In this document: positions 1 through 64,000 of the stretch, one piece after another
How positions within the stretch are numbered: the stretch's first letter is position 1
Layout of the letters: each line of letters starts with the position of its first letter
Source of the DNA: Candidatus Bathyarchaeota archaeon
GTDB lineage: Archaea; Thermoproteota; Bathyarchaeia; Bathyarchaeales; Bathycorpusculaceae
Reading direction: 5' to 3'
Length of the DNA: 64,000 nt
Assembly: GCA_963782525.1 (NCBI GenBank)
Contig: CAWAKC010000010.1
Location: 128,001 to 192,000, forward strand
Program-made: the position numbers and the translations under genes
The notes under the pieces: generated by a model
Database searches by the model: none
Told to the model about the DNA's origin: nothing
Seen by the model: the letters and a program-made list of their open reading frames with translations, nothing else

Positions 1-382
1 TTGTTAATACTAAGATTCCTATGACGAAGATTAGGACAAACTTGACTGAAAGGTTGTATTTCTTCGCGGTTTCGTAGCCAAGAGCAAACCAGAAGGGGTA
101 GAGCGTTAAGAACATCATTGCTATCCAAGCTGGAAACCCCGCTTTGGTGAAGCCAGTTAAACCCTGATCGAACATTATGTATGACCCCTTCAAGTCGACA
201 AGCCCCGGTATAATCCATCGATACCAATCCATATAGAGCGCTATTCCTCCAAACGTGAAACTCGTCAGAATAGCTGCTCCAAGTGCGTAAATCAATGACT
301 TTGCAAACTTGTAATTAGAGGAGATGATGTACAAAATAGCACCAAAGAAGAATAAGCCAAATGGATCAACAAAAAAACTCAT
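1..382 (-). CDS. Multi-pass membrane protein of unknown function (runs off the window start)
   Basis: Hand translation from ATG at 382: MSFFVDPFGLFFFGAILYII...LYMDWYRWIIPG...LYPFWFALGY..., open to base 1; GGTGG SD just upstream. Not in the ORF track. Confidence 0.75.
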   Translation of the reverse strand, partial: MSFFVDPFGLFFFGAILYIISSNYKFAKSLIYALGAAILTSFTFGGIALYMDWYRWIIPGLVDLKGSYIMFDQGLTGFTKAGFPAWIAMMFLTLYPFWFALGYETAKKYNLSVKFVLIFVIGILVLT

Positions 383-556
383 ACTAACCACCCAAGAGTT
401 GTTAAAAACAGCATTTATTTCACCTAAAAGAAGTCTATTCTATATTAAGAAATAACAAATATAAGTTTATCGCGAATCTGGATTCCCGGATCTTTCGATC
501 TACAGTTTTTTAAAACAGCAAATCTTTAGCAAAAATTTCCCATCACTCGACAAATC

Positions 557-720
557 AAAGTTACTGATTCTGCTGCAAACGAGTTTTGCACATCGCTGCT
601 ACATCTATCAAAACTAACATAACTTAAAGTTTTCAGCCTTCAAGGTTAATTGGTTTGAGCCAGTGGTGACCAGAGAAGTTGTTGTTGCAACTGCATTCTG
701 CAAACCGGTTGCAACAATCA
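557..720 (-). repeat. Two adjacent copies of dispersed repeat family A (diverged copy 557-610; conserved copy 674-720)
   Basis: Reverse complement of 674-720 matches 33704-33750 at 45/47 nt; 557-610 resembles 38981-39032 and 56444-56485. Confidence 0.8.
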
Positions 721-968
721 AACATTCCAAAACTTTGCTCAAAACAGGAACCAATACCCAAGAAAAATGCTGGATAAAATCTATCACAGGCCTAAAGCCA
801 AGAAAAACCAATCTCAAAATCTTAGTTCCCTTTCAAAAACATACAACTTTTGATTTCTACACAATGTAAAAAACCAAGTGGCATCCAATCTTGTGTTTCA
901 TTAACCATAAAGTTTAAGGGTAAATGTTTGTTTTAGGTTGCGAGTATTCTATCTTTGAGGTTTGTGGT

Positions 969-1523
969 TTGAGCACTACTAAAGTTGAAACAATTGAGGA
1001 AAGGAAAGCGGAAGTTCTAATCAAATTAAGAAAATACAAGCTTATTGAAAAAGAAAAATTTGAAGGCGCATACGCATACATCATTGACATCCCACAGGAT
1101 AAAGAGAAAGCAATCGTTTGGTGCATTTTGGGCGAAGCTACCGTAGGCATTGCAGCCATGAATACTCTCTACAAAGTTATGAAGGAAAAAGATCTTGACC
1201 GCGCTATCGTAGTTACTGAAGGACGTTATACCCATGCCGTTAAACTCGGTGCAAAGAAGAAAAAAGTGGAGCTTTTACCTAAATCGTTCCCAGTGTTCGA
1301 CATCTTTGAGCATGCCTTGGTTCCATTCCACGAAATCCTCACCGAAAAAGAAAAGAACCAATTGCTCGCACAATTTAAAGTTAAACCTTACCAGATGCCC
1401 CAGATAAAATCTGGTGACCCAGCCGTTAAAGCGATAGGTGCAAAACCAGGCGATATACTAAAAATCACCAGAAAAAGCACAACTGCAGGCGAACACATAA
1501 CATATAGGTACGTTGTAGAATAA
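969..1523 (+). CDS. rpoH: DNA-directed RNA polymerase subunit Rpo5/H with N-terminal RPB5-like extension
   Basis: C-terminal HALVPFHEIL...QMPQIKSGDPAVKAIGAKPGDILKITRKSTTAGEHITYRYVV is the Rpo5/RPB5 assembly-domain signature. Likely TTG start at 969 after GAGG (ORF open from 924). Confidence 0.93.
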   Translation: MSTTKVETIEERKAEVLIKLRKYKLIEKEKFEGAYAYIIDIPQDKEKAIVWCILGEATVGIAAMNTLYKVMKEKDLDRAIVVTEGRYTHAVKLGAKKKKVELLPKSFPVFDIFEHALVPFHEILTEKEKNQLLAQFKVKPYQMPQIKSGDPAVKAIGAKPGDILKITRKSTTAGEHITYRYVVE

Positions 1524-1537
1524 AATAAAAAAATTTT

Positions 1538-2095
1538 TTATTTTGCAATCATTATTTCTGTTGATTTCACGATTGCAGTTACTTCATCGCCGACTTTTAT
1601 GTCTAATTCTTCAATCGCTTCTTTAGTTATAACCGCGGTTACGGTTACGGGCATTTTAACTTCCACCTTCACTTTTCCCGTAATGACTCCTTTTTCTACA
1701 GCTACAACTTTTCCTTTAAACTGGTTACGAGCACTTAACTTCAAACCTTTCACCTCCAAACAACGTGGATCAGGCAAAACTTTATCCAAATAAATCTCCG
1801 CTTGCTTATACTCACCAAGCAAACTCTTGCCCAAATCAGTCAACTTTGCTCCGCCTCCACCAGATTTGCCGCCCTTGTAGGTTTCCACGATTTGTTCTTC
1901 CATGACATCTTGAATTTCGTGTATGTAGTTCCAAACGTAGCGGTAAGACATTCCCAACGTTTGTGCTGCTTTAGAAATCGAGTTATCCTTGTCGATGGTT
2001 TCGAGGATTTCAGCGCCACCTTTGCCAATTAGGGGTTTTCCTTTGTATTCAAGCCAGGCTTTGCATGAAAGTGTATGTTTTTTGTTGGCAAGCAT
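1538..2095 (-). CDS. modE: ModE-family molybdate/tungstate-responsive regulator (wHTH + TOBE)
   Basis: SISKAAQTLGMSYRYVW and GGKSGGGAKLT in the HTH region; LSARNQFKGKVV TOBE/Mop domain; downstream of tupABC. Confidence 0.9.
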   Translation of the reverse strand: MLANKKHTLSCKAWLEYKGKPLIGKGGAEILETIDKDNSISKAAQTLGMSYRYVWNYIHEIQDVMEEQIVETYKGGKSGGGGAKLTDLGKSLLGEYKQAEIYLDKVLPDPRCLEVKGLKLSARNQFKGKVVAVEKGVITGKVKVEVKMPVTVTAVITKEAIEELDIKVGDEVTAIVKSTEIMIAK

Positions 2096-2147
2096 TTCAT
2101 TAAATTATTAATATGATAGCCCATATAAAGATAATTTAAGCAGACAT

Positions 2148-2864
2148 TTAGAAATCTAGTTCACCGTTGATGAATTTTCGAGTAATCTCGCTTTTGGGGT
2201 TCTCAAAGAAATCCTCAGTTTTAGCTACTTCAACGATTTCGCCATTGTTGATATGAACTATTTCGTCAGCCATTCGTCTTGCTTGGTTGAGGTTATGAGT
2301 CGCCATCACAATAATTCTTCCACTGCGCTTTTGGTTAATTATTGCTTTCTCAATGATTACTGCACTGTTCGGATCCAAGTTTGCTGTGGGCTCATCCAAA
2401 AGCAAAACATTCGAATCAAGAAGAAAAGCCCGCGCTAATGCTACTCTTTGTTGCTCACCACCCGATAGTTTCCTTGCCCTTCTCTTCTCGAACCCTGAAA
2501 GCCTAACTGCTTTCAAGGCTTCAGGTACCTTTTTTGCAATCTCTTCTTGCGGAACTTTTCTGATTTTAAGACCGTATGCCAAGTTATCGAAGACGTTCAT
2601 GGTGAACATGGCGGTTTTCTGAAAAACCAAGGTTGAAACTTGACGCAATGCTTTAGCGTCTGCGTTTTGGTTGATGAAGCGGACTTGTCCGCTGTCAGGG
2701 TTCTCTAAGCCAGCTAAGATGCGCATGAGAGTGGTTTTGCCTGCTCCATTGACACCTAAAAGCACGATTATCTTGCCGCCGTCCATTTCCAACGATACTG
2801 AATTTAACGCTTTGATGCTTCGGTAGCACTTTTTAATCTCAGATAATTGAAGATGAACGCTCAC
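2148..2864 (-). CDS. tupC: Tungstate ABC transporter ATP-binding subunit
   Basis: Walker A GVNGAGKTT, LSGGEQQR signature, LLLDEPT Walker B; operon with tupAB. Confidence 0.88.
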   Translation of the reverse strand: MSVHLQLSEIKKCYRSIKALNSVSLEMDGGKIIVLLGVNGAGKTTLMRILAGLENPDSGQVRFINQNADAKALRQVSTLVFQKTAMFTMNVFDNLAYGLKIRKVPQEEIAKKVPEALKAVRLSGFEKRRARKLSGGEQQRVALARAFLLDSNVLLLDEPTANLDPNSAVIIEKAIINQKRSGRIIVMATHNLNQARRMADEIVHINNGEIVEVAKTEDFFENPKSEITRKFINGELDF

Positions 2865-2867
2865 TTC

Positions 2868-3623
2868 TTAACCCCCAAATAATCCTCTCCAAAAAACGAA
2901 TTTTCCAAGTTCTCCACGTTCATCTTTGATACGCTCGATTAGGCTTACGGTTAATGCTAGTGCGATTACGATTACCATAAGGATAATCCCGTAGGCTATT
3001 GCTAGACTGAAATCACCAAAATTTGTCCAAATTGCAATAGAAGTTGTCAGGACTCGTGTCTCGCCCAAGATGCTTCCACCTACAAGCGTTGCGATGCCGA
3101 GTTCTCCGAAACATCGATTGAATGAGGCTGTCAAGGAAAGAACAATAGACCAGATGGTTTCACGTATAAGAGTTAGGTTCGTTCTAAATCCTGATGCACC
3201 GAGAGTTCTTGCCAAGTCTCTAAGTTGAGTATCGGATGCACCAAGAGCGTTTGCGGTGAAACTCACTATTATTGGTGTGACAAGTATAGCTTCGCCGATT
3301 GCTATACCGTTGAGTGTGAAAAGCAGATTCAAAAAACCCAGTTCGCCTTGCCTAGAAAAAAGCAGAAACAAAAGTAAACCTAAAGCCACGGTTGGTATAC
3401 CTAGTAAAGCGTTAAAGATGCCTTTGATTAACCATTTTCCTCTAAAATTGTAAAGACCTAAGAGTACAGCCATCGGAATACTCCAAAGGCATGCAAGTAA
3501 GGTGCCTAATCCCGCAACGTAGATGGTTCGATAAACGGTTGCGTAGACTTCGGGGTCTCCGCTTGAGATTAATTTAATTGCTTCCTGAAGAGCTGGAACG
3601 ATTATATCGGCCATGCATATCAC
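2868..3623 (-). CDS. tupB: Tungstate ABC transporter permease
   Basis: Hydrophobic; LLGIPTVALGL, LARTLGA (EAA loop), ELGIATLVGG and TRVLTTSI motifs. Confidence 0.88.
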   Translation of the reverse strand: MICMADIIVPALQEAIKLISSGDPEVYATVYRTIYVAGLGTLLACLWSIPMAVLLGLYNFRGKWLIKGIFNALLGIPTVALGLLLFLLFSRQGELGFLNLLFTLNGIAIGEAILVTPIIVSFTANALGASDTQLRDLARTLGASGFRTNLTLIRETIWSIVLSLTASFNRCFGELGIATLVGGSILGETRVLTTSIAIWTNFGDFSLAIAYGIILMVIVIALALTVSLIERIKDERGELGKFVFWRGLFGG

Positions 3624-3661
3624 AAAGAAAATAGGGGGAATTTAATTTATCTTTTACTAAC

Positions 3662-5044
3662 TTAAACGCTGTATACTTTGCTGCTCGAAGATGTCACTGC
3701 CTGGGTCGGGACGATTTTTGGTTTGTCTGCTGTGTAATAGTTTGGTGTACTTATTGAGATGTTAAGGTTGAAGTTTGCTACCAAAGCGTCGTATGTTGCT
3801 GTGTAGAGGATGTCAGCGTTGTATCGGAATGTTGCGGGGCATTCGGTTCCGCTAGCGCTGATTTGGTTACTGGAATTGATGTAAGCGTAGCTTTTGATCC
3901 AGCCAAGTAAGGTATCGTTAGAGACTGCGCCGCTAACTAAGGGTACAAACGGCGTGAAGAGTGACTGATTGTAGGCTACTTTACCGTAGTTACTTATCAA
4001 TTGTTGACCTTCGTCGGAAACTAGATAATTGACGAATAGTAGTGAAGCGTTAAAGTTTGTATTTGACAAGGCTGTATTTCGGGGGTCATCGATTATTGCG
4101 CTGTAAACGTTAAGCAGGCTTTGTTGGGCTTGAATCTGGATCTTAAGTTGAATATCGCCTTTATTGTAATATGCTAGGTAAGTGCCTATGTCAGAAATTG
4201 AGTATCCGCCTATGTTGCCATAATAGTTCGCTGCTAGAAGGGTTGGTCCCATTCCTGAACCAGTGACTTTAAACCAGGATGTTTGAGCGGTTAGTTGAGT
4301 GTAGTTGAAACCTGCAGCAGTCCAAAGCAAAATTTCCTTTGTTGCCGTTCCTGAGGCATCATTTCTTGAGAACCAAAGCACATTACTAGAGTTTTGTCCA
4401 AAGTTGTAGATGTTTTGCAATGCTTGGCTAACATTTGTTAACCCGTTGATATGTGCGGGGTCGCTTGTTGGACCGATGATGACGAAAAAGTTGTACGCTA
4501 CGATTTTGCGGTCTACGCCGTATCCTCCAGTTAGGAAGGGCAGCTCCTGTGAAGGTGAATGAACCAGTATCATATCTGCGTCGCCTCTTTGTGCAGCTTG
4601 AATCGCTGGTCCGGTACCGTAATAGAGGAAGTTCACTGTTATCCAGGGATATTTAGCTTGGAAAGCATCTTTGAGGTCATCTCTCACTACAGTTCCGTTT
4701 GCGTAGATTTCAGGGACATCTTCTAGTCCTGTGTCCTTTAGGCTGGTGGTTGATGCAACTTTGAGAGTTACTGGACTAGGCGCTGGTGTGGGAGATGGAG
4801 AGGGCGAAGGTGATGCTGCAGGGCTTGGGGTTGGAGTTGGGGAAGCGGTTGGTCGTGGTGATGCTGTTGGGGTTGGAGAGAGTGTTACAGGTGGTGAAGG
4901 AGAGGGAGAGGGTGTTGGAGTAGGAGACGGTTTTGGTTGAGCGTTGTTTTGACCATAATTATAACCTGCGTAAATTCCTATTCCCGCTACAATTATGATT
5001 ATCAGTAAGATTGCAGCTATGGCTGTTGTTTTCATTTTTTTCAC
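3662..5044 (-). CDS. tupA: Tungstate-binding protein with N-terminal TM anchor and Pro/Ser/Thr-rich stalk
   Basis: [50 protein letters not shown] and YSISDIGTY are TupA-type motifs. Confidence 0.88.
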
Positions 5045-5060
5045 TGTTTTCCAAGTGAGA

Positions 5061-5084
5061 CGTTATGCAAATATAAACATGTCG
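5061..5084. promoter_or_regulatory. Putative ModE operator upstream of tupA
   Basis: CGTTATG-N10-CATGTCG, a 24-bp imperfect dyad with the CG...CG span of the E. coli ModE box, 16 nt before the tupA start. Confidence 0.55.
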
Positions 5085-5129
5085 ACTAGGCAGTACTTGA
5101 AACTAACATAAAGCCAAACAAATCAACAA

Positions 5130-5354
5130 TTATTTTCTGTCTTGCGTTAACTCACTCAAAATAACCATTGCTTCACCCAAGGGCATTCCCAACCTCTGGG
5201 CAAGTTCAACTGCCGAAACATCCCCTTTCTCGGGCAAGATACAGTCGCGGATGTACGCCTTATGAGTTGGGTACATAACTGCAGCGTGAACAGCTTCGAC
5301 AAGCAACTGCCAGAGTCGCTCTTTAGTATATTCTTCCACGTTCATAGGCATCAA
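5130..5354 (-). CDS. Small hypothetical protein with HTH-like C-terminus
   Basis: 74-aa ORF; VSAVELAQRLGMPLGEAMVIL looks like an HTH. Confidence 0.6.
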   Translation of the reverse strand: MMPMNVEEYTKERLWQLLVEAVHAAVMYPTHKAYIRDCILPEKGDVSAVELAQRLGMPLGEAMVILSELTQDRK

Positions 5355-5453
5355 CCATTGATACGCTGATGAGGTTATTAGTCTACCGCAAGCAGATCAC
5401 AATAAAGTTAATACCCGCCAAGAACCATTAAATTGTTAGAGGATGACTTTTTT

Positions 5454-6434
5454 TTGAAAGCTGCAGTTTACCGTGGACCCCAAAACATCAAGATCGAAAA
5501 CGTCCCAGAACCCGAACTTAAACGCAGAAGGGTAATAGTGAAGTTTAGGGCGGGCAGCATTTGCGGAACTGACATGCATTTCTATCGAGGAGAATGGAAA
5601 TTAAAGAAAGGCAGAATCCTAGGACACGACGCATTTGGAGTAAGAGAAGACACCGGCGAAAGAGTTGTCATGGTTCCGGTTGTGAATTGTGGCCATTGCT
5701 ACTTCTGTCAACGAGGCTACCCTGCGCTCTGTCTCCACGCAAAACTTTACGGATTAACAAGAGACGGCTTTTTTGCCGAGTCTATAGCAATGATTCCAAG
5801 AAGCCTAATCCCAGTCCCTGAAAGTATTAGCGACGAAGAAGCTGCAATTATAGAACCGGTTGCTTTGGCACTTCGAGTCCTTAATCACTTACAACCTAAC
5901 TTGGGAGATTGGGTTACTGTGCTCGGGCAAGGACCCATTGGTTTGCTTATGACTCAAATTGCACTAATGAAGGGTTGCCGAGTCATAGCCGTAGATCTGG
6001 AGGACTATAGATTGGAACTCTCCGAAAAATATGGTGCAGACGCTGTAATTAACGCTAAAAACGAAGATGTCCCAAAAACTGTCCGCAAACTAACTAAGAT
6101 GGGCTCTGATTTCGTGATTGAAGCTGCAGGAACCACAAAGACGGTAGAGCAGACGCCGTTTTTGGTGCGGAAAGCTGGCAAAGTTGCTTTGGTAGGAGAA
6201 TCCGAGGGTTATTTGAACCTGGGGGAAGCTGATGAAGCCCAATTTTTCACGATTTATCTTTCACCCGTTGAGTATCCAACTGCGGTTGAGTTAATCGCTC
6301 GAAAACTGGTTGACGTAAAAGGTCTCATAACGCATAGGTTTGGACTGGATGAGTTTGAGAAGGCATTGCAAATCCTTGATAATCCAGCAAAAAAGCCGAT
6401 GAAAGTAATAATAACTAATAGTTTGCCCCAGTAA
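5454..6434 (+). CDS. Zn-dependent medium-chain dehydrogenase (threonine/sorbitol dehydrogenase-like)
   Basis: ICGTD, GHD (variant of GHE), structural Zn CGHCYFCQRGYPALC, Rossmann GQGPIG; ORF open from 5433. Confidence 0.9.
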   Translation: MKAAVYRGPQNIKIENVPEPELKRRRVIVKFRAGSICGTDMHFYRGEWKLKKGRILGHDAFGVREDTGERVVMVPVVNCGHCYFCQRGYPALCLHAKLYGLTRDGFFAESIAMIPRSLIPVPESISDEEAAIIEPVALALRVLNHLQPNLGDWVTVLGQGPIGLLMTQIALMKGCRVIAVDLEDYRLELSEKYGADAVINAKNEDVPKTVRKLTKMGSDFVIEAAGTTKTVEQTPFLVRKAGKVALVGESEGYLNLGEADEAQFFTIYLSPVEYPTAVELIARKLVDVKGLITHRFGLDEFEKALQILDNPAKKPMKVIITNSLPQ

Positions 6435-6533
6435 AGCTCATTATACCTTTTCATAGGGCATCTGCAATCAAATCTATGACCTCAGGAAAAATGCTCTTCG
6501 ATTGTATTCTTCACATTGAATATTTCTTGAAAA

Positions 6534-6749
6534 TTACTCTTTATCACGCTTCATAACAATGAGACCTAAAACTATGAACCCAAAAGCAACTGCATAAAGA
6601 AGACCTATGACGAAAACTTTCAGAACGCCGAACCAGTTAAATTGATTTGTAATACATGCTGAAAAGATTAATGCAATTATTGTCAAAATAATCGCTGGCA
6701 CTATGGCAACTATTCCGAAAGCAATTAAGAACAGTGAAACTTTGCCCAT
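6534..6749 (-). CDS. Small two-TM membrane protein
   Basis: 71 aa, two hydrophobic segments, charged C-terminus. Confidence 0.6.
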   Translation of the reverse strand: MGKVSLFLIAFGIVAIVPAIILTIIALIFSACITNQFNWFGVLKVFVIGLLYAVAFGFIVLGLIVMKRDKE

Positions 6750-7202
6750 GAAAATGATAGTTTTTGAAATGATTTAAGCTTTTACGAGAAAGACACATTG
6801 AGCTGAATTTTCCAGAAATCAATAGATTTTTCAAGTGTCTCTTAACTTGAAATGTCATCCTCAATACTCGAGGACTATTGCAGTTTAGTCTCTGACAGCC
6901 CTTTCACTTAAATAATCTGTTGCTTCAGCAGCGTTGTATATCAATTTGTATAAACAAATTATATAAACAAAACTACCTACTACCATTACTGGTCTCTCAC
7001 ATTTGAATTTATACAAGTTGAAATCCCTCCCATTATTACAGGAAAACTAGCACAGAGCCCAGACAGTAATAGTATTAGACAATGAAAGCATCGATTTTCA
7101 GCATAGACTATTTCATAAATAGATTTGCTAAAAGATTTTTAGCCCTGTTGGCTTAACCGTAAAGTATATTTCTTTTAGAGAATTGTTAACCCCCAAACCC
7201 AG

Positions 7203-7904
7203 ATGGAAACGGAGATAACGGTTTTGGCTATAGAAGCAGTAATATTCGATTTAGATGGAACACTTGCCCACTTTAACTTAGACTTCAAAGCGCTGCGTTC
7301 TGAAGTCAGAACCTACCTAATCAGCATACGTGTCCCCGTTTCTGTTCTCGACGTTAATGAAAGCATATTTGAAATGCTAAAAAAAGCCGAGATTTTCATA
7401 AAAAACAGCTCCAAATCACCCGACGCTTTCCACGAAGTACGCACCCGAGCGCTGGCAATCGCGGAGAAATATGAGATGGAAGCCGCCACAACCACAAGCC
7501 TGCTAACCGGAGCAGTTGAAACCCTCAAAGAACTACAAAAAATGAACATAAAAATGGGTTTATGCACAACCAGCAGCGAAAAAGCCTCAAGCTATATTCT
7601 GCAGCGCTTCAAAATTGACGTTTTCTTCAAAGTGGTTGTTTCCAGAGAAAAAGTGAAGTATGTTAAGCCACACACCGAACAGTTTGAGTTGGCGCTTAAA
7701 GCCTTAGGTCTTCATGCTAAATCCGCATTAATTGTGGGCGACAGTGTGGTTGATATGGAGAGTGCCAAAGAAATAAAAGTCATCGCTGTCGGGTTAACAA
7801 CGGGTTTATCCACGACCGAGCAGTTGATGAGTAACGGCGCAAACTATATCGTAACGTCACTGACTGATTTGCCTGTTTTGATAAAAGAAATAAATAAGGA
7901 TTAA
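7203..7904 (+). CDS. HAD-superfamily hydrolase (phosphoglycolate phosphatase-like)
   Basis: IFDLDGTL motif I, CTTS motif II, KP and VGDSVVD motifs III/IV. Confidence 0.9.
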   Translation: METEITVLAIEAVIFDLDGTLAHFNLDFKALRSEVRTYLISIRVPVSVLDVNESIFEMLKKAEIFIKNSSKSPDAFHEVRTRALAIAEKYEMEAATTTSLLTGAVETLKELQKMNIKMGLCTTSSEKASSYILQRFKIDVFFKVVVSREKVKYVKPHTEQFELALKALGLHAKSALIVGDSVVDMESAKEIKVIAVGLTTGLSTTEQLMSNGANYIVTSLTDLPVLIKEINKD

Positions 7905-10900
7905 ACGGCTGTTACGACGCCGTCGTCTTTGCAAACGAGTTTTCTCTCCCGCACCAACCGCTTGAGCACTTCAGAGAACACTGCTTTTGCTTCGTCGCCT
8001 GAATGATTTAAGCCGAAAACCTTGCCAGTTTCAGTGATTAATGAATCTTCACTTATGCCAAGTGCGTACTGCGCTACCCTCGTCATTGCAGATTCTACTT
8101 CTTCGGGTGCAATGTAACTGGGTTTGCGTTTGGATTCTGGAACACCCTGCATCGGAACACGGATAGGCGTCTGTTTTAGTCCAGTTGGCCACAGAAAACT
8201 ACCCCTGATGACAACTTTCTGCTCGCGGATGAGGTTGTTTAGGGCTTCTTTTACGGCATGCGAGATTTTTGGTGTTACCTGCTTTATGCTCCATGACGCC
8301 GCTAACCGTTCAGCCGCGTAGTCAAAGTGGACTGGACCTTCGTTTTGGATTAGTTCAGTTAGAAGTTTGGTTTGGTTTTCTCGGTTTTCTGGGAAATGGA
8401 ATTCGTTTCTTTGTTTGGAATCCATCGTACTTTTGGCGGTGGCAACTTTGATGTAAGGGTTGTATGATGCTTTTAGAGGGTAAACTTTGTAGGGGACACC
8501 AATTTTTTCGATTCCTGCAAATGAGTTTTTTTGCACATCTGTTTTTGGGGCTGCGCCTTCTATGAGGTCAATTATGGGTTTTTGAGCTTCTTTATCAAGT
8601 TGCGTTTTCTGAGCTTGTTCGAGTGTTTCCTTTAGTCTACGGATTTCTGAGTCGCGTCTTGCAACCCAGGCGGGCGACCAGACACGGTACATGCGCCAGC
8701 CAAGCTGCCTAAGGACCTGCTCGCGGAGTCGGTCTCGGTCACGGGTGCTGCTGCTTGATTTGTATGTCGCGCCATCGCATTCCACGCCAAGCAAGAAACA
8801 GCCCTCGTTAACAGGGTCAAGAACTCCAATGTCGATTCTGTAACCGCTGCAGCCTACTTCTGGAACAACCTCGTAACCCATCTTCTTTATCTCTGCTGCT
8901 ACGTCTTCATCTATAGCTGAGTCAAATGTACCTTCTTTGGATTTGGAAGATTGAGTTTCAGGTCCATGCTCGGCATAGTCAAGGTAGGTTCGTAGTGTTT
9001 GTACTCCAAGTGCTTGAGTGTCTTTATCGATGTCAGAGGCTTTAATCGAAGTTATCAAAACGACTTTTTCTCGTGCTCGAGTAATAGCAACGTTCAAGCG
9101 TCGTTCCCCACCTGGCTTGTTCAATGGACCAAAGTTCATTGCCATCTGTCCCTGCTGGTCAAAGCCGTATCCTATGCTGAAGAATATGACATCACGTTCG
9201 TCTCCCTGCACGTTCTCAAGGTTCTTCACGAAAAAGCCTTCTAAACGGTCTTCTTTGAAGAAGGGTTCGAAGTCAGGTTGTTCATTGAGTTTATTTTCAA
9301 TCGCTTCTTCCACTGCGTTCATTTGGGCTATGCTGAATGTGACGACGCCGAGTGTTTTTTTGGGATAGTTTTTGAAGTGTTCGAAGACGAGTCCTGCGAC
9401 TTTTTCGGCTTCTTTGGGATTGTCTCGCTTGCCTCCGCGGTCATAGATGCCGTCGGGTACGTGGACGAGTTTTACGCCCAAGCTGTCTGTTTGGTTCTGG
9501 GCTGATGGGAACGTTATCATGGTGTCGTCGTAGAAGCGGTGGTTTGAGAACGCGATGAGTTCTTCATGCTTACTGCGATAATGCCACCGAAGAGTCTTAA
9601 CAGGTAAGCCGATGCCGAGGCATTCGTCGAGGATGCTGTCGAAGACTTCCACGTCATCATCACTGAGTTCATCCCAGTCTACATTGTCAAGTAGGCTTTT
9701 CTGGAAGAACGAAGTCGGGGGCAACTGTTTGTTGTCGCCTGCAACCACGACGGTTTTTCCACGGTAGATGGCGCCTATGGCGTCTTCGGGAACGAGCTGT
9801 GAGGCTTCGTCGAAGAGAACTAAGTCGAATTTGTTATCTGGCGGAAGGAATTGGCTGACCGATATGGGACTCATCAAGAGGCATGGTTTGAGTTTTACGA
9901 GTAGGTTGGGGATTTTCTGCATTAGGGTGCGGATCGGCATTAAGCGGCGTTTTTTGGCGGCTTCTTTGAGGAGGATGTTGGCTTCGGAGTCGGCTGCTTG
10001 GATCAGGATGTCTTGGGGTTTTCGGCTGTTTGCCTCTTCAATAACCATGCTGGAGGTAAGGTGGATTATGTCTTGGTCGAGTTTTCGGAAGTCAGCAATC
10101 AACTGCTCATGGTTCTCCCTTCGGAACTTACCCAGCTTTTGGTCTTCGTTATAGAGGTTGTTTATCCATTCTTGGTAAACGCTCTTGCGGAAAACATTGC
10201 CCAAGTCAGCTGCAGAAATGCGTTGTTCCACCAAACGGCCAAAGAACTGGTCTAAATTGCGAAGTGCAAAGCGGTTTTTGGCGTCTTTATAGTCAATCCA
10301 AACCTGCACATCGTCCACACGGTCGCGGAGTGCTTGGATTCGTTCGCTTATAACTTTGATTTCTAAAGCTTTTAGCGGCTGGTTTTGATATTTCATTTCA
10401 GTTTCGAACCGTTTGTTAAAATCTGCCAAAACCCTCAGTGAACTGTCTCTTCTCTGGATCAGCTCCGTGTTGGATGGAGCCGCACTTGGTCCCTGAGCAG
10501 CGAGGTCAGCAAAAGCCTGCGGCACAGGAATATCGATGAATGCTGCCTGTACCTTTTTACACCACTCAAGCACAAACACGATTTCTTGCCAGTTTGTTTC
10601 CAGTTCTTGAAAGCGGATTCCGAATTTTTCTTTTAGCTGGACTTTTTCGCCGACGATTTGAGCTTCCTTTTTGCGAATGTCTTCGGAATTTTTAAGGTCT
10701 TGAATTAATTGCCTATAGGTTTGGGGTTCCTGCCTGGCTGTAGTCAGTGTATCTTTGGTAAGCGCGATTAGTGGATTGAGCTTTTTTTCTGTTTCTGCTG
10801 CCCAATCCTCAAGAACTAGCAGCGATGTCTGAGATATAAGTGCATCCGATTTGGGCATTTTTTGCGGAATGAAAGATTCAACTTCTTTGACTTGCTGCTC

Positions 10901-13570
10901 CCATTTACCAACTGACTCCTGCAAATCCAAACCCAAATTTTTAATCATGGGCGAGGGGTTAGAAGTGCTCGTAAGTAGTTTGAGGAGTGCCTCAGGGATT
11001 TGTGTTCCCCAAGAGAGCTTTTTGATTTCTTCGGTTAAGGCGATTGCTTTTTCTGCGCCTTGGAAGTCTGTTCTGGTCTTGCGGTAGTAGTGACCCATCA
11101 GGGTGCGAACGTTTTCGCCTGAATCTTCAATTTTCGCGTGAAGCTTCTTGACTTTGCGAGCATCGACAAGGTCCTGCTGGATTGTTTTTGGGACTTTGCC
11201 GTCGTTTGTTAATCGAGCAATCGTTTTTTGGTCGTTGCGGTAAGTTGAGTTGAAGAGCTTTAAGCCACTCTGATATTCGCCGCTGTAACGTTCGATGCGC
11301 CCATCGAGGTCTAACTCATAGATGCCCTCGCTGTAGATTTCTTCGAGGCGACCCTTTATCTGGTTGTATTCTTGATAGAGCTGCTTGGCTTTCACAATTG
11401 TTTTCTGGACTTGCTCCAGATATTTGCCGTCAAACCATTCTGGTTCGGGTTTGTCCTCTGCAAAACACATCATTGCCATTCGAGAAAGCTGCTTAAGCTG
11501 GGTAATCGTTAAGTCGCTACTGTCTAAACCAAGGAGCGGCGCGAGTGTTTGGGAGGTTTCACGCAACTTACGTGAAGCCAACTGTGTATTCTTGATAAAG
11601 GCTGAGAAGTTTTCAAGTTTGGATAAAAGTTCACTATCTTCTAAATTGACTGCTGGAAGCATCTTGCCTAAAACCGAAACTGCTTGTTGCATTTCGACTG
11701 ACCGATTTAATGCCAAATTTGAGAAGGTCGGGTTATAGCGTTCCATGAGGCTGACTCGGGTAGTCTTTATCCATATGGCTGTTTCTAAGTAGGATTGGGC
11801 CTCGCTTAGCAACTTATCAAGACTTGGGTTTGTTAACCAGTAGGCCTCTGGCTTTGGGCTTTCGGTGAGAAATTTGCTGAGGTCTAGGAGCCATTGTATG
11901 CGAGCAAAAGTTTCTGGGGGAAACACGCCGAGTTTAGCGGAGAAATCCTCAGTTTCTAATTCGAGCCCATGGAGGGTTTCGTTTATGCCTTCGAGTGTGG
12001 TGAGGAGTTCGCTGCGAATTTCAAGGTTGTATTTGTCTGCGCGGTAGCCAAGCCACGGAAAATCTGGTTCCTCGATTACCTGCCAAACCTTACTGAGTTG
12101 TGAGACGAGTTCTTCGAGTTCACGCATCTTCTGCGGTGTTAATGTTCCAATTTCAGTTAACCCAACGGGAACAAAGGGGACTCGTTCAAGGCTGGAGATT
12201 ATGCTTAGAACTTCGTAGACGCTGCGTTGTAGGTATGGTCGTTTTTCATGCAGTGCGGTGACGTAGCCGTTTAAGGCTTCTCGGTACACTGTCATCTGCT
12301 CAAACTCATGAATGGAAGGCAACTTGCGGGGAATAAGGTTCTCGTCAAGGCTGCGTTTGAGTTCCGCTACAACTTGTTGTTTGTTGGCTTTACTACTGTG
12401 GAGTTCAAGGCAGAAATGCGCCAAACCCACCTCGCTGAGACGTTTGTACACGACTTCGAGGGCAGCCATCTTGTCACTTACGAAAAGCACGCTTTTTCCG
12501 TTGGCGATACATTCTGCGATGATGTTTGCGATGGTCTGGCTTTTGCCTGTGCCTGGCGGACCTTTCATTACGAAGCTTTGTCCGCGGAGTGCATATTCGA
12601 TGCTAACGCGTTGGCTGCTGTCTGCATCGAGTACTTGGTAGGTTTTAGCTGGCGCCTCAATCTTGTCAACGTCTTTTTCGTCGGGTAACCCGTTTAGGAT
12701 AAGGTTGTCTTCTTTTATGCCGGCAATCGCCCGTATGATTGGGTGTTGGGTGACTAATGCGGCATTTGACTCCAAATCTTTGTAAATAACAAGTTTCTGG
12801 AAGGAGAACAACCCTAAGTCAATGGATGACTCGGTTTTCCAACTCATTTCAGCGACAGCTTGGTCAACTAATTTAAAGTAATCCGCCAATTCTTGTTCTT
12901 CCCACTCCTCAGGCAGCGGCGGCAACTCGATTTTGTAATCGTTCTTAAGTTTCGCCTGCAATGCGGGGTTGAGGACTGCTTCATCTTCAACCGGCGGCAC
13001 CTCGATGGCGTAGGGTTGACGGATAGTGTCCCTTGTCAACTCTAAAGGAACCAAAATTAATGGGGATTGAACGTTTTCTTTTGTTTCCGAATCAACCCAG
13101 TTCAACGTTCCAAAAGCCGCATGCAATATTCGCACGCCGCGTTCCATGTAATCGAGAAGTGAACGTCCTTGCAAGCTCTTGAGGCTACGTTCCAGTTCCA
13201 AGCGCCCCATGTTGCCGCTGACGAGTTGGTTTGCTGTAGGATATTTAGGTTCCTCAGACGTTGTTGCTGCTTTGACTGGTGCTTTCGTTGTTTTAGCTTT
13301 AGCATCTTTAGCTTTGCCTCTACCCTTAGCCGTTGGGTTCTCGGGAGCTTCGGATTGTGTGGCTACTTCCTGCGGAACAAAAAACTCCATGCGCTTCTTC
13401 TTCAAAACGAGGGTATCAAATATTTTTTGAGCGTCAGGCTGGGTTATCGGCAGGTTTCCGCGTTTGCCCTTCTTGAAATAGAGCAAATTGTTCTTTCTTG
13501 AGAGATCTATTAGTCGTGATTTCCAATCTTCAACACGCTTCATTGGCGAGGAAACAATGGGTTCAGTCAT
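7901..13570 (-). CDS. DUF4011 - SF1 (UPF1-like) helicase - Vsr/MTES_1575-like nuclease - DUF3320 protein (Hhe-like defence candidate)
   Basis: WKSRLIDLSRKNNLL (DUF4011), DADSSQ, GPPGTGKSQT, FDEASQ, GDNKQLPP, LRWHYRS, VQGDERD, RRLNVAITRAR, then IDIGV...ECDG...RDRDRLREQVL nuclease domain. Confidence 0.88.
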   Translation of the reverse strand: MTEPIVSSPMKRVEDWKSRLIDLSRKNNLLYFKKGKRGNLPITQPDAQKIFDTLVLKKKRMEFFVPQEVATQSEAPENPTAKGRGKAKDAKAKTTKAPVKAATTSEEPKYPTANQLVSGNMGRLELERSLKSLQGRSLLDYMERGVRILHAAFGTLNWVDSETKENVQSPLILVPLELTRDTIRQPYAIEVPPVEDEAVLNPALQAKLKNDYKIELPPLPEEWEEQELADYFKLVDQAVAEMSWKTESSIDLGLFSFQKLVIYKDLESNAALVTQHPIIRAIAGIKEDNLILNGLPDEKDVDKIEAPAKTYQVLDADSSQRVSIEYALRGQSFVMKGPPGTGKSQTIANIIAECIANGKSVLFVSDKMAALEVVYKRLSEVGLAHFCLELHSSKANKQQVVAELKRSLDENLIPRKLPSIHEFEQMTVYREALNGYVTALHEKRPYLQRSVYEVLSIISSLERVPFVPVGLTEIGTLTPQKMRELEELVSQLSKVWQVIEEPDFPWLGYRADKYNLEIRSELLTTLEGINETLHGLELETEDFSAKLGVFPPETFARIQWLLDLSKFLTESPKPEAYWLTNPSLDKLLSEAQSYLETAIWIKTTRVSLMERYNPTFSNLALNRSVEMQQAVSVLGKMLPAVNLEDSELLSKLENFSAFIKNTQLASRKLRETSQTLAPLLGLDSSDLTITQLKQLSRMAMMCFAEDKPEPEWFDGKYLEQVQKTIVKAKQLYQEYNQIKGRLEEIYSEGIYELDLDGRIERYSGEYQSGLKLFNSTYRNDQKTIARLTNDGKVPKTIQQDLVDARKVKKLHAKIEDSGENVRTLMGHYYRKTRTDFQGAEKAIALTEEIKKLSWGTQIPEALLKLLTSTSNPSPMIKNLGLDLQESVGKWEQQVKEVESFIPQKMPKSDALISQTSLLVLEDWAAETEKKLNPLIALTKDTLTTARQEPQTYRQLIQDLKNSEDIRKKEAQIVGEKVQLKEKFGIRFQELETNWQEIVFVLEWCKKVQAAFIDIPVPQAFADLAAQGPSAAPSNTELIQRRDSSLRVLADFNKRFETEMKYQNQPLKALEIKVISERIQALRDRVDDVQVWIDYKDAKNRFALRNLDQFFGRLVEQRISAADLGNVFRKSVYQEWINNLYNEDQKLGKFRRENHEQLIADFRKLDQDIIHLTSSMVIEEANSRKPQDILIQAADSEANILLKEAAKKRRLMPIRTLMQKIPNLLVKLKPCLLMSPISVSQFLPPDNKFDLVLFDEASQLVPEDAIGAIYRGKTVVVAGDNKQLPPTSFFQKSLLDNVDWDELSDDDVEVFDSILDECLGIGLPVKTLRWHYRSKHEELIAFSNHRFYDDTMITFPSAQNQTDSLGVKLVHVPDGIYDRGGKRDNPKEAEKVAGLVFEHFKNYPKKTLGVVTFSIAQMNAVEEAIENKLNEQPDFEPFFKEDRLEGFFVKNLENVQGDERDVIFFSIGYGFDQQGQMAMNFGPLNKPGGERRLNVAITRAREKVVLITSIKASDIDKDTQALGVQTLRTYLDYAEHGPETQSSKSKEGTFDSAIDEDVAAEIKKMGYEVVPEVGCSGYRIDIGVLDPVNEGCFLLGVECDGATYKSSSSTRDRDRLREQVLRQLGWRMYRVWSPAWVARRDSEIRRLKETLEQAQKTQLDKEAQKPIIDLIEGAAPKTDVQKNSFAGIEKIGVPYKVYPLKASYNPYIKVATAKSTMDSKQRNEFHFPENRENQTKLLTELIQNEGPVHFDYAAERLAASWSIKQVTPKISHAVKEALNNLIREQKVVIRGSFLWPTGLKQTPIRVPMQGVPESKRKPSYIAPEEVESAMTRVAQYALGISEDSLITETGKVFGLNHSGDEAKAVFSEVLKRLVRERKLVCKDDGVVTAV

Positions 13571-13689
13571 TTAAGGCACATCCACTCGAGTACAAGTTAG
13601 CACTATTGTATGTATGATTCTTTAATACTTACGGTAGTTTCATGTGGGCTCAAACAATCAGTCAGTGAACTTTTTGGGTGCTAAAAGAG

Positions 13690-14310
13690 TCAGTTGATAC
13701 CATTTGCATGGTCGATTGCATCCAAAATTACTCGTTTAACATTGTCTAAGCCTATTTTTCTTGTTTCAAGGATTGAGAGGTTCATTCCTGACTCTCTGAT
13801 GTCTTTTACACATTTTTCTGCGTCCCCACAGGTGTCAAGGAGCACGATACCTTTGATGCCGTTGAACATATTTGCGAACGCTGCTTCATCTACGCCTTCT
13901 TTTAACATCGCTTCTTTTGAGTGTCTGAAGAACCCAACAATTCCCGGACCCATAAACATCAAGTTATGCTCTGGATCAGCTTCGAAAAATTTGCCTTTGC
14001 CGCCGAGTTGGCAATCGATGCAGTTTACCGCATCAACCTTGGCAATGCCGTATTCTTCAGCTAGCTTCTTCATCTCGTTATGCTGACCGAGGCATAAGTC
14101 GCCGTAGACCAGCACTATTTTACCGTTGAATCTTTTTTGGGTTTCTTCTAGAACTTTTCGCACATTTTTCACTACTGCGGCATAGTCAATGTGGAAAAAT
14201 TTGCTTACGAAAATCGCTTCAGCGTCAAGGTTACCCTGTTTAATTAATTGCTGGATTTCTTCTTTTAAGACACTGCAGGCTACTAGACAAATCTTCGATT
14301 TTTCCTTCAA
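13690..14310 (-). CDS. DUF1638-domain protein
   Basis: VACSVLKEE, FHID, LVYGDLC and VNCIDCQLGG match the DUF1638 pattern. Confidence 0.7.
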   Translation of the reverse strand: MKEKSKICLVACSVLKEEIQQLIKQGNLDAEAIFVSKFFHIDYAAVVKNVRKVLEETQKRFNGKIVLVYGDLCLGQHNEMKKLAEEYGIAKVDAVNCIDCQLGGKGKFFEADPEHNLMFMGPGIVGFFRHSKEAMLKEGVDEAAFANMFNGIKGIVLLDTCGDAEKCVKDIRESGMNLSILETRKIGLDNVKRVILDAIDHANGIN

Positions 14311-14914
14311 ATCTCTCGCTTCAAGTCAACCGTAGGGTACATTAGCAATAAAGTTTTTTCTAAAGGAAACAAAAATTGAATACAACATTTTAGCAAAACA
14401 GCATTTGGATTGATTTATAATCTGTAAAATTTATATTAAGTGAGCAAGGCACTACCCTGAATGTGAGACTTTAAAAGGCGGTTGGGACGCATTTCCCTCT
14501 CTTCCTAAAAACTGAGGTTTATTTTCCAGCCATTGAGTAGGGCTCACTAAGTCTTCCTCAATTGTTTTCAATAAAATTAGGGTTTGAAGCAGTACCTCGT
14601 TCTCCAACTGCCAACAAACCCTTTCTCCCGCACACAACTTCCTCTTTTTTCTCTTTGGGAAAAAAGGCGGTTCCTAACTTCAATAAAATCAAGCATCTTG
14701 AGATCCAGGTTTCTGCTCACAATTGGAATATCGAAAAGTTGATGACAACTTTGATATTAGTTTTCAATTTGGAGAAGGACGAAAAGATCCATTCCATTCA
14801 AGATTCGGGAGAGTCCAAGTATGTTTCTTAATGGTTTTTTGGATGTCAATTCTTTTTGTAGTTGATAGTTCCTAATGTTGATGAGTACATTGAGGTTGAG
14901 AAGATTGTTTTAGT

Positions 14915-15110
14915 TTGGCTTTAACTGAACGCGAGAAGCAAATTTTACGCTTAAAAAAAAGACAAAATGTCAGATTACCAGATTGCCCGAAAACTCAGAG
15001 TAGATGCTGGAAACGTTACTCGTTCAAGGTTAACTGCCTTGCGCAAGATCGAGCGAGCTCAAGCTGATTTGGATTTTGTACTCCAAGTAGGCATGAAGAT
15101 TAAAGTTTAA
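14915..15110 (+). pseudogene. Tfx-like small HTH DNA-binding protein with a +1 frameshift in an A8 run
   Basis: Removing one A at 14953-14960 gives MALTEREKQILRLKKDKMSDYQIARKLRVDAGNVTRSRLTALRKIERAQADLDFVLQVGMKIKV*, which resembles the Tfx/sigma-70 region 4 HTH. The indel could be a sequencing error. Confidence 0.7.
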
Positions 15111-15280
15111 TTTTTGACTGTTTTTGGTTTTCCATTTTTGTCCAGTTCAGGAATTATTCTGCAAATACCTCTGAACGCATATCGTTTAACTCTTTTTGGA
15201 TCATTTCTTGTTCCTATGTTGCTTTTCTAATCCATTAATGAATCCGACAAGAAGTATTTCTGTCTGTAATCATCTCAATT

Positions 15281-16456
15281 TTACCCTTGTAGTCTCAGGG
15301 CTTCGATGAATTTGAACGCTTGTTCTATGATGAAGTCTGCTTCTTTGTTGTCCACCTTATTTGTTAGACTCCAGTGGTCAATTTTGCACCGAAACGAATA
15401 CAAGTCTCCCGCGTTGTGGAAAGCACCTAACGAGATGTCAAATTCTCTATTTTCGTGGTTTCTAATTTCTTGCCTTACTTGCATAAGTAGGTCATTGAAT
15501 TCCCTTTTTGGCTTAACACCAAAAGTCTCAAGCTTTTTCTTCATAGCTATTTCAACTAGGTTCAAGGGCACTGAAACTGAAATCCAGTTGTCATCAATCC
15601 CCAAGAATTCAAAAGTTTTTATAATTTGTCTAATTCGGGATTCATTGAAGCCCTTCAACTGTTGCGTAGCGTTTATCAGGGAAGTTTCAAGTTCTTCAAC
15701 GTGTTTTTTTGTTTTGTTGAGTTCATCATTAATAGTGTAATTTATGGTTTCAACTCGATCGTTTTCTTCTTTAAGCTGGGTTAAATGAAAAAGAAGCTGA
15801 GACGTCATATTTTTGAGGATAACGTTTGGAAGGGAATCAAATGCTTTCTTCGTAGGACGCACTTGACCATCCAAAAATCCTTTAGCTTGTAGCTTTTTGA
15901 CACCCTCCGAATGGTATCGATAAAGCGTTCCTGTAGAGAATCCCTTTTCGTAAAAACCTGGCAACACAGTTGAGTAGCTTTTATGTGGATAGACAATTGC
16001 CATTTCAAGAGCAATTTGTTCGTTGTTATCAAGTTGTTCATAAGTTGTAGAAAGATTGTTAACTTGCTGATTGGTTTGACCGTGTTTTTCGGCTTTTTTG
16101 ATTTCAGGGGGAGTGGGTGGTTTCGATGTAATGAATAAGTCAGTTACCAATTCATGTTCAATACCTGAAACAGCCATTGTTTCGTTAGATATTCCTTCTC
16201 CAGCCACTATATTATCGATTATTGGGATTTTGAATTCAGTGATTTTTTCTAAGGTCTTAAAAACTTGGACTTCTCGTATTATATCTCGTTGAGGATTTAT
16301 CCATTTTCCTATAATGGAAAATTCCTTTCCGTTTAAGCATGGTTTTACTATTGAATTTTTCAGAAATTTTTCTTGATAATTGTAACCCATTATGCTTTTG
16401 TTTTCATTGCCAAAATTGGGCGAATACCTTAATCCAATGTGGTAATAGTTAACCAT
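15281..16456 (-). CDS. Hypothetical protein with coiled coil and C-terminal HEPN-like domain
   Basis: LNLVEIAMKK upstream helix and RCKIDH (R-x4-H) followed by the EADFIIEQAFKFIEAL terminal helix. Confidence 0.6.
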   Translation of the reverse strand: MVNYYHIGLRYSPNFGNENKSIMGYNYQEKFLKNSIVKPCLNGKEFSIIGKWINPQRDIIREVQVFKTLEKITEFKIPIIDNIVAGEGISNETMAVSGIEHELVTDLFITSKPPTPPEIKKAEKHGQTNQQVNNLSTTYEQLDNNEQIALEMAIVYPHKSYSTVLPGFYEKGFSTGTLYRYHSEGVKKLQAKGFLDGQVRPTKKAFDSLPNVILKNMTSQLLFHLTQLKEENDRVETINYTINDELNKTKKHVEELETSLINATQQLKGFNESRIRQIIKTFEFLGIDDNWISVSVPLNLVEIAMKKKLETFGVKPKREFNDLLMQVRQEIRNHENREFDISLGAFHNAGDLYSFRCKIDHWSLTNKVDNKEADFIIEQAFKFIEALRLQG

Positions 16457-16620
16457 CGCAATCGGTTCAGTCTTGCGCCTTTTTATTATTTAAGCCTTGG
16501 GAAGACTGCTATTTCGCTATCTTTTTCAGTAAAATCACAGAAGGACATTCCTAACATCCCAGTCAACTCGGTGTCAAATCCCATTATTGCAAGACTTTAG
16601 AATTCTACCTATCACGATGT

Positions 16621-16685
16621 AAGATTGAGCGAGCTCAGGCAGATTTGGACTTTGTCTTCAAGGTGGCGTGAAGATTAAGGCTTAA
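16621..16685 (+). repeat. Diverged second copy of the 3' end of the Tfx-like gene
   Basis: AAGATTGAGCGAGCTCAGGCAGATTTGGAC... aligns with 15045-15110, with mostly third-codon-position differences and one 1-nt gap. Confidence 0.85.
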
Positions 16686-16823
16686 CTGATTATGCTTTTT
16701 CTAAATGGTTTTTTAATAGAAGGTGGCAGCGGTAAATTAGTCATTGATTTTCCCCAAAACTCATTATATTGAATGAAATTTAAAGTCTTTGCATTACTTA
16801 AGTTTCTGAAAATATTGAGGTTG

Positions 16824-17435
16824 TCAGCAGGGTATATTTAGGAAATCTCGAAGTGCTGGAATCAGTGCATTTGTATAATCCAAAAGTTTTCCATGTTCAA
16901 GCATCATATTTTTCGTCCTTTTGTCAGGCTCTCCACTAAATATTTTAAAAACTCCATCTTCATCAATAATGAAGTTAAAATGAGCAATCGTATTCCTTAG
17001 TTCTCTCAATTCTCTCAGGGTAATGTATTTTGTTTCATCAAAAGTTTTAAATTTTTTTTCTGCTAAGAATTTGCATTTATATTTGAAATCAGTGATATCA
17101 TTTTTGTGGCTCCGATTATTTTCAATTACCTCAAAAGATAAAGCCTTTTTATCAGGGTCATTTGCAACGAATAAAAAAAGAACCAAGTTAACACAAAATC
17201 CGAACCTTCCTTCATAATCTAAAAGATATAATGCTGACCAGATTAACGTCCTTTCACGAGACTCACAATCAATTGGAAAAATTTTGGCGTAATTAACAGT
17301 TTGTATTTTTTCTAAAAAACTTTTCATTAACTTTTGACTTTCGTTAAGTCTGGGTTCAGGTATATTTTTTAAATATTGTTTTATTTCATTTCTGAATTGC
17401 TGTTCAATAATGTCATCTGTATTCAAAATATACAA
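16824..17435 (-). CDS. HEPN-like domain protein
   Basis: LRELRNTIAHFNF contains the canonical R-N-x3-H HEPN motif; AT-rich. Confidence 0.65.
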   Translation of the reverse strand: MYILNTDDIIEQQFRNEIKQYLKNIPEPRLNESQKLMKSFLEKIQTVNYAKIFPIDCESRERTLIWSALYLLDYEGRFGFCVNLVLFLFVANDPDKKALSFEVIENNRSHKNDITDFKYKCKFLAEKKFKTFDETKYITLRELRELRNTIAHFNFIIDEDGVFKIFSGEPDKRTKNMMLEHGKLLDYTNALIPALRDFLNIPC

Positions 17436-17526
17436 ATTCTTTTCTCACTATTAGGGTATTTCCATCTTTATAGTTTTAAGGTTTTGCAAATAGCACAAAA
17501 ACTTAAATTAGAAAAAAATTATTAGA

Positions 17527-17880
17527 ATGCTTCGAGGAAGTAGTTTGACTATTAAAATAGAATTATCAGTAAGTCAATTAATTAGTGTAATTCTAACAAT
17601 TATAGGTGTGTGTTTTATTTTATACTTCTTCGTACTTCTTAACGCGAGACTAAGTGTAGTTGATTTTCAGCATCCAATCTATGGATGGACAGAAATTCAA
17701 GAAGCCATTCCTTTTAGTGCAATTGCCATATTTTTTGGGCTGTTACTCATTTTTGTTGGACTGATTCTGAACATCGGAGTACTTATCAGAAAAAGTCGCA
17801 CTTCTCTCCCTACACCATCTTTAGCTACTCTGAATATTTCAAGCCATGACAGTTTTAGGTCTTCCATTCTATATATTTGA
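17527..17880 (+). CDS. Hypothetical two-TM membrane protein
   Basis: 117-aa ORF with two hydrophobic stretches. Confidence 0.5.
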   Translation: MLRGSSLTIKIELSVSQLISVILTIIGVCFILYFFVLLNARLSVVDFQHPIYGWTEIQEAIPFSAIAIFFGLLLIFVGLILNIGVLIRKSRTSLPTPSLATLNISSHDSFRSSILYI

Positions 17881-18292
17881 GGCTTACTTGGTCTGTATAC
17901 TGTAGTGTTTGCGATAATAAGCCATTAGTGTAGTTTGTTCTTATCTACTTGAGCATGTCTTGTGTTGGCTGCCGGCATGCTGATTTCGAGAAGATTCACG
18001 CGGCTTTTTGTCACATTATAGCAAGGATCCTGAGCTTGGCGAGTCCCGTTATGCTGAGTGGGTAGCGTTTTCTGGCCTGGATGAAACTCAAAGTTATTAT
18101 CTTCAGGGTGCTGCTCGGGCAAACAAGTCTAAGCAGAGTTTTGAATGGGCTAATTTTCTCTTGCAGTTCGTCAAGAAAACATGGATGTCATATACTACCA
18201 GGTGGAAGCTTTGTAAATGTAAAGAGACAATTCAGGCAAAGGTGTAATAAAGGTATTCAACACTAAGACTGTGAAAGTACAAGTGAAAAAAC

Positions 18293-18736
18293 TTGAAGCG
18301 AAAATCAATAATCCTTGGCTTCACTGCTGTGCTTATCATCGTAATTATCGGCGGATACTTTGGCTGGACCTACTACATGGGTCTAAATCAGAACAATTCA
18401 ACGCCCAACCCTTCAGTGGAGCAAGTGCGAGACATTACGATGGCGTACATCAAAGCACACCATAACGAGACGGCGCAGTACATGCAAAGTTTTTCGTGGA
18501 CTGGCGGTGACATTACGCCTAAGAGCCTTGCAGGGGGAAAATGGTGTTCCTATCAGAGTGAAGGCTGGAACGTGACGATAACATATCCAGTAGGGTTACC
18601 TCCAGGGTACAATCCAATCTACAGTGTGACAGCAAATTATACGTCTCAAGTTACACCAGAAAAAGTCATCATATCTTGGCAAGGCACCCTGCAAAACGGC
18701 GTCCTCACCGAGACTGCTTACAACTTCAACCCATAA
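18293..18736 (+). CDS. Membrane-anchored or secreted hypothetical protein
   Basis: Basic N-terminus plus TM helix, then a polar domain with NxS/T sequons. Confidence 0.7.
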   Translation: MKRKSIILGFTAVLIIVIIGGYFGWTYYMGLNQNNSTPNPSVEQVRDITMAYIKAHHNETAQYMQSFSWTGGDITPKSLAGGKWCSYQSEGWNVTITYPVGLPPGYNPIYSVTANYTSQVTPEKVIISWQGTLQNGVLTETAYNFNP

Positions 18737-19066
18737 GAAACAAAGCTGCTTCATAGTTCTTTCAGACTCTTTCAACCAAGACTTTGTGAGATAATGAACT
18801 TGGACGCTCGGCACTATAGTCAGCCTGTTCGAAAACGCACATAGATTACTCGACCGAAAGTTATGGAAAAATTAACTACAAGCAAAACCAATATGTGACT
18901 GGGTAACCTCTCAAACAAAACATTTAATTCTTGAATAAACTTCCTTGAATTGTAGGGTTAATTGTTTCTTTAAAAAAGCAGTTTTAAAAGAATAAATCAC
19001 ATTAAATCAAGTGCCTCAATAATAAACAAGCTAAAACACATGTATTAGAAAGAAGTAACTGATATA

Positions 19067-22000
19067 TTGAAAAAAAATGTAAAGTTTTACAAGTGCTTGA
19101 TAGTTATAACAGTGCTTGTTGTTTTGACCTGTTTTTCCTCTCTGCATAACTATATTTCAACTGTTTATGGAAGCACCAATCAGTCAACCCAAAAAATTTT
19201 TTTAGAAGAGCACTTCGGAAACGTTAGCTTAAGTGAGCATCCGATTACTACCTCAGAATTTTCAACCTTAAAAGGTAACGTTGGAGTTTACGAGCAAGGA
19301 AAAAACTATAACCAAATAGTTAATGGACATGGCACCGGATTTCAACCACCCACCGCTGAGGAGTGGAACGCGATCTCAGAAAACATTTACGTAGTTGACA
19401 ACGTAAGCTACTCAAGTTCTCCTTCCGCTGTTGACAATTCAAAATCGCAATATTTTCCACCTATCGGAAATCAAGGTGGCCAAGGATCTTGCGTAGCTTG
19501 GTCTGTAGGTTATTATATTACTACTTTTCAAGCGGCAAAAGAACATGGCTGGAATCTTACAGGTGCAACATGGGGTGGAAGTCAACCAGCAGTAAGTTAC
19601 CAAAACAGGATAATCAGTCCCGCATTTGTTTATAACTTAATTAATAATGGTCAGGACAGCGGCTCAACCTGGTATGATGCGATTCAACTGGTTTGTTTCA
19701 TTGGTGCAAGCTCTTGGATGAACATGCCCTACAATCAAAATGATTACATTTCTTGGCCTACGCAAGCAGCTTGGACTGAAGCTCCATTATATCGAGGTAG
19801 CAGCAATGGCTATCAATTCCTATCTCTTAGTGACGATACAGGCATCAATAACTTGAAAAACTGGTTAGCTTCAGGGAATTTGGCTACAATTGATGTTGAT
19901 GGAAACAAGTTTACTAATCTTTCAAGTAATGATGTTTGGACTTTAGATAATTATAACTCCCTTTCACCAAATCATGCAGGAACCGTTGTAGGCTACGACG
20001 ACAATTTTTCTTATGTTGAGTCAGGTCAAGTAAAATACGGAGCCTTTAAAATTGCTAATTCGTGGGGAGTTGGCAGTTGGGAACATGTCTCTGATGGATT
20101 TTATTGGATTTCTTATGCAGCAATGGAGCAGAGAGTACAATCGTGTTATTATTACTTTGATCAAAATAATTATCAACCTAATTTGTTAGCAACATTTAAT
20201 ATCAATGATAGTGCAAGAAGTAATTGCCTGATTACCATTGGTTTAGGAAACCCAAGTAACCCAATAACAACCAAATCCTTCAGCAATTACGTTTTTGGCG
20301 GAAATAAGCCTTTTTGCACAAACAACATTGTCATGGATGTAAGTGAGTTCAGTAGCTATGTGCCAAGCTTGTATAATCAAACATTTTTCTTAGAAGTATA
20401 TGATACCCAAGGAACCCAAACTAACGGTACCATAGTGTATTTTGCGATTGGAAACAGCACTGCTTTAGGTACCCCATGTCCAACTGTAAAGAATCAGAAC
20501 GTGTTTTTGAATGTAACTTACAATCCTCAATATCAATTAACGTTGTCAACTAACTACGGAACGGTTTCACCTGCGAGCGGCATGTTTAACGGGGGAACCA
20601 TTTTTAACATAGCTGCTACGCCACCGGCTTCTGGTTCTGGTGAGCGATATGTCTTTCTCGGATGGACTGGTACTGGGGTCGGTAGCTACACGGGTTTGGA
20701 TAACCCTGCTTCAATTACAATGAACTCTTACATAACCGAAACAGCCTCATGGACTAAACAGTATTACTTGACTGTGTCTTCAGCCTATGGTACTCCTGGC
20801 GGTTCGGGTTGGTACGATTCTGGCACTTCTGCGTATGCTTCCACCACGTTAACGGTGGCCGGTGCTGGAACTCAGCACATCTTTACATATTGGAGCGGTG
20901 ACGCTTCTGGCACTACTACAGCTTCATATGCCATTACTATGAATGCTCCAAAGATAGCCATCGCCAACTGGCAAACTCAGTACAACTTAACTATTGCTCA
21001 ATCTGGAGTCGGATCAGACTTCTCAGGCTCGATCATAACGGTGAATGGTACAAGTTATAACATAGCTGGCTTTACAACTTGGGCTAACTCAAGCGACGTC
21101 TTCTCATTTAGTTATGCACCTCAATTAGTAATTGCTGCAAACAGTAAACAGTACCTCCTCACGGGGGTGAGCGGTAACATCACTGCTTCATCCTTGACTG
21201 TTTCACAAGCTACAACTATAACGGGAGCTTACAAGACTCAATACTATTTGACTACGACTTCAACCCATGGTTCGCCCTCGCCCTTAAGCGGCTGGCTTGA
21301 TAACGGATCAAGCATAACCGAATTTGTTGGGACGCCAATTTCCAGTGGGTCAGGGAGTCAATATTCATGTTCAGGCTGGTCGGGCAGTGGCAGTGTTCCA
21401 ATCTCCGGCAATGCGTCTACTGTAACGTTCACGGTTAGCGCCCCTTCGACTATTACTTGGAACTGGTCCACTCAGTATTACTTGACGATTAATTCCGCAT
21501 ATGGTGTGCCTTCTGGAGGCGGATGGTATAACGCCGGTTCAACAGCTTACCCAACTCTCTCATCTGGAATCATACCAAATGGAACTGGAAGCCAGTACGT
21601 GTTTGTCTCTTGGAATATAGATGGAACTAACTACACTCAAGGAACCGGCATAATTATGAATTCACCCGAAACAGTTGCCGCTTCCTGGATGACTCAATAT
21701 TACTTGACTGTTAATAATGGTGGATTCGGGGCCACATCTGGTTCAGGTTGGTACAACAGTGACTCTTCTTCCCAAGTTACTGTATTATCTAACATAATGT
21801 CTGGCGGTTCAGGTACTCAATACGTTTTTTCAGGCTGGACGGGTGACGCTTCAGGTTCAGATTCAACATCCAATTCTATAACCATGAACTCTCCTAAGAT
21901 TGCCTCGGCTTCATGGACGACACAGTATCAGCTGACATTTGTTGTCATACCTTTAGTCGGTGGATCAACAACGCCAACAGGTAACAACATGTGGGTAGTT

Positions 22001-22417
22001 TCAGGTCCGCTTTCAATTAGTGTTGCGCCTAATTCGGGTTACACGTTTTCAGGATGGACAGCCGACAGTGGCTTCATAACTTTCGATAACTATAATTCCA
22101 TGTCTTCAACAGCAAATATCAATGGACCAGGCACAATCATGGCAAGCTTGACACAAAATCCTACGTCAACTCTAAGCCCCACGCCCACTCCAACCCCAAC
22201 TCTTACACCTACCCCAACACCCACTCTAACACCAACGCCTACCCCTTCACCTACAGTAACAACGACCCCAACTCTTCCATCTACCACTGCACCCCCTCAA
22301 GCTCCATCTTCAGTTCCCGAGTTTCCAACTTGGATCGCCATAGCATTAGTCATAGGTGTTGCCTTACTGTTCGTAGCTCTTAAGAAAAAAACAAGAACAG
22401 CAAAAGTTGAACAATAA
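19067..22417 (+). CDS. Cell-surface papain-family (C1A) cysteine peptidase with tandem beta-sandwich repeats, PT linker and PEF-CTERM sorting signal
   Basis: QGGQGSCVAWS (catalytic Cys), NHAGTVVGYDD (His), IANSWG (Asn); repeated QYYLTV...GSGWY...F.GW.GDA modules; VPEFPTW-TM-KKK terminus. Confidence 0.9.
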   Translation: MKKNVKFYKCLIVITVLVVLTCFSSLHNYISTVYGSTNQSTQKIFLEEHFGNVSLSEHPITTSEFSTLKGNVGVYEQGKNYNQIVNGHGTGFQPPTAEEWNAISENIYVVDNVSYSSSPSAVDNSKSQYFPPIGNQGGQGSCVAWSVGYYITTFQAAKEHGWNLTGATWGGSQPAVSYQNRIISPAFVYNLINNGQDSGSTWYDAIQLVCFIGASSWMNMPYNQNDYISWPTQAAWTEAPLYRGSSNGYQFLSLSDDTGINNLKNWLASGNLATIDVDGNKFTNLSSNDVWTLDNYNSLSPNHAGTVVGYDDNFSYVESGQVKYGAFKIANSWGVGSWEHVSDGFYWISYAAMEQRVQSCYYYFDQNNYQPNLLATFNINDSARSNCLITIGLGNPSNPITTKSFSNYVFGGNKPFCTNNIVMDVSEFSSYVPSLYNQTFFLEVYDTQGTQTNGTIVYFAIGNSTALGTPCPTVKNQNVFLNVTYNPQYQLTLSTNYGTVSPASGMFNGGTIFNIAATPPASGSGERYVFLGWTGTGVGSYTGLDNPASITMNSYITETASWTKQYYLTVSSAYGTPGGSGWYDSGTSAYASTTLTVAGAGTQHIFTYWSGDASGTTTASYAITMNAPKIAIANWQTQYNLTIAQSGVGSDFSGSIITVNGTSYNIAGFTTWANSSDVFSFSYAPQLVIAANSKQYLLTGVSGNITASSLTVSQATTITGAYKTQYYLTTTSTHGSPSPLSGWLDNGSSITEFVGTPISSGSGSQYSCSGWSGSGSVPISGNASTVTFTVSAPSTITWNWSTQYYLTINSAYGVPSGGGWYNAGSTAYPTLSSGIIPNGTGSQYVFVSWNIDGTNYTQGTGIIMNSPETVAASWMTQYYLTVNNGGFGATSGSGWYNSDSSSQVTVLSNIMSGGSGTQYVFSGWTGDASGSDSTSNSITMNSPKIASASWTTQYQLTFVVIPLVGGSTTPTGNNMWVVSGPLSISVAPNSGYTFSGWTADSGFITFDNYNSMSSTANINGPGTIMASLTQNPTSTLSPTPTPTPTLTPTPTPTLTPTPTPSPTVTTTPTLPSTTAPPQAPSSVPEFPTWIAIALVIGVALLFVALKKKTRTAKVEQ

Positions 22418-22494
22418 ACAGCCAAGATTGACAGCGAAAGGGGCACTTAACTGGTGAGTTAACTTAACTCGTCGATTTCTAAGAAGACGACTAC

Positions 22495-22794
22495 GTCGCA
22501 AGAAAACTGGGAAACCCAAGAATAGACCAAATAACCCTCCATACCTTCCGCCATTTCGGAGCCACAATGCTCTACCATAAAACCCGAAACATTCTGTACG
22601 TTCAACAACAGCTTGGCCACCGATGCATAGAAAACACAATGATTTACACTCAGCTAATCACCTTTGAAAGCGACGAATACAACACAGCCCTCGCCAAAAC
22701 AATTGACGAAGAAGAAAAACTGGTTAAAGCCGGCTTTGAGTTCGTTAGATTTAGCGACAAAGAAGAAATAGCCATTTACAGAAAAAGAAAATAA
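22495..22794 (+). pseudogene. C-terminal relic of a tyrosine recombinase/integrase
   Basis: VARKLGNPRIDQITLHTFRHFGATMLYHKTRNILYVQQQLGHRCIENTMIYTQL carries HxxR, LGH and the catalytic Tyr; the N-terminal part is missing. Confidence 0.85.
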
Positions 22795-22824
22795 AAAAAA
22801 GAGCCGAGGTTTAATCAGAAGTGT

Positions 22825-23223
22825 CTATGGTTTGAAGCAGTACCTTGGCCACTGAGGCCACTTCTGCGGAATATTGCAAGTGCTGAAATCCAAATTCAAT
22901 TCCATACCGATCTTTAGGTGCTCTTGAGTAGTGCCCTGTATCATTCCAGGAATTTTTAAGCCGTTTTCCAACTCCACAATGCCCACGGCGTACGGCGTTA
23001 AAGCTTGGAACTGTTCAGGTGCAATACTGATAACCGTGTAAGTTAGCAGTTTACCTTTTCCAGAAACCTCAACCCATTCAAACTGCTGTGAAAAACAGTT
23101 ATCGCACATCGGGCGAGGTGGTAGATGGATTTTTCCGCATTTAAGGCATTTCCCAGCCATCAGCTTTTGCTGCCCCAAAAACTTGTAGAACTGCTCAATC
23201 GTGAAAGGCGTTTGTGTACTCAT
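22825..23223 (-). CDS. DUF35 Zn-ribbon/OB-fold thiolase partner
   Basis: CLKCG...PPRPMCDNC, GKLLTYTVI, PYAVGIVELENG; overlaps the thiolase stop codon. Confidence 0.9.
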   Translation of the reverse strand: MSTQTPFTIEQFYKFLGQQKLMAGKCLKCGKIHLPPRPMCDNCFSQQFEWVEVSGKGKLLTYTVISIAPEQFQALTPYAVGIVELENGLKIPGMIQGTTQEHLKIGMELNLDFSTCNIPQKWPQWPRYCFKP

Positions 23224-24404
23224 TATTGTGGACTCCTGTAGATGTGAATTGCCGCCGTGGCTCCAGAGCCGCCGATGTTGTGGGTTAAGCCAACTTTAGC
23301 ATCCTTCACTTGGCGTTTACCCGCTTGTCCTGTTAGTTGAAGATACATTTCGTATGCTTGAGCGGTGCCCGTTGCGCCGACGGGGTGACCCTTGGCTTTC
23401 AAGCCGCCGCTGGTGTTAACTGGAATTTTTCCGCCGAGGCGTGTTGCACCGGTTTCGATGAATTTGCCGCTTTTGCCAGCTTCGCAGAAACCCAAGTCTT
23501 CGTATGCCATGAGTTCGGCAAAGGTGAAGCAATCATGAACTTCAGCGAGGTCTATACCTTCTGGTTTGACTTGCGCCATTTCGTAAGCTGTTTTCGCCGC
23601 CAGTTTTGTGGCCTTTAGTGAGGTGAGGCTTTTGCGTTCGTATAAGCCGATGGTGTCGCTGGCTTGTCCGCTGCCAACGATGTGGACCGGCTGGTCAGTG
23701 TATTTGCCAGCGAGCTCAGGTTTGGTTAAAATGATGCAGCTTGCACCGTCGGTTATCAGGGAGCAATCGTAGAGTTTGAGGGGCCACGCAACATACCTTG
23801 ACGCCATTACGGTCTCCAATGAAACCTCTTTTTGAATGTGAGCTTTAGGGTTCATGCTGCCGTGGTAATGATTTTTGACGGCTGCCAATGCAATCTGCTG
23901 CTCAGTGGTACCATAAGCATGCATGTGAGCCGTCGCCATCAACGCAAACAACCCTGGAAATGTGATGCCGTGCCACTGCTCAAACGGATAATCGGAAGCC
24001 ATAGCCAAATACTCGGTCACCTCAGCGGTAGTGCGATGAGTCATTTTTTCGACGCCGCCAACAACAACCACGTCAGCCAGACCAGAAAGAACAGCGTAAA
24101 TCCCCGAACGCAGTGCCACGCCTGAAGAAGCACATGCTGCCTCAGTTCTTGTCGCTGGGATACCAGTGAGTCCAGCCCAATCTGCAATGGCACTTCCAGT
24201 GTGCCCTTGATGTTCATAGGCTTCACCCATATGCCCGATAAACATGGCTTTTATGTCTTTTTTTGGCTCCAGCTTTGGACAGCGGCTAAACGCTTCATAT
24301 GCGGCTTCACTGAAAATTTCCCTTGCCAAAAAGCCTTCCCGTTTGCCGAATTTTGACATGCCAGCGCTGATTATGCTGACAAGCGGTTTCCCATTCAAAC
24401 CCAC
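23223..24404 (-). CDS. Thiolase (acetyl-CoA acyltransferase, archaeal/SCP-x type)
   Basis: EAACASS (catalytic Cys), EVHDCF, SGGLKAKGHPVGATG, HNIGG. Confidence 0.93.
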   Translation of the reverse strand: MGLNGKPLVSIISAGMSKFGKREGFLAREIFSEAAYEAFSRCPKLEPKKDIKAMFIGHMGEAYEHQGHTGSAIADWAGLTGIPATRTEAACASSGVALRSGIYAVLSGLADVVVVGGVEKMTHRTTAEVTEYLAMASDYPFEQWHGITFPGLFALMATAHMHAYGTTEQQIALAAVKNHYHGSMNPKAHIQKEVSLETVMASRYVAWPLKLYDCSLITDGASCIILTKPELAGKYTDQPVHIVGSGQASDTIGLYERKSLTSLKATKLAAKTAYEMAQVKPEGIDLAEVHDCFTFAELMAYEDLGFCEAGKSGKFIETGATRLGGKIPVNTSGGLKAKGHPVGATGTAQAYEMYLQLTGQAGKRQVKDAKVGLTHNIGGSGATAAIHIYRSPQ

Positions 24405-24577
24405 AGTACCTCTTTAATAGCTATACATTGATGCCAAGCCACAATAAAAACCTACAACCAAAAACAGGCCTCCTTTTCCACAAGGCAATTCAACGCAATA
24501 AGATTATCTTTCAGATTGCCACTCTATCGGTTGTCTATCTAACAAATTTTATAAGCGTCTTTACTCTCTGCCCATGT

Positions 24578-25111
24578 ATGCCTTGCTTTGTTGCTTTCTT
24601 AAGAGGAATTAACGTTGGCGGCCACGTAGTCGGTAAAGAGAAACTCCAAGAAGTATTCGCCTCGCTAGGTTTTCAGAATGTTTCAACTTATAAGCAGAGT
24701 GGAAACGTGATTTTTGAAACGAATTCAACGGACCCCCAAGAAATAAAAACCAAAATTGAAGAAAAACTTCGCAGCTCACTGGGTTTTGAAGTCGCCGTAG
24801 TAATACGCACAATTCCCCAACTCAACTGCATAATTGATCTTGACCCTTTTAAAGGTCAAACCAGTGAAGGCACAAGCTTTCTGGTCACTTTCCTCCCAAC
24901 AGCATTATCAGCTTTTCCCCTCCAGCTTCCACTAACCATTCCCAAATCAACAGCACAAGTAATATCCTCTAAGGGAGCCGAAGTTTTCAGTGTGACACAT
25001 GGAGGCGGAGAAGGCGCGTTGCCTAACCCTTTTTTAGAATCAAAGCTAAAGACGAAAGCAACTACACGAAACATGAATATTATTAGGCAAATCGTAGAAA
25101 AGTATAGTTAA
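24578..25111 (+). CDS. DUF1697-domain protein
   Basis: VAFLRGINVGG, VSTYKQSGNVIF and TTRNMN motifs; true start is probably ATG 24578. Confidence 0.85.
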   Translation: MPCFVAFLRGINVGGHVVGKEKLQEVFASLGFQNVSTYKQSGNVIFETNSTDPQEIKTKIEEKLRSSLGFEVAVVIRTIPQLNCIIDLDPFKGQTSEGTSFLVTFLPTALSAFPLQLPLTIPKSTAQVISSKGAEVFSVTHGGGEGALPNPFLESKLKTKATTRNMNIIRQIVEKYS

Positions 25112-25216
25112 ATTTTGGACTATTAAACAAACAACTGTTTTTTCTCAGATGATTATAGGTAAACAATTAACGCTTGGTATATTGAGGACCAGCAATATGG
25201 ACAAAGAAAGAAGAGT

Positions 25217-25957
25217 TTATTGCGGGGTTCCCCTAGTCCTATTCTTTATCCAGTCATGAGCAAAGATCTCCGCTTCCCCGCTCTCTATCCCTTCGACAAT
25301 TTTTTGCGCTACAAAATCCGCTGAGTCTGGCGGAAATGGACCGCTAGGTTCCAACTCGCTCTCAGAAACTGGGACGTCCCGGATGGTGTTTCGTTCAAAA
25401 TTGGTGAGCGTGATGTAGGGATAGACGACGCTAACAATTATTTTGTCATCTTTTAGTTCCTCTCTAGCGGTTAAAGTTAAGGTTGCTAATGCTCGTTTTA
25501 TGGAAGCGTATGGTGCATTGTTGGGTAGAGTCATTAATGCAACGGCAGAGCTTACGTTGATGATTGTGCCTCCGCCCTGCTTGCGCATTAGAGGGATAAC
25601 CTGTTGCATAGCTGCAAGCGGGCCGATCAAATCCAGGTCAAAAACATAGTGGTAAGTGTCAACGTCGATTTTTTCGGTTAAGGCGTCGTATCCGATGCCC
25701 GCATTGTTGACGAGGATGTCGATTTTGCCAAATCGGTCAGAAACCTCCTTAACCATACGTTTGACTTCAAAAACCTTAGACATGTCGGTTGCGACGGCTA
25801 TCGAGTTGGGCATTTCTTTTGCGAGTTTTTCCAATTTTTCTTTCGAACGTGAAACCAAAGCGACTTTCGCACCCATTTTAGAAAGCAGCTGGGCGGTCGA
25901 GAACCCTATCCCTGAAGATGCACCTGTAACAATTGCTGTTTTGTCTTTTACATTCAT
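25217..25957 (-). CDS. Short-chain dehydrogenase/reductase
   Basis: TGASSGIG, NNAG, YASIK (YxxxK). Confidence 0.92.
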   Translation of the reverse strand: MNVKDKTAIVTGASSGIGFSTAQLLSKMGAKVALVSRSKEKLEKLAKEMPNSIAVATDMSKVFEVKRMVKEVSDRFGKIDILVNNAGIGYDALTEKIDVDTYHYVFDLDLIGPLAAMQQVIPLMRKQGGGTIINVSSAVALMTLPNNAPYASIKRALATLTLTAREELKDDKIIVSVVYPYITLTNFERNTIRDVPVSESELEPSGPFPPDSADFVAQKIVEGIESGEAEIFAHDWIKNRTRGTPQ

Positions 25958-26110
25958 AAAAAAACCTTCAATTCCACTAGACAGACAACTATATGAGGTA
26001 TAAAAAATTTCTTCTCAGACTCAGCTATAGCTTCTGCCCCGTTTTTGCATAATTTCAAGTGGCATGTTCTTATAACTCCTTTTCAACAATTATCGCATTG
26101 GGATTAGGGT

Positions 26111-27088
26111 TTGCCAGGATTAAATGAGCCATTAAAAGTCAAGACTTACACGCTTAGAAACCGCATTGTACTTCCGCCCATGCAAACGGGAAGAGCAAGT
26201 TTTGAAGGCGCCGTAACCAATCGCCTCATTAACTTCTACGTTAAACGCTCAACCCACACAGGCTTACCCATCGTTGAACACTCCTATGTTTCGCCTGATG
26301 GCAAGATAGGACCCAAACAACTAGCAATCCACGATAACTCGGCAATAAGCGGTTTTGAAAAACTTGCAAACGCTCTCCACGAAGTCTGCGCCCCAGCGGT
26401 AGTCCAGATTTCCCATGCAGGCGCCGTAACCAACAAAAGAGTGATCGGCACCAAACCAGCAGGACCTTCCCCAAGAGACAAATCCCGCATGCTGGAAACA
26501 AACGAAATCTACGCAATAGCTGAAGATTTTGCTTTAGCCGCTGGACGCGTGGTTAAGGCTGGGTTTGATGGCGTTGAATTGCATGGAGCGCACGGTTACC
26601 TGCTAAACCAGTTCTATTCGCCCCTGTTCAATAGGCGCGAGGATGAGTTCGGCGGTTCCTTGGAAAAGCGGATGCGTTTTCCTCTTTTGGTTGTCGAAAA
26701 AGTTCGGGCGTGCCTTGGTAGTAGGCTTTTACTATACAGGTTAGGCTCGGACGATTTGGCTCCATATGGAACCCACATTGAAGATTCAATTATATTCGCC
26801 AAACAGCTTGAGGCTGCGGGCGTAGACATAATTGATGTGTCAGGAGGCATGTGTGGGAGTGAACCAAGGCAACTGCGGCAGGTAAAAGGCTATTTTGTCC
26901 CCCAGGCAAGCGAAATAAAAAAAGCAGTAAATGTGCCAGTTATCGGGGTTGGTGGAGTTGTTGAGGCTGAGTTTGCGGATAATCTTGTGAAGGAAGGAAA
27001 AGTTGACTTAGTGGCTGTGGGTAGGCAGTTTTGGCGTGATTCGCAATGGGCTGAAAATGCTTTAAACACTGAAAAACCGAAAATTTGA
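26111..27088 (+). CDS. NADH:flavin oxidoreductase (Old Yellow Enzyme family)
   Basis: LRNRIVLPPM, QISHAG, AGFDGVELHGAHGYLLNQFYSP, DLVAVGR. Confidence 0.92.
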   Translation: MPGLNEPLKVKTYTLRNRIVLPPMQTGRASFEGAVTNRLINFYVKRSTHTGLPIVEHSYVSPDGKIGPKQLAIHDNSAISGFEKLANALHEVCAPAVVQISHAGAVTNKRVIGTKPAGPSPRDKSRMLETNEIYAIAEDFALAAGRVVKAGFDGVELHGAHGYLLNQFYSPLFNRREDEFGGSLEKRMRFPLLVVEKVRACLGSRLLLYRLGSDDLAPYGTHIEDSIIFAKQLEAAGVDIIDVSGGMCGSEPRQLRQVKGYFVPQASEIKKAVNVPVIGVGGVVEAEFADNLVKEGKVDLVAVGRQFWRDSQWAENALNTEKPKI

Positions 27089-27225
27089 AAGTAGTTTTTG
27101 AGGGTTATCAAAACCCTTATTCTATAGAACTCTGTATAACTTCGGTACGAGGATGATACGCTTTTAGTCCCAAAAAAAGAGCTCCAAGAAACGCCAAAAA
27201 CCGAGGCAGAGGCATTGCTTACCCC

Positions 27226-27402
27226 ATGGAAGTTGGCGAAGAATTCGAAGTTGACGTTATAGATATGAGTCCAAACGGTGAAGGCATCGCTAAAATCAAA
27301 GGGTTTCCAGTCTTTATAAAAAACGCTAAGGCTAACGAACACGTGAAAATCAAGATAACCAACTTAATCAGTGGTTGTGCAGACGCAGAAGTCGTGCCCT
27401 AA
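27226..27402 (+). CDS. Single TRAM-domain protein (archaeal RNA chaperone/cold-shock type)
   Basis: Hand translation MEVGEEFEVDVIDMSPNGEGIAKIKGFPVFIKNAKANEHVKIKITNLISGCADAEVVP*; below the ORF-track cutoff; the real start may lie upstream. Confidence 0.85.
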   Translation: MEVGEEFEVDVIDMSPNGEGIAKIKGFPVFIKNAKANEHVKIKITNLISGCADAEVVP

Positions 27403-27634
27403 ACTTTCAAACTTTGTGGTTCACTAAGAACCAATATTTTCCCTGTTAAACCAATAATATTTTTTTAAAATCCGCTTTTATTCTTTTTCAGTTTTATTTT
27501 TATCCTTGTCTTTTCGGTTAGGAATTTTAGGTAAAGAACCATACAGTGCTGAGGCTCGTGCACGAATAATTTTTCGAGTTTCAACCGTTAGGGGCGATTG
27601 TGCAATCAGTTCATCGAGCTTCTTTTGTTTTTTT

Positions 27635-27841
27635 CTATTCTTCTTCGGGCTCTTGGGTCTCTTTTATTCTATCTAACCATTTGTATGTGGATGGGTTAAA
27701 TTGGAAGAGCCAATGCTTAGGCTGAGGCTTTTCAAATAGTAAAGTTCCACAGTTAACATCAGGGCAGAAACGACTTAACTTAAACTGTTCGGTGATTATC
27801 ATTTTTCCGCATTTTCTACAAACATACTCTACCTTTGCCAA
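27635..27841 (-). pseudogene. Zn-ribbon plus truncated EVE-like domain
   Basis: CRKC...CPDVNC Zn ribbon followed by WLFQFNP (EVE-like start), ending abruptly. Confidence 0.5.
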
Positions 27842-28121
27842 GATAATACCTCATTGCAGGGATATAAAAGCAAGTTAGCGATTTGTAGATTTAACGTTTA
27901 GGTAATAAAACTACTTAGTTCTATTGAACTGGTATTTTTTTGCATTAAGTGCTCAGTCGCAAAATTTAGGTGTATGTACTTAAGTACATAATATTATTCA
28001 CGTGAACCTTTAACCATTTTTTTTTTTTACCAATTATCCAAATCTTTAAATGTTTTTTAATTTCGCGATAAAAGTTTATTTTTTAGTAATAAGGTTTTAC
28101 AGTAGTCGAGCGATTGTAGAA

Positions 28122-29351
28122 TTGGCATCTAATAATGAAAGCGAAAAGCAAAATGCTAAGCAGCCTAAAATTGAATTTAATTTTCCAATTTTAATTGTCA
28201 GAACAAAACGGTTTGCAGCAATCTTCGAGAAGCTTGGGACTTTTCGCACGTCACGATATTTTTCGTGGATAAGCCTTGTACTTGTACCATTAGTTGCTGG
28301 AATCGCCCTCTACCTCTTGGTCAACAGCCTCATCGGTGTATTAGCTAATCCAGGAGTGGGTCAAGCAGTTCGGCAGTTGGGGCCAGGTTCAATTCTGTTG
28401 TTGCCCGGAATCAACCCTTTGCTTCCGATAGTCTATGGGTGGATTGCAATTGTAATCGCTATCGTGATTCATGAAGGCGCTCATGGAGTTATAGCCAGAA
28501 ATGTTGGGTTTAATGTTAAGTCGAGTGGTTTGCTGTTTTTCTTGTTTGTTCCCATAGGTGCTTTTGTTGATGTGGATGAAGAGCAAATAAAGAAAGCAAA
28601 AGCTCGCCCTGCTCTAAAAGTTATGGCGGGTGGAGTTGGTGCAAACATCGTTGTAGCAGCCGTATGTCTCTTAGGTGTCTTACTAGTTGTTGGCAGCTTA
28701 ACTCCCGCCATCGATGGTGTCTACATCAACGATGTCACCCGTGGACTGCCAGCGCAGACGGCTGGGCTAAGCCCAAAAGATGTCTTTGTTTCAATCGATA
28801 ATACAACAATCGACAATGCTACTCAGTTGAGAGCGATATTGGATGCTAAAACGGCTGGAGACACTATTCAGGTAACGGTGGCAAGGGGCGAGAACTGGCA
28901 GTATAGATTTTCCACAACAGTTAACCTAACTTCATCCGGTAACCGCACAATAATGGGAATAAGTAGCTATGATTTGTTTACTGAGCAACGCTTAGAAAGT
29001 TACAGAACCTTCTCGTTAGATCGTCTCTCTGTGTACTTGGTTCCTCCAACCTTGGCTTCTGGTCTAGTGCCCTTTTCTGATTTCTTAGCGCCTTTCTATT
29101 CAAGTCCGATACCTCAATGGCAAATATTTTCGAACAGTCTTTTTTGGATCTGGTTTGTCAACTTTAACCTTGCAATCTTCAATGCTTTACCAATATACCC
29201 CTTGGACGGAGGCAGAATCTTCGATATCACTTTGAAAAGGACTTTGGGTACGAGAATAAGCGGAAAAGCTATCCGTTCAATAACTATTGGGGCAACCGTC
29301 GCCTGTGTCATTCTTGTCTTGTTAGTTACTTTGTTACCTTTCATAATATAA
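28122..29351 (+). CDS. Site-2 protease (M50 family) with PDZ domain
   Basis: HEGAH (HExxH), IGAFVD, PDZ-like GLPAQTAGLSPKDVFVSID, FNALPIYPLDGG; ORF open from 28050. Confidence 0.92.
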   Translation: MASNNESEKQNAKQPKIEFNFPILIVRTKRFAAIFEKLGTFRTSRYFSWISLVLVPLVAGIALYLLVNSLIGVLANPGVGQAVRQLGPGSILLLPGINPLLPIVYGWIAIVIAIVIHEGAHGVIARNVGFNVKSSGLLFFLFVPIGAFVDVDEEQIKKAKARPALKVMAGGVGANIVVAAVCLLGVLLVVGSLTPAIDGVYINDVTRGLPAQTAGLSPKDVFVSIDNTTIDNATQLRAILDAKTAGDTIQVTVARGENWQYRFSTTVNLTSSGNRTIMGISSYDLFTEQRLESYRTFSLDRLSVYLVPPTLASGLVPFSDFLAPFYSSPIPQWQIFSNSLFWIWFVNFNLAIFNALPIYPLDGGRIFDITLKRTLGTRISGKAIRSITIGATVACVILVLLVTLLPFII

Positions 29352-29444
29352 CATCGATCTTGGCGAGTTCATTGTAAAATTCAAAGGATCAAACGGCAAA
29401 CGGCTAAGTATTTTGATTGATGCTTAGTTTGTAGCTATGAAACC

Positions 29445-30038
29445 TTATTTTACAGAAACAAACCAGTTCTTTCTAATGTAGAATCGCCAGAGCTTATTTT
29501 TCCACTCGCCAGAATAATCTACGCCCACACGAGTTGTTTCCACTATATCTTTTTGAGGAACCATAAGTGCATCCTCAATGAACAGTGACTGAGCTGTTAG
29601 GTCTGTTTTATTTTGAGCTTTTGATATACTCATTGCCATACATAGTTTGCCTGGGCCATTTGTTAAGTTAGCAAATTTTACTTGTTGACCGCGGCGTTTT
29701 GCCATAATTTCCTCGCCCGCCACAGGTTCGAGGGCTCTAATAAGAACCGCCTCCGGTTTCCCCGACACATTGCCAGCAGTTACATTCAGGCAGTAATATA
29801 ACCCGTAAATGAAATAAACGTAGGCTCGCCCCTTTTGCCCAAACATAACTTCGTTCCTAGCTGTCCTACGACCGCCATAACTATGGGCTGCCCGATCTTC
29901 AGGTCCTCGATAAGCTTCTGTTTCAACTATCCTGCCAGCCGTTGTGCCTTCTCTTTTTTCGTGAACTAAGATTTTCCCCAAAAGCTCTTTTGCAACAGTG
30001 ATTGTTTCCCTTTCATAGAACGGTTCTTGCAGAATCAT
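29445..30038 (-). CDS. mpg: DNA-3-methyladenine glycosylase (AAG/MPG family)
   Basis: GRIVETEAY, AYVYFIYGLYYCLNV, AVLIRALEP, TNGPGKL, RVGV. Confidence 0.93.
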   Translation of the reverse strand: MILQEPFYERETITVAKELLGKILVHEKREGTTAGRIVETEAYRGPEDRAAHSYGGRRTARNEVMFGQKGRAYVYFIYGLYYCLNVTAGNVSGKPEAVLIRALEPVAGEEIMAKRRGQQVKFANLTNGPGKLCMAMSISKAQNKTDLTAQSLFIEDALMVPQKDIVETTRVGVDYSGEWKNKLWRFYIRKNWFVSVK

Positions 30039-30085
30039 AGTTGTGAGAGTAGGGCATAACCGAACAAATAAGCTTGCCTAATCTG

Positions 30086-32365
30086 TTACATCAAATTAGA
30101 AGGTTCGTTAAGTTTTAGAAGCCGCTTTAATATTATACTTGCGGCTTCCTTATCCAACGGTTTGTTTTCGTTTCCACATTTTGGCGAGTAAATACATGAG
30201 GGGCAACCGTCTTGGCACTCGCAATTATCGATTAATTGCAAAGTCTTTTCCCACAGGGCTTTAATGTTTGTGTAAAGATTTTCTGAGATTCCGATTCCTC
30301 CCTCAAAACCATCGTAGATAAAAATCGTTGCCTCCCCCGTATCCGGATGCTGCGGAGTAGAAAGCCCACCTAAATCCCACCTATCACACATCGCGAAAAT
30401 GGGTGACATCCCGATCATCGCATGCTCAACAGCGTGGATTCCGCCTGCAAAATCCAGCCCTTGCGCCTCAATTTCCTTTCTGATTGCGTCTGGAACGATA
30501 AACCACAGACCCACTGTTGAAAAAGAGAGCGGCGGAAGACTCAGCGGAGTCCTTTTGACGACTTTATCGTACGTTTTAGTAACATACGCATGGTAGATTT
30601 CAGTTATAGCTAACTCTCCAAGCCCAACCTTGACTCCGCAGTTCTTCTCTTCAAGAGATTTCTTGATAGCAACATCAACGTCCTTTAGCGCCTCGGTGTA
30701 GTAGTTGACGTTTTCCTGCCTAACTTTAGCTACCAACTGTTTTAGGTCCAGTTCCTCAGCAATGTAGGTTTCACCTTGATGAAGCAAAACTGCACCTGCA
30801 TGGGCTTCTTCATAGGCTTTGTTTAGGGTGAGCGTTTCTAGCAGCTTTCCGTTGCAGGTCACAGTAACGGTTTGGTGGGAGATGCTTTCAAGACCCACAA
30901 CCTCAGTTGTTCTAGCCGTTCCCGAATAGACCCATCCTCGAGGTGTTTTTCGGATTAGGTTTTCTTTTTCTAGGGCTTGAATACTTTGGAGCAGTTCGGG
31001 GAAGAATTGTTTATCCGCCTCCGTTATTGGCAGCTCGCTTGATGCGCACATTATGTGTCCTAAAGAGATGTATTGGTTATGAAGATCAATGATCGCTTGT
31101 TCGTGGGGTCTTCCAAAGAAGTCGTCGGGATGTTTCATGAAGTATTGGTCAAGTGGGTTTTGGAACGCAACTAAAGTGACGAGTGAATCGGAGTTAGTTC
31201 TGCCTGCTCGCCCCGCCTGCTGCCAAGTAGAAATGACGGTTCCGGGGTAGCCAGAAATAATGACTGAGTCAAGAGAGCCAATATCGATTCCCAGTTCCAA
31301 TGCATTGGTCGAAACTACCCCGATCAAGTTTTTGTTTTTTAGTCGGTTTTCTATGTCACGACGTTCCTGAGGCAAGTATCCTGCTCGATAAGCGGTTACA
31401 ATATTGGGTGACTTTGATTTTCTTGTAAGTTCTTCTTTGGTCCAGCGCGTAATTAGTTCAGCCATCTGCCTGGATGTTGTAAAACAGAGGGTTTGCAAAT
31501 TTTTTACGATGTTTAGCGTCAGGAGATCTTTGGTTTCTTGATGGGTTGACCGACGCGTCGTGTTAGTTGAGTCCAAGAATGGCGGATTCCAGAAAACAAA
31601 TGACTTTTGTCCTCTAGGAGAGCCATCCTTTGATACTACTTCAAAGTCTTTGCCGGTGAGTCTTTTTGCGTGTTCTTGGGGGTTTGCGATTGTAGCGGAG
31701 GAGAGTATGATTTGAGGGTCAGAGTGATAAAAACTGCAGACTCGCAGTAGCCGTCTTAGGAGCATGGCAACATTTGAGCCAAATACTCCGCGGTAAACGT
31801 GCGCTTCATCAATCACTATAAATTTGAGATTTTGAAAAAAGCTTCGCCATTTGTAATGCCACGGAAGATAATGGTGAAGCCCATATGGGTTGGTTAAGAT
31901 AATTCTTGAATTTTCTCGTATGCTTGCTCTTTGACGTTGAGGCGTATCTCCATCGTAAACATTCGGATCAGCCTTGATTCCTATGTCTTTTTCGAGTTCC
32001 CTTAGAACTTTCAGTTGATCATTTGTTAGGGCTTTTGTTGGGTAGAGGTATAATGCAGTTGCTTTCGGGTCTTTTGTTAAGGCTTCAAGGATTGGGATGT
32101 TGAACGCTAAGGTTTTACCCGAAGCTGTTGGTGTGGCTATAACTACATTTTTGCCTTGTCTAGCTACGTTAATGGCTTGGGCTTGGTGAGAATAGAGCTT
32201 GATATTTCGATTTAGAATGCAGGTTTCTAAATTTTTTGGCAGGGGCTTTTCTAACTCGCCAAAGCTTGCTTCTTGTGCAGGCACTTTTTCTATGTGCACA
32301 ATTTGTTTTTTGTAAGATTGCATTCGTTTTATGCTCTTGATGAATTCCTCAATCAAAGGTTCCAT
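30086..32365 (-). CDS. DEAH helicase with DUF1998 (Hrq1/SftH/MrfA family)
   Basis: TPTASGKT, DEAH, SSAT, TNALELGIDIG, QQAGRAGR; C-terminal CECQDGCPSCIYSPKC. Confidence 0.93.
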   Translation of the reverse strand: MEPLIEEFIKSIKRMQSYKKQIVHIEKVPAQEASFGELEKPLPKNLETCILNRNIKLYSHQAQAINVARQGKNVVIATPTASGKTLAFNIPILEALTKDPKATALYLYPTKALTNDQLKVLRELEKDIGIKADPNVYDGDTPQRQRASIRENSRIILTNPYGLHHYLPWHYKWRSFFQNLKFIVIDEAHVYRGVFGSNVAMLLRRLLRVCSFYHSDPQIILSSATIANPQEHAKRLTGKDFEVVSKDGSPRGQKSFVFWNPPFLDSTNTTRRSTHQETKDLLTLNIVKNLQTLCFTTSRQMAELITRWTKEELTRKSKSPNIVTAYRAGYLPQERRDIENRLKNKNLIGVVSTNALELGIDIGSLDSVIISGYPGTVISTWQQAGRAGRTNSDSLVTLVAFQNPLDQYFMKHPDDFFGRPHEQAIIDLHNQYISLGHIMCASSELPITEADKQFFPELLQSIQALEKENLIRKTPRGWVYSGTARTTEVVGLESISHQTVTVTCNGKLLETLTLNKAYEEAHAGAVLLHQGETYIAEELDLKQLVAKVRQENVNYYTEALKDVDVAIKKSLEEKNCGVKVGLGELAITEIYHAYVTKTYDKVVKRTPLSLPPLSFSTVGLWFIVPDAIRKEIEAQGLDFAGGIHAVEHAMIGMSPIFAMCDRWDLGGLSTPQHPDTGEATIFIYDGFEGGIGISENLYTNIKALWEKTLQLIDNCECQDGCPSCIYSPKCGNENKPLDKEAASIILKRLLKLNEPSNLM

Positions 32366-33585
32366 TCCTCATACAACTTGGAGAAGAGGCTTCCAAGTGT
32401 CAACAGGTCTTGTTTGTTATGTTCAACTATGGGTACTAAAGGTCCAACGTTTTTAGTTTTAAGATAAGTCTCGTAGAAGTGCGGAACCAATGCCCCCGGT
32501 ATGTTTACATCTCTTTTGATGCCGATGTATTTCTCGACAGTGTCCAGTCTGCAATCGGATAATTTGTGGCGTAAAGCGCGTCTGGTAAAATGTAGAACAT
32601 CAAAATGAGGGTTATCCAAGGGTGAGTCTAATCCATAGTAGGCTAATCTTTGTTTGATGTATGGAATGTCAAAGCTTCTACCATTAAACGTTATGAGCGA
32701 TAAATTAGGTTCAAGTTGGGAAACTAAAGACCAGATGGCGCTGGGTTCATCCCCTATGTCTCTTAGCAAAAACTGGGTCGTACAAATATGGTCTTTTTTT
32801 GGTTTTGCTATTCCCAGTAAAATGATAGGTCTTTCCGATAATCCCAGAGTTTCAATGTCTATTATGGCAAAATCTTGGTCTTGACAGAACCCCGCTAAAT
32901 AGTGAAGTAGTGGGTGGGATTTTGGAAGCCGTTGCCAAAGCCATCTCTGTATCGAGTCCACTTCTTTGTTATCGATAATTTTCATGTAGTCGCAGGCTTG
33001 TTTTTTCCAGCGTGGATGACGCTGTAAGTCTTCTATTGTTTTGTAGTCTTTGCGCTTTAGCGTCTGTTCACTTACAGGTCCTATTCCTGAGAGGACTTTT
33101 AAGTCTGAGATGATATGCTGTCGGCTTACTTGGTATGGAACTAATTTGAAGTTATTTGTGCAGGAATCTGAGATAGAGTAGCATTCGCCTTGTTCATTTG
33201 AAACTACCTCGCCGGATATGGCATCTTCAAGACTCTTGTCCTGATATTTTTTAACCAGTTCGCCCTCAAGATACAGTGCATCGTTGTATTCAGTACTCCA
33301 TATCCAACTTTCGAAAACAGGTTTTTTAAGCTCCTCCCCAGCAGTTTCAGATACTACCTCATACTCTTTTGAATCGCCCACCCTTTGCCTAAGACTCTTA
33401 GCTGCTTTATTTAGGGCGGATTTTTCTTTGAAAGAATTATCAGATTTAGTTGGCGTGGTTCCCAGATCTTGCACTTTGAAATTAGGCATCAGAAAAGAAC
33501 CACATGACAGGCAGAATTTACTTTGCACAAACTCCTTCTTAGAATAATCTTTGCCGCATTTTCTGCACAAATACGTAACTGGCAA
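32353..33585 (-). CDS. YprB/MrfB-like RNase H-fold (DEDD) exonuclease with N-terminal Zn ribbon and HhH
   Basis: IDIETLGL, TFNGRSFDIPY, HFDVL, HNKQDL; GIGP HhH; overlaps the helicase start. Confidence 0.9.
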   Translation of the reverse strand: MPVTYLCRKCGKDYSKKEFVQSKFCLSCGSFLMPNFKVQDLGTTPTKSDNSFKEKSALNKAAKSLRQRVGDSKEYEVVSETAGEELKKPVFESWIWSTEYNDALYLEGELVKKYQDKSLEDAISGEVVSNEQGECYSISDSCTNNFKLVPYQVSRQHIISDLKVLSGIGPVSEQTLKRKDYKTIEDLQRHPRWKKQACDYMKIIDNKEVDSIQRWLWQRLPKSHPLLHYLAGFCQDQDFAIIDIETLGLSERPIILLGIAKPKKDHICTTQFLLRDIGDEPSAIWSLVSQLEPNLSLITFNGRSFDIPYIKQRLAYYGLDSPLDNPHFDVLHFTRRALRHKLSDCRLDTVEKYIGIKRDVNIPGALVPHFYETYLKTKNVGPLVPIVEHNKQDLLTLGSLFSKLYEEWNL

Positions 33586-33703
33586 TTCAGGGTCATCCTA
33601 CAATCTCTGCAATGATTATAAAAGCCCTATGTTATTTGGGAAAAAAGCTTCCAAAAACACCCGTGTGCAACTTAGTGCAGATTTGTAGGTACTGGTTCAG
33701 CTC

Positions 33704-33750
33704 TGATTGTTGCAACCGGTGTGCAGAATGCAGTTGCAACAACAATTTCT
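33704..33750 (+). repeat. Dispersed repeat family A, conserved copy
   Basis: TTGTTGCAAC-N16-GTTGCAACAA inverted repeat; near-identical to 674-720 (reverse) and 42720-42751. Confidence 0.85.
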
Positions 33751-33848
33751 ACCGCACCTGGAGTCTCAAAAAAATACCTCGGCGCTACTTTTTGATAATG
33801 AATTTTGGGTTCATAAAGTTTTAAAGTCAAATTTGTCAAGATTGGATT

Positions 33849-33913
33849 GGGTTCAGAGGGAATGCATTTGATGGTTCGCCATCACACTTTGCATCTCCAT
33901 TAACTCTGGACCC
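33849..33913. other. Extended intergenic stem-loop (possible structured RNA)
   Basis: 33849-58 pairs with 33904-13, 33859-66 with 33890-98, and 33869-74 with 33879-84 around a TTCG loop. Confidence 0.5.
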
Positions 33914-33979
33914 GCCTTCCATTTTACAAATTTTCAATTAGTATAGACTTAAAGGTAAAATTGGCGTAGATTGTGTTAG

Positions 33980-34177
33980 GTGAAGAATATGTCTTCAGAA
34001 GTGGAAAAAACAGAGTTAATAGCAGCTTCGCATGCTTTGGAAGAATTTGTCAAAATACTTGTAAATGAATATCCGTTAATATTCAAAGATGGGGTATGCG
34101 TCATAAAAGTTGGCCCTTCAATTAATAAACAATTTTTCCCCTACGAAGCTTCCCTAGACATAAAGAAACAGAAATAG
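33980..34177 (+). CDS. Small hypothetical protein
   Basis: 65-aa ORF; AGGTGA SD precedes the internal ATG; converges on the next gene. Confidence 0.5.
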   Translation: MKNMSSEVEKTELIAASHALEEFVKILVNEYPLIFKDGVCVIKVGPSINKQFFPYEASLDIKKQK

Positions 34178-34180
34178 ATG

Positions 34181-35503
34181 CTATTTTGAATTGTTTTTAT
34201 TTTTTGCTTTCTTGAATTTTAAACCTATTACGCTAATTGAGATGGCGATTAGAAGGCTTGCTCCAAGCGTATAAACCAGCAAGGAATTGTATGGTTGAAG
34301 GCTTAGGGTTTGAGTGGGTTGTGTGGTTGCGTTCTGGCTTAACGTTGGCATCGGTGTTGCTATTGGTATAAGTCTTGTGTCGTTCCAGTAAACCACCATT
34401 TTGTATCCTAAAGATTCGGGAGGATGCAAAATATTAGGGTAAATAATATCTAGATTTTTGCCAAATATTTGGAAGAGCGAAGCCATACTCATACTCACTG
34501 CCAGAGTCAGTGAGTCGTTGCTCCATAATCCCCAGATTCTATCTTCTGTTGGAGAGCGAAAACCATATGCATAATCTTGGGGCAGCACATACGCTGACCT
34601 GTCAGATACTGGACTTGTAGATCGAGGGTGACTTTTGGTGTATTGCCAGAATTGTTGCATCGCGGTTAATTGGTCCGGTTGAAGGATGTCTCGTGTCCAG
34701 TTTGGATCGCTGTCAAAAATTACTATGTATTTTGCTCCATTCTCATAGGCAAACACCATATCCTTATAGAGATCCGGACCCGACTCCAAATATGGAAAAT
34801 CAGAAGATGAATGAGTTATCATAACCCCCCAATCTTTGCCTTGAGCTGTAGCTGCACCTCTGCAGAGGTCGATGTTTAGTTCTCGACTGTAGTTTTGGGC
34901 AAACTCTGCAAAAACTGTGTCGTAACCACCCAAATAATCATACCAGTAAAGCGAATAATCTGAAGTAAACAATTGATAGTTTGATGTTCCGAAACTTTGA
35001 GCCATTGATCGGGGGCCATCCTTTAGCCACCAACTTAGAAGACTAACATATTCGTTTGATGCATCACTGTAATTGTATGCTTTTGTAACTAACGGGTAAT
35101 TTGATTGGTCAAGTTGTTTTCCGCCTGGTTCATCATAGAAATAAATCCCCAAAAAACTGCTTCCCCATTTCTGTGCATCACTAAGCCACGTTTTCGAGGG
35201 ATATCTTGTGTCATCAGTATAAACTATGAAAGTCAAACCCTTATGGTAAGCATATTGGCTTATGATAGTAAGCCTTGTTTCATTGTAGTTTCCAGTACAT
35301 CCAATTACCAAGAAATTAGTAAACGAACTAAGATTATCGATCACCTGCTCAGTGTCAGCAACACTCTCAAAAGCAACATCCACACCCACATAAACGCTTG
35401 AAGAAGTCTGAGCGTTAACCCCTTTGGCTGTTAGACTATAGTTTATGAAAAGAGGTAGAATAATAACAAGAATAAGAAGAAATGTTAGATGCTTGAATTT
35501 CAT
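34181..35503 (-). CDS. Secreted, C-terminally anchored glycoside-hydrolase-like (TIM barrel) protein
   Basis: Signal peptide, LGIYFYDEPGG motif, P/T linker, C-terminal TM plus basic tail. The GH-like call is inference. Confidence 0.65.
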   Translation of the reverse strand: MKFKHLTFLLILVIILPLFINYSLTAKGVNAQTSSSVYVGVDVAFESVADTEQVIDNLSSFTNFLVIGCTGNYNETRLTIISQYAYHKGLTFIVYTDDTRYPSKTWLSDAQKWGSSFLGIYFYDEPGGKQLDQSNYPLVTKAYNYSDASNEYVSLLSWWLKDGPRSMAQSFGTSNYQLFTSDYSLYWYDYLGGYDTVFAEFAQNYSRELNIDLCRGAATAQGKDWGVMITHSSSDFPYLESGPDLYKDMVFAYENGAKYIVIFDSDPNWTRDILQPDQLTAMQQFWQYTKSHPRSTSPVSDRSAYVLPQDYAYGFRSPTEDRIWGLWSNDSLTLAVSMSMASLFQIFGKNLDIIYPNILHPPESLGYKMVVYWNDTRLIPIATPMPTLSQNATTQPTQTLSLQPYNSLLVYTLGASLLIAISISVIGLKFKKAKNKNNSK

Positions 35504-35729
35504 TAATCTAAAATTAGAAGCTATGCCTTAATACCCCTTTCCCAAATATGCCCGATTAATTAGAAAAGATGATTCGAGCAGATTCTTGAGAATAGTTTGA
35601 AGTAAATTGGAGCATTGATCCTTGTTGTAGTTGAAATGACTCTATATTGCCAAAACATCTACAAGACAGTAATACTGTCAAAGAAGATATCCTTTTATTT
35701 TCTCAAAACTAACCTACTTTGGTGAAATT

Positions 35730-36038
35730 ATGTCTTCGAATCCACTTGACGCTTACAAAGATTTTGATCCAAAACTCATAGAACAATATGAAAAACTGCA
35801 AGGTTTAACTTATTCTGAAGGAGCATTATCCGTTAAGTTCAAACTACTCATTGCTTTAGCAATAGATGTGGAACATGGAGCCTTACAGGGAGCAATCGCT
35901 ATTGGGCATAGAGCCCTCAAAATGGGTGCAACAAAAGAAGAAATCATCAAAGCCCTCAGAATATCTTACCAGATCGAGGGAAATAGAGCTCTCTTCACGT
36001 CTGCACAAGTCTTGCAAGCCTTGTTCAAACAGAAATAA
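35730..36038 (+). CDS. Carboxymuconolactone decarboxylase/AhpD-family protein (no CxxC)
   Basis: GALSVKFKLLIALA...ALKMGATKEEI pattern. Confidence 0.85.
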   Translation: MSSNPLDAYKDFDPKLIEQYEKLQGLTYSEGALSVKFKLLIALAIDVEHGALQGAIAIGHRALKMGATKEEIIKALRISYQIEGNRALFTSAQVLQALFKQK

Positions 36039-36083
36039 GCTTTTTTGGTTATTCTCTGTTTTGTCTTTGTTCTTAAGCCCATA

Positions 36084-36796
36084 TCAATTAGGTGATGTAT
36101 TAGCCGTTACGCTTTGTTTCTTTTTGTTCTCGGCTGCTGCCCTGATATCGTTTATTCTTTGTTCAATTGTTGGGTAGAGTTTGGGTAGGACCCGTTCTAT
36201 GCGTGTATTTCTTTGGGGCCGCAGGTTGTTTAGCTTGATCATAGCTGTTATCATTGGTTCGCCGTTTAGGTATTTTACTGAGCTGAGGTCGCATTCTGTC
36301 TCTTGGTTTCGGAGCCATTTTGCGTTAGCGAATAAAGCGGCAACTAAACCAAAAAAACCGAAGAATAAGGTTGCAAGCAAACTGGACACGACTTTTCCTA
36401 AACTGCCGACAAGTGGCATGGCATTTATTGCTGTAAAGTTGAAAAACACAATGAAACCCATCAGAACTCCAATTGTCGCTGAAGGAACGGTTAATCGAAA
36501 GAACTTTTTTGTTCCATGTCTTTTTTTTAGGTGCGTTAACTCATGCGCTGCAACAGCTAGCACCTCATCAGGTAATAGCGTATTGAAATAGTTGGTATCA
36601 AAGAAGATTCTGTCTAAGAAAGCCATACCGCTACCCGCAACCTCGCCTTGTAATACCGATCTAACTTGGTTTTTTTCAAAACTCTGGATACATGCATTGT
36701 CTCTGCTATGTTGTCAAGGGATTCAGATGGAAAAGGACTTGCTTTTAGTAACCGCGCAAGAAATGAATTGATGATTCCCATGGTGTTTCTCTTCAC
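36084..36796 (-). pseudogene. M48/HtpX-like Zn metalloprotease, frameshifted near 36620
   Basis: EVLAVAAHELTH, two TMs, ETECD, YPTIEQRI; the N-terminus lies in overlapping ORF 36614-36796. Confidence 0.7.
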
Positions 36797-36819
36797 TTTA
36801 TTGACTATTATGGCTTCTT

Positions 36820-36981
36820 TTACATACTTGCGATTTTCATGATTATTTCTCGGTAGGCCTTGTCGTTGAAGTCTCTTTCACAAGCTACCAGAACAAGTCT
36901 GCTCTCCGTTCCCTTACACTGATAAATCGTAAAGTATTTGTCATCTTTGATTTCTTCCCCACATAAACCGCACTTCTTCAA
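36820..36981 (-). CDS. Small hypothetical protein with CxxC
   Basis: Hand translation MKKCGLCGEEIKDDKYFTIYQCKGTESRLVLVACERDFNDKAYREIIMKIASM*; GAGGGG SD. Confidence 0.5.
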   Translation of the reverse strand: MKKCGLCGEEIKDDKYFTIYQCKGTESRLVLVACERDFNDKAYREIIMKIASM

Positions 36982-37018
36982 TTCTACCCCTCAATGCTCT
37001 TTTCTTTGCTAAAGGAAT

Positions 37019-37858
37019 TTAAGACTTTGTTGCTTCTGAGAGTAGGTTTCTCTCTTTGAAGAACTCTAAGGCTTCTTTCTTGTCTTTATGTTCAAAATCT
37101 TCGTAGAGAATCTCTATGAGGTCTTCGAGGGCAATCCATCTTATTGCTAAAACATTATCTCTAATAGTTGAGAGGGTTCTCCACTCAATGTCTTCCCGTA
37201 TCTTCTCTGGGTTGGTATATTCGCTGATTTTGTAGTAGTAGAGTCTGCTTTTCTTTTCGAAGAATCCGCGAGGAGTTGATAGAATAACTAGAACTTCTTT
37301 TCCATTATGTTCGTTGACTTCTAATCCGACATCTATGAGTCTTGCCAGCTGGTTTCTGGAAGGGTTAAATGCGGTATCATATACGATGTCTGAGGTGAAC
37401 TTGATTTCAAAGAAGATTAGCAACTTATCAGTTTCAATGAATGCGTCGACATGAGTGTTTGACTCCAACGGTTGATTTAACCTATGTGCGTTGGCTTTGT
37501 CTCTGATGTATTTTACAGGATGATTTTTCACTTCATCTTTTATCCATTTGAGGTATCCTTTTGGTGATTTGTATTGCTTTTCCAATGCGATATCTACGAC
37601 GTTTTCTTCGTATGCGCTTACTTTTGCTAAGGATAGGATTCTGTTGACTAAACCTACTCTGTTCAAGCTTAACACTAAGGGCGCAAAGGTGTAGAAGGTT
37701 ATGAGTTCTTCTGCTTTGTCGTATTGGTTTGGGTAAGCCGCCAAGTTTGTAGCTGTTCTTGCCGAGTTTGAGTTATCAACCCATGTATTTAGTTTATTTA
37801 AGCGGTCGTTTGATGGATCGAAACAAGTCTGGATGGCTTCTTTAAAGAGTAATCGCAT
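37019..37858 (-). CDS. PD-(D/E)xK restriction-endonuclease-fold protein
   Basis: THVDAFIETDKLLIFFEIKFTSD...RNQLAR gives D...ExK...Q motifs. Confidence 0.7.
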   Translation of the reverse strand: MRLLFKEAIQTCFDPSNDRLNKLNTWVDNSNSARTATNLAAYPNQYDKAEELITFYTFAPLVLSLNRVGLVNRILSLAKVSAYEENVVDIALEKQYKSPKGYLKWIKDEVKNHPVKYIRDKANAHRLNQPLESNTHVDAFIETDKLLIFFEIKFTSDIVYDTAFNPSRNQLARLIDVGLEVNEHNGKEVLVILSTPRGFFEKKSRLYYYKISEYTNPEKIREDIEWRTLSTIRDNVLAIRWIALEDLIEILYEDFEHKDKKEALEFFKERNLLSEATKS

Positions 37859-38295
37859 AGAAACCTATTAGTGGATACTAGTATTTCTTTTTTAGCAGAA
37901 CCCCAGAAGCCTAAACTAACAAACAACCAAAACAACTGTAAGAAGAAGTGCAAATAAAATCAGACTGCACTGCTAACCTTGTCTTTATATGAGGGTGTCA
38001 AAGCAATGACTTTGCTTATGTGCTGGTTAGACGATATCGAAGATTCGGCATTGCAAAATAGAGTTAGTCCACAGGTAGTCTCGGCATTAACACGCTCAGT
38101 TGCTGTAAGCAGTATTTCGCCCATCAACTCCTTAGTGTCAAGAGCTTGTTTTGTTTCGTTAGCGTTGCGTTTACTTAACTTCTAGCGCCTCTACCACCAC
38201 TGAAGGTTGATAAAAATTCTTTGTTTTTCTATTACTTTAGTCTCATTTCAAAAAAAGGGATAGTTGGTTTAAAAGCCAACATTGTAGTGGTTTGT

Positions 38296-38841
38296 TTAGC
38301 TGGTTGCGAAAAGTGAATCGGGGAGAGTGGGGTTCGGGCAGATATCATAGATTAGGATAGTTCCGGTACTTGAGGTGTACGTATAGGTCAAGTCACTGCC
38401 ATTCCAGTTGTCGGCTAGGTGAGTTACGTAGTCGTTGAATGGTGTAACCACCATTGAATAATCAGTAGGCCAATCATCCAAAGTCCATGTTGCACCATTA
38501 TCAAAACTGCTGTAGGCTTTTTGGGCACCTGTATCGACAATGTAGGTGTAGTTACCGGCTGAACCGCCCGGGATGTCCATCCTTACGACAAGAGTTGAAG
38601 TATTAAGGTTTTTAGCTGAAAACATGTAAGTTACTGTTCCCGCACTACCAGTTTCGTTAACATTGATCTGTAGAGTACTTGCGCCCACGACTGTTGGAAC
38701 AGAAGTTGGGGCAGGTGTAGGCGTAGCGTTTGTTCCGCCGCCTCCATTATTATTCATTAATATGTATGCAGCAGCGCCAGCAATGATAATAACAACGACT
38801 AAAACCGCTACAATAATGTATATTGTCTTTTTGTTCATCAA
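38296..38841 (-). CDS. Membrane-anchored secreted hypothetical protein
   Basis: N-terminal TM, G/P/T linker, C-terminal NPTLPDSLF; followed by hairpin GTTGGTTT/AAAGCCAAC. Confidence 0.75.
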   Translation of the reverse strand: MMNKKTIYIIVAVLVVVIIIAGAAAYILMNNNGGGGTNATPTPAPTSVPTVVGASTLQINVNETGSAGTVTYMFSAKNLNTSTLVVRMDIPGGSAGNYTYIVDTGAQKAYSSFDNGATWTLDDWPTDYSMVVTPFNDYVTHLADNWNGSDLTYTYTSSTGTILIYDICPNPTLPDSLFATS

Positions 38842-38980
38842 AAATCACCGAGTTTTCCTAGTTTCAGGTTAATTGGAAATCCATATAAACTTTTCCCATG
38901 AGCCCTAAGAAGCCAGGACAACCTGCACAGATTAATTACTGCTCGATTGAGCTTTTGCTGATTTCGCCTCTTTTTCTAAA

Positions 38981-39032
38981 AGATGCAACAGTTGATGTAC
39001 AAAATTCGTTTGTATCAGTAGCAGCAACTTCT
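38981..39032 (+). repeat. Dispersed repeat family A, diverged copy
   Basis: GATGCAACAGTTGATGTACAAAATTCGTTTGTATCAGTAGCAGCAACTTCT shares its 3' end with 42755-42772. Confidence 0.6.
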
Positions 39033-39118
39033 CTATCTCCCCCAGTGGATTCCGCTTCTTTTGTCATTGGGCAAATTATTAATGCAACTTGCCCGTTAAC
39101 TGGCATTCAGGATAAGCC

Positions 39119-40918
39119 ATGACTGCTAAGCTTACGTTCTACGGTGGAGTCAACGAAATCGGCGGTAACAAGATCCTCCTCCAAACCGAGGATGGTTCGG
39201 TTCTTCTGGATTTTGGCCGTAGAATGGGTGAGTACGGCAAGTTCTTTTCCGAGTTCCTTGTGGGCTCGTTTCAAGAATGCTCTGCGGGATATGCTTCGGC
39301 TGGGGATTTTGCCTAAAATCGACGGCATCTATACGCCATACTTGGTTGATATGACACTTCTGTTTGAGAACGAAGCCGTCAGCGAAAAAGTTCCATTGAC
39401 TGAGGCATTGGATTACTGGAAAACCACCGATGTCTGCCCTTGCAACCCTGGGCATCCAGCAGTGGACGGCGTTTTTGTTTCGCATGCTCATTTTGACCAC
39501 ATTCAAGACGTTAGCTTCCTCGATCCATGCATCCCCGTTTACTGCACCGAAAAAACCAAGGTTCTTGCAAAAGCGATGACGGATGTTTCGGTCTCAGGCG
39601 TGGATGATCAATACTTCAAAATCGCCAAGAAAGTAACCATCAAACAAAAAGCTCCCTTGTTTAAAACCCTCTGTCCAGGAGAATGCGCATGTAGTGAAGA
39701 AAAAGAAGAGGCGCACCCAATTATTGAAGATCCCAAAACTAAATTTAAATTCACTTACGACATAGCGCCTCAGTACCGAACCTTTAACACGGCTTCTGAG
39801 GGGCAGATCAGGGGCATTAAGTACAAGCTGATTCCAGTCGGGCACTCTGTCCCAGGTGCGTGTTCAGTTTTGCTTACTCTTCCAGATAGCAAACGCATCC
39901 TCTATACTGGGATGTGAGGTTTCATGGCGCTGGCGAAGTGTCAATTGATGAATATGTCGGCTCGATTGGTGGTCCGGTTGATGTTTTGATTACAGAAGGA
40001 ACCCGGATCGGAACGGATGAAGTAATAACCGAAGAAGCTGTTGGAAGAGACATAAGCGCTGACATTGGGTGCTCTGAAGGGTTAGTTCTCATTAACTTTG
40101 GTTGGAAGGATCTTTCACGCTTCAACACCATCCACCAAGCAGCAAAAGAAAACGGCCGCACACTCATAATCAATGCCAAACTTGCGTACCTTCTCTATGA
40201 AATGCACAACAATTTCCCATCCGAGTACCCAGATCCACGAACAATACCTAACCTCAAGGTCTACTTGAAACGGGAAGGCGATCTCCTCTACTCAAAAGCA
40301 GACTACGACAAATACAAAATGGGCTACCTACACTACCACGGAAGAAACATCGCCCAAGACGATAGAAACATCATACGCGTGGCAGAAAGACTAGGCGTAG
40401 GCGGCAACCCAAACAACCCCAAAAACCCATTGCCTTCCACAAGCGATGGAGAACCATACGATTACCAAGATCTCTACTCTCTATCGATGCATCATTTAGA
40501 TAACGGCGTTAAAGCCTTCCAAATTAGACAAAGCCCCACAGAATACGTTTTGATGTTTTCGTATTGGGACGCAAACGAACTCTTCGACATAATCCAACTC
40601 GACAGCAACCATAAGACCCGGTATATTTCTGCGTCAACTGAACCCTTCAGCGAAGAAATGGAGATAGACGAAGCTAAAATGGTGAATTGGCTGGACTTTT
40701 TCCATGTTAACTATGACTACGAAATGAAAAAGGACCAAAAAAATTTCGTGCGAAGACACGTTTCCGGGCATGCTTCCAAACCAGAACTCACAGAACTAAT
40801 ACAGAGAATTAATGCAGCAAAAATAATTCCCATACACACCGAACATTGTGAGATCTTTGAAGCATTGTTTGGAGGAAAAATTGTTTTACCTAAATATGGG
40901 CAACCCGTCGAGGTATAA
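39119..40918 (+). pseudogene. Metallo-beta-lactamase/beta-CASP ribonuclease (RNase J-like) split by two frameshifts
   Basis: GGVNEIGGNKI, LLDFG, SHAHFDH, GHSVPGA, YTG/D, ITEGT, HVSGHA and PIHTEH spread over three overlapping ORFs; the break at ~39910 is in a G run. Confidence 0.82.
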
Positions 40919-41008
40919 TTCTTTACCGCATTTTCTGCAGACTTAACTGGCAATTTAGGGTAAATAAACCATATTTTTTTTTATCATCCATACCGCATTA
41001 GCTATTCA

Positions 41009-41040
41009 GTGAATATTGGTGAATTATGGTGAATATTCAC
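41009..41040. promoter_or_regulatory. Triple 10-bp repeat ending in the palindrome GTGAATATTCAC (candidate TA operator)
   Basis: GTGAATATTG GTGAATTATG GTGAATATTC AC immediately upstream of the mini-antitoxin/GNAT pair. Confidence 0.45.
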
Positions 41041-41059
41041 TAATATTGAACATAGTTTG

Positions 41060-41208
41060 ATGGTGAGTAATGTTCTTCCAAAACCAATACCTGCGTTAAA
41101 TGCAGAGCAGTGGGCTACATGGAGAAAGAAATGAAGCGGAAGTCATCAAAAAAAGATGCGGAGCGTCTCAAGCGAGTAAAGAAAACTTTTAAGAATTGTC
41201 CGTTATAA
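41060..41208 (+). pseudogene. Putative minimal antitoxin (frameshifted)
   Basis: MVSNVLPKPIPALNAEQWA / MEKEMKRKSSKKDAERLKRVKKTFKNCPL*; directly before the GNAT gene; weak resemblance to DUF1778 C-termini. Confidence 0.4.
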
Positions 41209-41220
41209 TACAACGTCTAT

Positions 41221-41750
41221 ATGAGCGCTAACAGGATAACTGCTAAAGACTTGTCTCCGCCAAAGATTTTGGACCAAATTGACGACGTTAGTAGCTTTAG
41301 TTGCGGCGTTAAAGACATGGATGAGTTTATACAAAAGGAAGCGTTGGATTTTCAGAAAGAACGCCTCGGTGTAACCTACCTTTTCATGCATGACCAGGAA
41401 TTAGTTGGGTTTGCTGCATTATCAATGGCAGACTTGAAAAGGGAAAAAATGGAAGCAAAGCATAGACCTCAATCTAAAGTTGAGAATTACCCTGCGCTCT
41501 TGATTGGACAGCTATCTGCGAAGAACTTCAAGGTCAAGACGTAGGCACATTCATTTGCGATTTTTGCTTGGACCGAGCTTTAAGGTTCTCGAAGATAATT
41601 GGATGCAGGTTCATGTTTGTAAATGCCCTAAAATCTGCGCTGGGATTTTACTTAAGATATTGTTTTGTGTTGCTTCCAAAGCAGGAAGGAAGAGACCAGA
41701 AAGTTATGTTCTTAGACATATCCAAAGCGACCGAACCACTAACAAATTAG
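41221..41750 (+). pseudogene. GNAT acetyltransferase toxin (TacT/AtaT-like), frameshifted near 41515
   Basis: FSCGVKDMDEFI, LVGFAALS, YPALLIGQL, then IGCRFMFVNA...ALGFYLRYCF in a second frame. Confidence 0.78.
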
Positions 41751-41903
41751 GCTTCCCATTTTTTGCTAACGGAATTAGTCCAACCTATGGCAATTTTTAT
41801 CCGGCCAGGTTTGCGGTCGAGAAATAACCAAAGAAGATTATGAACAATACGATGTTATGTGCTGGGAATGCTGGGACGACTACTAACTGAGTTGCTATGC
41901 GCT

Positions 41904-42554
41904 TTAGGGTTTATCTTGGATAACGTGGAATATGTTGGCTAATGTTTCATCGGCAACTGGAAGTTTGCGCCATCCAAACGTTCTGAGAATTTCTTCATCT
42001 GAAGGTGCAGGAACAACAAAATAGTCAGAGAGGTGTATTTTTTCAATCTCTTTTTCTTGTGCGTTTATGATTTTTCTGTCGATTATATCTTGCATTATTC
42101 TGTATCCAACGTACATTCGGATTGTATGTTTAAATTCATCCATGGCTTGTGCGTGTTTAGCCAACAGTATATTCACTCTTTTCAAATCTTCATTGCTTGT
42201 AATGTTGCATTCGGCATGGTTGATGTTGAGGAAGAAAAGTCGCATTAATCCTCTCTCATTTAAACCTGGCGTGAGCGAGAACAACCTGGAATCTTGAAGT
42301 AATCCATGATAAATTTTTTCCGACTCAGAGAGGTCATGGAATAGTTTAGACTTGGAAAGATCTATTTGAAAAATATGCTTAGCTGCAACGAAAATGAAGG
42401 CTTTTTCAAAGACAATGTAGCCACCGAAAGTTGGGATTCCATTTCGCCTATAGAGAACTCGTATTCTTTTGTGCAGCTCGCTTATCTTTGTTATCTCATT
42501 CTGGACTATAAGGTACGCAAGCTCTTGGGCAATGTTCTTCTTAAGATCAAACAT
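41904..42554 (-). CDS. Hypothetical protein
   Basis: 216-aa ORF; the 3' tail of a truncated upstream gene abuts its start. Confidence 0.6.
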   Translation of the reverse strand: MFDLKKNIAQELAYLIVQNEITKISELHKRIRVLYRRNGIPTFGGYIVFEKAFIFVAAKHIFQIDLSKSKLFHDLSESEKIYHGLLQDSRLFSLTPGLNERGLMRLFFLNINHAECNITSNEDLKRVNILLAKHAQAMDEFKHTIRMYVGYRIMQDIIDRKIINAQEKEIEKIHLSDYFVVPAPSDEEILRTFGWRKLPVADETLANIFHVIQDKP

Positions 42555-42719
42555 TTTTCTATTCTTCCAGTTCTATCTTAACATCTTCAATTTCTCGGGG
42601 TAAGGCTGCATGTTCTTTAGCCTTTGAAGCATTTAACATGTCCTTTGTTGCCTTCTTCGCAAATTGGCTCAAAAGAGGAATAAGCTTTTCCTGAGTTCAC
42701 CCTTCTCAAAATATGATAG

Positions 42720-42772
42720 TTGTTGCAACCGGTGTGCAGAATGCAGTTGCAGCATCAGCAGCAGCAACTTCT
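42720..42772 (+). repeat. Dispersed repeat family A, conserved copy
   Basis: TTGTTGCAACCGGTGTGCAGAATGCAGTTGCA is identical to 33707-33738. Confidence 0.85.
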
Positions 42773-43072
42773 CCAGCCCCGCAGTATATTCAAATTTTGG
42801 GATAAAGAAAGAATGGGCTCATATCTTCCAAGAGATGGATAAAAAAAAGACCTCAAGATGTCTAACAAGGAAATACAAAAAGAAATAGATGCAGCTCAAA
42901 AAAAGACAAATAATTTGATGTTGGAAGGCTTGCGTTTTAACCAACTATTTACAGGAACAGAAAAAGTTGGAGATGGTTTGTTATTCTACTCTTTTGTCAT
43001 ACTCTCCTATCACAGAAACCCTGCGAGCCCAAACTTGCTTATTCTTTTAAGCTTGCAGGTGGAAGGGCTTTT

Positions 43073-43633
43073 ATGCTTAAAGATGCGCATTTTAATATCA
43101 TGGCTACTAATTCTGCGCAGGATGAAAGCCAGAACGAAAAGGGTTCTTCTACAACTCAATACAAAAAATGCTACTTGACAACGGCTATCCGAGAATTCAA
43201 GTTGACAAAATGGCAAATCGAGTGTGCTTTAAGTGATGGCGTCCTTCAGCAGCTTCGAGCCCCAAATCCTCATAACAAAAGCGGACCTTTGGCTGTTATG
43301 CTCTACCGCGCCGAGATAGAACAGAACCTTAATCGACTAAGATCGTACCCAAGATTTTCACCACTAGAGTTGCAGGCAAATAATGCCAAGAGAACAGTTG
43401 TAGTAGCCAGAAAGAAAGCCAGAGACGAAGTTGAATTCTTCTGCGAAACCTGCCAAACCGCAATCAGAGCTCCCAATGGCTACCCTCCCTTTGAATGGTA
43501 CTGTCAAGGCAAGATCCCTCAAAAACGCGCCTCAACGCTACTCCGCAGACACCATGTTAGGCATTGGCACAATAGCTTTGACGAGTTCTCCGTAACCTCA
43601 GGGCTGGAATGGAATTCGACGAAGCCAACATAG
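43073..43633 (+). CDS. Hypothetical protein with XPA-C-like DNA-binding motif, CxxC and DUF2293-like tail
   Basis: LTTAIREFKLT...RAPNPHNKSGPLAVMLYRAEIE; CETC; HHVRHWHNSFDE. Confidence 0.55.
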   Translation: MLKDAHFNIMATNSAQDESQNEKGSSTTQYKKCYLTTAIREFKLTKWQIECALSDGVLQQLRAPNPHNKSGPLAVMLYRAEIEQNLNRLRSYPRFSPLELQANNAKRTVVVARKKARDEVEFFCETCQTAIRAPNGYPPFEWYCQGKIPQKRASTLLRRHHVRHWHNSFDEFSVTSGLEWNSTKPT

Positions 43634-43759
43634 AAGCCAATGCGTACGCAGAACGGATGATAAGCAGCAAAACAAACCTTAAACACTAAAAAAGAAAAGA
43701 GGAAGAAGAAAAAACCTAATTTTCCAAAAAACGCCAATTTTTTCTTCTTCTACCAGTTA

Positions 43760-43809
43760 GTTCTCGAGTTCCCGACTGCACCGACTTTCTAGGTGTAGAC
43801 CTATCGGTA
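43760..43809 (+). repeat. Direct repeat family B, copy 1
   Basis: GTTCTCGAGTTCCCGACTGCACCGACTTTCTAGGTGTAGACCTATCGGTA aligns with 45076-45126. Confidence 0.75.
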
Positions 43810-43847
43810 ACGTGTTTAATTGATTTACTTGTTTTTCAGCTTTTTTA

Positions 43848-44261
43848 TTATGTTTCTTCATTTTCAGAGTTTATTCGCTTGAATGACTGCTTGAATTTTT
43901 CCCCTTCCAGCGATTCAGGCTCAATTAGTTTTGTATATGGATTGGCAATGTTGTCTTTTGTGGGAAATTGTACGCTGCATGGTGGCTGCCGCTTTAGTGC
44001 TGCTTTTTCTTCTTTAGTCATTTTTATGCCAAACTTGTGCACTTCGTCGTGGCACGGTTGTCTGCACAGCCATATGAAAGGTGGCTTATGTTCGCCTGTG
44101 AGTGAATGTTTCGTCATTGCGTCGCCTACTCTGCCGCATTTGGAACACTGTTTTAGTTTCTTTGGGGGTCTTCGTGTTTTGGTTTTTAACCTACTTTTGA
44201 CACCGCTGAACATGCCGTAGTCTTTGTAAACATCTTCTTTGGTAGTTGTGCGCTTAGTCAC
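43848..44261 (-). CDS. Small HNH-like Zn-binding protein
   Basis: CSKCG...MTKHS...IWLCRQPCHDEVH resembles the HNH (CxxC...H...CxxCH) pattern. Confidence 0.6.
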   Translation of the reverse strand: MTKRTTTKEDVYKDYGMFSGVKSRLKTKTRRPPKKLKQCSKCGRVGDAMTKHSLTGEHKPPFIWLCRQPCHDEVHKFGIKMTKEEKAALKRQPPCSVQFPTKDNIANPYTKLIEPESLEGEKFKQSFKRINSENEET

Positions 44262-44342
44262 TTCTTGTCGTCCATCCGTTTCCTCTTAGATTTGAAAATT
44301 TTAGTTCTTTACGATTAAAAGGATAAAATCAACGATTGGGCT

Positions 44343-44759
44343 TTATGGTGTAATGATTTCTAAGTCAGAAATCCTGCTGAAGTGCGCTTGGTTGCGTGTG
44401 GCGACACTGTATTCCCTCGTTAGGGCGATGGCAGCGATGAGGGTGTCTCTTAGTCCAATCGGTTGTCCTTGAAGCTCTAGTTGTGCGTATATGTGGCCTG
44501 CTTTTTGGGCAGCTTTTGATGTAAATGGAAGAATAGATAACCTTCTTATGAGTACGTGGATTGCTTGAAGATTTTTTTCGCTTTCCTGAGATTTATGTGC
44601 TCCATGATGGAGTTCAAAGATATTGACTGCAGTGGTTGCCAAAATGTAGTTTTTTTCTTCAAGCTTGGTGATGAAGGCTGTTGCTTGTTTCTGGTTTCTT
44701 AGCAGGTCAATTAAGAGGTCGGTATCGATGACTGTTTTTACGGTTTCCATGTTTCCCAT
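44343..44759 (-). CDS. vapC: VapC PIN-domain toxin
   Basis: VIDTDLLID, NIFELHHG, DTLIAAIA, VATRNQAHF. Confidence 0.92.
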   Translation of the reverse strand: MGNMETVKTVIDTDLLIDLLRNQKQATAFITKLEEKNYILATTAVNIFELHHGAHKSQESEKNLQAIHVLIRRLSILPFTSKAAQKAGHIYAQLELQGQPIGLRDTLIAAIALTREYSVATRNQAHFSRISDLEIITP

Positions 44760-44986
44760 GCCCTGGCAATTGACTCTTTGACTTCTTTTGCTTCAGTATC
44801 ATTCATACTCCATGAACCTGCTAGATCAGAAATCTTTTTTCCTTTTCTGCTTCGCCGTATTATGTATTTCATTGCTTCATCCATCGATACAGGTCGTTTT
44901 CTTTTGATTTGTAATTCGCCTGCGATAGCGCACAATTCGGAATATGTTTCTTTGCTGATTTTCACTGCTTTAAGCTCAGCGGTCAC
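44738..44986 (-). CDS. vapB: VapB-type antitoxin
   Basis: KAVKISKETYSEL (RHH-like), ISDLAGSWSM; overlaps the vapC start. Confidence 0.82.
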   Translation of the reverse strand: MTAELKAVKISKETYSELCAIAGELQIKRKRPVSMDEAMKYIIRRSRKGKKISDLAGSWSMNDTEAKEVKESIARAWETWKP

Positions 44987-45075
44987 ATCACATCACAGGT
45001 GGTAAAAGTAGTATTAACCCACTTATTAACCAACTGGCAACTTCAATTATTTTTGTTATTTTTCGTCTACGGATT

Positions 45076-45126
45076 GTTCTCGAGTTCTTAACTGAACCAA
45101 CTTTCACAGTGTAAGCCTATCCGGTA
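45076..45126 (+). repeat. Direct repeat family B, copy 2
   Basis: GTTCTCGAGTTCTTAACTGAACCAACTTTCACAGTGTAAGCCTATCCGGTA. Confidence 0.75.
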
Positions 45127-45593
45127 CGCTCGACTGCCAAAACGGGAAAGAAGAACGACAAGCAAGATTTTGGGGAGCTGTTGTTCATTTATCGAAAAAA
45201 GATCCGGGCGGGGCATTCCCCTTCAACCATTGAAACAGGGCTATGAGTTATTATTGAAAGAAGAAGACAGCGCTGTGGGCAGAGATTGTGTCTTCTCTTT
45301 TAGTTACGTGAGCGTTTTGTCTTTGTTGGAAAGAAGAAGAAAAACATGCCCGCAGGAAATCACCCGTTCTTCTTCTTTAATTAGAGAAGTTCGGTTTATT
45401 GATGGAAAAAAAGAATTCTAATTCTGTTGGAGCAGTTTTTTCTTTATTAAGCTTTAGTGGGTAGCAAGGTCAACCGCCAAAGATAAAGCATAAACATTCG
45501 CTGTCGGTACCATTTTAGCTAAATTCAAGAAGGTCCATAGCTACAAATCAGGGGAAATAAGAAAATTAAGGCGCTACTTTGCTGGCCCAATTT

Positions 45594-46229
45594 TTAGAGG
45601 CCGGGTATGTTTATGTCTACCAGGTTTATGTCCATGTTGTAAGATTGTCCTTGAACTGTTGGTGAGGTCATTACCATTTTGATTGGCCATTGGACGGTGT
45701 TGTCAACATAGTATGCTGCGCTCATTCCTTGGCTGCTGTATTCGTAGACGGTGCAGGTTCTTGTTCCAAGGTTTGGTATAGTTATTTGTGCGGTGTATGA
45801 GTTGTTTAGTGGTAGGTTTTCAGGTTGGAAATTCATGTTTTCTCTGCTTACCCAGGTTGTGGTTGTGTTTTCTGTTGCACCGAAAGGTGTTGACATGTTG
45901 TAGTCGGTTGATATTTGTATGTGCGTTTGGTTGACATCAACGATTTCCATTTTTGCGTTGAAGGTGATGCTCATGGATAGGATTTCAGCTTGGCCTGCAT
46001 AAGTGGCATAAGCGCCCTTTTTGATCCAAGATTGCGGGGTATTCTGGTTATCTATTATGCTATTTTGATTGTTAGTTTGGGTATTGGGTGTTTTGTTGCT
46101 TGCTGTTAAAATCGCCGCAGCAGAGGCGACTGTTGCAATTGCTACGACAGCTACTAAAATTATTGCGATTAGTTTTTTGCTAAGAATGTTTTTTTTTGCG
46201 ACTTGTTGATTGCTTTCCAATTGGGCCAC
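45594..46229 (-). CDS. Membrane-anchored secreted hypothetical protein
   Basis: N-terminal TM, N/Q/T linker, WIKKGAYATY beta-rich domain. Confidence 0.75.
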   Translation of the reverse strand: MAQLESNQQVAKKNILSKKLIAIILVAVVAIATVASAAAILTASNKTPNTQTNNQNSIIDNQNTPQSWIKKGAYATYAGQAEILSMSITFNAKMEIVDVNQTHIQISTDYNMSTPFGATENTTTTWVSRENMNFQPENLPLNNSYTAQITIPNLGTRTCTVYEYSSQGMSAAYYVDNTVQWPIKMVMTSPTVQGQSYNMDINLVDINIPGL

Positions 46230-46686
46230 CGTTTGATTGCAAGAATATTAAGATATAATATATATCTTGCGCACACAAAATAAGAACCAGAACAACAACA
46301 ATTTTTTTTAAAGCTGTTGATCTTTCATAGACTTAAATAAACCCTATTTCATTGGGAGAACAACAACACGCCAAAATTCCAGTTTGTTGTTGTTATTTTG
46401 GTAGCGCAGACGTTATCTTGAAAGAAGAAAAAATTGCTATTCGGGAAAAATCGATTTTTATAAGCAAACCTTTGTAGAGACTTCGGAAAATCTTGATTTT
46501 TTTAGGATCGACCACAACTTGGGAAAGATAAAACATTACAGAAAAATAATCCTACTCTTAGTTATCGATGGATCATTCTATTTGTCGCCGTTCTAGGCTT
46601 TTATAGCTTTCACCGTTCACTCAAGGTAAAAACTAAGAAAAGGAAAAGTTGGTTTTCTTAATAACGTCGTGCACCTGTATTATTTA

Positions 46687-47130
46687 TCATCCAACGAAAA
46701 TCATTCTCATGTATACGCCATCAGGATATGAATTTGCTCTTGATGGATCCATCTTCATGCCCATAAGAAACAGTCCGATCATTGAATTAGAATAGTAAAC
46801 CCACGTATTTTCTGGAACGGTAAATATCATAGGTGGTATTGTCGCGTCAATAGCTTGTGGTTTTTCTGCATTGGTTGCACTCAACATTTGAGCTCTTCCT
46901 GATTGGTGAGCAATCGGAGGATTTATCCATTCATTCATTACTCCGCTTGGAAGCCAAAGTTCTGTAAGACTATTTTTGCCCTTATTAGTCGCAAAAGCAT
47001 TCGGATTTTTGTCAACTGCGTTGTCTGGTCCGATTGCAAGAACAGGCGTTGCCAACATGACAAGCAACAGGAACATAATCGTGATTGTAATGATTTTTTT
47101 ATTCATTTCTTTCACCTCTACTAAACCCAT
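46687..47130 (-). CDS. Secreted hypothetical protein
   Basis: MNKKIITITIMFLLLVMLATPVLA signal peptide. Confidence 0.7.
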   Translation of the reverse strand: MGLVEVKEMNKKIITITIMFLLLVMLATPVLAIGPDNAVDKNPNAFATNKGKNSLTELWLPSGVMNEWINPPIAHQSGRAQMLSATNAEKPQAIDATIPPMIFTVPENTWVYYSNSMIGLFLMGMKMDPSRANSYPDGVYMRMIFVG

Positions 47131-47326
47131 AATATGACAAAAAATAGATAGCTTTTTTTAGCACCAAGAAAAGCCTGAAATCAGGAACTAATAATCTTAT
47201 TAAAGATTATTCAAGCTTAAATTAGGTTTTAAAATTAGAATCAGCTGATTTAAACTCACAGAAGCTATTACAAACTCAAAATAGCAGAAAACGTTCAAAA
47301 ATGAGCTATTTATTTTTTGTCTTTAG

Positions 47327-50300
47327 CTACCTAAGATCAATTTGACGTTTCATAGGTTCCTTTTCATAACAAATCCGAAGCTTCATAATATTGCCTCCAC
47401 GACCACGTTCTCCTGGGAAAAAGCGTGTCTCAACTAGACCTCTGCGTTGCAACTCACAAATGACTTTTCCCGACCGACCTTTTCGTCCATATACAGCTGA
47501 AGCAGGCACCTTTCCATGTTTAACTACATCCATCGATGTCCTCCAACCCGACTTTTCCATAGGCAATCTCAACCGCATGTAGTCCTCAACAAAAGAACTG
47601 ACCAAAAAGTCGAATACTTTCCTCGAAGCCTCGCTCTTAAATTCAAATCCCACTGCTGAGACTTCTTTAGACTCAGAAAGCGCATTGACAGGAAGAATGG
47701 AAATTGCCTTTTCACTTGGACTCTCTTTCAATTGATCAACTGGAGATATTTTTATAGTGACCACTTTGGGCACGCAAGTTTTACAATTCCCAGTCTCGTC
47801 TATATAGACGATCTTCGGAGAAAAACTGTAGACACCTTCTTTGGTTGCGTATAGCGAAAATTTAATTGTTAACATTTGGAAAGGCGATATAGACTGTTTT
47901 CTGAACTCTATGGAACCTTTTGCCAAAACATAATTAGTAGGCATCTTAGAGACGCTAAAGCTGGGAGAATACAGGTTATCAACTGCGATAAGAAATCCGT
48001 TACATCTTGAAACGTTAACTATTTCAAGCCATACTTCAAATTCGTCCCCAACCGAACTTTCTTTCTTTAGCATCAAAGATGGCTCTAAATCAAAATATCT
48101 AAATTGACTATCAATTTTCTTAGTAAACATCAGGCTTTTTGCCCTTTGAACCTCGGCATCTGAAGATCGACCTTGTTTATCCAAAGTTGAAGCATAATCT
48201 ATCCTCATCGTTGCTTCAAAAGCTCTTGCGAAAAGTGCACCTTTTAAGAGGTCAAGACTCAAATCAAAAAGCGTATTGCTCTTTTCCCAATCCTTCTTCG
48301 CAGCAAAGAACAGCGCCTTGGCTTTAATCATGGCGGCATAGCCAAGTTTGCTCCCGACTTTAGACTCGTCAGGAAATAGGCGCTTAATTTCAACGTAGTG
48401 CTTTTCAGCGTTTTCCAAATCGCCAAGTTTAGAGTATAAAGCCAAAAGACTAGCCAAACTCTGGCTTTGGATATAATGAGAGTCAGTCTTTTCCGCATAT
48501 TTATTCGCTAGAAGATTCTGGGTAACTGCCGCCTCTAATTCACCCAAAATATCCAGGGTTATAGCCGAATAAACAGCAGCCCAACCAGTTCTATAAATGT
48601 ACCCAATCTTCTCACTGATCTCGAATGCCTTGCCAAAACACGCTCACGCTTCACTAAACAGTCTATAATTGAAGAACACTTGACCAGCATAAAAATAAGC
48701 ATCCACTTGCCCACGAAAATCTCCAATTTCCTCGTTCAATGCAATAGCACGCTTAACAACTACAATGGCTTTTTCAGGATAGCCCTCAGTTTGGTAGAGG
48801 CTAGCACTTTCATTTAGCGCTTGGGCTAAATCTGCTAATGAGTTTTCTTCTTCAAAAACAGCTAATGCATTTTCTAAACATTTCAACGTTTCTTTTGAAT
48901 TTCCAAATGAGCCCATGGCTGCTGCTTTGTTCAGAAGTAGTCGTGCGTATTCTAATCGACCAAATTCCACGAGGTCGTCTGCTTCTTTGGATAATTCTAG
49001 CGAATGGGCAAAATCTCCAAGCCATCGCGATGATGCCACTGATTTTCGTAGTGCTCGCAGCTTTACTACTCCTTTCTCGGTACTATACAAAAGATGATTG
49101 AACATTTTTTGTGCTTCACGGAACTCACCTGTGGCAAAAAATGCGTCTCCCAATCCTTCAATTGCTGAAGCACGTTCATCTAAGTACTGTTCCTTTTCCT
49201 CTGAAATATCCAAAACATATGAGAAAAATTTCTTCGCTTCCAGGTTACTGAATTTTGCTAAAGCCTCTTTACCTGCCCGCAAAGAATACTCCAATGTTTT
49301 GGGGCCATTTCCAGCTTTTTCGTAGTGGAACGATAAATGACTAGCGATACTTTTTTTCTGGTTCTTACTGAGGGTTTCCAATCTCTCAGCAATTAAAAGA
49401 TGGTAACCAGACTTCAACGGTATTGGCAATTCATCGTAGATTATTTCCTGGGACTTCGCGTGGTCAAACGAGTAAGAGCCATCTTCAAACTTTATCCGCA
49501 AAGTTGTTTTAGATATTGAATTCAGTTTTTCTAAAATCTGAATTTGCTCCTGACCCAGCACAGACGCAATCAACTTAAAATCAAACTTTTCTCCAAGAAC
49601 AGAAGCAACATCCAGTATCTTTCTGTGTTTAAGCTTTAAACTGCTGACTCTTTGCAAAATTATATCTTTAACTTTTAAGGGAATTATAACTTTTAAGGGA
49701 ATTACTATTCTATCGGTGGAGGGACGCCATTCACCATTTTCTTGAATGAGACTACCCTCATTACCCAATGTCCTTAAGGATTCAACAACAAAAAGAGCAT
49801 TACCCTGACTTTCAAATGATAATTTTTCCAAAAAAGTAGGTTGTATTTGGCCTCCTAACATACTGGATGCTAACACTCCAACCTCATATGCATTAAGGCT
49901 CGGCAACTTGATTTCCCGATATAGATCCTCTCGACCCATCGCTCGGAGCGTTTCAACAAGCGATGAAGGTTGCCCTTGTAAATCAAAACTTAAACTCTCA
50001 CTCCTAAATGTGGCCAGAACAAAAATCCTCTCAGAATTGACAAACCGAGAAATATAATGAAGTAATGCCAACGATGCAGAATCAGCCCAATGAATATCTT
50101 CAAGAACCAAAACAACAGGCTTTCTAGTAGACAAATTTAGTAATTCCTTAGTTAACTGATGCAAACGTTAAATCCATCCAAGCTTGAGGGGACCTCACCT
50201 CGCCTGTATATTCACTATTTTGAAGAGACACTATTCCATCGATTTGACCCTTAACCTTCGGCATAGCAGAAAGTAATTCTTCCGTATTCGGATAAACTGC

Positions 50301-50558
50301 GCTAAATGCTTCAATTAACGGAAAATAAGGAACGCCGGCATTACTCAAACACCGTCCCAACAAAACGTTAATTTCTTTCTTGCGAGCAATTTCGACAAAC
50401 TCATTAACCCGTCTAGTCTTTCCGCTTCCTGCTTCTCCAGAAATAACGATTGTCTGTCCATTAGCCTCCAGAACGGAATCTAAGGTCTTGTTCAAAGTGC
50501 TTAGTTCATTATTTCTTCCGACTAGGACTGGATTAGAAAGACCCAATCGTTTCACCAA
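47327..50558 (-). pseudogene. STAND-like AAA ATPase + TPR + Ig-like + wHTH protein, split into three ORFs
   Basis: LVGRNNEL, GEAGSGKTR (Walker A), VLEDIHWAD (Walker B), SQGNALFVVE, TPR helices, Ig-like VGDEFEVWLEIVN...GVYSFSPKIVY, C-terminal ELQRRGLVETR; frameshifts near 50155 and 48550-48645. Confidence 0.8.
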
Positions 50559-50758
50559 ATATAATGTATAGTATGAACAATTGATTTTTATTTAACAATT
50601 GTCCATCCTATTGTTGTTCTTTTATTTGACCTTGTCTTAAAAGAAGAAGATTGAAAAAATAGCACTTCTTCTCCTACCAATTAATCGTCTGTTTCTTTAC
50701 AGAACGCTATTTTGAATTGGACTTAATGGCTTTTAATCTCTATGTGGTTTGTTAGGTT

Positions 50759-51508
50759 ATGATAGAGATAAAGCAAGCGTCAGATGGTAATTTTGTTGTT
50801 AAATCGTCGGTTTCTGATTTCTGCGCTTGCATGGGCTACTGTGAAATTAGAGTAAAACATTATTTGAAAGGAATTAAGCCACCTGACACGCAAATTACAA
50901 TCGACGGCGTCAAATCACATGAGAAAGAAGAAGTTTACGAAAAAGAACACTTCACATTTGAACCTGTTACGCCCGAGGCGCTTGCGGATTTATCTAAGGA
51001 TATAGAGTTTGCCCGGGAAGGACTCTTTACACGTTTTCTGAGGGAACTCTGGTTTGGGGCAGAGAGGGTTTCGCTTTTACTCTATGGGCGAGCTGATAAG
51101 GTTATGCGAAGCAACGGGACACTCATCGTTGAAGACTCCAAGTTTCCAGCCACCAAACCCAAATACCACAACCAGTTTGAACCGTTTGATAACCAGAAAC
51201 TCCAAACTCTACTGTATTTGAATTCGAATTTTAATGAAACCGGATCTTTGGAAGAAAAGGAGTATTTTGAGGTTTGCTGTGAGAAGAAGGCGTGGATAAT
51301 TAACATAAAAGATAAGGTGACTTTGGAGAGCATCAAGATCTTTCAAGGCTACCAGACCAAAGAAGCAGAAGATTTCTTGAATGAAAAGATCCAAAGATTT
51401 GCTTTGTTGGCTCTGGGGAAACTTGAGCCCGAACACCATAATAATTCAAAGAAATGCCAAAGCTGCAGATTTGAAGAATGCGAACACCACCTGGAACCTA
51501 AAATTTAA
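50759..51508 (+). CDS. Solo Cas4/Exo5-like PD-(D/E)xK nuclease with Fe-S cysteines
   Basis: N-terminal GYCE, GRADKV...IVEDSK, QTLLY, C-terminal KCQSCRFEEC. Confidence 0.75.
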   Translation: MIEIKQASDGNFVVKSSVSDFCACMGYCEIRVKHYLKGIKPPDTQITIDGVKSHEKEEVYEKEHFTFEPVTPEALADLSKDIEFAREGLFTRFLRELWFGAERVSLLLYGRADKVMRSNGTLIVEDSKFPATKPKYHNQFEPFDNQKLQTLLYLNSNFNETGSLEEKEYFEVCCEKKAWIINIKDKVTLESIKIFQGYQTKEAEDFLNEKIQRFALLALGKLEPEHHNNSKKCQSCRFEECEHHLEPKI

Positions 51509-51649
51509 CCCAACCAACTAAACCAAGACCCATAAACCTTCTTTATATCTTATCAAATAATTATCTATACTTCTATTTGTCAGAATCAGTCCGTTAGTTT
51601 TTTTGATTCAATTGCGCAATCTTAATCTTCTACGGCTCATAGTCGAAGT

Positions 51650-51874
51650 GTGGAAAAGCAAATGAAGAAAGAAGAGGCAACAGTTTTATTAAATGAATTA
51701 GGCGCTAACAATCTCGTTAATCCCCGGTTAGTTCTTATTGAACACAATGAACCAGACAGATATCGATTGCAGATTAGAGGCGATTATGACCGTTCCGCAA
51801 TTGCACTATTTGTAAGAAAAAGAGATTTGTCATGCAAAATGAACAACAACTACTTGACTGTTTCCAAGCCATAG
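51650..51874 (+). CDS. Small hypothetical protein
   Basis: 74-aa ORF with plausible composition. Confidence 0.55.
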   Translation: MEKQMKKEEATVLLNELGANNLVNPRLVLIEHNEPDRYRLQIRGDYDRSAIALFVRKRDLSCKMNNNYLTVSKP

Positions 51875-52425
51875 ACTTTTTTTAAATTGAATTTTAATCC
51901 ACCCTTTAGATATTGGTGGCGTCCTAACAGTAAATTCAGAGAAAAGGAAACATCAATTATTTACTATCATTGGTTATTTTTTGGGTGCCTCTTCATTCGA
52001 AATAGGTAAAAATGTCTCAATTCTTTTGTTGGGTCTTTGACTTTTCTTTTGGACCTCTTTGAGTCTATATTTGAAGTCTGTTGTGTGTGTTATGCTATTT
52101 GCTTTGGATTTTTTCGTTGTCATTTCTTTCTACCTCTAAAAATTTTATAATTCGAAGAATTTAATTTCTTATAGGCGGGAAACATTGTTTCCATCTATCC
52201 CTTATCTGATGCGGCGGTGCATAAGCAGTTTTCGGTTTCGCATATTTCGCAAGGAAAAGTATGGATTAAATTTTAATCTTTTTTTTCTCTCTCTCCTCTC
52301 TCTCCTCTCTCAAACGCATACGAACGTACTCTTACTCACACTCACCCACACACACGTGCCTAATGTCAGTCTGTCACCCTGTCACTGTCTGGCAACCACT
52401 CGCAAAAAACAAAATTACTCAATGC

Positions 52426-53484
52426 TTACCGCTTGCGTTTCTTGAAGTAAACCAGTAACCCTATGCCTATAACAGCTATTGATACTATGGATGCCGTGAC
52501 TAATGTTGTTGGGAAAGGCTCTAATTGCTTAGGTTCAGGTGTTGGAGCAGGTTCTTTTGAAGGATTTGGTTGTTCTTCCATAAGACTTGTTGTCGGGTGA
52601 AGCCAAGGAAATAGTGAAGGGTCAAAAGAAATTGAAATAGGACTTGAAAGTGGCGATTTGTCAAAGATATTGCCACTGAATTCTTTGTGGGAGTTGTTCC
52701 AATAGTTAGAATATAAATTGTTGTTAGAGCCTTCTTGGCAGGAGACTCCTATATCATTATTGATGAAATTATTTTCAAAAATATTATTATTTGAATTAGT
52801 GCCATAACAATAGACCCCTATTCCAACATTACTACCGTTGTTATTGGTAATGTTATTTCTGTAAATGTTAGAGTAGCTAATAGTAACCCACGCACCATGC
52901 CAACCGTTTCCTGCGATGGTATTATATGCAATATCCAGAAAACTTGAATCCGAACTAGCAAACCCCGAGAAGAAGTTATCGACTATCTCATTGGCTATAA
53001 TGCTACAGTTAACGCTCGAAGACATACAAATACCTGACATTCCATTGCGTATAATGTTTTGAATAATAACAATATTTGTTGAATGGTCAACACTAATACT
53101 GGTGTAGCATTTATCGAACTTTATGTTTCTGATAGTGATGTTATCTCTATTTGGGATTCGAATGGATGGAAACCAACCAGTTGGCGTCATAAGCCCCTCT
53201 GTGTTAACTACAGGCGGTTTCATGATTGAAAAACCATTTCCATCAATTATGATGTTATCTTTTTGGACTTCTATAGTTTCGTTAATATGCCTAACAAAAG
53301 TGTAGATATCTCCACCTCGCTGTATAGCTCCGTTTCCTCCTTCAATAGTTCCATTTTCTGTTATGTAAATTGGCTTTGGCAGTTCAGGAAGCGGGGTAAA
53401 ATTTGCCCTTGACATAGGTATTGCTGATAACAACGTAATTGCTAATACTATTATGATTGTTGTTGCCAAGAGTTTCTTTGGCAT
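52426..53484 (-). CDS. NosD/CASH right-handed beta-helix surface protein
   Basis: Signal peptide, DNIIIDGNG, Asn-rich GI...NNI..N repeats, EPFPTT-TM-FKKRKR terminus. Confidence 0.85.
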   Translation of the reverse strand: MPKKLLATTIIIVLAITLLSAIPMSRANFTPLPELPKPIYITENGTIEGGNGAIQRGGDIYTFVRHINETIEVQKDNIIIDGNGFSIMKPPVVNTEGLMTPTGWFPSIRIPNRDNITIRNIKFDKCYTSISVDHSTNIVIIQNIIRNGMSGICMSSSVNCSIIANEIVDNFFSGFASSDSSFLDIAYNTIAGNGWHGAWVTISYSNIYRNNITNNNGSNVGIGVYCYGTNSNNNIFENNFINNDIGVSCQEGSNNNLYSNYWNNSHKEFSGNIFDKSPLSSPISISFDPSLFPWLHPTTSLMEEQPNPSKEPAPTPEPKQLEPFPTTLVTASIVSIAVIGIGLLVYFKKRKR

Positions 53485-53816
53485 TTGACGTTCCTGAGAT
53501 ATTATGGGGTAGGTTTGTTTAAGTGGTTTTTTGTCAAACTTTCTTGCCTAAGGTTTGTCAAGATTTCTTGGCTGACAAAAAGTTAGAGGGCTGGACTTCT
53601 CGGAGTCCATTCTTTCTTTTCAGTTCCTCAGTAAGCCCGTATACTCGATTCCGACTATACCTATATGATTTATTTTTCTATGTATGTGCGGAACCGTGTC
53701 TAAGCTGATTAGAGCCTTTTTTTGCCTGCCCCTGCCCTACGTGAAGTAGTTGGTTGGTTGGTTGGTTGGATTAAAATTTAATCCAACCAAAAACTCGCTC
53801 CTCTAGTTGTAACGTT

Positions 53817-54098
53817 TTATCCGAATTTCGCTAGCACTTGCCTTCCGAAGTCAGATATTTCGATGGTGTTGAAATCGTAGGGGCCATGTCTTTTTTCCGG
53901 GTCAGGTATGTCGATGAGCTTGGATTTTGACAGGTGCCTCACTGCGTCGTTTAGGGCTTCAGGCATCAAACCTGTTTTTTTGTGTAAGAGGTCCACCGTC
54001 ACCAAGAGGCCTTTCTCAAATTGGGAAAGGGCTATAAGGACTATTTTGGCTGTCGGGTCAATCATGTCAAAATCGTCTTGTTCAAAATCTTCAACCAT
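53817..54098 (-). CDS. Small winged-helix protein
   Basis: LHKKTGLMPEALNDAVRHLSKSKLID...ISDFGRQVL wHTH pattern. Confidence 0.6.
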   Translation of the reverse strand: MVEDFEQDDFDMIDPTAKIVLIALSQFEKGLLVTVDLLHKKTGLMPEALNDAVRHLSKSKLIDIPDPEKRHGPYDFNTIEISDFGRQVLAKFG

Positions 54099-54279
54099 TC
54101 AAAAACACCACTCGTAACTAGGACAGTCTCACATAAAAACCATTTGAAAAAGCCCAATCGGAAAATAGCCGACAAAAAATGGAAAAAGGTTGCAGCGCCG
54201 TGTCCGCGGTTTGCAGGGTTATGGCGGGTTCTTGTTGAGGGTAAACTTCTAAGCACAATCTTTTGAAACCTTAAATAAA

Positions 54280-54709
54280 AACACACAAAAAAAATCGCCG
54301 ACTCAATGGCTAACCAAATAGGCTGTGAGGCAATAAGCCTAACAGCAGATAGCCCTCAACCAACTGTAGATTTGGATTTGTACGACTTGGTTTTGGTTGG
54401 AACAGGACTCTTTGCTGGAACCCCCAACGAAGACCTCGTGCGGTATCTGAGGAACCTAAATTTTAAAACCACCAATTGTTTGCTCTGTTCATAACTTGGG
54501 GAGGAACACCAAGAACAGATAAATTGGCCCTAACAAGGCTGAGGACGCTTCTGGAAGGTAAGAGGCAGAAAGTGCTTGAGGACCATTTTGCATGTTATGG
54601 CGGCTGGAAAGGTATTCTAATGAAGAGGGGTCACCCCAAACCTGAAGAAATCAAAGCCGCCGGCGAATGGTCAAAAAAACTCGTTGAGTGTTTGGAAAAA
54701 TCTATTTAA
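54280..54709 (+). pseudogene. Flavodoxin-like protein, 5'-truncated and frameshifted near 54480
   Basis: NT.KKIADSMA remnant, YDLVLVGTG, FALFITWGG and GHPKPEEIKAA across two frames. Confidence 0.7.
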
Positions 54710-54799
54710 AAAAATAAGAAACACGTACAAGATTAAAATTTAATTAAAAAAATAGCTACTTGGTCACTCAACGGGAAGTTAAGGTTAAGATATGTTGAC

Positions 54800-55267
54800 T
54801 TATTTGCTCAATCCAAGTTGTTGCATGAAGCCCACAACATCGTAGAATAATCGTTCTTCAACGATTTCGCCGTCTTTCCATGTGACAACTGTGCAGAATT
54901 CGAGTTTCGCAGTTTTTCCTGTTGGCGGAATCATTTTTCCGTCTGCGCCTTTCATGGGTCCTTTCATGGGTCCTTTCATGGTTACGGTCCAATCAGCAAC
55001 GGTGCAGGTGTGATCTCCCTCGCCGAAAATGATCTTGTAGGGGTTGTTGGCGAGTTTGTTGTCGAATGTTTTGAAAAATTCTGTGGCTTCGACGTCGTGG
55101 TTGAAGCGTCCAACGGTGGGGAGAGGTTGGGCTGGCCAGAATACTTTGACGTCTTCTCGGTGGCGTTTCTTAAAAGTCTCCCAAAGTGGGCTGTTAGGTC
55201 CGGCATTCCAAGCATCATCAAGAGTCTTCATAAATTCAAGATTTTCTTTAACACCCAAAAAATTCAC
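54800..55267 (-). CDS. SnoaL-like ester cyclase / NTF2-fold protein
   Basis: IIFGEGD, TMKGP...IPPTGK, WKDGEIVEERLFYD...QQLGL; 12-bp in-frame tandem duplication (MKGP). Confidence 0.85.
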   Translation of the reverse strand: MNFLGVKENLEFMKTLDDAWNAGPNSPLWETFKKRHREDVKVFWPAQPLPTVGRFNHDVEATEFFKTFDNKLANNPYKIIFGEGDHTCTVADWTVTMKGPMKGPMKGADGKMIPPTGKTAKLEFCTVVTWKDGEIVEERLFYDVVGFMQQLGLSK

Positions 55268-55706
55268 CTATTCTCTATAATCCTAACCAAGCATAATAAC
55301 CTTGTTTTTTCGGATAAAACTTGAAAAAAACCTTGAGTGGCTGAGTAGAATTAAATTTATTCCGCATCTACCCAACTTCAATAAATTTCAGCGTTTTTCC
55401 AGTAGACTTATAACAAGATTCCAAGAATGGATGAAGCATGAGATGTAAGAACTGCGGACACCTTATCTGGATTGAAAAGGAAGATGCCAACAGAAACCCG
55501 GTTTATAAACACAAACAATCTAACCATAGCATGTACTGCCCCTGCAGGAAACCTGAACCAGCATAGTTTTATTTTCAACCGTTCATTTTTGTGCATTAAA
55601 ATTTAATTCAACCAACCACTCCCTTTACCAATTTAGGGTAATCGTATGGTCGGAATCGAGACTACGGCAATGACTCAGGATTCAGAAACCTTAAATCAAA
55701 TTCGCT

Positions 55707-56411
55707 TTGATACAAATGAAACCTATTGTGAAATATTCTACTCTAATTTTCGGATTCATCGCAACTTTGGGAATTGCATTACTCACATTTTTCCTAACGG
55801 CTGCATATTTGGCATGTACTTATTCATCTGAAATCTTAACGCTCGAAGCTCTAGTACCAAGTTCAATTTTAGGACATTTTTGGGTGCTCTTTTTAATCTT
55901 TGGAACAGGCTTTTTGATGGTTGGAATATTGGGCATTGGAAGGCAACGCATAAAGAATAAGAGGACACTTTTTACGGTACTTACGGTTGCATTGACTCCA
56001 ATTCTAGTTTTTGCCTTGTTTTTTTCAGTGGTTCTTGCCACTACCTATCCCGTATTAAGCGATCCCCCAGAAAGGATGGCTATAATCAACGTTTCATTAA
56101 TTTCTACTAATCCTCTCGTTATCTCGCTCGACGCAAAATCATTCTACATGGCTGACATATGGTTTGACTATGCATGCGTCAAAGACTGCAATCAAACCAC
56201 GGTAGGGTCAATTATAGGTGAAATGGTTGAGGCTCAAAAGCCAAATAGCACACCATATTGGACATTTCAATTTGCAGCTCGATTACCCGCTGCATCAGAA
56301 AAGATACTGACTCTAAATTTCAACACTACGCTGCCTTCAGGAGAGTACAGTGTATGGCTTCACAGTTATAGACAAAGTACATTCACTACTCTTTATTTCA
56401 GCATACCATAA
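55707..56411 (+). CDS. Three-TM membrane protein with extracellular Ig-like domain
   Basis: Three hydrophobic segments, then a beta-rich domain (TLPSGEYSVWL). Confidence 0.7.
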   Translation: MIQMKPIVKYSTLIFGFIATLGIALLTFFLTAAYLACTYSSEILTLEALVPSSILGHFWVLFLIFGTGFLMVGILGIGRQRIKNKRTLFTVLTVALTPILVFALFFSVVLATTYPVLSDPPERMAIINVSLISTNPLVISLDAKSFYMADIWFDYACVKDCNQTTVGSIIGEMVEAQKPNSTPYWTFQFAARLPAASEKILTLNFNTTLPSGEYSVWLHSYRQSTFTTLYFSIP

Positions 56412-56443
56412 CTCCAAACTCATTAAGAGATAATGATGATGGT

Positions 56444-56485
56444 GATGATGCAAACCAATTTTGTATAACAGTGTCATCTATCAGA
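56444..56485 (-). repeat. Dispersed repeat family A, diverged copy
   Basis: Reverse complement GATAGATGACACTGTTATACAAAATTGGTTTGCATC resembles the reverse complement of 570-610. Confidence 0.45.
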
Positions 56486-56549
56486 ATTAAACACAAATTA
56501 TACAATTTAGCCCTCTTGCTAAATTTAAAATTGGATAAAAACTTTGGGA

Positions 56550-59141
56550 TTATTTATTTTTGAATATGAGTTGACCGTTTTTTTCATCCACGATAATCGT
56601 TGTGTCTTTGTTGACTTTTTCAGATAACATCATCTTTGAAAGTTCGTTTAGGATGTCTTTTTGGATAACACGTTTTATTGGTCTGGCGCCGAATTGAGGA
56701 TCAAATCCAACATTGGCAATGTAGTCTATGGCTTTTTTGGTGGCTGAAAGTTTTATGTTGTTTTTTTCAAGCATTTGCTCAACTTGTCGTAGCTGCAACT
56801 CCACTATTTTCCGAATTTCCTCTTGGGTGAGGGGTTGAAACATAATTATTTCGTCGATTCGGTTGAGGAATTCTGGTTTGATGCTTTTCTTGAGTAACTC
56901 AAAAACTTGCTCTTTGGTTTGATTTAGGATGTGCTCTCGGTTTTCAGATGTAATTTTTTCCAGGTTTTCTTGGATGAGGTGGGAGCCTATGTTTGACGTC
57001 ATAATGATGATGGTGTTTTTGAAATCGACTGTTCGACCTTTATTATCAGTCAATCGACCATCATCGAGAACCTGCAGTAAAATATTGAAAACATCCGGAT
57101 GGGCCTTCTCGATTTCATCAAGCAAAACAACAGCGTAAGGCTTTCTTCGCACCGCTTCAGTTAACTGTCCGCTTTCTTCATAGCCAACATAACCCGGCGG
57201 GGCACCCACAAGCCGAGAAACGGTATGCCGCTCCTGATACTCCGACATATCAATCCGAACCATATTGTTCTCGTTGTTGAATAGAAACTCTGCTAAAGCC
57301 TTGGCTAATTCAGTTTTTCCAACCCCAGTGGTACCTAAGAAAATAAAAGACCCAATTGGGCGCTTAGGATCTTGCAGGCCAGCGCGACTCCGCCGCAACG
57401 CATCAGAAACCGCTTGGATTGCTTCATCCTGCCCAACAACCCTCATGTGAAGCTCAGTTTCTATGTTTAGCAGCTTTTGCTTCTCAGTCTGTAGCATACG
57501 ACTAACAGGAATTCCCGTCCAGCAAGAAACAACCTCAGCAATTTCCTCCCCACCTACCTCTTCATTTACCAGCGCTGAATCCTTCTGTAACTCTGTTAAT
57601 TTTTTCTTCAAATCCTCAATCGCTTTAGTCGCATTGGGAATTCTGCCATACCGAATCTCGGCAACCCTTCCAAGATCGCCCCGACGGTTAGCATTTTCCT
57701 CTTCAAATTTTAACTGTTCAATCTCATTTTTCTTTGCTTGAATCTGATCAACAATTTCTTTCTCAGCATGCCACTTTGCCCGTAAACTATTGCGTTGCTC
57801 AGTTAAATTTGAGATTTCCTGATTTAGCGACTTGAGCTTAACTTCATTTTTTTCTTGTTTGATGGCTTCACGTTCAATTTCCAACTGCCGAATCTTCCGA
57901 TCAACATCCTCAAGTTCCTGAGGCTCAGAATTGATTTCAAGCTCCAACTTAGAAGCCGCTTCATCAATCAAATCAATCGCTTTATCGGGCAGAAAACGCT
58001 CAGTAATATACCGAGAAGATAACTCAGCAGCTGCAATTATTGCATCATCTCTAATTCGAACGTGATGATACACTTCGTAACGCTCTTTTAAACCTCGAAG
58101 GATAGAGATGGTGTCCAAAACATTAGGTTCATTAACCATAACAGGCTGAAAACGTCTCTCTAAAGCCTTGTCTTTCTCAAAATACTTCTGATATTCCTTC
58201 AAAGTCGTTGCACCAATAGCACGCAACTCGCCTCGCGCCAACGCAGGCTTAAGAATATTAGCCGCATCCATAGCGCCCTCGCCGCCGCCTGCCCCAACAA
58301 GCGTATGAATCTCATCGATGAAAAGCAAGATATCACCCTCTGCTCCCACGACTTCCTTAATTACACTCTTCAAACGCTCCTCAAATTCTCCCTTGTACTT
58401 GGCACCAGCAATCAAAGCACCCATATCAAGAGAAAAAACCTGCTTTGACTTCAAATTCTCAGGAACATCACCATTAATTATGCGCTGAGCAAGGCCCTCA
58501 ACGATAGCTGTTTTACCCACACCCGGCTCGCCGATCAATATAGGATTGTTCTTTGTCCGTCTAGACAGAATCTGAAGAACCCGCCGAATTTCACTGTCAC
58601 GGCCTATAACTGGATCTAATTTTCCAGCCTGAGCCATACTGTTTAAGTTGATGGCGTACTTGTTGAGGGCATTGTAAGTTTCTTCTGCAGTCGCCGAATT
58701 AACAGAAGACCCCTTACGCAACTGACTAATCGCAGACTTGAGATCTTTTTCATTAACACCACTACTTTTGAGCAAACGCGAAGCAGAATCATTCAACGAC
58801 AATATAGCCAACAACAATTGCTCTATCGAAACAAACTCATCCTTAGCAGCCGAAGCCAACTCTTGAGCCTTATGAACTGCCTTATTGGAATTTGATGAAA
58901 GATACTGTTCTCCCCCGCTAACTTTAGGTAAAGAATCAATTTCCTTATCAAGCAACCCTGAGAAAGAGTCAGAGTTGACACCAAGTTTTCTAAGCAAGAA
59001 AGGAACCACATTCTCATCAACAAGCAAGATCCCCTTTAGCAAATGAAGCGGCTCAACAGCCTGATTGCGACCTACAGAAGCAATTTCTACAGCCTTCTGA
59101 ATAGCTTCCTGCGATTTAACCGTAAAATTATTCAAACTCAT
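56550..59141 (-). CDS. clpB: ATP-dependent disaggregase ClpB
   Basis: Clp-N repeats, GKLDPVIGRDSEIRR, GEPGVGKT, coiled-coil M domain, GTTGVGKT, RIDMSEY, GARPIKR; ATG 59141 follows a GGTGG SD. Confidence 0.97.
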   Translation of the reverse strand: MSLNNFTVKSQEAIQKAVEIASVGRNQAVEPLHLLKGILLVDENVVPFLLRKLGVNSDSFSGLLDKEIDSLPKVSGGEQYLSSNSNKAVHKAQELASAAKDEFVSIEQLLLAILSLNDSASRLLKSSGVNEKDLKSAISQLRKGSSVNSATAEETYNALNKYAINLNSMAQAGKLDPVIGRDSEIRRVLQILSRRTKNNPILIGEPGVGKTAIVEGLAQRIINGDVPENLKSKQVFSLDMGALIAGAKYKGEFEERLKSVIKEVVGAEGDILLFIDEIHTLVGAGGGEGAMDAANILKPALARGELRAIGATTLKEYQKYFEKDKALERRFQPVMVNEPNVLDTISILRGLKERYEVYHHVRIRDDAIIAAAELSSRYITERFLPDKAIDLIDEAASKLELEINSEPQELEDVDRKIRQLEIEREAIKQEKNEVKLKSLNQEISNLTEQRNSLRAKWHAEKEIVDQIQAKKNEIEQLKFEEENANRRGDLGRVAEIRYGRIPNATKAIEDLKKKLTELQKDSALVNEEVGGEEIAEVVSCWTGIPVSRMLQTEKQKLLNIETELHMRVVGQDEAIQAVSDALRRSRAGLQDPKRPIGSFIFLGTTGVGKTELAKALAEFLFNNENNMVRIDMSEYQERHTVSRLVGAPPGYVGYEESGQLTEAVRRKPYAVVLLDEIEKAHPDVFNILLQVLDDGRLTDNKGRTVDFKNTIIIMTSNIGSHLIQENLEKITSENREHILNQTKEQVFELLKKSIKPEFLNRIDEIIMFQPLTQEEIRKIVELQLRQVEQMLEKNNIKLSATKKAIDYIANVGFDPQFGARPIKRVIQKDILNELSKMMLSEKVNKDTTIIVDEKNGQLIFKNK

Positions 59142-59438
59142 GCTAACCACCAAAATTATTGGTAAGTCGACTAAACTCTACAAAACCAGAAATGATTTCC
59201 CCCAATTAAAGTTTTAGGCAAAAACCACAAAAAAACTGGATACTAAAAAGCCATCCAGCATCACAATCCTGATGCTTTCTTTTAACTTCAAGATGGTTGA
59301 TAGTTCGCTTCTTCCACCAATTAACTAACGTTCGCGTTAAAAAATTAGCCAAGTTAAAAGAAGAAAAAACTGGTCTATATATAAGACGTTTTTTTCCTTA
59401 AAAGAATCCTTATATGCCATTTTCTGTAGTAGGCTTGC

Positions 59439-59906
59439 ATGGCAGAACCAAAAGATGGTCGACCTATTTTCTTCCCTAAAAAATTAGTTTTGCTCGGCAA
59501 TCTCGCCCTTTTTGTGTGGATTGTTCTTGACGCAGTCGCCTTTCTACTATTTGATTTAACGGTTGGCATTGTGTTTCTTTTGGCGACGCTGATCTTAATT
59601 TATGGTTTACTGCACATTCTCGGTTGTCTGCGACCATGCTACAACTGCATAAAATGCACTCACGGCATGGGACGCCTGGCTGCATTGTACTTTGGCAAAC
59701 GCATCTTCAAAGACTACAAATACAGCTACAAACTGCCCACAGCAATATTCTTCACTCTATATATTGGGGCGTTTCCAGCAGCATTCGCACTCTACTCAGC
59801 AGTCATAGATTTCACAGTCGTCAAAGTAGCGATTTTTGTGGTTCTTTTGGTGTTTACAATCTATAGCGCCTTAACCTGGCAAACCAAAAAACGCTCGAGC
59901 CCATAG
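59439..59906 (+). CDS. Four-TM membrane protein with Cys cluster
   Basis: GCLRPCYNCIKCTHGMGRLAAL between two TM pairs. Confidence 0.75.
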   Translation: MAEPKDGRPIFFPKKLVLLGNLALFVWIVLDAVAFLLFDLTVGIVFLLATLILIYGLLHILGCLRPCYNCIKCTHGMGRLAALYFGKRIFKDYKYSYKLPTAIFFTLYIGAFPAAFALYSAVIDFTVVKVAIFVVLLVFTIYSALTWQTKKRSSP

Positions 59907-59958
59907 AGACAAAATTTTCACTGAAGCTGCAAATCCATAACTTGAAAACATGACGTTT

Positions 59959-60414
59959 CTATGCTAATTTTGCTCCGCAATTAATGCATTTGGAAGCGTC
60001 GGGTTGATTTTTGGTTCCGCAGTATGAGCAGATTATCATAGCTGGAGTTGTTTCTTTAATTAACGCTTGGGTTTGAGCTTTGTAGATGTTGTCTCTTATT
60101 GTTCTGTAGGCTTTTTCTGCGTCATCTTTAGGTACATCGATTAGTATTAGCTGTGGTGCTGCGGATTTGAAGGTGCATCTGATTGTTGAACGCAGTATTC
60201 CCTTGTCTATGATTACATTTTCAAAATCTAAGTAGTTGTAGTCAGTGAAGTCTTTTTTTAATCCGAGTGCGTGAGGATGGCGCAAGATTACTCTCTGGTT
60301 GGTTATAACGACCGAGTCAATGTCAATCGCGAGATGGTAAAACTTTTGTTTAATGTAGAGTTCAATGGTCTCGTTAGGATCAAGTATATCTTTCATATCA
60401 TCAGGAGTCGCCAT
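59959..60414 (-). CDS. Bacterial PH-domain + C-terminal zinc-ribbon protein
   Basis: DSVVITNQRVI, KGILRSTI; CSYCGTKNQPDASKCINCGAKL. Confidence 0.85.
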   Translation of the reverse strand: MATPDDMKDILDPNETIELYIKQKFYHLAIDIDSVVITNQRVILRHPHALGLKKDFTDYNYLDFENVIIDKGILRSTIRCTFKSAAPQLILIDVPKDDAEKAYRTIRDNIYKAQTQALIKETTPAMIICSYCGTKNQPDASKCINCGAKLA

Positions 60415-60633
60415 AAATCATCAACCAATTTTAAAAAATCTTGACAATTATTTATTTCATGAATAAATACGGGAATATAAACGATTTTATTAACTGGCTT
60501 AGATTAAGTTTTCAAAAAACAAAATAAAGTACCTTCCTGATTTTCTTGGCAGCTATCAAGGAACCACCAACAGAATTTAGGAAAGACTTTAATAATTTAC
60601 CAGTTTAAGACATTCAAGGTCGTTTCTTTTTCG

Positions 60634-62058
60634 ATGCGCAAATTGAATACAAAACAACCCAATGAACCAAATCCACTTGCATCTAAAAACCAGACAACTG
60701 AGCAATTAAACCACCAAGAACTAGCCCAATCAATACTTTCACCGTTTATCCACCTATTCAACATTAATGAAACGACGAAGTGCCTTTTCAACTCTTTAAC
60801 TCTAAAAAAAGTATACTTAACCAATGATATGTACGCTAAGCTTTTAACAGATCTAAGTTTGGGAAACCGCAGTAAAGACGTTGAAAGTTTAATCGATCTG
60901 AAATTTATAGTGCCTCGAGGTTTTGATGAGATAAAAGTGTTTGACAGCATTGCAAACAGCGTGCTCAGAAAAAAACCTTCAACCAACCTTGCATACATTT
61001 TGGTAACGGACTTTTGCAACTTCAGATGCGGTTACTGCTTCATTGAAAACTCTCTAAAAGGGCCAAGCATTTCAATGTCTAAGGATTTGGCAGATAAAGT
61101 CATAAACGTTCTGATCAACGAAGCAAAACAAGTCCCAGAATACAGAGTCACATTTTATGGAGGAGAACCATTCAGCAACAGCGAAATCGTCTTCCACATC
61201 ATCGAAAAACTTGAGCAGGCAGCTAAAGACAAATTCAAATTTTCCTGCGTCACCAACGGAAGTCTAGTAACCGAAGATTTAGCTAAAAAACTCAAACAAC
61301 ACAACGTTACAGTAGGATTATCGCTTGACGGATGGGCCAACATCGACAAAAACCGTGTGTTTACCAATGGAAAAGAAACCTTTTACTCAGCACTTAAAGC
61401 GTTAACGCTCTTAAAAGAAGCCGAAGTAAATGTGGGAATATCATGCACAATCACAAAACAGAACTACCAATACGCAGAAGAAGTAGTTGAATTTATCCAA
61501 AAATTAGGAATCAGAACCATAGGGTTCAATTTGTTAACTAGACTCAAAGAGCCAAGCGAATATGAAGTTCCAGACCCAAAACAACTCGCCCACCACCTCT
61601 TTAACGCATACTTAAAAGCAAACGACTTGCACATGTTTGAAGATCGCATAGGGAATCGGCGAGCAAATTATTTTTTCAAAGAAATATTTCATTTGTACGA
61701 TTGCCCCGCGTTTGGTCAACTAATATTTTTTTCACCAGCTGGAACAGTTGGACCTTGCCACGCGTTCTATCCGTCAGGAAAATATCAAATTCCAATTAAA
61801 GATAATTTGAAAGTCCCAGAAGAACCATTGTTTTACAAATGGTTGGAACTTGGCACCCTAAAGAATAAAGACTGCATGAGGTGTCCTGCCATCGGAATTT
61901 GCGGAGGAGGATGCGCATACGATATATACGTTAAAACAGGTCAACTTGGCATCAAAGAAGACTATTTTTGCACCTTTCAAAATGAAATACTCAAGCTCCT
62001 TCTATCCTACAATTTCCTGATGACCCCTCAAAATAAGCGCAGAAAAACGAAAAGTTGA
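60634..62058 (+). CDS. Radical SAM/SPASM peptide maturase with probable N-terminal RRE
   Basis: CNFRCGYC; FYGGEP; VTNG; SLDG; SPASM Cys set DCPA...GPCH...CMRC...ICGGGC...YFC; ~110-aa N-terminal extension ending LIDLKFIV. Confidence 0.92.
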   Translation: MRKLNTKQPNEPNPLASKNQTTEQLNHQELAQSILSPFIHLFNINETTKCLFNSLTLKKVYLTNDMYAKLLTDLSLGNRSKDVESLIDLKFIVPRGFDEIKVFDSIANSVLRKKPSTNLAYILVTDFCNFRCGYCFIENSLKGPSISMSKDLADKVINVLINEAKQVPEYRVTFYGGEPFSNSEIVFHIIEKLEQAAKDKFKFSCVTNGSLVTEDLAKKLKQHNVTVGLSLDGWANIDKNRVFTNGKETFYSALKALTLLKEAEVNVGISCTITKQNYQYAEEVVEFIQKLGIRTIGFNLLTRLKEPSEYEVPDPKQLAHHLFNAYLKANDLHMFEDRIGNRRANYFFKEIFHLYDCPAFGQLIFFSPAGTVGPCHAFYPSGKYQIPIKDNLKVPEEPLFYKWLELGTLKNKDCMRCPAIGICGGGCAYDIYVKTGQLGIKEDYFCTFQNEILKLLLSYNFLMTPQNKRRKTKS

Positions 62059-62194
62059 AAACTTTCATCTCCAAACAGCAAGAAACCCGCGACCAAGCTA
62101 AATCAAAAAAGCCCGGCAAACAATTGCCAATCTACCAATGTAATAAATGAAAAAGACATGCACACTTTTGACCTTAACTTTGCGCCAGATTAAT

Positions 62195-62217
62195 TTTTAC
62201 AATAAATATAAATATTG
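62195..62217 (+). promoter_or_regulatory. Candidate TATA-box promoter of the precursor gene
   Basis: TTTTACAATAAATATAAATATTG about 30 nt upstream of TTG 62242. Confidence 0.4.
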
Positions 62218-62241
62218 TTACTCACTACAACAATGTAGTGA

Positions 62242-62685
62242 TTGTTTTTGTCAAAAAATAAATCAAAAGCTAAAGCTCCCTCCAAAAAACCCACTTCTAC
62301 AATGCTTAATAAAAATCAAACCCGCGCGGCGCCAAAAAAAATGACCCCAGCCCAAACTAAACGGTTAAAAACAATTTTAGCAAAAATGCCACCTATCGAG
62401 AAAATAGATCCTGCAATGTATGCGAAGCTACAGTCAACGATTCATGATGTAGTAGTTAAAGCGTTGCCTGAATACCAGCAATGGGTGGGCGCAAACCTGG
62501 TAGCTGATGACTGTCCGACACCCTTGTGTAGCTCATGCGGCAACGATTGCCCAACTCCGTTATGTAGTTCATGTGGAAATGACTGTCCGACGCCAATTAA
62601 AGACATTGATGATCTTGTCAATTCGGCTGTCGAAAAGGCAATGACCGCGGCAATTCGTCAAGCTTTGGAAAAACAATTCAAATAA
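62242..62685 (+). CDS. Putative multi-core Cys-rich RiPP precursor
   Basis: Basic/helical leader, (DCPTPLCSSCGN)x2 + DCPTP, helical follower; lies between two radical SAM genes. Alternative ATG starts at 62302 and 62341. Confidence 0.8.
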   Translation: MFLSKNKSKAKAPSKKPTSTMLNKNQTRAAPKKMTPAQTKRLKTILAKMPPIEKIDPAMYAKLQSTIHDVVVKALPEYQQWVGANLVADDCPTPLCSSCGNDCPTPLCSSCGNDCPTPIKDIDDLVNSAVEKAMTAAIRQALEKQFK

Positions 62686-62745
62686 AGATTATTTTCCAAC
62701 CAGAAACACAAACGCTCAATGAACAACAGTTAGCAAAATATTTCG

Positions 62746-62827
62746 CCTATTGCGCTATAACGCAATAGGTATTCTAAAAACCCCCTTCAGGCAAGACCAG
62801 GCAGGCTGGTCCTCTGCCTGAGTTTTT
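62746..62827 (+). terminator. Two stem-loops downstream of the precursor, the second followed by a T tract
   Basis: CCTATTGCG-CTATAA-CGCAATAGG (62746-62769); TCAGGCA.GACCAG...CTGGTC...TGCCTGA then GTTTTT (62787-62827). Confidence 0.6.
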
Positions 62828-62987
62828 AATCGTAAAAAACGCTTAATATTATTACAGAAAATTTGATAAATACACTAACTTCGGTTGCCTATCGTTCGAT
62901 CAATGTTTTGTAATAATAGAACAAGATTAAATCTATGTGTAGCATATTTGGAAGTTCTCCCACAAACAATCTTAGAAAGGTTACAAA

Positions 62988-64000
62988 ATGCGTGTAATTC
63001 TTTGTATCCCTCCAGTTTCTTCGTTAGTTCCTTATCCTGCAATTCCATACTTAACAAGTAGTCTGAAGGCAAATAATCAAAAGGTTAGTACTTTTGATCT
63101 GAACATTAAGGCTTTTAATTCAACTCTTTTTCGCATAGGCGTGGATATTAAGCCCGGAAAAATTTTACGTAACATTAATCCTGGCGTAAGCGCGAAATGG
63201 ACCAAAGTTCCTGAGGCAAATATTTACTCGACCATGCGAGAGAGCAAAGAAATTTTCGAAGAAATTATGTCAGAAGAGGCGGCTGATCAATTAGGTTGTC
63301 CCCATTCAAACTTAAAGTCCAGATATACCATAACCACAGAAGTAAAACAGCAAATAATTTCGGATGTTTGGAAAACTTGTAACAATTGGTTATCGGAGCT
63401 TGCCAGTGATACCAAAGAACAAAGTATTATAGGCTTCCATGTAATTAGTCAAACTGGATTGTTGTGGAGCATACTTCTTTCGCGAAAATTAAAGAAAATT
63501 CTTCCCAGGATTTTAACAGTCTTGGGAGGTCCGGCATTCCTCGCATGGGGCAAAGTTCTCTCTACCCATCCCGAAATTGACATAATAGTTCGAGGGGAAG
63601 GCGAGACAACAATCTCTGAAATAGCAAATTTCTATGACGGAAGCTTAGAATCAATAAAAGGAATCAACGGAATTTCATACCGAAACAGAGAAAATAAAAT
63701 TATTACCGTTGCGGACCGCCCATTAATAAAATCTCTTAATGCTTTGCCTTTTCCCAATTATGATGATTTGCCATTAAAAGAATACCCTCAGAACAAGTTC
63801 GAGATGCCTATAATTCCAGTTGTCGGCTCTAGAGGATGCATTGGAAACTGCGTTTTTTGTGTTGAAAAACGCTTATGGGGGAACACCTATCGGATGCGTA
63901 CACCTGAAAATATCTTATCCGAATTCAAAAATATTAAAGAAAAATGTGGGCCTTCTTTTATTCGCTTCAACGACAGTTTAATTAATTGTAATATAAAGTC
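62988..64000 (+). CDS. Cobalamin-binding radical SAM enzyme (class B methyltransferase-like), truncated by the window end
   Basis: Hand translation MRVILCIPP...YPAIPYLTSSLKANNQKVSTFDLN...VLGGPA...IDIIVRGEGE...GSRGCIGNCVFC...YRMRTPENILSE; the CxxxCxxC motif is in frame with ATG 62988. Absent from the ORF track because there is no stop in the window. Confidence 0.92.
   Translation, partial: MRVILCIPPVSSLVPYPAIPYLTSSLKANNQKVSTFDLNIKAFNSTLFRIGVDIKPGKILRNINPGVSAKWTKVPEANIYSTMRESKEIFEEIMSEEAADQLGCPHSNLKSRYTITTEVKQQIISDVWKTCNNWLSELASDTKEQSIIGFHVISQTGLLWSILLSRKLKKILPRILTVLGGPAFLAWGKVLSTHPEIDIIVRGEGETTISEIANFYDGSLESIKGINGISYRNRENKIITVADRPLIKSLNALPFPNYDDLPLKEYPQNKFEMPIIPVVGSRGCIGNCVFCVEKRLWGNTYRMRTPENILSEFKNIKEKCGPSFIRFNDSLINCNIK

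Follow-up and report, generated by a model that had tools for sequence, protein, structure and literature searches.

The last three genes in a 64,000-nt window of DNA (the whole stretch that was analysed) from a Candidatus Bathyarchaeota archaeon raise the question of what two radical SAM enzymes do beside a small protein with repeated cysteine units. A first, sequence-only reading had described three co-oriented genes, encoding a rSAM/SPASM enzyme, a 147-aa repeat protein and a B12-type rSAM enzyme, and the follow-up confirmed that all three are real genes lying in the same direction on the + strand (Table 1). The cluster had also been expected to continue past the window, and it does: the third gene, which encodes 529 aa when complete in its own genome (L005:4988-6577), ends 577 bases past the window and is followed by a gene for a 402-aa class I methyltransferase. 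First comes the gene for the RRE-rSAM/SPASM maturase, then those for the Cys-repeat scaffold protein and the B12-type rSAM enzyme, sometimes a second Cys-repeat gene, and finally the gene for the scaffold-fused class I methyltransferase. Taking the best reading as a whole, we give an even chance that these four to five genes form a RiPP-like cassette for protein modification.

Table 1. Features of the cassette, in window coordinates unless another reference is given
Feature	Location	Strand	Basis
RRE-rSAM/SPASM peptide/protein maturase, 474 aa	60634..62058	+	ORF, Pfam, NCBIfam, PDB sequence match, AF2 model
Predicted RRE-like (winged-helix) N-terminal domain, maturase residues ~33-110	60730..60963	+	AF2 model, structure alignment
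Cys-repeat scaffold protein, putative substrate, 147 aa, TTG start	62242..62685	+	ORF, relatives, AF2
Cys units, residues 89-118: two 12-residue units and terminal C-P-T-P, 7 Cys	62506..62595	+	sequence
GC-rich hairpin and U-run 3' of the Cys-repeat gene, possible attenuating terminator	62775..62828	+	RNA fold
B12-binding-domain radical SAM enzyme, first 337 of 529 aa in window	62988..64000	+	ORF, Pfam, NCBIfam, PDB
Scaffold-methyltransferase fusion, 402 aa, outside the window, directly 3' of the B12-type rSAM gene	L005:6648-7856 = G000:C10:192648-193856		profile comparison

In the product of the first gene, Pfam recognised Radical_SAM (E 8e-22), and the sequence contains C-N-F-R-C-G-Y-C (CxxxCxxC) and seven more C-terminal cysteines. 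In the alignment of its relatives, C128, C132 and C135 as well as C357, C375, C414, C417, C423, C427 and C446 were conserved in 47 of 47 sequences, which bears out the CNFRCGYC motif and the full SPASM cysteine set of the earlier reading. The Pfam SPASM model gave no match at E<=0.01; the spacing read off the translation, CX13GX4C ... CX2CX5CX3C ... C, agrees with the seven-cysteine SPASM criterion (CX9-15GX4C ... CX2CX5CX3C ... C). The best NCBIfam match was the FibroRumin maturase (TIGR04136; 1.2e-52, 179 bits against a cut-off of 400), the second was PapB (NF047865; 6.5e-44, 150 against 340), and CefB, the QhpD family (TIGR03906; residues 37-448, 7.8e-33, 114 against 453) and the SCIFF maturase (TIGR03974; 102 against 425) followed. 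The top matches are peptide maturases, and several of these, namely PapB, QhpD and SCIFF, form thioethers; the protein reaches the curated cut-off of no named NCBIfam maturase family. Its orthologues form a clade of their own at identities of at least 70%, the next relatives being at 44-47%.

Among solved structures, CteB was the best match to the AF2 model of the maturase (pLDDT 89.1), over the full length including the N-terminal domain (Z 35.3, rmsd 3.5, 406 residues aligned); by sequence, CteB (4.8e-24) and TigE (8vpo; 1.5e-19) were matched in the PDB. About 120 residues lie N-terminal to the rSAM core, and the NCBIfam maturase profiles begin to align at residue ~36. The model has strands at residues 33-35, 39-43, 48-53 and 59-63, helices at 64-76 and 81-88, a strand at 92-94 and a helix at 99-110, which are RRE-like blocks (residues 33-110; beta3-4/alpha3) with pLDDT >89. 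Residues 36-464 of the model align with residues 1-450 of the CteB chain, and residues 29-466 with residues 3-465 of TigE; the first ~100 residues of CteB are what we take to be its RRE. A figure legend in PMC13692751 implies the same for the N-terminal ~100 residues of CteB. An RRE fold, which the sequence-only reading had proposed to look for in this region, is therefore found at the level of prediction: the N-terminal domain is RRE-like in the model, CteB aligning from its residue 1.

At similar Z, the model also has structural neighbours with other chemistry, namely ChlB (Z 34.0), anSME (32.5) and TigE, a cyclopropyl synthase (31.1). Thioether and C-methyl chemistry is an inference for the cassette. 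In anSME, both clusters are fully ligated. The seven invariant SPASM cysteines of the maturase are the same in number as those of CrpC and CteB; CrpC is described as having seven SPASM cysteines and an auxiliary cluster I predicted to have three Cys ligands (PMC13692751). A Gly-Tyr-Trp motif is called unique to all cyclopropyl synthases, where it ligates auxiliary cluster I, in PMC10878394. This motif was present in 0 of the 47 aligned sequences, and the TigE stretch containing it aligned in phmmer to a maturase stretch without Tyr; membership of the cyclopropyl synthases (TigE/TvgB type) was rejected.

The product of the second gene matched no Pfam or NCBIfam family at E<=0.01, and none of 53 members of the Cys-repeat family matched one at a significant E. 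Its N-terminus, M-F-L-S-K-N-K-S, is common to homologues, and since it has 128 relatives at E<=0.01 among 149 candidates, and its units differ only synonymously, it is more than a chance ORF. The family members, of 140-200 aa, consist of a basic disordered tail, a conserved helical scaffold and a flexible loop bearing the units; the Cys content is 4.8% in the 147-aa protein and at most 9% in the family. Residues 1-32 of the 147-aa protein contain nine K/R, no D/E and no hydrophobic stretch. Its AF2 model, which is only moderately confident (mean pLDDT 65, pTM 0.41), is disordered in residues 1-29 and has helices at residues 36-47, 52-55, 57-90 and 122-146, and pLDDT is <50 across residues 90-117; the loop that bears the Cys units is disordered and has conserved helices on either side. 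Conservation of the C-terminal helix is close to that of the leader part (majority-residue fraction 0.70 against 0.80). The precursor proposed earlier is not a leader followed by a C-terminal core, as the units lie between conserved helices.

In the part of the third gene product that lies in the window (337 aa, open-ended), Pfam found B12-binding (E 6e-7, 29.7 bits against a cut-off of 32.1) and Radical_SAM, and in the full 529-aa enzyme the values were 1.1e-6 (28.9 bits against 32.1) and 3.4e-16, respectively. The full enzyme matched the NCBIfam families ApyD (4.7e-42), HpnJ (4.8e-41), TIGR03975 'RiPP maturation radical SAM C-methyltransferase' (1.1e-40; 139.8 against a cut-off of 281.85) and also BchE; these B12-rSAM family matches, strong but all sub-cut-off, span residues 146-460. 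The PDB matches were 9ccb (2.2e-19), CysS (2.7e-10) and TokK (6.7e-6). A B12-binding domain at the N-terminus, joined to a radical SAM core, marks the class B (cobalamin-dependent) radical SAM methyltransferases, to which the enzyme may belong. In the methyltransferase that follows, the first ~145 of 402 residues are a copy of the helical scaffold of the 147-aa protein without the Cys units: hhalign of the family profile against it gave a probability of 99.5% (E 1e-22), with both helical parts aligned and the Cys units skipped. The fusion is intact as an ORF of 367-402 aa in six loci (L005, L028, L029, L030, L032 and L033). In other MAGs several of the cassette genes seem to be broken into 2-5 pieces, which could be due to long-read assembly error or decay.

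A protease, a transporter and more maturases had been expected in the downstream contig; none of the expected kind is there, and the scaffold-methyltransferase fusion was found instead. In the 31 loci compared, no protease or transporter recurs near the cassette, the cassette holds no other small conserved ORF as a possible maturase substrate, and, cassette genes and their antisense shadow ORFs aside, no ORF cluster occurs in more than 7 loci; the flanking genes vary from locus to locus. These comparisons bear on a classical secreted or released RiPP, whose N-terminal leader and C-terminal-helix follower would be removed by an unlinked protease, the multi-unit core or single units being freed as a thioether peptide. 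NHLP and Nif11 proteusin-type precursors can have leaders as long as about 80-90 aa, and RiPP operons typically have a hairpin behind the precursor gene. Such a product would agree with the divergent members P0239 and P0243, in which the scaffold is kept and the core changed, a conserved recognition part with a variable core being the RiPP pattern; with the 1 to 4 or more units, as in multi-core precursors; and with the hairpin 3' of the Cys-repeat gene (-24.1 kcal/mol, z -3.74, an equally good fold in 1 of 200 shuffles). We nevertheless consider a released peptide unlikely, because the loci share no recurrent protease or transporter, conservation of the C-terminal helix is much like that of the leader, both helical parts recur on the methyltransferase as one unit-less domain, which points to a folded unit and not to disposable flanks, an NHLP or Nif11 leader was among the Pfam and NCBIfam matches at E<=1 in 0 of 53 members, and the basic N-terminus has no hydrophobic stretch.

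The cassette was found in differing genomic contexts in 20 Bathyarchaeota MAGs, the hosts being some soil and sediment Bathyarchaeia. Absence of a Cys-rich ORF beside homologous rSAM genes had been set beforehand as evidence against the proposal; the genome contig scan showed that a rSAM/SPASM gene (at least 60% identity) adjoins the Cys-repeat gene in 25 of 30 loci, with the B12-rSAM gene in 20, the methyltransferase fusion in 22 and all three partners in 20. The 5 loci without any of the three partners are all in MAGs having the cassette on another contig. Among 41 related genomes, which are kin and hence not independent, the Cys-repeat protein and the rSAM orthologue both occur in the same 6 (G000, G001, G002, G012, G020 and G023) and neither occurs in the other 35. 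Within one genus, 5 of the 24 other genomes had a match to the Cys-repeat protein; the 16 genomes from other families of the same order had none, and only 18 representatives matched among 1.84 billion proteins. The linkage evidence all comes from this one narrow lineage, so the synteny may partly reflect shared ancestry. A functional link between the three window genes is supported, as is the Cys-repeat protein as the only plausible substrate of the maturase.

The loop of the 147-aa protein carries the full unit C-P-T-P-L-C-S-S-C-G-N-D twice, then C-P-T-P. The two units differ at 10 of 12 codons, all synonymously and with zero amino-acid changes, for which reason Tandem Repeats Finder reported no DNA repeat in the gene. 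Unit pairs within genes showed 269 synonymous and 91 non-synonymous codon differences in 672 comparisons; being mostly synonymous, these differences indicate that selection acts on the peptide. The family consensus is C-P-x-x-x-C-S-(S/A)-C-x-N-(D/Q/E), and the unit number varies among close relatives. In 120 family members, 279 of the 284 C-x-x-C-x-x-Z motifs have D, Q or E as Z, and 270 of the 284 have Asn at +2. Three Cys per unit are more than one C-x-x-D/Q link requires.

The same substrate might undergo other chemistry, namely C-C or C-O cross-linking, epimerisation, or anSME-like oxidation of Cys/Ser, the cysteines then serving another role. This would suit the conservation of the non-Cys positions Pro2, Leu/Ile5, Ser7 and Asn11 of the unit, the Z scores of anSME, ChlB and TigE, which are nearly that of CteB, and the scores of the maturase below every equivalog cut-off. 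We regard it as quite improbable, since the GYW of the cyclopropyl synthases is absent from all aligned sequences, the SPASM cysteines are seven and not eight, like those of the thioether enzymes CteB and CrpC, and C-x-x-D/Q/E agrees with the acceptor motif of known ranthisynthase substrates.

The spacing C-x2-C-x3-C-P weakly resembles metal and Fe-S motifs. Of 53 members, 6 matched Fer4_9 (best E 0.049), 2 matched Fer4 (best E 0.97) and 18 matched a DNA polymerase II Zn-finger region (best E 0.071); the ferredoxin matches all fell far short of the gathering scores. Membership of the 4Fe-4S ferredoxins was rejected, as no Fer4 match is significant and the unit is without the middle Cys of CxxCxxCxxxCP. 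Radical SAM enzymes require reductants, and the Cys units might bind metal or Fe-S, the protein being not a substrate but an electron donor, cluster carrier or metal buffer for both rSAM enzymes, which would act elsewhere. Besides this need, the spacing C-x4-C-x2-C-x3-C-P with its weak sub-threshold ferredoxin and Zn-finger matches speaks for such a role, and the authors of the Crp study suspect a metal-related role of their modified protein (PMC13692751). We judge this explanation very unlikely: the Cys number is 3n+1 in 94 and 3n in 18 of 120 members, whereas multiples of four are expected for [4Fe-4S]; close relatives differ in unit number; the Fer4 matches are non-significant; the maturase has an RRE-like peptide-recognition domain and no other small conserved ORF in the cassette for a substrate; and a scaffold-methyltransferase fusion would be senseless for a ferredoxin.

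The explanation we favour, with confidence and doubt evenly balanced, is a RiPP-like system that places thioether cross-links and methylations on a loop of a small helical protein, which is probably not excised. The kept scaffold and changed core of the divergent members P0239 and P0243 speak for it as well. What the analysis shows is the linkage and co-occurrence of the genes, the domain architecture, the conserved motif and selection on the peptide, while binding, chemistry, sites, order of steps and the fate and function of the product are inferred. The Cys-repeat protein would be the substrate of the cassette enzymes, its conserved N-terminal part being where the maturase would dock through its RRE-like domain. 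Having an open site at auxiliary cluster I (seven-Cys SPASM), the maturase would join Cys to acceptors close by through thioether (ranthionine-type) links within the molecule; in each unit, the most likely link would run from the third Cys to the D/Q/E at the third position after it. The B12-rSAM enzyme would next methylate unactivated carbon(s) and the class I methyltransferase a heteroatom, its own scaffold copy bringing it to the substrate or complex. The product would probably remain an intracellular small protein and not a freed peptide, given that there is no linked protease or exporter and that conserved helices flank the units; their position in a loop between these helices makes a modified small protein, as in Crp and QhpC, likelier than a released peptide. 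It is conceivable, though doubtful, that the core-less scaffold derives from a duplicated substrate gene and pairs with the substrate scaffold or fills the maturase RRE, so that substrate and enzymes come together in one complex by 'substrate mimicry', and that the product is a stable intracellular protein whose thioether-stapled, methylated Cys/Asn/Asp loop acts in anaerobic soil Bathyarchaeia as a module active in metal or redox chemistry. If true, this way of recruiting a tailoring enzyme would be undescribed so far among RiPP-like pathways, the units being displayed in a loop of a small helical domain that is autonomous.

Several known systems share parts of this arrangement. In borosins, a methyltransferase is fused to its own precursor, so that here as there methyltransferase and precursor-derived sequence form a single polypeptide; however, the fused part here is N-terminal and is a recognition scaffold without core units, and the substrate has a gene of its own, which gives the fusion the look of a docking module and not of a self-substrate. 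Proteusin-type pathways, such as that of polytheonamide with the B12-rSAM C-methyltransferases PoyB/C and the N-methyltransferase PoyE, join a long substrate recognition region with a class I SAM methyltransferase and one or more B12-rSAM methylases, as this cassette probably does, whereas the present system has no NHLP/Nif11 leader, no epimerase, a Cys-rich core and a sub-cut-off TIGR03975 score. Ranthipeptides (PapB/freyrasin, CteB) resemble it in the RRE-rSAM-SPASM enzyme and in Cys-rich substrates with short Cys-to-acceptor spacing, but are short peptides with a leader and a C-terminal core, whereas the protein here has 140-200 aa and is conserved on either side of the units; the maturase scores below the PapB and SCIFF cut-offs, and the PapB motif is C-x3-D, in contrast to C-x2-D/Q/E in these units. 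QhpD cross-links Cys to Asp/Glu within the small protein QhpC, the quinohemoprotein amine dehydrogenase small subunit. The likeness lies in the rSAM/SPASM enzyme, with its TIGR03906 match, and in a substrate that is a small protein and stays one; the difference is that the score is far from the cut-off and that no dehydrogenase subunits, peptidase or heme protein were found around the cassette in the loci compared. This thioether chemistry is cited as a precedent in PMC13692751.

The closest comparison is with Crp of Methanococcus voltae, comprising the rSAM/SPASM enzyme CrpC, the Cys-repeat protein CrpA and CrpB, for which cross-linking of a Cys-repeat protein by an archaeal SPASM enzyme was published in 2026 and C-x-x-D/Q/E is the reported motif of the thioether system (PMC13692751). 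The new archaeal RiPP system of the sequence-only reading is thereby smaller in novelty: the kind of system is already known, and what holds is that this family is not yet described. The two systems differ in the unit, which has 12 residues with 3 Cys here and is a 17-residue motif repeated 10 times in Crp; in its place, an internal loop between conserved helices against the C-terminus; and in Cys content, the >=10% Cys screen of the Crp study being passed by 0 of 120 members here. The maturase is outside the CrpC family (TIGR04463; 94 bits against a cut-off of 525), a B12-type rSAM enzyme and a class I methyltransferase are added, and the hosts are Bathyarchaeia and not a methanogen. Both systems are archaeal. 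In each, an RRE-rSAM-SPASM enzyme with seven SPASM Cys is encoded next to a Cys-repeat protein longer than 100 aa whose repeats contain C-x-x-D/Q, a second protein (CrpB in Crp, the methyltransferase fusion in this cassette) has the N-terminal domain of the substrate, protease and exporter genes are not linked, and the product is thought to stay a protein. By the acceptor motif, the gene adjacency and the shared domain found by hhalign, the cassette belongs with Crp as a functional class, not as a sequence family.

The sequence-only reading had described three co-oriented genes at the end of the window, the middle one with repeat units in its 147-aa product, and this description is confirmed by the ORF coordinates, the repeat motif and the Pfam Radical_SAM match. 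They encode a predicted RRE-rSAM/SPASM enzyme (the maturase), the putative substrate (the Cys-repeat protein) and a B12-type radical SAM enzyme (B12-rSAM); their features and those of the surrounding region are collected in the table. The expectation that the cluster goes past the window also held: when the 233-kb contig carrying the window was read further, the third gene was complete at 529 aa and was directly followed by a 402-aa ORF encoding a class I methyltransferase (MTase) with an N-terminal copy of the Cys-repeat protein scaffold (the fusion), which completes what we call the cassette. The 529-aa protein matched the B12-rSAM families ApyD, HpnJ, TIGR03975 and BchE with E-values of 1e-38 to 5e-42, all below the cut-offs, and its solved relatives are CysS and TokK. 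Neither of the next two genes past the fusion (387 aa and 175 aa) matches a Pfam family, and neither was found in the other loci compared.

Features of the cassette and its upstream neighbourhood in the window
Feature	Position	Strand	Remarks
ClpB-like chaperone, 867 aa	56550-59153	-	Upstream; reading of the translation
155-aa protein, seemingly membrane-embedded	59439-59906	+	Upstream; without family
Bacterial-PH and zinc-ribbon protein	59959-60414	-	Upstream; bPH_3 1.5e-11
ORF 1, maturase, 474 aa	60634-62058	+	C-N-F-R-C-G-Y-C radical SAM motif; Pfam Radical_SAM 8e-22
ORF 2, Cys-repeat protein, 147 aa	62242-62685	+	TTG start; no Pfam or NCBIfam family
GC-rich hairpin, then U-run	62775-62828		Between the Cys-repeat and B12-rSAM genes; RNA fold -24.1 kcal/mol, z -3.7
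ORF 3, B12-rSAM, 337 aa in window	62988-window end	+	Open-ended; sub-threshold B12-binding match and radical SAM core

The hairpin between the Cys-repeat and B12-rSAM genes could adjust the relative amounts of substrate and enzyme transcripts. A search of sequencing runs listed no RNA run, and six DNA runs contain small shares (0.05-0.19) of the sampled words. Among the three upstream neighbours, only the PH/zinc-ribbon gene is common to one other locus, in a related genome (G012); therefore, we do not regard these neighbours as part of the cassette. The organism is archaeal, and an Alba gene was read from its translation 9 kb downstream.

The best NCBIfam matches of the maturase are all peptide maturases (FibroRumin, 1.2e-52; PapB, 6.5e-44; CefB, QhpD, the nif11-type and SCIFF), with scores well below the curated cut-offs. 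Its orthologues form a discrete clade of about 55 proteins at 70% identity or more, below which come relatives at 44-47%, some of them fused to GNAT domains, and then bacterial SPASM proteins at about 30%. In the nearest proteins outside the clade (P0176, P0181, P0182 and P0186; 571-595 aa, 38-47% identity), the rSAM/SPASM enzyme is joined to GNAT acetyltransferase Pfam domains. In the AlphaFold2 model of the maturase (pLDDT 89.1, pTM 0.86), as in its sequence (4.8e-24), the best solved match is CteB, the SCIFF thioether synthase (Z 35.3, rmsd 3.5, 406 residues). Since model residues 36-464 align with chain residues 1-450, the N-terminal beta/alpha domain (33-110) is predicted to match the N-terminal domain of CteB. 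The cyclopropyl synthase TigE aligns over residues 29-466 (Z 31.1); the alignments with ChlB (Z 34.0) and anSME (Z 32.5) start only at about residue 113. Because the product of TigE is cyclopropylglycine (PMC10878394), homology alone does not fix the chemistry. A cyclopropyl-synthase reading was rejected because the Gly-Tyr-Trp motif, said in that paper to be unique to cyclopropyl synthases (PMC10878394), occurs in none of 47 aligned sequences. The SPASM part of these sequences contains exactly seven invariant Cys. An alignment-based complex prediction for the maturase with Cys-repeat residues 30-147, run without controls, scored 0.01 against a mark of 0.32, a result that speaks neither for binding nor against it.

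In the Cys-repeat protein of the window, the 12-residue unit C-P-T-P-L-C-S-S-C-G-N-D occurs twice, and a further C-P-T-P comes after the second copy. Of 149 candidates from a homologue search with this protein, 128 reached E<=0.01; Cys and motifs were counted in the 120 of these that were listed. Among these 120 matches, the number of Cys is 3n+1 in 94, 3n in 18 and another number in 8; in 279 of 284 motifs of the form C-x-x-C-x-x-Z, the last residue is D, Q or E (186, 86 and 7 times, respectively), and in 270 of the 284 it directly follows an Asn. From 76 canonical units in 37 genes, which have one to four each, the consensus is C1 P2 (T/V)3 (E/P/Q)4 (L/I)5 C6 S7 (S/A)8 C9 (G/S)10 N11 (D/Q/E)12. 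Unit pairs of the same gene showed 269 synonymous and 91 non-synonymous codon differences in 672 comparisons, and the two units of the window gene differ in 10 of 12 codons without a single residue change. As the within-gene codon differences are mostly synonymous, the units are old as DNA and have been kept constant as peptide. It is therefore not surprising that Tandem Repeats Finder reported no repeat in 62000-63000; with 10 of the 12 codons differing synonymously, this null result is no argument against the repeat.

Conservation, expressed as the majority-residue fraction, extends to the flanks, with 0.80 in residues 33-88 and 0.70 in the C-terminal helix as compared with 0.74 in the units; the basic tail has 0.50. 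The divergent members P0239 and P0243 keep the scaffold with a changed core. When 1.84 billion representative proteins were searched exhaustively with a profile, no more than 18 reached E<=0.001, the MTase fusion among them, and a protein-atlas search with the 147-aa protein gave no usable match. Pfam and NCBIfam scans of 53 members at E<=1 revealed no known leader family, with weak and scattered matches only; the most frequent, Pfam LppA (31 of the 53, best E 3.5e-5), was taken as compositional similarity of Pro/Thr-rich sequence. Stand-alone paralogues, 165-196 aa long because the C-terminus is extended by a basic tail, were observed at L006:10035-10625 (-), L056:7956-8471 and L057:7953-8450, the first being a 196-aa protein with three units on contig C3. 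By reading of translations, these long-tailed paralogues adjoin toxin-antitoxin-like pairs of small AbrB/RHH-like and PIN-domain-like genes.

AlphaFold2 modelling of the Cys-repeat protein (53 sequences, mean pLDDT 65) predicted helices at 36-47, 52-55, 57-90 and 122-146, with disorder at 1-29 and in the unit region 90-117. When the scaffold model was compared with 48,161 PDB representatives, no meaningful look-alike was obtained, the best hits (Z up to 5.3) being generic helical hairpins. In the fusion, homology with the 147-aa protein extends over residues about 8-144 (hhalign, 99.5% probability, E 1e-22), and residues about 190-310 constitute a class I SAM methyltransferase (Methyltransf_31, 1.3e-22). 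The hhalign alignment takes in the C-terminal helix as well as the N-terminal ones and leaves out exactly the Cys units. The fused copy in some relatives (P0246 and P0248) keeps a remnant G-N-D-C, and in several loci a second Cys-repeat gene lies just upstream of the fusion; on these grounds, a duplicate of the substrate gene is the probable origin of the fusion. Neither the nearest solved structures nor NCBIfam reveal the specificity of the MTase: the best matches are uncharacterised class I enzymes, and CypM (1.5e-5) and LahSB (3.5e-4) are among many weak ones. An MTase bearing a core-less copy of the presumed substrate's scaffold is the most original element of the cassette.

The gene order rSAM/SPASM, Cys-repeat, B12-rSAM, optional second Cys-repeat and MTase fusion was found in nine loci of the source genome (G000) and five sister genomes, with flanks mostly unlike one another. 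A scan of one genome per species identified 30 Cys-repeat loci in 20 MAGs, a set that overlaps the loci of the former genomes and is thus not independent of them. In 25 of the 30, an rSAM gene at 60% identity or more adjoins the Cys-repeat gene, so that the Cys-rich ORF sought beside SPASM genes in other genomes is indeed there; 20 of the loci have the B12-rSAM, 22 have the fusion, 20 have all three enzymes and 5 have none of them. For each of these 5, the MAG has a cassette on another contig. Nineteen of the MAGs are titled Bathyarchaeota, and the one non-archaeal label among the 30 loci, Candidatus Sulfotelmatobacter, belongs to L058, a contig of 10,426 bases. Since the maturase encoded there shares 75% identity with the window enzyme, this short contig is probably mis-binned rather than a transfer to Acidobacteria. 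The Cys-repeat protein and the rSAM orthologue (E<=1e-60) occur in the identical six of 41 genomes and nowhere else among them; apart from the source genome, these are 5 of 24 others of the genus, and the 16 genomes that belong to other families within the order have neither. As these genomes are kin, the co-occurrence does not amount to a statistical test, although the pattern is consistent.

A protease and a transporter had been proposed as things to look for; after clustering of all ORFs of at least 80 aa in 31 loci, neither was found to recur near the cassette. No further recurrent gene emerged: the commonest non-cassette neighbour in these 31 loci, with antisense shadow ORFs set aside, is an 880-aa protein (6 loci). 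A 486-aa ORF near the cassette in 4 of the 31 (L037:13123-14583 and three other loci) has an N-terminus that reads as transposase-like, which would suit a cassette that is mobile or patchily distributed. Divergent cassettes (L062:8787-12413, L058:917-2732 and L063:8702-9819) contain extra rSAM/SPASM-like genes, with 23-26% identity to the window enzyme, as well as further small Cys-rich ORFs, e.g. of 80 aa in L062 and 116 aa in L058; this suggests larger multi-maturase clusters in some lineages. In ten loci (L027, L030, L032, L035, L036, L045, L050, L051, L055 and L060), cassette genes appeared in 2-5 collinear tblastn pieces. This is consistent with frameshifts, for which long-read indel error is as likely a cause as real decay; very long contigs occur in many of these assemblies.

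Taken as an rSAM-RiPP system, the locus had been interpreted correctly in kind, but a released peptide is a less likely product than a modified small protein, and the concept has an archaeal precedent in the Crp system of Methanococcus voltae. We infer thioether and methylation chemistry. Literature searches for Bathyarchaeota together with radical SAM and RiPP, and for Bathyarchaeia together with biosynthetic gene clusters and ranthipeptides, gave nothing; one combining this group with SPASM listed papers on GDGT/GMGT lipids only, and the name FibroRumin gave none. By a search for these terms, an archaeal RiPP survey (PMC12144867) names ranthipeptides once and Bathyarchaeia never. The cassette would offer a first candidate product for the Bathyarchaeia, an abundant and uncultured group with no characterised RiPP-like chemistry in the literature searched. 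Its putative substrate is tractable, with about 140 aa and the 12-residue unit one to four times, and because the enzyme-scaffold fusion is natural, how such enzymes find protein substrates becomes directly testable.

The closest published analogue is Crp, which very recently brought the demonstration that, in archaea, rSAM enzymes cross-link whole proteins as opposed to short peptides (PMC13692751, 2026). According to that paper, a TIGR04463-family RRE-rSAM/SPASM enzyme, CrpC, equips a 28.8-kDa protein, whose repeated Cys motif contains C-X-X-Q/D, with ranthionine-type thioethers; a second protein, which has the substrate's first 47 residues in common, raises the extent of modification, and a protease or exporter is not known (PMC13692751). 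That study screened proteins with at least 10% Cys (PMC13692751), a screen that the present family would escape, since its Cys content reaches 9% at most and none of the 120 members listed attains 10%. The main text of the paper does not mention Bathyarchaeia, cobalamin or tailoring methyltransferases; its Supplemental Data set 1, Figure S3 and Table S4, on RS-associated Cys-rich proteins, could include the present family (PMC13692751). The two systems are alike in logic, each combining an rSAM/SPASM enzyme and a Cys-repeat protein with a second scaffold-sharing protein and no linked protease or exporter. The maturase also has the same number of invariant SPASM Cys as CrpC, whose seven are predicted to place three on auxiliary cluster I and four on cluster II (PMC13692751). 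In contrast, the maturase is not a member of the CrpC family (TIGR04463, 94 bits against a cut-off of 525), the Cys-repeat protein is unrelated to the Crp substrate and has internal units, and the cassette has two more enzymes, both for tailoring; it would be a second, unrelated and much more compact archaeal case.

Follow-up and report, generated by a model that had tools for sequence, protein, structure and literature searches.

The twin cysteine-rich repeats encoded near the end of the window, that is, of the whole 64,000-nucleotide stretch of DNA that was analyzed, are probably the core of a RiPP-like precursor protein of about 15 kDa that would be thioether cross-linked and methylated. 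Its gene lies in a four-gene cassette, together with the genes of a radical-SAM/SPASM enzyme, a B12-binding radical-SAM enzyme and a class-I SAM methyltransferase. We favor a RiPP-like modified protein because of the adjacency of these genes, the matching phyletic pattern of precursor and enzyme, the combination of a constant leader with varying cores, and the affinities of the encoded enzymes.

Sequence and codon usage of the twin repeats

The core of the precursor consists of two units and a cap:

62509..62544, plus strand: core repeat 1, DCPTPLCSSCGN, encoded by GAC TGT CCG ACA CCC TTG TGT AGC TCA TGC GGC AAC
62545..62580, plus strand: core repeat 2, DCPTPLCSSCGN, encoded by GAT TGC CCA ACT CCG TTA TGT AGT TCA TGT GGA AAT
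62581..62595, plus strand: terminal cap DCPTP, directly after repeat 2, whose CPTP closes the array

In the translated open reading frame, the cysteine spacing of the unit is C-x4-C-x2-C-x3-C. A codon comparison showed that the repeats differ at 10 of 36 bases, every one of them a third position, and hence at 10 of 12 codons, exactly as the original prediction had described (same protein, all differences synonymous). With random placement of changes and 7.7 synonymous sites per 36, the probability that all ten differences are synonymous is about 2e-7. When codons were drawn independently from the usage of this genome, 7.6 of 12 were expected to differ, and at least 10 did so with P = 0.11. The pair is at synonymous saturation, not beyond it. 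Taken together, the two probabilities therefore speak for old age and purifying selection, not for selection for unlike DNA. The latter was rejected, as 10 of 12 lies within the saturation expectation, and it is also disfavored by the DNA-identical repeats kept in some homologues. Slippage or an assembly artefact was rejected as well, in line with what had been proposed: the two copies have no more than 26 of 36 bases in common, and the family comprises 124 members.

Architecture of the precursor gene and protein

The precursor gene and the blocks around its core were defined as follows:

62242..62685 (or from 62248), plus strand: precursor protein gene, stop codon at 62683-62685, supported by the open reading frame, 124 homologues and start-codon conservation
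62242..62343, plus strand: Lys/Ser/Pro-rich basic N-terminal tail, residues 1-34, pLDDT <50, dN/dS 0.55
62344..62508, plus strand: conserved helical leader, residues 35-89, helices with block pLDDT 79-88, dN/dS 0.17
62596..62682, plus strand: conserved helical follower, residues 119-147, helix 122-146 with pLDDT 74-85, dN/dS 0.33

Translation from the TTG at 62242 yields 147 residues and from the TTG at 62248 145 residues. The latter appears to be the more likely start, because among homologues with the N-terminal motif an equivalent TTG was present in 29 of 29, as against 22 of 29 for the upstream one. The N-terminal (M)SKNKS is nearly invariant and common to the precursor and the methyltransferase of the cassette. 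The conserved start stands in the context TTT TTG (T/C)CA AAA AA(T/C) AAA, and is preceded, at a distance of about 30-45 nt, by an AT-rich, TATA-like stretch (window 62190-62250; methyltransferase genes, loci L043-L066). Of ten methyltransferase genes inspected, seven have an in-frame stop just five codons 5' of the TTG. These features suggest that the transcripts are short or leaderless and that translation starts at TTG.

We modeled the precursor with AlphaFold2 from a 91-row alignment (mean pLDDT 65.5). The model contains helices at residues 36-47, 52-55, 57-86 and 122-146 with block pLDDT values of 74-88, while residues 1-34 are disordered and the core (89-116) has a pLDDT below 50. The follower reads KDIDDLVNSAVEKAMTAAIRQALEKQFK, as given in the original prediction, and the proposal that the cores are internal, between a leader and a follower, holds: both flanks are conserved and predicted to be helical. 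The model is compatible with a pairing of leader and follower as a hairpin that would present the Cys core as a loop. A Foldseek search of the model against the PDB gave no match at E≤0.001, a wide VIA-align search retrieved only generic helical hairpins and bundles (best Z 4.9), and the ESM Atlas contained no usable match. No Pfam and no NCBIfam family matched the precursor, including the metal-binding, Fer4, zinc-ribbon, metallothionein and Nif11/NHLP families.

Distribution and repeat evolution of the precursor family

In a collection of 5.8 billion proteins, 124 of 137 candidates were homologous to the precursor at E≤0.01, and a Pfam domain was found in none of these 124. One homologue (P0110) is labeled Candidatus Bathyarchaeia archaeon, and no other taxon label was seen. 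The family is narrow, since only 17 proteins were retrieved when 1.84 billion cluster representatives were searched with a profile. Among 401 sampled genomes of the class, the precursor occurred in four, all from one genus, and within that genus in 22 of 120 genomes (E≤1e-5).

To count repeats, a strict unit was defined as C-x4-C-x2-C-x3 followed by Cys, a definition which units without the first Cys escape. Among 120 homologues, taken from the matches listed, 3 had no strict unit, 22 had one, 60 two, 34 three and 1 four, so the repeat number runs from 1 to at least 4 across the family. Of the 117 homologues with at least one strict unit, 111 have CPTP after the last one. The consensus of 248 units is C1 P2 [T/V]3 [E/P/Q]4 [L/V/I]5 C6 S7 [S/A]8 C9 [G/S/D]10 N11 [D/Q]12. 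The three Cys, Pro2 and Asn11 are invariant, and Ser7 and Ser/Ala8 are conserved beside Cys. Position 12 is D in 175 units, Q in 68, E in 4 and N in 1. A C1-x-x-[E/Q]4 arrangement is present in 156 of the 248 units; the units of the window have Pro at position 4. The 248-unit consensus lacks a C-x3-D motif, which agrees with the earlier claim that a PapB-type CX3D is missing, but units end in C-x-x-[D/Q] (243 of 248). Homologues with n units (one to at least four) contain 3n+1 Cys residues.

Between adjacent units with the same peptide, the number of differing codons (of 12) ranges from 0 to 10, depending on the gene: 10 in the window, 10 and 8 in locus L057, 8 and 8 in L055, 0 in L059 and L043, and 1 and 0 in a paralogue on contig C3 of the same genome. 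The middle units of L054, L055, L057 and L058 are 1-3 nt apart between loci and 7-11 nt from their own neighbors. By this comparison the units are orthologous between species, and the duplication would therefore predate those splits. Some genes outside this set have re-expanded recently. The claim that the duplication is old thus stands for the units shared across species and does not extend to L059, L043 and the C3 paralogue, whose copies are DNA-identical or nearly so.

We determined dN/dS by the Nei-Gojobori method for 406 pairs of 29 short-type genes, without the long-type genes L064, L065 and the C3 paralogue, L072 with its divergent core and the frameshifted L067. By these values, purifying selection acts on leader, core and follower alike. 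The core had the lowest value of the four regions (0.13), below the leader, then the follower and the tail, with the reservation that core dS is inflated (160 pairs saturated), probably because the aligned units are not always orthologous. The comparison of copy number and dN/dS that had been recommended thus supports the suggestion of strong purifying selection on every core residue. Distant members of the family keep the leader and carry other Cys cores (e.g., P0122, P0124, P0134). A constant leader with varying cores is the usual RiPP pattern.

The C3 paralogue is a second precursor-like protein of 196 residues (contig C3:83140-83535, minus strand; locus L002 1279-1869) with three almost DNA-identical CPVEICSSCGND units and a Lys-rich C-terminal extension. 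In L069 and L070, a long-type precursor of this kind adjoins a radical-SAM enzyme of 70% identity.

We considered that the protein may be no substrate and may instead serve both flanking radical-SAM enzymes as a small metal or Fe-S partner, for example as an electron donor or as a cluster or cofactor chaperone, with each unit plus the next Cys supplying the ligands. Radical-SAM enzymes require a reductant, the conservation of all core residues would fit a ligand sphere, and single-unit homologues have exactly four Cys. The C-x2-C-x3-C-P of the unit also resembles the tail of the ferredoxin motif C-x2-C-x2-C-x3-C-P, and a profile search of PDB sequences produced sub-threshold matches that include HdrC (E ~ 0.7). 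However, all matches of that search were non-significant (E≥0.12), and the precursor contains only C-x2-C-x3-C-P, the complete motif being absent. Neither Fer4, zinc-ribbon and metallothionein models nor any other metal-binding family of Pfam or NCBIfam matched; a stand-alone metallothionein-like or metal protein was the outcome that the original prediction had named as speaking against a substrate. Moreover, 3n+1 Cys residues do not divide into four-Cys sites, distant members retain the leader while altering the Cys pattern, and the Cys-free version of the scaffold on the methyltransferase (see below) suggests a docking element rather than a metal domain. We therefore regard a metal-binding partner as improbable.

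Enzymes of the cassette

Three enzyme genes accompany the precursor gene:

60634..62058, plus strand: radical-SAM/SPASM enzyme, 474 residues, Pfam Radical_SAM 78.6 bits (cutoff 29.5)
62988..64000, gene end at contig C10:192577, plus strand: B12-binding radical-SAM enzyme, 529 residues, Pfam B12-binding and Radical_SAM
contig C10:192648-193856 (locus L004 1405-2613), about 650 bases past the window end: class-I SAM methyltransferase, 402 residues, Methyltransf_31, 80 bits

By its sequence, the 474-residue enzyme is the probable maturase. It contains the cluster motif CNFRCGYC (CxxxCxxC) and seven C-terminal Cys residues, including CMRCPAIGICGGGC, a CxxCx5Cx3C motif. The best NCBIfam models were FibroRumin radical-SAM (179 bits, cutoff 400) and PapB (150, cutoff 340), with further matches to CefB (126), QhpD (TIGR03906; 114, cutoff 453), nif11-type radical-SAM (114), AmcB (104), anaerobic sulfatase maturase (103), SCIFF maturase (102, cutoff 425), TIGR04463 (94.3, cutoff 525) and GrrM (94); models of cyclophane-forming and other SPASM enzymes lie at 90-104 bits. 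The enzyme scores below every curated cutoff and thus outside the PapB, SCIFF (ScfB), FibroRumin and TIGR04463 equivalogs, so that the reaction type is not confidently transferable. The maturase models align from residue 36-40 onward, and a PqqD (RRE) domain had no match in residues 1-125 at E≤10. The closest solved chain was 5wgg_A/5why (88 bits); 5WHY is CteB, according to PMC13692751. The C-terminal Cys region aligns to 5wgg_A, and no Pfam model, SPASM included, matched residues 289-474.

Of the B12-binding radical-SAM enzyme, 337 of 529 residues lie inside the window. This part is best matched by TIGR03975, a radical-SAM C-methyltransferase of RiPP maturation, with a score of 87.5 bits for the 337 residues, below the curated cutoff of 281.85.

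The methyltransferase proved to be related to the precursor itself. Its first 140 residues or so are homologous to the tail, leader and follower (31-40% identity), and a short Cys-free linker takes the place of the repeats. When a tree was built from leader/follower domains without their cores and rooted at the midpoint only, ten methyltransferase N-domains formed one clade (support 100/97) that is sister to 30 short precursors (97/82); these ten are the intact-ORF copies, picked by pattern, from 24 regions with a methyltransferase gene. The tree is consistent with a single fusion of the precursor scaffold to the methyltransferase. A complex prediction for the N-domain (residues 1-145) and the precursor scored 0.44, with one control as high as 0.32, and was given no weight either way. 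The AlphaFold2 model of the full methyltransferase (10-row alignment, mean pLDDT 50.5) was too poor for domain packing.

If the precursor is the substrate of the cassette, the key chemistry could still be other than thioether formation: C-C or C-O cross-links, epimerization, or oxidation of Cys or Ser as by anaerobic sulfatase maturase, with the B12-dependent enzyme and the methyltransferase methylating the core. Such chemistry would be in keeping with scores that remain under all equivalog cutoffs and with the matches to cyclophane-forming AmcB, anaerobic sulfatase maturase and GrrM, as well as with anaerobic sulfatase maturase chains among the PDB matches and with the conserved Ser7 and Ser/Ala8 next to Cys. 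On the other hand, the invariant residues are the three Cys, Pro2 and Asn11, together with D/Q at position 12, and the unit lacks the aromatic residues that a cyclophane would need. Among the families with the highest scores are PapB, QhpD and SCIFF maturase, which are described as thioether-forming. In the Crp system, as described in PMC13692751, thioethers are formed at C-x-x-D/Q-type motifs. A different key chemistry is thus unlikely. Thioether formation is the most likely chemistry for the cassette, on the strength of analogy, because the related PapB, QhpD and SCIFF maturase are described as forming thioethers and because the unit has C-x-x-D/Q as in CrpA.

Synteny and co-inheritance

The proteins of the window were mapped by tblastn onto 33 regions, namely 31 fetched loci (±8 kb) and two regions of the same genome; several of the loci come from the same genomes. 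The original prediction took the precursor for a radical-SAM substrate and held that homologues without radical-SAM neighbors would count against this. Of the 33 loci, 28 had the radical-SAM/SPASM gene no more than 8 kb from the precursor, and the substrate reading withstands this check. The B12-dependent enzyme (≥60% identity) was present in 22 of the regions and the methyltransferase with the leader/follower domain in 24, while eight regions had a second precursor copy between these two genes. The loci without the radical-SAM/SPASM gene within 8 kb are L047, L051, L064, L065 and that of the C3 paralogue, and in each case the genome has a full cassette elsewhere. Among the 120 genomes of the genus, an orthologue of the radical-SAM/SPASM enzyme (E≤1e-60) occurred in exactly the same 22 as the precursor, which we treat as a pattern and not as a statistic because related genomes are not independent.

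When ORFs of at least 100 residues were clustered and one antisense artefact inside the B12-dependent enzyme gene was set aside, only the precursor/methyltransferase family, the radical-SAM/SPASM enzyme and the B12-dependent enzyme recurred in more than six of the 33 regions; no conserved protease, exporter or immunity gene was found among these ORFs. The flanks of the cassette differ between genomes, while its gene order is fixed.

We also noted, in several relatives, cassette genes that are split into two or more frames or interrupted by stops (L044, L050, L055, L056, L058, L062, L067 and others; G455 and G437 contig 27 are examples), reflecting either pseudogenization or indel errors in long-read assemblies. 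Upstream of the cassette, the minus strand of the window encodes further proteins:

59959-60414, minus strand: 151-residue protein with a bacterial PH domain (bPH_3) and a C-terminal zinc ribbon, divergent from the radical-SAM gene
56550-59153, minus strand: 867-residue ClpB-type double AAA+ chaperone (Clp_N, AAA_2, ClpB_D2-small)
54800-55267, minus strand: SnoaL-like protein with a short tandem KGPM KGPM KG insertion
52426-53484, minus strand: protein of the NosD/right-handed beta-helix type with a signal-like segment at the N-terminus and a hydrophobic C-terminal anchor that ends in KKRKR

The bPH_3/zinc-ribbon gene adjoins the cassette in L045 as well (89% identity) and is not generally conserved there; a ClpB-like gene also lies upstream of the cassette in L060.

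An incidental adjacency, in which the precursor would be a regulatory or structural helical protein that, for instance, binds nucleic acid through its Lys-rich tail and bears a zinc-knuckle-like insert, could draw on the disordered basic tail, the hairpin-like helical model, the want of a family match and the paralogue without enzyme neighbors, but it is highly improbable given a phyletic pattern identical to that of the radical-SAM enzyme in 120 genomes, a gene order fixed in differing genomic contexts and a scaffold shared with the cassette's own methyltransferase.

Proposed modification of the precursor

In our working model of a cross-linked, methylated precursor, the flanking helices would form a hairpin-like scaffold that displays the Cys array as a flexible loop and serves as a docking element for the cassette enzymes. 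The radical-SAM/SPASM enzyme would abstract hydrogen from side-chain carbons and join them to Cys sulfur, giving ranthionine-type thioethers. The most plausible links would connect C9 with [D/Q]12 and, for many homologues, also C1 with [E/Q]4; the units of the window have Pro4 and therefore no link of the E/Q type from C1 to residue 4. The B12-dependent enzyme would add C-methyl groups, and the look-alike domain of the methyltransferase would bring the fused enzyme to the same substrate or to the same enzyme complex. Since no protease or exporter accompanies the cassette, the product probably stays in the cell as a cross-linked protein and is not a secreted peptide.

Several observations speak against this explanation: conservation of the core exceeds that known from typical antimicrobial RiPPs, the C3 paralogue and four other loci have no enzyme within 8 kb, and C-x2-C-x3-C-P within the unit is similar to the last part of the ferredoxin motif. 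The scores of the radical-SAM/SPASM enzyme below all curated cutoffs, the lack of a PqqD or SPASM match in Pfam, Pro4 in the units of the window and the interrupted cassette genes of several relatives also count on this side.

A more specific version can be put forward only tentatively. Here, the leader/follower hairpin would present a multi-unit Cys loop, and the loop-less hairpin, fused once to the methyltransferase, would act either in homotypic targeting or by competing for the docking site; the product would be a thioether-stapled, methylated mini-protein that is retained in the cell, possibly as a metal or redox carrier. Were the hairpin reading true, substrate recognition would follow another logic than the usual one, in which an RRE binds a short leader.

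If the precursor is indeed modified as predicted, RiPP-like chemistry would be documented, from its genes, for the Bathyarchaeia, an uncultured but abundant lineage. The system is compact: the cassette comprises four genes, and the unit is just 12 residues long and present once to at least four times, with natural variants that already map the indispensable residues. Through the shared leader/follower domain, it could be tested in a simple way how tailoring enzymes recognize their protein substrate. Independent of their chemistry, the repeats are a clean natural case of peptides that stayed the same as species diverged, with synonymous changes in their DNA accumulating to saturation.

Comparison with known systems

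We found no paper on the family in the main texts of the literature on Bathyarchaeia radical-SAM RiPPs, archaeal ranthipeptides and the motif string, a scope that does not extend to supplements such as the CrpA-like list of PMC13692751. The passages found in PMC12144867 contain general mentions.

As predicted, the cassette would work along the lines of ranthipeptide, Crp and QhpC maturation. Freyrasin has a repeated donor-acceptor motif, and QhpD is a radical-SAM/SPASM enzyme that cross-links Cys to Asp or Glu side chains inside QhpC, a subunit retained as a protein. The cassette resembles the ranthipeptide and SCIFF systems (PapB/freyrasin, CteB/thermocellin) in its Cys-rich core and in a maturase of the same broad radical-SAM/SPASM group, with PapB at 150 bits and 5wgg_A/5why as the closest chain. 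It differs from them in scores below the equivalog cutoffs, a unit without C-x3-D, a long conserved leader with an additional follower, units with three Cys each and additional methylating enzymes, and it shows no sign of genes for leader removal or export. With QhpC/QhpD of quinohemoprotein amine dehydrogenase it shares a radical-SAM/SPASM enzyme that TIGR03906 matches at 114 bits; in contrast to that system, the score is below the cutoff of 453, no dehydrogenase genes are nearby and the substrate is repetitive. The long, conserved, helical leader recalls Nif11/NHLP RiPPs with B12-dependent C-methyltransferases (TIGR03975 group; proteusins), as do the best match of the B12-dependent enzyme, a RiPP C-methyltransferase model, and the 114-bit match of the nif11-peptide radical-SAM model to the maturase. 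Unlike in those systems, the precursor matches no Nif11/NHLP model, the B12-dependent enzyme reaches 87.5 against 281.85 bits and a follower helix is present.

A close parallel is with Crp of Methanococcus voltae, as described in PMC13692751, where enzyme-installed thioethers on whole proteins in archaea were first shown just recently (2026). Crp comprises the substrate CrpA, CrpB, whose N-terminus is shared with CrpA, and the radical-SAM/SPASM ranthisynthase CrpC, which installs ranthionine-type links on the 28.8-kDa repeat protein CrpA, as established by mass spectrometry, alkylation and desulfurization; C-x-x-D/Q is the motif reported for CrpA and CrpB (PMC13692751). Both systems are archaeal and combine a protein-sized substrate (≥100 residues) carrying a tandem Cys motif with C-x-x-D/Q, an adjoining radical-SAM/SPASM enzyme of the (here putative) three-cluster type and a second protein with the substrate's N-terminal region (here the methyltransferase N-domain), and no protease or exporter was identified in the cassette or, as far as PMC13692751 describes it, in Crp. 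They differ in that our enzyme lies outside the family of CrpC, TIGR04463 (94.3 bits, cutoff 525). The unit has 12 residues in 1 to at least 4 copies, compared with 17 residues in 10 copies in Crp, and leader and follower helices enclose the core, whereas that of Crp is C-terminal (PMC13692751). The cassette also adds a B12-dependent radical-SAM enzyme, and its look-alike domain is fused to a methyltransferase. With 4.8% Cys (7 of 147 residues), the precursor is below the 10% Cys filter that the Crp study appears to have used (as deduced from PMC13692751).

Judged by its genes, the cassette appears to differ from the known systems in a multi-unit core that is internal between two conserved helices, in the combination of a radical-SAM/SPASM enzyme with a B12-dependent radical-SAM enzyme and a class-I methyltransferase, and in a substrate scaffold fused to the methyltransferase alongside no conserved processing or export genes. 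Should the predicted chemistry be correct, the cassette would be a compact second example after Crp, with different enzymes.
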